In this document: positions 1 through 64,000 of the stretch, in pieces
Position numbering within the stretch: the first letter of the stretch is position 1
How the letters are laid out: each line of letters begins with the position of its first letter
NCBI GenBank assembly: GCA_002269645.1
Contig: NIVC01001492.1
Coordinates: forward strand, 3,094-67,093
From: Macrostomum lignano
Taxonomy: Eukaryota
Reading direction: 5' to 3'
DNA: 64,000 nucleotides
Position numbers and translations under genes: made by a program
The notes under the pieces: model-generated
The model's database searches: none
What the model was told of the DNA's origin: nothing
Seen by the model: the letters and a program-made list of their open reading frames with translations, nothing else

Positions 1-128
1 TTCAAGCACGCCAATGCTAGCTCGTAGAAAGTTATGCATGTTAAGTCTCTGTGCTTTGGGAGTCGGTTCGGGGAACTGGGGCACAAAAAAGTTATCGAAT
101 TTTCCATTTCACACCTAACACTGCTCAC

Positions 129-1883
129 CTCATCTCGCTTTTTCTTCAGCACCAGCTTAAAATCGCGAATCTTTTCATCTTGTTCGCGAAATTTCTCCTT
201 CAACTTGACGTGGTCCTGGTACAGGCTGAGGTATTTATCCTCCAGATCTTCGCGCAACCATTTGCCGATCATCGCTTTGTCCAGCTGGTTGGCGGTGAGC
301 GGCTGCAGCGGCGGGACGCCATTGGCGAATTTTGCAGAGTCAGGTCTGCTGCGTTTCACTGGCAGATGGCCCGAGTCCATGGCTTCTGCTGCAGCAATCA
401 ACGATGCGATACGATTATAATTAAATATTTTCGTTATGTCTTATGGCCAATATATTGGCACAATTACCTGACAGAGTATCTACATGGTATTCAATCTTTA
501 ATTGAAAGAACTATTTTTAGTGCAAATTTTCAGAAATTATTCATGTCGGCTGACTATACTAACTGTTCTGTAGCAATATGACTCAAAATTAGCAACCATA
601 TAATTAAATACATGTTTTTATTTGAAGTAAAAAACATAAATCAAGCTTTTCCACCTCTTAATTTAATCTGTAGGAATAGCTCTATGATTAAATAAATTAG
701 ACTTTTGAAATGTAGAAGCCTTTGAATTCTCCCAATTTTTCTTAAATTTGTTTGAAAAAATATGTATAAATTTTGTGGAGAAAGAACTTCAAAGGATTTA
801 ACTTTTTGAATCATATTTCTTTCAAAATGTTTTCAATCATATAACCATAATATTGCTATCTGATAAATTTGACTTTCTACTATCTATAAATATACTGCAC
901 TAAAATTGGAGATGAGAGTACTATAGAGAGCCTGCCAAGGAAAAAAGTAAAATTAAAGAGCAATCATAGTGTGGCCTAATTTGTGGCGCATGACCAAGAT
1001 GGCCACAGCTCTAAGTGTCTAAATAGATGATAATAAGCCTTGGTCTATATATTTCACTTATTTCCTATTGGTAATAATTCGAGAAATAAATACCAAAAAG
1101 ATGCTATATTATAATTGTATTATATTAGGCCCCTATATTATAGTCATTCCTTTGGCTTTAGCTTTTATTTATAGCTTGATCTATAGATATTTATTCAGCT
1201 ATATCAAGCAAGTAGCCTAGGGCCTAACACAAAATAAATACCTTGACTTGGTGCATATTTATCTTAATTTTTGTATAGCATTACTAGTAGCAATATTTGG
1301 TTTCTTAATAAACAGATACTGATAGATTTGATAGATGTAATGATAGGGAATAAATTGGCATAAACACTGAAAAAGATGAAAGTTTTTGTATGATAGGTAA
1401 TTAGTTTCAAATCGATTATTACATTAGTATTTATGAATGTGATTGATTGAACATAATATTTACTATAAAAATAGCTACTATGTTGCTAATTAATAATAAA
1501 AAAAGAGAGCAGAGCCAAAGATATTCAATGTTGTGGCCATCTTGTTCTTACACCTAATTTTAATATAGCGTTTTTTGAATTCTCTACATTTCAATCTCTA
1601 ACCTTCAGAATGGATATATTAAAACCTGTGCAGGAGCATATAAAATAAACAGGAATTGCAAATTTTACTCTTTTTAATATTAATTTAATATTAATATTAA
1701 TTTTTAATAGACTACTCCCTCTACTTCTACTACTTCTTTTAATATTAATAGACTAGTCAAAAGTTTAAGTAACAATCGACTAAATTCAGTCAAAGAAAGT
1801 TGCAGTAAGACACAAAACTTGTAGTGAAGAAGAAAAACTACTCTTTGTTTGGTTGTTGTACCGCCAAACAGGATCTCCTCCAT
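129..1883 (-). CDS. RPGRIP1L: RPGRIP1L/MKS5 (Fantom)-like ciliary transition-zone protein, 5' part only (gene continues beyond the left edge)
   Basis: Hand-assembled exons 1883-1862 (MEEILFG, donor GTACAA) and 388-129 (acceptor ttgctgcag, donor GTGAGC) join in frame to give MEEILFGAEAMDSGHLPVK...REDLEDKYLSLYQDHVKLKEKFREQDEKIRD. This matches the remembered RPGRIP1L N-terminus (GDLPVK...[30 protein letters not shown]). A tandem CAGCAG acceptor at 391-386 allows a 3-nt alternative. Not called in the ORF track. Confidence 0.75.
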
Positions 1884-2707
1884 GGCCCCCAGATTTTTGC
1901 AGAAGTTGACGGAAATATTCGAACAAATCTGAAAGAATTATAAAGCTGAACCAGTCATGACAATAAATAATATACCTACCTATAAAGTAGGTAAAAATTT
2001 TCTGTTGATACTTTTATTTCCCTTTTAAATTTTAGAGTCGAAATAAGTAAGCTTTTGACTACTACATACACAAAATTATGCTTTGTTTATTTTAGCGTTT
2101 TTCAAAAGAATAATTCCGAGAAACTGTATTCAGATATTGGTTTTCGAATCTGATAATAAAATGTGTTTCAAACTGTATATTCAGTGCTTTAAATTTAACA
2201 TTTTGCTTGATTTTAATTCGATTTAGCTTGATTTAGCTCGTGGATCCATGTATATATGCAAATCAAGGACCACTGTGTATGTATATAACTATTATGTAAA
2301 GTGGTCCTTGCAGGAGTTGTTATTGATATTGTGATATTTTTTTAACTAGTGGGATCTACTGTTTATAATAAACTTTTTATTGTACCTCTAGAGCAACATT
2401 CACGTACATATAGTCGTTTCTGACTTTTGCAACTATGGCTAAGCGCCTTTTTTATTTTTACAAAATTAGCCCGAACTTTTATGGATTTCAAAGCGTCGAA
2501 AGGCGCCCACACAAATACAAACCAAATGACGTGGCTGTCTAAAGCAGTTTGGTGCTATTTTGTTTTTATTGAAGAAAAAATGTTCTGTCATTAAAATAAA
2601 CGGCTCGTTTTGAAGCAAAGCAGCGAGTTATAGAAGCAAAATAAATTGTTGTTGTTTCATTATTAATCGATTTCAGCAGAGTGGACGGGCAAGGACCGTA
2701 ACTACTC

Positions 2708-5700
2708 TCAGTAGTAAGTCTCCCGTTCAACAACATTCCCGGGAGACAGTCGACGAAGCAGAAGTTTCCTAATCTCGTCGAAGATAAAGATTAGGCTGCT
2801 GTGGCCGAGCGGCAGGAAGCACCAGACGAATTTCAGCGGCATCATTTTGAGCACCATGTAGGAGTAGGGCACGTAACTCAGCAACATAGCTAAGATGGTC
2901 TCGAAGAACAAGCTGCCGGTCATGGGATGATTTCGCATGCCTGGAATTGAAAACATGTGTGTGCTTCTCTAAATGTACAGTGCAGTTGGTTGCGTGACTC
3001 AGGTTCTACTTCATTTTCTATTCATTTCCGGAACCTGATGTGGCCTTTACTAATTTAGCAATGAAATTAGAAGCAATTTTGATGGTTAAAATTAGGAGAG
3101 GGAGAATCTGACTCGAAAAGTCAAGCTCTGCATCAGCTTATGAATGTACATGTGTAGGCATTGTAGGCGATAATTTCTGCGTTACAGGTGGACAGACTCA
3201 GTGTTACAGGTGACAGACTCAGTTTTACAGGTGACAGACTCAGTGTTACAGGTGACAGACTCAGTGTTGCAGGTGACAGACTCAGTGTTACAGGTGACAG
3301 ACCCAGTGTTACTGGGGACTGTCTCCCTGATTACCTTATCTACATGTGCTTATACTGTATTAGTGTTACAATTATTTGCTTCATTGGTAGATTGGGATGA
3401 TATACAATTAATTATTCTTGTTACAGATGGTTGCCTTTGTGATGTTGTCAGCGTCTCGGTAGAATCTTTCTATAAGAAGATAAAAACACACTGGAAGCAT
3501 ATAAAATGACTTTCCCGTTGGCTGAGAAAGTGATTAAGGTGCATATTCATAGGCCCGAGTTCCCCATAATGATACGAAACTCATTGAAGCGATAAACACG
3601 TTAATGGATTTTCGGTTGCTTTGGCAATAATCTTCTTTGGGCGCGCTGGTTTGATGCTTCTCTGATCTTTCCGGCTGCTCATGGCATAGCAGATGATCGC
3701 ATGATGCGTGTATATCGCACTTTGCTCAGCTGATCGTGTATGATTGATTGGATTGACGGGAAATTCTGCCTCAATGGCACGGACGCTATAGCATGTTTTA
3801 CAAATTCTATAGTAGGAATTCTCTTGTGTACTCGTATTACGCTCGTATTAATCTATTTTGCAGACTTTATGTGTATTTGGATTTGTAGTTATTAATTCTA
3901 AGTTAATATTTGAGTTTGCAGTCATCACTGAGGATTCTGTGCAGTCATCATGCACTGAGGATTCTGCAGTCATCACTGAGGATTCTGTGCAGTCATCACT
4001 GAGGATTCTGTGCAGTCATCACTGAGGATTCTGTGCAGTCATCACTGAGGACTCTGTGCAGTCATCACTGAGGATTCTGTGCAGTCATCACTGAGGATTC
4101 TGTGCAATCATCATGCACTGAGGATTCTGTGCAGTCATCATGCACTGAGGACTCTGTGCAGTCATCACTGAGGATTCTGTGCAGTCATTCTCATGCTCAA
4201 TATTCTGAAAACTTACCCTGCTGGAAGACGGACAATCGCCTGGTCTTGCAGATGACTAAATCCGCCCATTGCACAATCACGATGGCAATAAAGAAGCCGG
4301 TCTGACAGGACATTTCCAGTTTTTTACGCTCGTTGTAGGTCCATTCCTGACCGAATGAGTCCTCCAGACTGTCCTCCGTACGGTTGTCCCAAGGCTCGCG
4401 CAAGAAGAACAGCCTCCTGGGTAGGAAGCCATTGTGAGCCATGATGCAGAAGTACACCAGCCAGCCTGCGGCAGCCTGCAGCATCCCAATCTGCCCGTAG
4501 GCCATGCCGATCAACCGACCGTTGACCAGCCGGTCTCGGCTCGGGTTCCTCGGCGCCCGGCTCATAATGTCGTTCTCGGCCGATTCGTAAGCGAAGCTGA
4601 TCGCAGGGAACATGTCTGTGCCGAGGTCGATGCACAGGATGTGCACTGTGCCCAGGGCCAGCGGCAGGCCCAGCACAATGAAGAATATGAATGGCACCAT
4701 CTCTGGCACCTTCGAGGTGAGCGTGTACGCGATCGACTTCTTCAGATTGTCGAATATGAGACGGCCTGGGAATTTTTTAGCGGATAGCAGTTGGAAGCGA
4801 AATTGAAGTTTTTGACATCCAAAAATGGGGGCTTCTAACTCTAGAATGAATTCTTTGATGTCATTTTTGACAACCAAATATCCTTGATTTGGAAGTTTCT
4901 GACACCCAGACTGAGGCTTGCATTCATTGCATTCCCAACCAAGCAACGCAGCGTGATCTACTCTCCCAAAAAAACGTCTCGATTTCGGTTCATCGAGCTG
5001 GCCTCTCATCCAGTTAAGCCAGTCAACTCAACTGAGCAGCTTTCGTGCCCCACCCCCCAAGAATTCAATCTCTCTGGATTGGATAAAGACAAGCGCCTCC
5101 CCCAAGCTGAGTTGAGACCGACCGACCATAGGAAAGTCCGACGGCGAGGCTGTTTTATGCAATCGAATTGCGAGAGCCGTCGCTAGAGAGGGGGACTTTT
5201 TCAATCGGGAAAACTCTCATTTCTTCCCGGCGACCACTGCCTCTGCCCCGAGCTGCGTAAATCTTACTAAATAACCGTCAGATGCAAATTTTTACTTTTG
5301 AGATTAAATTGACTGGCTGGGCTCGGTTGGGAGCTGGGAAATATGAGCTATTCGAGAGCTCGAATATGACCGTGCCTTGATGATTTTGTGGACGTTAAAT
5401 AAGATGAAATTACCCGAAGGATGTGGCAATTTAAGGTTCATCTGAAATCCTAACCGGAGCTAAATGACTTCACTAACTCTAGTCTCATAAACTCCATCTC
5501 TAATCTTCCCGGAATTCTCTTAGAATATCTCACTTACGACCTCACCTTCTTCAACTCCAACAACAATGGAAGCGAAATTGTCATCCAGCAGTATCATGTC
5601 CGCCGCCTGCTTGCTCACGTCGCTCCCAGTGATGCCCATAGCAACGCCAATGTCCGCCTTCTTCAAAGCCGGCGAATCGTTCACTCCGTCCCCAGTCACC

Positions 5701-8700
5701 GCCACAATATTGCCCAGCTTTTGAAATGCTTCAACAATGATGAGCTTCTGCTGCGGACTGGTCCTGGCGAACACTATCTCCCGGTGTTGGCGAATGATTT
5801 CAACCAGCTCGTCCGCTGACATGTCCTTGAGCTGGCCGCCATTCACTACTCGGGCCTCGGCTTCGGCCGGGTTCACCGATTCTACGGGAACTCCGCGCTC
5901 TTTGGCCAGCGACTCGGGCGTCCGGCTGTTCGGCGAGATGATACCGACACCTCGGGCGATGGCCGCCGCCGTGATTGGATGGTCGCCGGTAACCATGACT
6001 ACCTGTTTTTAGTAACAGTGGACAGTTAGGCTTTGCTTGCAAGCGTTAGGTTAAAAACAGCCCAGCAACAGCCTAGCAACAGCCTAGCAAAAAACTAACA
6101 ACAGTCTAGCAACAGCCTAGCAACAACCTGACAACAGCCTAGCAACAACCTAAAAACAGCCTAGCAGCAAACTAACAACAGCCTAGCAACAGCCTAGCAA
6201 AAAACTAACAACAGGCTAGCAGCAACCTAACAACAGTCTAGCAACAGCCTAGCAACAACCTAACAACAGCCTAGCAACAATCTAACAACAGCCTAGAAAC
6301 AGCCTAGCAAACCTAACAACCTCCTAGCAACAGCCTAGCAACAGCCCAGCAGCAGCCTAGCAACAGCCTAGCAACAACCTGACAACAGCCTAGCAACAAC
6401 CTAAAAACAGCCTAGCAGCAAACTAACAACAGCCTAGCAACATCCTAGCAAAAAACTAACAACAGGCTAGCAGCAACCTAACAACAGTCTAGCAACAGCC
6501 TAGCAACAACCTAACAACAGCCTAGCAACAACCTAACAACAGCCTAGAAACAGCCTAGCAAACCTAGCAACCTCCTAGCAACAGCCTAGCAACAGCCCAG
6601 CAGCAGCCTAGCAACAGCCTAGCAACAAACTAACAACAGGCTAGCAGAAACCTAACAACAGTCTAGCAACAGCCTAGCAACAACCTAACAATAGCCTAAC
6701 AACAACCTAACAACAGCCTAGCAACAGCCCAGCAACAGCCTAGCAACAAACTAATAGTATCCCTGGATTTTACACATTTTTCTCCTTGGCATTATCTCAC
6801 CTTATTGATCTCCAAAAGTTAGCAAGGAATTTTGAAAAGCTAAAGCTACCTGTGCCTGAAATTAGCTTAAACAATTAACAAACCCTCCAAAACCAAATGT
6901 GATTTAAAAAATGAGGAAGAAGCGCAGCGCACCCGGATCCCGGCGCTCCGGCATTTCTCCACCGCGTACGGCACGGCAGCTCGTGGCGGATCGATCATGC
7001 TCATCAGGCCGACAAAGCGATAGCCGGTGAGTGGAAAGTTCACCGTCTCAGTATTGTACTTGTAGTTGTCGGGATAATCCTTGGCAGGTAGTCGAAAGTC
7101 GCAGAAGCCGAGCACTCGCTCCCCGAGGCTGCCCAAGTTTTCGTAGGCGTCCTGAAATTTTTTCTTCCACTTGGCGTCCAGAGCGACCTCGGCGCCGTCA
7201 ACGAGAATGCTCGAGCAGCGGTCCAGAATCCGCTCCGGAGCGCCCTTCATCACGCACAGGTGGCGAGCTTCGCCGTCCATTTGAACAGTTCTGTGCACAG
7301 AAACCTGCATGTGCGTACGACGAGTTTTGAATGTTTAAATCACTCGGCACGGGGTAAAATGGAAAACTTTTGTATTGGTCAGACTGGAAATCTCAGTTGG
7401 AACAATTGAATGTTACTGGGGTCATTGGAATGTAACTGGGGTCAATGAAATGTTACTGGGGTTATTGGACTGGTACAGGGGGTCATTTAAATGGTAAAGG
7501 GGTCATTGGAATGGTAAAGGGGTCATTGGAATGGTACAGGGATCATTGGAATGGCAAAAGGGTCATTGGAATGGTACAGGGGTCATTGGAATGGTTCAGG
7601 GATCATTGGAATGGTACAGGGGGTCATTAGAATGGTACAGGGGTCATTGGAATGGTACAGGGGTCATTGGAATGGTACAGGGGGTCATTGGAATGTTACT
7701 GGGGTCATTGGAATAGTACAGGGGGTCATTGGAATGGTAAAGGGGTCATTGGAATGGTAAAGGGGTCATTGGAATGGTAAAGGGGTCATTGGAATGGTAA
7801 AGGGTCATTGGAATGGTACAGGGGGTCATTGGAATGGTAAAGGGGTCATTGGAATGGTAAAGGGTCATTGGAATGGTACAGGGGTCATTGGAATGGTTCA
7901 GGGGTCATTGGAATGGTACAGGGGGTCATTGGAATGGTACAGGGGTCATTGGAATGGTACAGGGGTCATTGGAATGGTACAGGGGGTCATTGGAATGTTA
8001 CTGGGGTCATTGGAATAGTACAGGGGGTCATTGGAATGGTAAAGGGGTCGTTGGAATGTTACTGGGGTCATTGGAATGGTAAAGGGTCATTGGAATGGTA
8101 CAGGGGTCATTGGAATGGTACAGGGGGTCATTGGAATGGTAAAGGGGTCATTGGAATGGTACAGGGGTCATTGGAATGGTACAGGGGGTCATTGGAATGG
8201 TACAGGGGGTCATTGGAATGGTAAAGGGGTCATTGGAATGGTAAAGGGTCATTGGCATGGTACAGGGGTCATAGGAATGGTACAGGGGTCATTGGAATGG
8301 TACAGGGGGTCATTTGAATGTTACTAGGGTCATTGGAATGGTACAGGGGGTCATTGGAATGTTACTGGAGTTATTGGAATGGTAAAGGGGTCATTGGAAT
8401 GGTAAAGGTCATTGGCATGGTACAGGGGTCATTAGAATGGTACAGGGGGTCATTGAAATGGTACAGGGGGTCATTTGAATGTTATTGGGGTCATTCGAAT
8501 GGTACAGGGGTCGTTGGAATGTTACTGGGGTCATTGGAATGGTAAAGGGTCATTGGAATGGTACAGGGGTCATTGTAATGGTACAGGGGGTCATTGGAAT
8601 GGTACAGGGGTCATTGGAATAGTACAGGGGGTCATTGGAATGGTAAAGGGGTCATTGGAATGGTAAAGGGTCATTGGCATGGTACAGGGGTCATTGGAAT

Positions 8701-11700
8701 GATACAGGGGGTCATTGGAATGTTACTGGGGTCATTGGAATGGTACAGGGGTCATTGGAATGGTGTCGGGTCAGAAAAATAGCAACATGGTCATTCCATA
8801 GTTATCATGTACTTAGGAGGGTCAACGGAGTCACGGAATTTAACTTTACTGGGGTCATTGGAATGGTACAGGGGGTCCTTGGAACGTTACTGGGGTCATT
8901 GGAATCGTAAAGGGGTCATTGGAATGGTACAGGGATCATTGGAATGGTAAAGGGTCATTGGAATGATACAGGGGGTCATTGGAATGGTACAGGAGGGTCA
9001 TTGGAATGTTACTGGGGTCATTGGAGTATTACTGGGGTCATTGGAATGGTACAGGGGGGTCATTGGAATGTTACTGGGGTCTTTGGAGTATTACTGGGGT
9101 CATTGGAATCGTAAAGGGGTCATTGGAATGGTGCAGGGATCATTGGAATGGTACAGGGGGGTCATTGGAATGGTACAGGGGGTCATTGGAATGGTACAGG
9201 GGGTCATTGGAATGGTACAGGGGGTCATTGGAATGGTACAGGGGGGTCATTGGAATGTTACTGGGGTCATTGGAGTGTTACTGGGGTCATTGGAATGTTA
9301 CTGGGGTCATTGGAGTGTTACTGGGGTCATTGAAGTGGTACAGGGGGGTCATTGGAATGTTACTGGGGTCATTGGAGTGTTACTGGGGTCATTGGAACGT
9401 TACTGGGGTCATTGGAATGGTACAGGGGTCATTGAAATGGTGGCGGGTCAGTAAAATAGCAACATGGTCATTCCAAAGGTATCATGTGTGACAGGAGGGT
9501 CAACGGAGTCACTGAAGTTTTACCCTCACCTGAAACTTGTTCTGCGAATTGAAGGGTATCTCAGCCAGTTTCGGGCATTTCAGTCTAGCGGCGGCCACCG
9601 ACTTGACTTCGCTGGGCAGGTTCAGCTCCGAGCACTTCAGCAGGGCCGTCTCGGAGGCGTCGCCGTTAACTTTACGGCGAAGCACCGGATGTGACTCCTG
9701 GTTGGCCTCAAATTTAGCCCGGCTGCAGAGCATAGCAACTCGAACTGAGAAGTTGGTTAGTTCACAAAGACTCAACTGTTTGACACAAAGACTCGGACTG
9801 TTAGACACAAAGACTCTACTGTTAGACACAAAGACTTGGACTGTTAGACACAAATATTCTACTGTTAGACACAAAGAATCTACTGTTAGACACAAAGACT
9901 CGGACTGTTAGACACAAAGACTCTACTGTTAGACACAAAGACTTGGACTGTTAGACACAAATATTCTACTGTTAGACACAAATATTCTACTGTTAGATAC
10001 AAATAATCTACTTTTAGACACAAAGACTTGGACTGTTAGACACAAAGACTCGGAGTGTTAGACACAAAGACTTGGACTGTTAGACACAAAGACTCGGAGT
10101 GTTAGACACAAAGACTTGGACTGTTAGACACAAAGACTCAGAGTGTTAGACACAAAGACTCTACTGTTAGACACAAAGACTCAGAGTGTTAGACACAAAG
10201 AATCTACTGTTAGACACAAAGAATCTACTGTTAGACACAAAGAATCTACTGTTAGACACAAGTATTCGGACTGTTAGACACAAAGAATCTACTGTTAGAC
10301 ACAAGGATTCGGACTGTTAGACACAAAGAATCTACTGTTAGACACAAAGAATCTACTGTTAGACACAAGGATTCGGACTGTTAGACACAAAGACTCGGAG
10401 TGTTAGACACAAAGACTTGGACTGTTAGACACAAAGACTCAGAGTGTTAGACACAAAGACTTGAACTGTTAGACACAAAGACTCAGAGTGTTAGACACAA
10501 AGACTCGGACTGTTAGACACAAAGACTCGGACTGTTAGACACAAAGACTCGGACTGTTAGACACAAAGACTTAGGCCCAGAAACTCATCTGCAATACATA
10601 ACCTACTGTTAGAGACACAATGGACTGGTAGTCACAAATGCGACCTTTATGATCTGAGCTAATAGAACTGAAAATAAATAAATTTGGCCGCAAATCTAGC
10701 TTACACAACGCTGAGCAAGTAACATCGCTAACATCGAATTTCTGACTTCCGCTCTGATTCTCAGTGGTGTCAACGTTGTACACTTTGCCGGAATACCACA
10801 GATGGGCAACCGTCATGCGATTCTGAGTCAGCGTACCTGCAATTAATCGGATTTAAGCGCCATCCACGTAGGTGTTTTTAAATTAAAGTGTGTACCAGTA
10901 ACTAAAAGTACTCTATCTCAAGTTTCACCGGTTTTGTCGGAGCAGATAACAGAGGTTGAGCCGAGCGTTTCGACAGCTTCCAGATTCTTAACCAGACAGT
11001 TTTTCACCGCCATCTGCTTAGCGGTCAGAGTGAGACAGAGCGTCACAGTTACCAACAAACCTTCGGGCACGTTGGCAACAATGATACCAATGAGGAACAG
11101 CACCGACTGGATCCACTTGTAGCCAAAGGCGAATGAGATGCCAAAGAACACCAGGCCGGTGATAACTGCGACCGCCGTGATGATGCGGACAAAGTAGTCG
11201 ATTTCTCTGGCAATGGGAGTCTTGCCCGTGTCCAGACCGCTGGTGAGGTTAGCGATTCGCCCCATCACTGTGTTGTCGCCGGTGAAAGTCACAACACCGA
11301 TGGCCTCTCCTTCGAGTACGTTGGTGGAAAAGAAAGCCAAATTCTTGGTCTCAAGAGGATTTTCGTGTGTAAACTCGGGCGACCTGGGCTGCGGCTCGCT
11401 CTCCCCTGTGAGGCACGAGTTGTCCACCTTGAAGCTCTTGCAGCTCAGAACCCGGACGTCTGCTGGCATTCGATCGCCAGCCTGAACCCGGATGACATCG
11501 CCAACTACCAAATCTGTGGCGGAAACATCCTGCTCGACGCCGCTTCTGATGACACGAGCGTGCTGCGGCACCATCTTCTTGAAGCTGTCCATTATGGCTT
11601 CGGATTTGGACTCCTGGTAGAATGAGAAACAGCCGGTGAGCAGGTTGACAACTGCAAGCACGATGCCTAAGATGAGCTGCTCAATTTGAGCATACTGCCC

Positions 11701-13013
11701 GTTTTGAGCTCGGTCGATGCCGTAGGCCACAATGCACAGAATGGAGGCGATCCACAGCAGGTTGGCAAACATGTTGGTCATGCAGCGCAGCAACCGCAGC
11801 CACTGAGGCGTTGTCGGCGGCGGCGTGAGCTCGTTGCTACCGTACAGTTCGAGCCTACGTTCGGCTTCGGATTCCTCTAAGCCCGATTCGGCGTCCGTGC
11901 CGAGTCGCTGGAGGGCAGAGAGAGAGTGAAGATGAGAGTTGCTTTTGTAGATAAGTTTAATAGTGAATCAAGGTTATTTGTCCAAAGCAAAAAATTCAAA
12001 ATCCCCAAGCTCTATGGTCAGGTAAAAGCTGTGTTCATTAACCAGAAACGGAGCCAATAATGTAATCATGGCCAACGAACATTGTGCATGCACATTGTTA
12101 CAGCAGTTCATCAGGAAACGCAAACGCTAGCTGGAACTGCAACTCCTCTTCTCCTTTAACAACATGGAGGCCGATATATATCAAGAGGTGAATAAAAATT
12201 GCAGTAAATATTCGTGTTCAATAAACATAAAAATCAGGGGGGGGGGCAAGATGCTTAATGGATTAGCATAATGTTTTTCAATAACAGGAAGCTCTAAGCT
12301 GTAAATCCTCCCCCTAAGGTGAGGTCTTTCACCGCGTTGCTTTTGTGACGTTCTAATGCGTCTGGCAAACGGTAAGTCTACAGCTGTAGTTCCAGGAACG
12401 TTGCTTAGTTCTTTGAAAAAGGAAAAAAGCACAGAAAATCAAAAGACGGCAGCGGTTTAGACAGGCTTTAGCTAATTAAGGAATTGGAACTGGTGTACAG
12501 TACAGCTGGTCAGGCCAGTTATTTTGGGAAAAATTTTTTTTCGGAAAGATGCTTTCTCGGGTTGAACAAACGTGTTTTTTACATATACGAATAATTGAAG
12601 TTTTTTCAAACATTGGTAGGTAACAGTTTGACATGCGCAACACTTTTGTTTAAATAAAGGCTCGCAGATATATTAGCACTGAAAATTACCTGCATCAACT
12701 CCGCTACGGGAACTTTGTGATCGTCAATTTCAATTTCTTTCTTCAAGTCGTTCAGTTCGCGATCTTTCCGCATCACATCCGTGTTGTTGATGTTGTAAGG
12801 CACATCGGCGCTGCTGTCTGCAGGAGGCCTCGGCGCCGGCCAGAGGAGTCGCATCCACCAGCTGCGAATGTTTCGAAAATCGATGATTGACGTCAGTGAC
12901 GGCCGGCTGTCGTTGACCCTGACCGGCTGTCTTCGTTGGCGAGCGTAGCGATACTCGCGAAGAATTACACTGCGCGCAGCCAAAGGCGCTCGAAAACCCT
13001 GATGGTCTGGCAT
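2708..13013 (-). CDS. ATP1A: Na+/K+-transporting P2C ATPase alpha subunit, complete, 8 exons, about 1086 aa
   Basis: Exons 13013-12690, 11907-10929, 10836-10705, 9744-9530, 7304-6933, 6002-5546, 4765-4217 and 2940-2708 are all GT-AG and phase-consistent (3261 nt total). Motifs seen: [76 protein letters not shown] and C-terminal ETYY. The start Met is uncertain. Confidence 0.96.
3183..3322. repeat. 21-bp minisatellite GTGTTACAGGTGACAGACTCA (about 6 copies), ATPase intron 7
   Basis: Tandem copies read directly. Confidence 0.9.
3917..4190. repeat. 23-bp minisatellite GCAGTCATCACTGAGGATTCTGT with 28-bp variants, ATPase intron 7
   Basis: Tandem copies begin about 25 nt from the donor at 4216. 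Confidence 0.9.
6058..6752. repeat. 11-bp minisatellite AACAGCCTAGC/AACAACCTAAC with an internal duplication of about 250 bp, ATPase intron 5
   Basis: Tandem copies; the variant caggctag at 6212 recurs at 6463. Confidence 0.9.
7405..9445. repeat. 20/21-bp minisatellite GGGGTCATTGGAATGGTACA (about 2 kb), ATPase intron 4
   Basis: Tandem copies; accounts for all the EWYRG/MVQG ORFs in the track. Confidence 0.95.
9775..10572. repeat. 22-bp minisatellite TGTTAGACACAAAGACTCGGAC, ATPase intron 3
   Basis: Fills most of the intron and ends about 30 nt from the acceptor at 9745. Confidence 0.95.
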
Positions 13014-13624
13014 ATTCTTTTAAATATTCAGGAGATTTGATGTGTCGCAATTTCAGAGCTGAGTCTGGAGTCTGGCTTGTTGAATTGAAACCCGGGTAAG
13101 TTGACGACTTGCTTCATAAATGCCTCAATGCCATAGACTAAAGCTCACGAGATAATTAAAGAATGTACTAATGCCATTCTTTCGGTTTTGAAGAATTGAA
13201 TGATTTTTAAAAGTACATATTGGCTTTGACTTCGCAGTACTTACTTTTAAATACACGCAAACCCCAGCCTTAGCACACTAATTCGCGTAATTATTACTTG
13301 CGACGAACTGCATCGATTCGTTGGTTCGTTACTAAATCGAGTTGATTCAATACTCTCAGCATTCCTCTCCCTCCAACTGCTCTGCTTCCGTCTGTTCTCA
13401 GATTGAGTAAAGACGAGATCGGTAAATCAGTCCGTTTCGATTAGCTTTAGCAGGCATGATGAAGAGACAAGAATCCAGTTGCGGCGTCTGCATGAAAATC
13501 CATAATTATTGAGTACCAAGGCATGTTTCATGGTTTAGAAATAGGAAATGTTTTGACTGCAATTTTTAATGCGCTTGTAGATTGCGCTTCTATCTCAGCG
13601 TGTTCTGCTGCAATTGTGAGGCAG

Positions 13625-13790
13625 GGAGTGAGGGAGAGGGTAAGCTTGATAGGGTTAGAGATGGTGAGGGAAAGGGTGAAAGAGGGTGAGTGAGGGAGAG
13701 GGTGAGTGAGGGAGAGGGTGAGTGAGGGAGAGGGTGAGGGAGAGGGTGAGTTAGAGGCCAGTGAGAGGGTGACGGAGAGAGCTCAAGAGA
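13625..13790. repeat. Purine-rich repeat of about 16 bp, GAGAGGGTGAGTGAGG
   Basis: Short degenerate tandem array. Confidence 0.7.
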
Positions 13791-14807
13791 GGTAGGGGCG
13801 ATGGTAAGGACGAGGTCGAAGGCGAAGGCGCAGGCACATACGCGTGGGTACCGCATTGCATTCAACCCAGTTTGACATTTAACAACAATGAGCAGCTCAG
13901 ATTCAACCGGCTCAAAGGTTAACAGCATTCGTGAAAAAGGACTGAAATGCCATGTATACTTGCAAAGTTTTTTTGGAACATCATTGCACTTTAACAGCGG
14001 GACTTTCCCTCGATGTTTTTTCAATTATGTATGCTTCATCTATCATTTCTGATTTTGATTTACAATGCAGCCCGGTTCCTAACAAAACTGATAATCAAAT
14101 TCATGCAGACTCGCCATGGGGGGGCTACCAGGCAGGCAGACGGAGAAATTAAAATTGCAAAAAGCATGACAGACTGAAGCGAAAAATTTGGTAGCCATGC
14201 ACGCATGAAGAACGGATGAGCGATTCGTAACTCTCGCACTTTTTTTGAGCCGCTGCTGCGCCCCCAGAGCCGGCTTCCTTCAGATCCCCGGGGATCTCAC
14301 TCGGTCGGGGCTGCGCATGAGCGAGAGTCGGGAGGAGAAAGGGAACCCCGGCATCCCTTCACTCCTGCTCTTCCCAGGTCTCAGCTGCTCGAGACTGGGG
14401 AACTTTTTCTCGCAGGCCTCGCCCTGCCCGCCATGTCGCTGTCAATACAGGGGCACCAGGCAAAGGAGGGAGAGCCAGGGAAAGAAACTCAATAAGCGCA
14501 AATCCGTCTGCACAAAGCGCAGTATTTGACAGAGAAATCTGATCGCCAAGGGATAAGCGGATTTCGCATGGGCTCGCATCGGTAGCAGACAGACCACTTG
14601 GAACTTGAGCTTCCTTAATGAGCAGATTGTCCAGTACAGAGGCTAGTTGTGTAATCTGTGTGCAGCATCGGAGAGAGTTAAGAGTGCAATGGCCAGACAT
14701 TAGTTTTATGAGCTAGTATGATGATCGACGATACCCTGCCATCAGCTTAGTCAGCAGATGGAATGGGTTACCGCATTTACCGCCAGCGCTGCAAGTTAAG
14801 CGACCAG

Positions 14808-15352
14808 GGTGCTGGCGCCCCTGGTGCTGGCGCCCCTGGTGCTAAAGCCCCTGGTGCTGGCGCCCCTGGTGCTGGCGCCCCTGGTGCTGGCGCCCCTGGT
14901 GCTGGCGCCCCTGGTGCTGGCGCCCCTGGTGCTGGCGCCCCTGGTGCTGGCGCCCCTGGTGCTGGCGCCCCTGGTGCTGGCGCCCCTGGTGCTGGCGCCC
15001 CTGGTGCTGGCGCCCCTGGTGCTGGCGCCCCTGGTGCTGGCGCCCCTGGTGCTAAAGCCCCTGGTGCTGGCGCCCCTGGTGCTGGCGCCCCTGGTGCTAA
15101 AGCCCCTGGTGCTGGCGCCCCTGGTGCTGGCGCCCCTGGTGCTGGCGCCCCTGGTGCTGGCGCCCCTGGTGCTGGCACCCCTGGTGCTGGCGCCCCTGGT
15201 GCTGGCGCCCCTGGTGCTGGCACCCCTGGTGCTAAAGCCCCTGGTGCTAAAGCCCCTGGTGCTAAAGCCCCTTGGTGCTAAGGTTCCTGGGTGCTAAAGC
15301 CCCTTGGTGCTAAGGTTCCTGAGTGCTAAAGCCCCTTGGTGCTAAAGCCCCT
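14808..15352. repeat. 15-bp GC-rich minisatellite GGCGCCCCTGGTGCT (variant AAAGCCCCTGGTGCT)
   Basis: More than 30 tandem copies, decaying at the right end. Confidence 0.95.
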
Positions 15353-16285
15353 GTAAAGACAGCTGTGTAGCTATAGCTATGATTTGACTGAGCATTTAAA
15401 AAAAGCATAGTTAGGAACAACAGTAACCCCCGCTAGGAGTTCACTGCTATCGTCAGACAATAACGTTAACTGTTAATACAATAGCTTCACAGAGGAAGAA
15501 CAGCCATTGTGTCAACATCAGAAATTTCCAACTGTCGATTGCCAACTGTCTGCTTTTTTTCATTTAAAAAGCCTTCATCCAATTTGCTAGAAGCTAGAAA
15601 TAGCTACCAACCACCAGCTACTCAAAAGCTGTCAGATAACATTGATTAGTCCAGACTACTGCTAGGGGTGCGCTGTCCATAATGCAGATCCCATGGGACA
15701 GCGGGAACAACTGGTCAAGAACCCGACGTCCAATCACGGGTCTCTCAGGCCGCTTCTAAGTCCCGCACCAGCCAAGAGTGGATGAGTAAAGTGCCCACCA
15801 CAAAGCCTAAAAAACACAAGCAGATCGCTCAGTTTTGACCTCCTTTGCCGCACACTTGACTATCAGTTACTTGTTGGCATCGATTTAAAAAAAACTCTAA
15901 CAAAGGAATCAAAATTAACATTATAAGCAGAGCGACTGCAGAGACCAAACAGTCAGGGCGGAGCGCCGCCCTAACATGCTGTCCTTAAAACTGCCTCTAG
16001 CGCGGCAACTTCAAGCAGAGCTCAGTCAACCCTCGAATCGAGTAACAGTTCATTAAAATCGTAAAGTGAGAACATCATGGAGATACAACAAGGAGGTGAG
16101 CAGTTGTGTATCTACCATATCTGCTATTCTCCGATGAAAGCAATTGTCACTAGTCTCTTGTAGCTAAAATAAATATCTTGTTGAAAACAGACCTTTTCTG
16201 ACTGGTTCTAGTACATGATAAACTTCTATCTTTCTTGAACTATATAATTTTGACTTGTAAGATTTTTCTTCTGGTTAGACATAAT

Positions 16286-16599
16286 CAGGGGCGTCGCCAT
16301 GAGTTATATGGTGGGGGGACAAAGACAATTATTTAACGTGTACATGTACATTTCTATTATTTTGAGAATCGTGTTGTCAGCGCTCATTTTAGCGCCGCAG
16401 GCATTCCTTTTAGCGCCATAGGCACTATTTTGGCGCCGAAGGCGCTATATTTGATATTTTAGCGCCCTGAAAAAAAATTTTTGATTACCACAACGGGTCA
16501 CAAGGTGGGGTGGGGGGGACAAAGCATTGGCATGTCCCCCATAGCATTTACTGGAGGGGGTCATGTCCCCCCTGTCCCCCCCCGGTGGCGACGCGCCTG
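16286..16599. mobile_element. hAT-type MITE (314 bp)
   Basis: TIRs CAGGGGCGTCGCCA / TGGCGACGCGCCTG; perfect 8-bp TSD GACATAAT at 16278-16285 and 16600-16607. Confidence 0.9.
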
Positions 16600-17146
16600 G
16601 ACATAATACACCTACTAAAAGATTCGTAATCTTCTTAGGACCACAAAGCGGCTCAATATTAGCTTAGCTTATACAATAAAGCTTTAAAATTGAGTTAGTT
16701 TTTTGCCTTAATCCCACCTGATTTAGATTAGCACAAACCGCTAATATCGTTCGTATGCAACTTCTAAGTCGATTTTATTCGAATATTTGTTCCTGTCATT
16801 CAGGATAAAAAAGTTTTATAAGCCTTATCATTGGATTACCAGTTGAGTCATTTTTTCGCCTCCTAATACAGACGGCCCTGCAAAGCTGGATATTTCTGAT
16901 GAAGAGACGGCTGCTCACTTTCCCTCTTACAATTGAAGGGCGCACACAGCCGTTTCCGATTAGCTGTCAATAGCGACTCATCAATCATCCATGCAGGAAC
17001 ATTATAGTCCATTGCCCAACTGCGATAACTCCCACGCGCTCAAGTGCATACAGATTTTAATATTTCTCTCAATATTGCTTTCCAAATAGGAAATCAAACA
17101 GAACAATATCCCCAGCTAAACCCAGCTTGGCAACGAAAAAACAATT

Positions 17147-17900
17147 CTAGTGATACGCTTTGGTCGCTGCCCTGTCCTGTTCTGCGTACACCTCAGCTCC
17201 GTGAACTATATGCTTGTAGGTAGCTGCATGTAGTGCTTCCTTGACAGTACGAAGGGCAGTGAACATTCGCCCAGAGTTGCATAACACCAACCGAAACGCC
17301 TTGGCGGCATCTTTTGATCTCATCTTATTAACCCCGGCATACCTAAGAGGCCAGGCATGGAAATACCAGTACAGTATAGGGGCATTAATTCTGCTTGAAT
17401 TGCTGCTCTGCGTCACACCGCGTATCAGATGGCAACTTTGTGCATCACATTGGCACAATTGCATTCACTGTGCCACATTCAGCTAGTGTGAGAAACACTG
17501 ATGCACCTTTGCAGCATTGCTTTGGCATCTGAGCTGGTCTAACACAGCTCCTTGACAGTGAAACCCCGATACATTATTTAGTTGGTTTGAGTCACAGGGC
17601 AGGCCACAACCGCGAGGGAGCTTTGATGAGGCAAAAGTACCTTGAAAAGTCACGCAATTCTCAGGTGTACAAAGCGATGCAGCTGATAAGAATCAGTCTT
17701 TTTAGCACTGAACTGTGTTGATCCACAGAGAGAGCAAAGATGAGATTTTCCAGGCGCAGACGGTTGTCGATGGAAGAAAATTCTACATCAAACTGTGAAC
17801 AGAGCCTTAGATCAATACATAAGAAACGAGTGGCAAAATTTTTGTCGGGAGAGAGTAGGGAGAGTTTGCGAAGCAGCAACAGCATTGCTTAGTATAGTAG
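17147..17900 (-). pseudogene. Decayed non-LTR (RTE-like) reverse transcriptase fragment
   Basis: Broken frames give FSSIDNRLRLENLIFA..IALY (like FDSIDR..L..IL..LY), DAKAMLQR, and LRYAGV...AAKAF...TYKHIVHGAEVY (like LLYGAETW). Recognised from memory of motifs only. Confidence 0.45.
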
Positions 17901-20900
17901 ACTAGCACAACGCCCCCCTCAACGGAATTAGCTGGGTGGGGAGGCGTGTCTAGGGAGTTGGCCAGTGCGAACTGAATAGAAAACATCTGCGCCCTATTCA
18001 AGGACCTGCCTTCCCTTTGCACGCTTCCCGAGACGGGCCCTTCTCATCCTTCACACCGTCTGTCAAATTCTGCAATCCACTTCAGCCTGGCTGTGCCAAC
18101 TCTTCAACTAACGCTTCATCGCCTCTCTTCAGTCTGTGGATCAGGATGGCCCCGCAGTGTAAATGGTCGCACACTTGACTCAACTTTAGCCCACAGCACA
18201 AACAGGAAGCTGACAGGGAGCCCCCTGGGTAAGAAGCAGCATATATAGGTTGCTACAACTTGGCTTTTCCAGGAAAATCTGTGCTCCATCTGCCACGAAC
18301 AAGGCCTGATAGCTTTTCGACTCAGACAAACAATACTTGAAGGTCTGCGTGCCGTAAAAGGAGAAACTGCATACGTGTCTGATGTGTGTGGGGTAGCAGA
18401 GAAGGCGGAGATAGCGGCTGAGGGCAGACCTGATGCAGCATCTCGTGATTCTCCTCTCTGGCCGCCTACTGAGCAATACTGTAGCTGAATGCCAGCGCAT
18501 GTGGGTTAGCTTTACAGGAAATCTTCCCTATGCTCCACGAGAATCCGTCCGCGTCGCTCTCCGATCCCCCCTCTTCTCTCGTCTCGCATTTCTATCCGGT
18601 TCGCATTTCGATTCCTTTCCTGAAGCAGAGGCTCCTTTCCGCATTCTTTTCGCGCTTGCACCGAGCCACATTGGGGCGGATGGAGTCCCTACTCTTGTAG
18701 AAAACAACCTCATCAGCTCTAATTTTCAGACGAGCGCGCTAGTTGAGAAAAACCCGTTTGCGTGTCGCGAATTCGAATACAGAAGCTCACGATTTTTGGC
18801 TAGCTTTGTATTAATAAATCAACTCGCGCCTTTTGCCGAATGTAAGTTTCTAAGCTTAGATTAAAATCTGGAAGGCTGATTATTCAAAATCATATATTGC
18901 ACTTTTCATAAGTACTTTGGGCCTGATGAGAAGCAAAAAGGAAGCACGAGAGCTATAAGAAGCAAACTTTGAGCTATATTCAGTAAAAAATTTTAAAAGG
19001 TTACGCTTCAGTTGATGTTGCAAGTGCTTCTTTGCTTGAGCCGCGAGACAGTCTTAATCTGCTGTAGTCGGACACCTATCAGATGCTCAATATGGCTCAG
19101 TGTGCTCTGCACCACACGCAGCTCAGGCGACTAAACCTAAGCCCGATCTATAAGTTGGTCACGTGTTAGGCCTTTGCCCCCACCCCAGGTTGTGGTCTAT
19201 TTTTAGGCTTAATCGGCGATTGAATGAATGTCGGGTCGCGAGTCATTTGCATCCTGAGGACTGACTCGTCCTCGCCGTAGGGATCTGTGTGGCAGTGCTA
19301 TTACGAGCTAATATGTGAATTAAAAGAACTAATCTGGAATTATTAACTAGCTATATCTGGATGAATTGATACTTTTACCAGAAAAAATCTGTGAAACGAT
19401 AGATCAGTGTCATGCATTGAGGACTAGAGGATCTCTATTTTGTTGAGCACGAGTGGAACACAAGATAGACCTGATAGCTTGGACCTCTCGTTCAGGATGG
19501 CCGTCTGATATAGAAACTATTTGGTCCGGTGGCTTGGTATTAGATTTCCGAAGCAGTGAAAGGGACGAATATGCGCGGTAAAAAAGAGGCTGAATTACAG
19601 CCTAAAGTCTCTCTGCGGTGCAAAGTACTTCTCGCTCCCATCCCTCACTCGCTGTGTGAGCTCTCCACTCCATACGCATCTAGCGGTCTCCGTCCCAACA
19701 GCCTTTATGTCTACCCACTCTGTGTGGAGGAGAAACTTCAGTCCCCTGGATCTTTAAGCAGCGTGCAAAGAGAGTTTGGCGGCTGGCTACGCTGTATACT
19801 TTCCTCTCTTCTCAATTTTAGGGTCCTTTTGAGCTCAGTCTGCGCTAAATTTGTTGGGTCAGCATTTTTAGAGTATTGGATCGAGAGAGAGAGATTCTGG
19901 ATTGGACTCAATCCTATCCACTTGTGAGTTCTAGGCCTGAGCTGAAATTGCTGGGGAATTGAGACCAGGTCAGGTCAGCGGCCTGCCAGAGCTCATTCAC
20001 TCTGTTCTGCACTTACTCCAGTTGGCTCTCTTTTAGAAGAAACACCCAAATTAATTTTTGGTGAGAGGCAGATATAGTCCTCATGTGATTAAGTATTGGG
20101 CATGATTGAGTCGAAAACAATGTACACAGTCTAGCACTAAGCTCGTTAAAGTGCTTTGAAAGAACACCGTTTGCTTGCAGTCCTGCATAATCCCCGGGGC
20201 TCAAAGGCCTAAAAGCATAGCGAAGGCTAGAATCTCATAAATCATATTTAACGAGCCCGGTCTGAGTCTGAGCGCCTGTCAGATGTCCATATTTAACTAT
20301 TAGTTAACCTTTTAAGCTTATACTTCTCCTGTTTACACCCAAGTCAGTAAATTGCAGTCAGCAAGGATGCTCACCATGCACGGTGCCATCTTGAGTCGGT
20401 TAGCCTGTTGTATAAATTATCCGCAATTCTATATAGACACCGATAGAGCGTTAGAGCGAGAGCTGGAAGTTTAGCATTGTCAACCCAGGCTGTAGAGAGA
20501 AACATACCTATGGGGGACGGAATGCGTCCTAATTAATTATTAATGAGGTCGCCCCCCCGGTGGTCACTCCCTGCTAGGCCTCAGGCGCGGCACCCGTCCA
20601 GGTCCGGCTATCCCTTGCCATCTTTTATATATTTCTCTGTTTCTCAACGATAGTCACTTCCGCTCTCTACCAGAAAGAACAGTACCGCAGCTGGGCACCC
20701 CCCGCGCACTGGTACTTTTCTAAACTACTAGGCGCGTACAAAAAAGCAAATTCTGTCAACCGGTTGAAGAGCTGACAGACTTGTGTGTACACTGGCACTG
20801 TTGAAACTGCGATATAGTCAGAGAAAGAGAGAGAGGCAGACAGACAGAGGGGTAAATCATATATAGTACTGAGCTACCTCTGAATACAATCAATAAAAAA

Positions 20901-22074
20901 ATGTACTGTCAAGATAGCCAGAAGATCAATAAATCATTTGCTTGACTGATCATGTTTGAGAAACACTGACTGATAGAAGATTTTCGTTGACGATCTATTG
21001 TGTAAATATGAAACGCGTCTATAATATTGCCAATAAAACTGCGACATGATTTATTTCCGAGGTTTTACTAAAACCCTAATGTACTTAGATTGCAGAAAAC
21101 TAATAGTGGTCCTTGTTTAGCCAACTAATTTTTAACAGTCATAATTTTCTTTTACTTGACCGTAAACTTGCAGATTTAAGTGTAAAACGTTAGCCTAGCA
21201 AGCGTGGTTGAACGGGCAGCTTCCCCCCCACAGCCTTTTATGAATGCATTTGGCAGGCAGCCACTGACTGTACGAGTTCCCAGTCGAGGACTGGGATCGG
21301 GACAAATCAACAGGGGGAGTCCCATGAGGATTCCTGCAGTTCCCGCTTATGCGGCTACTGCTGCTGCTGACTTTTATTAGAATTGTTGGCTGGTTGGTGA
21401 GAGAGTGAGTGAGATGGAGCTTGGCAGAGAGGCTGGAGTGCCCGAGTGGAGTCCCTAATTGGAGTTTGAATAGCATTCTCGGGCACATAAATGAGTCTGT
21501 ACATGCAGAGCCCCGAGTCTGTAAGTACAGTAAGCCCGAGCAGTGACAGCGATCCGAGCTGAACTGTAAATGAGCCAGTCGCCTTGGTCATTAGTTTGCT
21601 TCAACTGGGAAGATTTCTTGAAGCCAACATGACGCAGGCAAAGTCCGTCCATCCACAAGGTTTGTTAAACGAATAACTGATCAAAGGACTGTTGGCACGG
21701 TAAAAGCTTTTATTAAATAAGTCGGCTGAAAGTCTGTGAGGAATTTTCGTCCTTAAAAATAGGGACTTGCCTTCGCTTCAGTGCAGCAGATTAATGCGAC
21801 ATACTTAATGCACTTTATCAATATAATTACTGCTTACGCGTGAACTAGGTTAAAATCATGTACACGTATCAATATATGCTGACAACGAAAACAGAAAATG
21901 TTTAGAAAAGGGAACAGACAATGGGCGGAGAGTGGGAGGGAGAAATGAGTAGGATTGGGGGGAAATAATGGTTGAGGAGAGCGATGGTGCGGGAAAGCGA
22001 GCTTGAGGTAGAATTGGGAAAGACAGAGTCAGATCGATAGTGAGTGGATTTTTTGGGGTAAAGCGCGGATGTGT

Positions 22075-22810
22075 GGAGATTGAGAGCGGATAGATGGGGT
22101 AGAAGAGCGGATAGATGGGGTAGAGAGCGGATAGATGGGGTAGAGGAGCGGATAGATGGGGTAGAGAGCGGATAGATGCGGGATATGAGCGGATAGATGG
22201 GGTAGAAGAGCGGATAGATGGGGTAGAGAGCGGATAGATGGGGTAGAGGAGCGGATAGATGGGTAGAAAGCGGATAGATGGGGTAGAGAGCGGATAGATG
22301 GGTAGAGAGCGGATAGATGGGGTAGAGAGCGGATAGATCGGTAGAGAGCGGATAGATCGGTAGCGAGCGGATAGATCGGTAGAGAGCGGATAGATCGGTA
22401 GAGAGCGGATAGATTGGTAAAGAGCGGATAGATGGGTAGAGAGCGGATAGATAGGTAAAGAGCGAATAGATGGGTAGGGAGCGGATAGATGGGTAGAGAG
22501 CGGATAGATGGGTAGAGAGCGGATAGATGGGTAGAGAGCGGATAGATGGGTAGAGAGCGGATAGATCGGTAGAGAGCGAATAGATGGGTAGAGAGCGGAT
22601 AAATGGGTAGAGAGCGGATAGATGGGTAGAGAGCGGATAGATGGGTAGAGAGCGGATAGATGCGGTATAAGAGCGGATAGATAGGGTAGAGAGCGGATAG
22701 ATCGGTAGAGAGCGGATAGATGGGTATAAGAGCGGATAGACGGGGTAGAACAGAGGATAGATGGGGTAGAGAGCGGATAGATGAGGTAGAAGAGCGGAAA
22801 GATAGGGTAG
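22075..22810. repeat. 19/20-bp minisatellite GAGCGGATAGATGGGTAGA
   Basis: Tandem copies; accounts for the 331-aa SIRSLPIYPL ORF. Confidence 0.95.
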
Positions 22811-23591
22811 AGGGCAGATAGGGGAACGACAGAGAGGGAATGAGTAGGACTGAGGGTTAAAATAGGAATACACGTGAAGGGGAGATGGAGTGGTCATTAT
22901 AAAACTTACAACATAAAAATTAAACTTGAAGTTGGTTAACCAGATCTAAACTTTCCAACGAAATTCTGTTCAAGTACCAAATATTATTAAAATGGATTGA
23001 AAGCTTGAGAAAGTGTGACAGGCACCCGACAGTTCAATCGTGGAGCGGAAAGCAGCCAAAGTCGCTGTTGGTGTCTAACAATAGTTGAATGCATAACACA
23101 GTAATAGTACGTAGCTTTCTGCACTCCTGATAATAGAAATTTTGATGGGAAATCTCCATAGTTAAACATCACCCCCCCCAGATAAATAAACTGGAAGTTT
23201 GTAATCAGCTAATGGAGATGATATAAACCTTCGTGTAGATAGATTGGTCCATTGTTGGTACTATTAGTAGCTAAATGTGAATATGCATATTGATTTCGTG
23301 TGATGATGTATTGCTAACTATTTCTGTTGTTTTTCCTATCAATGCGTCTGAACTACACTCGTAGATAATTTGTGTGCCTATGTCAGTATTTATTGCGTTT
23401 ATCTGACAAAATAATGATGAAAGCATGATGGCTACCTGAGTATAACTATGGGGTACAGGGGGAGGGCAGGCCATGAGACACCGCAAGTCAATTTCCTGTC
23501 AGTAAGCATTTAATTTCTTTTGAGTGCACTCCACTCCACAGCCCCCAGGCTGATGGTGAAGTGGGTGGGGGGAGGAGCGCAAGCCTCCACT

Positions 23592-24623
23592 CAGTGGCAT
23601 AGCCAGGAATTTCATTGGGGGGGGGGTTGGCCTGGCGGGCCATGCCTTATGCCATTGCCATTTTAGCGCCACAGGCATTCATTTTAGCGCCGCAGACACT
23701 CATTTTAGCGCCGCAGGCACTCATTTTAGCGCCGCAGACACTCATTTTAGCGCCGCAGACACTCATTTTAGCGCCGCAGGCACTCATTTTAGCGCCGCAG
23801 ACACTCATTTTAGCGCCGCAGGCACTCATTTTAGCGCCGCAGACACTCATTTTAGCGCCGCAGGCACTCATTTTAGCGCCGCAGGCACTCATTTTAGCGC
23901 CGCAGGCACTCATTTTGGCGCCGCAGGCACTCATTTTGGCTTCGCAGTCACTCATTTTGGCGCCGCAGTCACTCATTTTGGCGCCGCAGGCACTCATTTT
24001 AGCGCCTAAGGCACTCATTTTAGCGCCGCAGGCACTCATTTTAGCGCCGCAGGCACTCATTTTAGCGCCGCAGGCACTCATTTTAGCGCCGCAGGCACTC
24101 ATTTAGCACCGCAGGCACTCATTTTAGCGCCGCAGGCACCCATTTTAGCGCCGCAGTCACTCATTTTAGCGCCGCAGGCAATCATTTTAGCGCCGCAGGC
24201 ACTCATTTTAGCGCTGCAGTCACTCATTTTAGCGCCGCAGGCACTCATTTTAGCGCCGCAGGCACTCATTTTAGCGCCGCAGGCACTCATTTTAGCGCCG
24301 CAGGCACTCATTTTAGCACCGCAGGCACTCATTTTAGCGCTGCAGTCACTCATTTTAGCGCCGCAGGCACTCATTTTAGCGCCACAGGCAATCATTTTAG
24401 CGCCGCAGGCACTCATTTTAGCGCCGCAGGCACTCATTTTAGCGCCACAGGCAATCATTTTAGCGCCGCAGGCACTCATTTTAGCGCCGCAGGCACTCAT
24501 TTTAGCACCGCAGGCCCTTAATTGCCTCATGGTTTTTGGTACTCGCCGCGCCCAACCCCACCCCCCAGGCGATTGGGGGGGGGGGGGGCCACGGCCCCCG
24601 CCCCCCCCCTGGCTATGCCACTG
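23592..24623. mobile_element. hAT-type MITE expanded by an internal 21-bp minisatellite (GCACTCATTTTAGCGCCGCAG, about 40 copies)
   Basis: TIRs CAGTGGCATAGCCAGG / CCTGGCTATGCCACTG; 8-bp TSD CCTCCACT (23584-23591) versus CCTCCACC (24624-24631). Confidence 0.88.
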
Positions 24624-56231: not shown

Positions 56232-58217
56232 GTACTAAGTAGATGATGAGGCATTTTGCCTTGATAAGACAGTCATAGCTACTCCTGCCGTTTATCCAAA
56301 GTTGTGTTAATTTTGCTTTAGGTTTCTTTTATATGTAAGTCGCATTTTTGGCAAAAGACCACGTCGCATCTTTGTTAAAACTAAGTCACACGGCCGACTG
56401 AATTTTGGAGGTTGCACATGTATGGTCTTGGGGCCAAGCAGACTATGCCCCACTCAGGTCAAGCACCCCAGATCTAGGCCTTGTCCACAGTGGAGAGCAT
56501 TCGAGGACTTGACTGCCCCCCTGCTCTTTCTTGAATTTTGCTCAAGCCAGGGAACTCGTGAGAGCTGCCAGTTTGGCTCCTCTTTCCCCTGTGCAATTTG
56601 TTAACACCTGTGCATTGTAACTTATGAAGCCCCACACCTGTTATACTGGTCGCTAACCTTCTATTATTCTATTATGCTATTTTAACTTTGCTATGCGATA
56701 TACAGTTTGTTTAACTGCCAATCTGTTTAATGTGAGCCGTTTAAGGCGCCCCCATCTGATTCATTTGTTCTCGACCCCCGCCGTGCAGTTATCTGTTTAT
56801 TACTCCTTGATTTCATGCACCCACCCCATTTTTTGCAGGCCACCATAGAGTGCATGAGGAAGCATCAACCCGCTCCCACAGTTGGTGCCTTTTCTGCCTT
56901 TTATTCAATGGTTGGTTTTGAGCCTAACTATTTAAAGGCCACTTTCTCTTGTTTGTCATCAATTGGTTTTATTCCACAATATTATAGCTAATTCTGCTCT
57001 GTCAAGTTATCATTTTCTATTATTGTTAATCTCCGACAAGTTTTGACAAATTCAATCTGTAAAACCTGTTGGTTTGTGTCATGACCAATGGCGCCGTGCC
57101 CAGAGACGTCGACGAGCAAGACCACGCTCACTGTGACGCCCAGCTTGGCGACCGCCCTGAACCAGGCCCCGTGGCTTGATGCGCAGTCCGCCATGACGAT
57201 TCAGGCTATCACAGCCACTGCGGATGGCATGAGTCCTGCCAGAATCTGTTTGGAAGAGGCGTTGAATGACGCCTATTTGCAGGCCACCCAAAAAAGTTGT
57301 GTGCAATTGGACGCCCCTTGGAGGGCATTGTGTGGCCTCATGCCTCCTAAGTCCATGCTTGACATCCTAGAGCGCCTGCTAGAGTGCGCCGAGGACTGCT
57401 TGCGGCAACAGCCTGGACACCCTCAGCCAGCTCTGGCCTTGCTGTTGGCGCTATCCTACCTGGAGGCTGGCCATCTCCAGGATGGCTGGCGGCCCCGACT
57501 TTGCGCATTCTGGGACTCTGCCATCTTAAAAGCCCCGGAGTAGCTGCTGTACGAGGAAGGGCGCATGTATGTGCTCGGGTGGCCCCCAGCTAGCTCACCC
57601 CCAACCGCTGAACCTGCCCAGCAGCAATCGCGGGCCAAAGCCAACCGAGAGCCCGCCCACCTGCAGCACGGAGGTGGCACTTCCAGCGACGGCTGCCCGT
57701 CTGGCCGTGGAGGTTGAGTTTCAACCAGCCAAGGCCACTAATCTAAAAGCGAAAACAAGGTTTTGTTTTAACAATTTCCATTTGAGTGCGCCCCAGTGCA
57801 TGTGGCAGTGGGGTTGCCACAGTTAATTAATTTTTATTTTAATAGTTATTCAAATGCATGCCAATATTTTCTTGCATGAGTGCCAACCTATGTCTATGCG
57901 GCCATCTGTAGTTCAATGACCTCACCTTTCTCTCTGTTGGCCCCAAGTATAGACCATTTGTTGAAACTTATTTTCCCAATTTCTAGCCCAATGCATTTTC
58001 ATTAGTTGTTTTTAATCATTTTCTGCATGTTTTCAGTCAGTTTTTACTCAATAGCCATCCCTATTGCAGCGCATGGCTTAAGTACAACAGACGCCTACAC
58101 AACCTGCGCCACGCTGTGAAATGACTTACCTGTGAAAGAAACCCTAAAGCAAAATAAACGGCAGGAGTAACTATGACTGTCTTATCAAGCCTAAATGCCT
58201 CGGCATCTAATTAGTAC
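56232..58217. mobile_element. 2-kb element with long imperfect TIRs (about 65-110 bp) and an internal unrecognised, disrupted ORF
   Basis: gtactaagtagatgatgaggcattttgccttgataagacagtcatagctactcctgccgtttat (56232-56295) is mirrored at 58154-58217, with a further match at 56309-56345 versus 58115-58154. Internal ORF at 57088-57543. Confidence 0.75.
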
Positions 58218-58254
58218 CGCGCTGCGCCATACTAATCGCCGCGCGCCGTGCCGC

Positions 58255-59014
58255 GCCGCGCCGTATTAGATCCGCGCCGGACGCCGTCCGCCAAAATTCC
58301 CATGCGCTGCAATCAGGATAGCCATTGTGTGGCCCCAGTGTTGGCAAGTTCAGGCCCCATGCCTAGAATTAATATATATGTCCTACTATAAATAAGTTGC
58401 ACTCTGTTTAATTTTCTGCATACTCTTTCGCTCCCCCTCTCCCTTCTGTTTGCTCTTTTGCTCTTGTCTTCTTACTGTTAGATTAGCATATCAGTTTCTT
58501 CATTTTAAGTTTTTATTAGCGCACTGGCGGCCGTGAAATTAATTGTCAGTAGCAATTTACTTTGATCTATAAATAACCTGCTCAAGCTATTAATAATCTG
58601 TTTCAATAATAAATATCGACAACTTAAACCTTTAACATTTATTTTGTTGACATAAGCCATGGCCTATCTTGAATCATTTGCCCATGGGGCATAAAATGAC
58701 CAATTCTCAACTCAAAGAAAGCTCTGAGACCCTTTACATTCCATAATACATAAAACTGTGCAACTGTGGTGGCAGCTAATACGGCTAGCAAAAGAATAAT
58801 TAAGAGCCCTGGGACAGATTAGATCATTTCTTATTTTTCAGAATTCTATGAGTTCTAAGAATTCTATTATTTTTATTTTGCCTAACTTTGGCAATTACTA
58901 TTATTAATTTTTTGTATTATTAAAAAATCACCATTCTGTGCTAAATCAAATTCCCGCCAAAATATTGTATACACATATATTTGTTTAAATGCACTAGTTG
59001 TTTTAACAAAGTAA
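58255..59014 (+). repeat. Direct repeat copy 1 (at least 750 bp); copy 2 is at 63250-64000
   Basis: Near-identical from gccgcgccgtattagatcc to ttaacaaagtaa; a sub-block of about 130 bp also occurs at about 50100-50220. Confidence 0.95.
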
Positions 59015-59541
59015 TTTTGTTTTAGTGAATCAAATTAATTTGTTTTAGTAAAGTCTTTGTTTAAATGAATGTTACACTAGCCAATGGAGAGAAAGATTTG
59101 TTAGTATTAATAAAAGACAAAAACTAAGGAACTTTCTTCAACCTTCTTTGTGGTTCTCTATTTGTAACATTTCTCTGTAACAATGCTGAAGAATTAGCAT
59201 TGTTACAACTTTAGTAGGGCCTAACAGTAATGACATCATTATAGAGGACAGAAAAATATATACTATAATAGCTGATGCCGATGGTATCAGTGTGATGTAT
59301 AAATAGAGAGGAAAAAGAACTGTGACAACTTGTTGGCTTAATAGTGAGATTTCTTACCATATAGGGCCTAGGAATACCTTAGCCTACTATAACTTAAAGT
59401 ATAATATAGCTAATTAAGATAGGCTTATGCCATTAGCATTTGGCTATTGGCTAGGCCTACGCTAGGCCCTAGTCAAACTTGTGTCTAGGCCTAACTATAT
59501 ATACCAATGGCAATCTTAATACTTTGTAGATCAATAATATC

Positions 59542-60258
59542 ATATATATGAGTATAACTTTGGCTGTCAACTCCTCCATCAACTTTTCCGTCAGCTTTTC
59601 CATTAACTTTTCCATTAAATTTTCCGTTAACTTTTCTGTCAGCTTTTCTGTTAGCTTTTCCGTTAACTTTTCCGTCAACTTTTCTGTCAAATATTCTGTC
59701 AAATTTTCCGTCAACAATTTATTGTTCTCAAAAAACATATTTGACTTTCTCGAATAGGATCAATGGATCATCATGCAAATAGCTCTTTGATCATTTATTG
59801 TGTTTGCATGCTTATATATCAATGAAAAAACAAGCCTACATTAGTAACAACATGCATCTTTTCCATTTTCCCTAGTATCAACGCTTTATTTCACAAAGAT
59901 AAATCAATGAAGAAGTGCAGATGTTGTAGTGCAGGTAGTGCAGCAAAACCAATTAAATTCTGGAACATGTCGCGCTGACTTGCGTGTGTTTTTTTTATAA
60001 TTTATACATGTACATGTATACTCAACGAATTTAAAGCATGTATAAAAAATTGCTAAGGAAACTGCACTTATGCAAAAAATTAACACTTTCCATTCAGAGT
60101 ATACAAAAAATTTGATAGAATATTTTATGGACTTGCAAATGTTGATGAAATAGTTAACGGAAAAGTGATGAGATATTTGGCAGAAAAGTAAATGGAATAG
60201 TAAACGGAAATGTTGACGGAAGAGTTGACGGCCAGAGTTATACTTGTATCATATATAT
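59542..60258. mobile_element. Foldback/MITE-like element with inverted arms built from units of about 12 bp (TTTTCCGTTAAC)
   Basis: agtataactttggctgtcaactcctccatcaacttttccgt is mirrored by acggaaatgttgacggaagagttgacggccagagttatact. Confidence 0.65.
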
Positions 60259-60861
60259 AGACTTTAACTTAAGGACTATTTATATTATTACATACCAAAA
60301 ATATATATATATTATTTCTATAGCCTACTCAGGCAACTTAGCAATAGACAAAAAGTTCCACCTGTTGTTGTACAACTTTTCATTTAAAATACACAGTAAA
60401 ATGTGATTGTGAATAAAAGTATCTTTGCCTTTGCTTTGCTTAGTGGGTGGAACTTTCGACTGATGACGGATGTTGTTGGGGATCAAATCTCAAAACCACC
60501 TATGCCTTGCCTACTAGTCTGGAGAGTCTAGGTGTTATCTATATATTTATAGTCGATAACATTTTAGTATAGTTAGATATTGGATAAAGAGACGAAATAT
60601 TTTTATAGTTAAACCTTTGCACTTTGCTGCGCAATGCGCGATATAACTCTCTCATAGAAAATGGGATTCTACCCGTATTACGCCACACGGTAATAAGCAT
60701 TTTACGGCCATGATTACGGCTCGATAAGCATCGGGAGTTTTTCGTCTTTCGTGTGTTTCGGAAAACAGGCCTGGCAGACAGACTGCCGAGCTCAAGCTCA
60801 AGGGGGTACGGGAAGCTAGTTTAATCGTGTCTGAACGTTGTACTGACATAAGTTGATGCCT

Positions 60862-62205
<1,344 letters not shown>

Positions 62206-62339
62206 TAACTTGATGCCTGGCAGATGATGAGGAATTTGCTAATTTTTTGGTATCAAGGATTGATTATTATTCTCTCAGATCTTCGTAAGTTTGTTTCTAG
62301 CCTTTTTCTTGATTTCTTGTAGCAGTCAGGTTCGCTGGA

Positions 62340-63230
62340 ATCCTTGAGGTTTCGGCGAGAGTTGCCGCCACATCGTTTTTTCCACTGCAGGAATAATGTT
62401 GATGAGGCTACTGGAGCAGTCACGCTGTGTATACATTTCAAGCATTTTAACATTTCAAATCTTGCATCGAAGCGTCTACATAGCTGCTATAGGCATGCAT
62501 CCACGTCTTCATCTCCAGGCGCAAGAACAACATCAAGAAGGTGCCGTTAGACTTCGTATTCATGTCGCGGCGCAAGACAAAGTGCTGCAGACGCGCTCTG
62601 CATAGAAGCTGAAGCTGAAGGAGCTCCCGCCGCACTTCTTCAACCCAGCCCAGCTGCGTAGTCCACTTCTGATTCGAAAATTTTATCAAGAAGGCGCGGT
62701 GATCGCCAGGAGTTTCCCAACAGCAATGCAATTGCGTGTGGGTGTAAATTTCACTTCTGTAGCGCAATTGACTCAGGTCCTCGGGCATATAGGCGTAGGA
62801 AAGGGGGGACAGTTAGTTTTTGGGTCATACTCATACCCCCCCCACTTTTTAAAGTAGGGGGGCCAGTAATGGTATCTGGCCCCTTCACATTTTAAATGCA
62901 AAATATATGTAGACTTTTTGCTTATTTTTTACTGTGATCCTTTTTTTATTTTTGCTGCTTTGCATGTTCGATCATGCATTTTGTTGCAGAGCCACCCATT
63001 CGAACAAACAATTTGTACGTGGAAGGATGGCACCTATAATCGGCTTCACGAAATTCTACCACGAGGTGAAGCTGCTGCACGACGACGGGATCAATTAAGG
63101 TCGTCACTGTTGGGATGCACCTGCTCAGCCAAAGGTGCTTTTCGCCGCCGCTAGCTGCAGATTTGCAAAGCAAAGACGTACACCGCCGGCAGTGGAGGTT
63201 CTCGCGTTGTGGAAGAATGATTGTACCGTG
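62340..63230 (+). pseudogene. Decayed Mutator-like (MULE) transposase fragment
   Basis: Frameshifted pieces read LLEQSRCVY..., CIHVFISRRKNNIKKVPLDFVFMSRRKTK, TSDSK (like xDFE) and CGCKFHFCSAI (like GCxFHFxQAI). An AT/G-tract-rich insert lies at about 62790-62960. Confidence 0.6.
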
Positions 63231-63249
63231 CTGGATCTCAAACATACTG

Positions 63250-64000
63250 GCCGCGCCGTATTAGATCCGCGCCGGACGCCGTCCGCCAAAATTCCCATGC
63301 GCTGCAATCAGGATAGCCATTGTGTGGCCCCAGTGTTGGCAAGTTCAGGCCCCATGCTAGAATTAATATATATGTCCTACTATAAATAAGTTGCACTCTG
63401 TTTAATTTTCTGCATACTCTTTCGCTCCCCCTCCCTTCTGTTTGCTCTTTTGCTCTTGTCTTCTTACTGTTAGATTAGCAATCAGTTCTTCATTTTAAGT
63501 TTTTATTAGCGCACTGGCGGCCGTGAAATTAATTGTCAGTAGCAATTTACTTTGATCTATAAATAACCTGCTCAAGCTATTAATAATCTGTTTCAATAAT
63601 AAATATCGACAACTTAAACCTTTAAACATTTATTTTGTTGACATAAGCCATGGCCTATCTTGAATCATTTGCCCATGGGGCAAAATGACCAATTCTCAAC
63701 TCAAAGAAAGCTCTGAGACCCTTTACATTCCATAATACATAAAACTGTGCAACTGTGGTGGCAGCTAATACGGCTAGCAAAAGAATAATTAAGAGCCCTG
63801 GACAGATTAGATCATTTCTTATTTTTCAGAATTCTATGAGTTCTAAGAATTCTATTATTTTTATTTTGCCTAACTTTGGCAATTACTATTATTAATTTTT
63901 TGTATTATTAAAAAATCACCATTCTGTGCTAAATCAAATTCCCGCCAAAATATTTATACACATATATTTGTTTAAATGCACTAGTTTTTTAACAAAGTAA
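63250..64000 (+). repeat. Direct repeat copy 2 (runs to the window edge)
   Basis: Matches 58255-59014 with scattered 1-2-nt indels. Confidence 0.95.

Follow-up and report, generated by a model that had tools for sequence, protein, structure and literature searches.

The gene Mlig006173 of the flatworm Macrostomum lignano, located in the 64,000-nucleotide stretch of contig NIVC01001492.1 that was analysed here (the window), encodes an Na+/K+-ATPase (NKA) alpha subunit in which the position of Asn776 in transmembrane segment 5 (TM5) is occupied by a lysine. All 200 canonical animal NKA alphas that served as the reference set for residue frequencies have an asparagine at this position, and the lysine is the single departure from the canonical NKA ion site in the window protein. 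On balance, the best explanation would be a functional K776 NKA alpha paralogue in which the lysine acts as a tethered cation and reduces the transport stoichiometry. Comparison with other P2C pumps suggests that the gene is no one-off and belongs to a recurrent class of K776 pumps; the lysine change was previously described only in the brine shrimp, to which parasitic flukes, a rotifer, a crab and protists are now added.

Gene structure, family membership and genomic copies

Mlig006173 (Mlig006173g1) lies on the minus strand (13013..2708) and is divided into 8 exons by 7 introns. All splice sites of the model are canonical GT-AG, the reading frame is unbroken over the 8 exons, and the product is 100% identical to PAA67335.1 and to P0001 (1086 aa). 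Exon 1 (12690..13013) starts at the annotated ATG at 13013 and is followed by a GT donor after 12690; similarity to NKA alphas starts inside this exon with a 13-residue segment beginning at Met 12773. Exon 2 (10929..11907) encodes TM1-TM4, the TGES motif and the start of DKTG, and contains the codons for N324, E327 (11064-11062) and D369 (10938-10936). It is followed by exon 3 (10705..10836; from a 14-residue segment to SAL), exon 4 (9530..9744; N domain, closing on a 10-residue segment), exon 5 (6933..7304; KGAPE to CRSAGIR) and exon 6 (5546..6002; part of the P domain, with segments of 10 and 17 residues before GVEEG). TM5-TM8 are encoded by exon 7 (4217..4765), the minus-strand translation of which includes segments of 18 and 13 residues and which carries both K776 and H799. 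Exon 8 (2708..2940) encodes TM9-TM10, E954 (2902-2900) and the C-terminal RETYY, and closes with a TGA stop codon (2710-2708).

The assignment to the NKA alphas made in an earlier, sequence-only reading of this DNA held up in profile and structure-database searches. The window protein matches TIGR01106 (ATPase-IIC_X-K) with 1575 bits (cutoff 946) over residues 83-1086 and profile positions 2-997 of 997, and the Pfam domains PF00690, PF00122, PF13246, PF00702 and PF00689 were recorded for it. In a phmmer search against the PDB, pig NKA alpha1 scored 1394 bits and the H+/K+-ATPases about 1200, some 190 bits below, and the best BLAST matches are flatworm NKAs. The catalytic motifs of the translated model include TGES, DKTGT (D369) and further motif sequence of 32 letters, with the phosphorylation and nucleotide-binding motifs intact; the beta-contact motif reads SFGQEW, not SYGQ. 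Identity to canonical alphas is ~63%, the canonical alphas being 72-86% identical among themselves. By its scores, the gene is a genuine P2C Na+/K+-ATPase alpha, and it is a divergent paralogue.

The canonical NKA alpha of the same genome (Mlig021528, P0042/P0046) belongs to the same family, but is 63% identical to the window protein and has N776, T799, I780 and P794. Three intron positions of the window gene are common to canonical flatworm NKA genes. The intron before exon 3 (phase 1, within the DKTG glycine codon) and the one 3' of exon 5 (AGI[KR]|V, pig 605, phase 0) are also found in the canonical M. lignano gene, and the intron 3' of exon 4 (pig 482, phase 0) is found in the canonical gene of Fasciola hepatica. 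The last Macrostomum intron (FQQ|G) was likewise considered as a common one and was ruled out, the canonical intron being at pig 899. The window gene may go back to an NKA gene with introns that was duplicated at the DNA level, after which it evolved fast.

The presence of K776 is far beyond chance and is no one-off sequencing error. Three genomic copies (the window copy, L006 and L007) all carry the AAG, CAC and AAC codons for K776, H799 and N324, and the same residues are found in the proteins P0002 and P0003 of an older M. lignano assembly, which rules out the consensus error that the sequence-only reading had raised as an objection to itself. Between the copies there are 11 synonymous and 2 non-synonymous differences, a ratio that implies purifying selection. 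L006 has an intact frame across 8 exons like the window copy, and in L007 (P0125) exon 7 is interrupted by a gap of 2 nt and exon 8 is missing from the retrieved locus. The state of L007 would speak for the lysine as an artefact of assembly or consensus calling, or for a pseudogene in decay. However, with the codons repeated in three loci and their residues in a second assembly, two copies intact with canonical splice sites, constraint evident from the substitutions, and the GenBank gene models of M. lignano built on an RNA-seq-guided transcriptome that was filtered by expression (PMC5730564), such an explanation has a negligible chance of being correct.

The ion-binding sites and the expected mode of transport

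Residues are numbered as in pig alpha1, with the numbering transferred via an alignment of 210 sequences. K776 is encoded by AAG (4710..4712, minus strand), which is one third-base change from the asparagine codons AAC and AAT. N324 in TM4 is encoded by AAC (11073-11071) and H799 in TM6 by CAC (4641..4643). Translation and alignment placed all three codons exactly where the sequence-only reading had them, and its description of a single lysine at Asn776 with Asn324 retained was borne out. Like position 776, position 324 is asparagine in 200/200 canonical alphas. Five of the six site I/II ligands (E327, S775, N776, E779, D804 and D808) are retained, the sixth, N776, being the lysine. Also kept are Y771, T774, Q923, D926, E954, R933 and the C-terminal ETYY, and the alignment contained every one of the site III and C-terminal determinants that had been reported as intact. 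Outside the ligands, position 799 is threonine in 198 of the 200 canonical alphas and histidine in none of them; His799 was also absent among the states listed (the eight commonest per group) for 142 diverse P2C representatives, and T799H appears to be specific to the window gene among the sequences compared. Ile780, one helical turn from K776, is replaced by methionine (ATG, 4698..4700, minus strand), Pro794 in the TM5-TM6 loop by alanine (GCC, 4656..4658, minus strand), and Val810 by phenylalanine (TTC, 4608..4610, minus strand), which is found at this position in 0/200 canonical alphas and also in the fluke K-type pumps described below. I777V and T781V are present as well, and in total the protein has 61 changes at positions that are at least 97% conserved in canonical alphas.

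The proposed mechanism was drawn by homology from the cryo-EM structure of Artemia alpha2KK (UniProt P17326; 8K1L) and from Xenopus N785K mutants. In the alpha2KK structure, the TM5 lysine sits in the ion cavity, which according to its authors leaves too little room for two K+ (PMC10756188). The TM4 lysine of alpha2KK snorkels away from the sites. The Xenopus N785K single mutant shows lower apparent Na+ and K+ affinity with Hill coefficients near 1, and the N333K/N785K double mutant, the only one on which stoichiometry was measured, transports 2Na+:1K+ (PMC10756188). By analogy, the amino group of Lys776 would be a tethered cation lodged between sites I and II of the cavity, with D804, E779 or D808 as its partner. 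E1 would then bind one Na+ fewer and E2 one K+ fewer, and 2 Na+ : 1 K+ would be transported per ATP. The pump would stay electrogenic and could hold a steeper Na+ gradient per ATP. As the window protein has no counterpart to the TM4 lysine by which the Artemia pump regains K+ affinity, lower K+ and Na+ affinities would be expected, unless a changed packing in the outer parts of TM5 and TM6 (I780M, I777V, T781V, L784I, P794A, V810F, L815F, A331V) makes up for it. His799, which lies toward the extracellular side of D804, could give pH-sensitive tuning of external ion access. Against the preferred explanation stands the fact that the TM4 lysine, which Artigas et al. 2023 consider necessary for useful K+ affinity (PMC10756188), is absent from the window protein.

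It is also conceivable, although quite unlikely, that the canonical 3Na+:2K+ stoichiometry is retained and that the lysine merely alters affinities or voltage dependence, for example with its side chain snorkeling off the sites. All oxygen ligands except N776 are intact, including those of site III, the published stoichiometry covers the double mutant rather than a TM5 single-lysine pump, and the numerous accompanying substitutions could make room for the side chain elsewhere. However, the cavity of alpha2KK, with its TM5 lysine in place, is reported to have too little space for two K+, and the Xenopus pump with K785 alone has Hill coefficients near 1. Moreover, N776 ligates bound ions directly, and a cationic substitute there is hard to square with full occupancy.

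A change of transport mode or role is likewise unlikely. The protein might carry out electroneutral or proton-coupled exchange as an H/K-ATPase would, function as a K+-independent Na+-ATPase, be leaky or channel-like, or serve as a non-pumping scaffold. In ML trees it sits on a very long branch of about 0.48 substitutions per site, and this rapid evolution, together with the 61 changes at conserved positions, could equally mean a shift to a different function. The histidine at 799 is titratable and not seen in the compared pumps, and some other K776 lineages have lost the site III residue D926 (replaced by V/I/A/T) or have E779 changed to Q. In the window protein, however, the site III-specific D926, Q923, E954 and Y771 are kept along with the YY C-terminus, none of the phosphorylation and nucleotide-binding motifs is damaged, and the genomic copies are under purifying selection. 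The H+/K+-ATPase alphas (ATP4A, ATP12A) are P2C pumps in which a TM5 lysine likewise fills one cation site and fewer ions are carried, but their lysine is located one residue earlier, at the Ser775 equivalent (PMC10756188), where the window protein keeps its serine. The window protein also retains the Na+ site III residues, unlike these pumps, and has Asp rather than Glu at position 804.

Other pumps with a lysine at position 776

Artemia alpha2KK is, like the window protein, a P2C NKA alpha with a lysine at the TM5 Asn776 equivalent (Artemia Lys758) and with the carboxylates kept. In a comparison covering 8K1L residues 746-800, Ile780 was found to be replaced in both proteins (Leu in Artemia, Met in the window protein), as were Pro794 (Ala in both) and Leu815 (Met and Phe, respectively). 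Both animals tolerate wide salinity swings. However, Artemia belongs to a different phylum, and its pump has a lysine at TM4 Asn324 (Artemia K308) where the window protein has asparagine, and keeps the Thr799 and Val810 that are His and Phe in the window protein. The window protein scores 1347 bits against alpha2KK compared with 1394 against pig alpha1. Because three introns are common with canonical flatworm NKA genes and the best BLAST matches are flatworm NKAs, descent of the window gene from alpha2KK appears very unlikely.

A conserved intronless NKA alpha paralogue with K776 and M324 was identified in plagiorchiid trematodes, with members in Clonorchis sinensis (GAA48524.1 / P0221), Opisthorchis viverrini (T265_12551), Paragonimus, Fasciola gigantica and Echinostoma caproni. 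K776 is strictly kept in six fluke orthologues, which are 72-96% identical to the Clonorchis protein. The fluke K-type sequences carry a generic NKA alpha annotation only. They resemble the window protein in being flatworm NKA alphas with K776, an intact site III and an intact C-terminus, and they share with it the replacement of Ile780 and Pro794 as well as V810F, A267T, C698F and G950S. Unlike the window gene, they are intronless retrogenes located within a CASK-like kinase gene or adjacent to it; they have Met324 and Thr799 instead of Asn324 and His799, are 55-58% identical to the window protein, and come from endoparasites of vertebrates that are not under salinity stress. A bdelloid rotifer pump has K324/K776, and K776 was also found in a crab fragment and several protists. 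When a 43-aa TM5 probe alignment with added synthetic N776K variants was run against a set of 5.8 billion proteins, one K776 fragment (P0126) was recovered, with matches of 37-76 aa. No paper on K776 pumps outside Artemia was found in the literature, the coverage of which is incomplete. The earlier suggestion of an independently evolved pump stands with respect to Artemia alpha2KK, given the introns and BLAST matches, but the pump is not isolated, K776 being present in flukes, a rotifer, a crab and protists. As the changes at D926 and E779 mentioned above illustrate, the K776 class appears to be functionally heterogeneous.

Ile780 is kept in 0/12 K776 lineages, while it is present in 198/200 canonical alphas and in 51/83 diverse N776 representatives. 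Pro794 is replaced in Macrostomum (Ala), Artemia alpha2KK (Ala) and the fluke K-type (Val). As a universal K776 signature, however, its replacement is only partly true, with 6/10 K776 representatives keeping the proline. Position 799 was rejected as a partner of K776, since divergent P2C pumps with N776 often have Leu or Met there. The co-substitutions at Ile780 and Pro794 argue that the lysine may be accommodated alike inside the TM5/TM6 core. From the set of compensating changes put forward in the sequence-only reading, loss of Ile780 has thus proved general to K776 pumps, but nothing similar speaks for I777V and T781V. A specific connection with high salinity is weakened because K776 is present in endoparasitic flukes, although M. 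lignano itself is euryhaline according to a salinity study of the species, in which ATPases are not mentioned.

A broader proposal can be offered only tentatively, at somewhat less than an even chance: lysine-tethered, reduced-stoichiometry Na pumps may form a recurrent and partly ancient P2C class, spanning flatworms (human liver and lung flukes included), the bdelloid KK pump, crustaceans and protists, and Macrostomum may reach 2Na+:1K+ with physiological affinities, and no TM4 lysine, via the loss of Ile780 and Pro794 together with His799. So far, a single Na pump with altered stoichiometry, Artemia alpha2KK, has been characterised, and the literature portrays it as an adaptation unique to an extremophile and dependent on two lysines. 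A single-lysine pump maintained by selection in nature would provide a direct test of whether the stoichiometry is set by the TM5 lysine on its own and of other routes of rescuing K+ affinity, with natural contrasts at position 324 between Asn (Macrostomum), Met (flukes) and Lys (Artemia and rotifer). The recurring loss of Ile780 and Pro794 with K776 points to structural couplings that are open to mutagenesis. M. lignano is tractable to transgenesis and RNAi, making in vivo physiology feasible, and the fluke homologues give parasites of medical importance a divergent isoform of the pump.

Origin of the flatworm K776 genes

The fluke K-type groups with the window gene in both NJ and ML trees, which were built without full-length Artemia alpha2KK. 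With regard to evolutionary origin rather than function, it is an even call whether the Macrostomum and fluke K-types derive from one ancient flatworm K776 paralogue, which later gave way to a retrocopy in plagiorchiid flukes and disappeared from planarians, cestodes and schistosomes, or from two independent N776K events. In favor of one origin, ML prefers a sister pair of Macrostomum-K and fluke-K (stem 0.11), by 22-28 lnL over independent placements inside the flatworms (z 2.3-2.9, RELL below 0.5%), and the NJ bootstrap is 65%. At least 15 states are also found in these two and nowhere else in the comparison, some of them in cytoplasmic parts (A267T, C698F, Y481F and K437R). However, both branches are long, and the best unconstrained independent tree is just 17 lnL worse (z 0.7). 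The sister signal comes mostly from 363 membrane columns (14-18 lnL), while 628 cytoplasmic columns contribute 4-9 lnL (at most 1.5 SE), and, to judge by Artemia, I780L and P794A can accompany K776 through convergence. Two events would also fit the contrast between the intronless fluke genes nested beside a CASK-like gene and the Macrostomum gene with its 7 introns, the difference at position 324 (Met versus Asn), an identity between Macrostomum-K and fluke-K of only 57%, and the absence of a schistosome or cestode orthologue among the best 120 matches. In the NJ tree, both K-types were placed outside all canonical bilaterian alphas; this placement was treated as long-branch attraction and was not used for rooting. 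When each K lineage was placed alone by ML, the best position was on other long branches, with placements inside the flatworms only 3-8 lnL worse.

A complete pump gene with a lysine in its ion site

The pump gene, Mlig006173g1 (minus strand, 13013..2708), is a complete and constrained Na+/K+-ATPase alpha gene whose sole altered ion-ligating residue is now cationic. It was modeled from three minus-strand frames, with each junction verified, as eight exons (12773-12690, 11907-10929, 10836-10705, 9744-9530, 7304-6933, 6002-5546, 4765-4217 and 2940-2708) separated by seven introns, all of them GT-AG, and the lysine codon lies in the seventh exon. The product from the Met at 12773 has 1006 aa and is 100% identical to GenBank PAA67335.1, a protein of the free-living flatworm Macrostomum lignano annotated as 'hypothetical protein BOX15_Mlig006173g1'. 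In the annotation it has 1086 aa and starts at an in-frame upstream ATG at 13013; the additional 80-aa N-terminal extension (window 12774-13013) is without similarity to other Na+/K+-ATPase alphas, and because the conserved N-terminus begins at Met 12773, the true start codon is uncertain. The protein matches TIGR01106 end to end with a score of 1575 bits (cutoff 946) and, judged by its sequence, is unambiguously a P2C ATPase. Solved Na+/K+-ATPases score highest (1394 bits), followed by Artemia franciscana alpha2KK (1347) and the H+/K+-ATPases (about 1200); the protein is not an H+/K+-ATPase. Four introns consist mostly of minisatellite: intron 4 (7408-9441, 20-nt unit x100), intron 3 (9763-10571, 22-nt unit x37), intron 5 (6056-6748, 11-nt unit x63) and intron 7 (3917-4188, 23-nt unit x11). 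These arrays account for the long spurious plus-strand ORFs in the gene.

Residues were mapped to codons through a 210-sequence alignment with echidna alpha1 as reference, whose numbering minus 5 gives the pig alpha1 numbering used here (17 of 17 landmark residues match). The codons are exactly those claimed by the sequence-only reading: Lys at TM5 position 776 (AAG, 4712-4710), Asn at TM4 position 324 (AAC, 11073-11071) and His at TM6 position 799 (CAC, 4643-4641). All 200 canonical animal alphas compared have Asn776 and Asn324, and 198 of them have Thr799. I777V, I780M and T781V are also found, while E327, S775, E779, D804 and D808 are retained. Likewise, the retention of Y771, T774, Q923, D926, R933, E954 and the terminal YY bears out the claim that Na+ site III and the C-terminal determinants are intact. 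In the TM1-TM2 loop (window 11680-11715, pig 111-122), the residues that border the loop for cardiotonic-steroid binding differ from Gln111/Asn122, with an ambiguous alignment that gives Asp and Glu in the multiple and Arg and Gln in the pairwise version; the fluke pumps with Lys776 described below have Glu at 111. In rodent alpha1, low sensitivity to ouabain goes with charged residues at these loop borders.

The alternative that the lysine is a consensus error is countered by the same K776, N324 and H799 codons in two further genomic copies, Mlig006173g3 (locus L006) and Mlig006173g2 (L007), and by the same residues in two proteins of an older M. lignano assembly. The lysine is neither an error nor a feature of a dead gene. 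Differences across the three copies comprise 11 distinct synonymous and 2 non-synonymous changes. Random coding changes would be non-synonymous in about three cases out of four, so this ratio points to purifying selection after the copies split. The Mlig006173g2 copy has a 2-nt gap in its exon 7 region (L007 9194-9740), in agreement with the frameshifted C-terminus of protein P0125, and its exon 8 was not found within the retrieved locus; this copy may be a decaying duplicate or a mis-assembly. GenBank gene models of this assembly were built on a genome-guided, expression-filtered RNA-seq transcriptome (PMC5730564), so the model with identical exon structure implies, through this transcriptome-derived annotation, that the gene yields a spliced transcript.

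Predicted transport and substitutions accompanying the lysine

In its working, the Macrostomum pump is predicted from sequence to be most like Artemia alpha2KK. It shares one of the two features that define that type, the TM5 lysine, but lacks the other, the TM4 lysine. The TM5 lysine of alpha2KK sits between sites I and II, close to the oxygens equivalent to those of D804, E327 and E779, and the leftover cavity is too small for two K+ (PMC10756188). The Xenopus N785K mutation alone lowers apparent Na+ and K+ affinity with Hill coefficients near 1, K+ affinity is regained with the TM4 lysine, and the double mutant moves 2Na+:1K+ (PMC10756188). By analogy, we lean toward a reading in which Lys776 of the Macrostomum pump would act as a tethered cation, the pump would exchange 2Na+:1K+ per ATP, and lineage-specific repacking would take the place of a TM4 lysine in setting its ion affinities. 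That it has shifted to another transport mode or role is unlikely, and that it keeps 3:2 transport seems more doubtful still.

Residues that differ along with position 776 were compared with alpha2KK over the TM5-TM6 stretch (residues 746-800 of structure 8K1L). At position 780, canonical alphas have Ile (198/200), Artemia and flukes Leu, and Macrostomum Met; at 794, canonical alphas have Pro (199/200), Artemia and Macrostomum Ala, and flukes Val. Position 815 is Met in Artemia and flukes and Phe in Macrostomum, and because canonical alphas are already polymorphic there (Leu in 127, Met in 73), only the Phe is distinctive. The sequence-only reading had proposed a compensating set of substitutions, of which I780M gained support: Ile780 is missing in all 12 scorable K776 lineages, replaced by Met, Leu, Val, Thr, Ser or Phe. 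Diverse N776 representatives have Ile there in 51 of 83 cases, or 20 of 47 when only the most divergent are counted. Residue 780 (Macrostomum codon at window 4698-4700) lies one helical turn from 776, and loss of Ile there would fit a need for space around the lysine side chain within the core of TM5 and TM6. The association is suggestive, the lineages not being strictly independent phylogenetically as a formal test would require. T799H fared less well. Leu or Met at 799 is common in divergent N776 pumps, which argues against Thr799 as a partner of K776, and His799 was seen, among the sequences compared, in the Macrostomum pump gene alone. Replacement of Pro794 was also rejected as a universal mark of K776, with Pro kept in 6 of 10 K776 representatives.

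Distribution and origins of K776 pumps

The Macrostomum protein shares 62-64% identity with canonical alphas whatever their phylum, the species' own canonical alpha (Mlig021528) among them, while canonical alphas are 72-86% identical to each other; of the 531 positions with at least 97% conservation among canonical alphas, it departs from consensus at 61. Of the gene's seven introns, three occupy positions common to canonical flatworm genes: a phase 1 intron in the Gly codon of DKTG and a phase 0 intron at pig 605, both found in the M. lignano canonical gene, and a phase 0 intron at pig 482 found in that of Fasciola hepatica. The gene is a paralog that has evolved fast and that arose through duplication at the DNA level.

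The idea that the lysine was an isolated, single-gene invention did not survive database searches. The second-best non-self match was a Clonorchis sinensis protein with YTLTSKIPE, and a search with it recovered a K776 clade of plagiorchiid flukes (Clonorchis, Opisthorchis, two Paragonimus species, Fasciola gigantica and Echinostoma), to which a later search added P. westermani. Members are 72-96% identical to the Clonorchis protein and all have K776, Met324 and Thr799. Their genes are intronless, with uninterrupted coding sequences in Paragonimus heterotremus (L001:501-3503) and Opisthorchis viverrini (L004:301-3312) and a sole 'intron' of 50 nt in the Echinostoma caproni model (L003:301-3469), and, on the opposite strand, a CASK-like kinase/MAGUK gene lies next to them or encloses them. 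Set against the canonical F. hepatica gene, with at least 12 introns across 19 kb, this structure indicates that the fluke K-type is a retrogene.

A profile was also run against 1.84 billion cluster representatives; of the best 150 diverse P2C proteins, 10 have Lys at position 776: the ichthyosporean Sphaerothecum (P0334), the foraminiferan Nonionella (P0450), a fragment from the crab Scylla (P0456), the bdelloid rotifer Didymodactylos carnosus (P0474/P0404), Paragonimus westermani, and five eukaryotic metagenome or transcriptome sequences (P0340, P0345, P0357, P0363 and P0364). The rotifer protein has the Artemia combination of Lys at both 324 and 776 together with Val at D926, and D926 is lost, or E779 replaced by Gln, in several of the protist forms, so that the K776 class is heterogeneous; among K776 proteins, those of Macrostomum and flukes are the ones with a complete Na+ site III. 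Asn to Lys is one third-position transversion, making recurrence mutationally easy and selection limiting. The literature searched mentions no K776 pumps outside Artemia, whose lysines it describes as unique, and as far as we found the wider pattern is undescribed there.

M. lignano is intertidal and euryhaline and is reported to tolerate short spells at salinities ranging from fresh water up to 80 ppt (PMC5043416). The proposed role in osmoregulation is therefore reasonable for this species. Bdelloid rotifers, on the other hand, live in fresh water and soil, and conservation of K776 in them and in endoparasitic flukes argues against high salinity as a general driver.

A single ancient flatworm K776 paralog behind the Macrostomum and fluke genes and two independent origins are about equally likely. 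Neighbor-joining united the two K-types with 65% bootstrap, both being long branches. Under our own maximum likelihood engine (Gonnet-derived rate matrix, empirical frequencies, four gamma categories, 20 taxa, 991 columns), the sister arrangement (lnL -16397 to -16399) was 22-28 lnL better than independent placements inside flatworms (-16421 to -16427, z 2.3-2.9). However, the best unconstrained independent tree (-16414), with each K lineage on another long branch, was not significantly worse (z 0.7). The sister signal came to 14-18 lnL from 363 membrane-domain columns and 4-9 lnL (at most 1.5 SE) from 628 cytoplasmic ones. Some membrane changes are convergent with K776, as Artemia proves, the fluke gene is a retrocopy whereas the Macrostomum gene has ancestral introns, residue 324 differs between them, and no schistosome or cestode K-type ortholog was present among the best 120 matches, all pointing toward separate origins or a very long separation. 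Independence of the Macrostomum lysine from Artemia is not in serious doubt, although alpha2KK is not among the sequences in the trees.

Other features of the window

A SYDE-like Rho GAP gene, recognized by Pfam C2_SYDE and RhoGAP, has exons at 35900-36964 and 41373-41972 on the plus strand, and a Gln-rich ORF at 26457-27707 may be part of it. Two plus-strand ORFs (53488-53874 and 61111-61756) resemble retrotransposon reverse-transcriptase and RNase H fragments by eye, with no Pfam match at E <= 0.01. A tandem 81-nt repeat at 46318-46550 (minus strand) contains two tRNA-like units that score 30.6 and 28.0 bits against Rfam tRNA (gathering score 29); ARAGORN called no tRNA there, and they are probably tRNA-derived repeats or pseudogenes. 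Simple arrays include a 4.2-kb minisatellite (31569-35759, 23-nt unit x182), a (TAGT)n array of 157 copies (25783-26411) and a (TATC)n microsatellite of 2.4 kb and about 600 copies (43378-45795), the last of which explains why the 44-46 kb bin is low in GC and has an extreme GC skew (-0.8).
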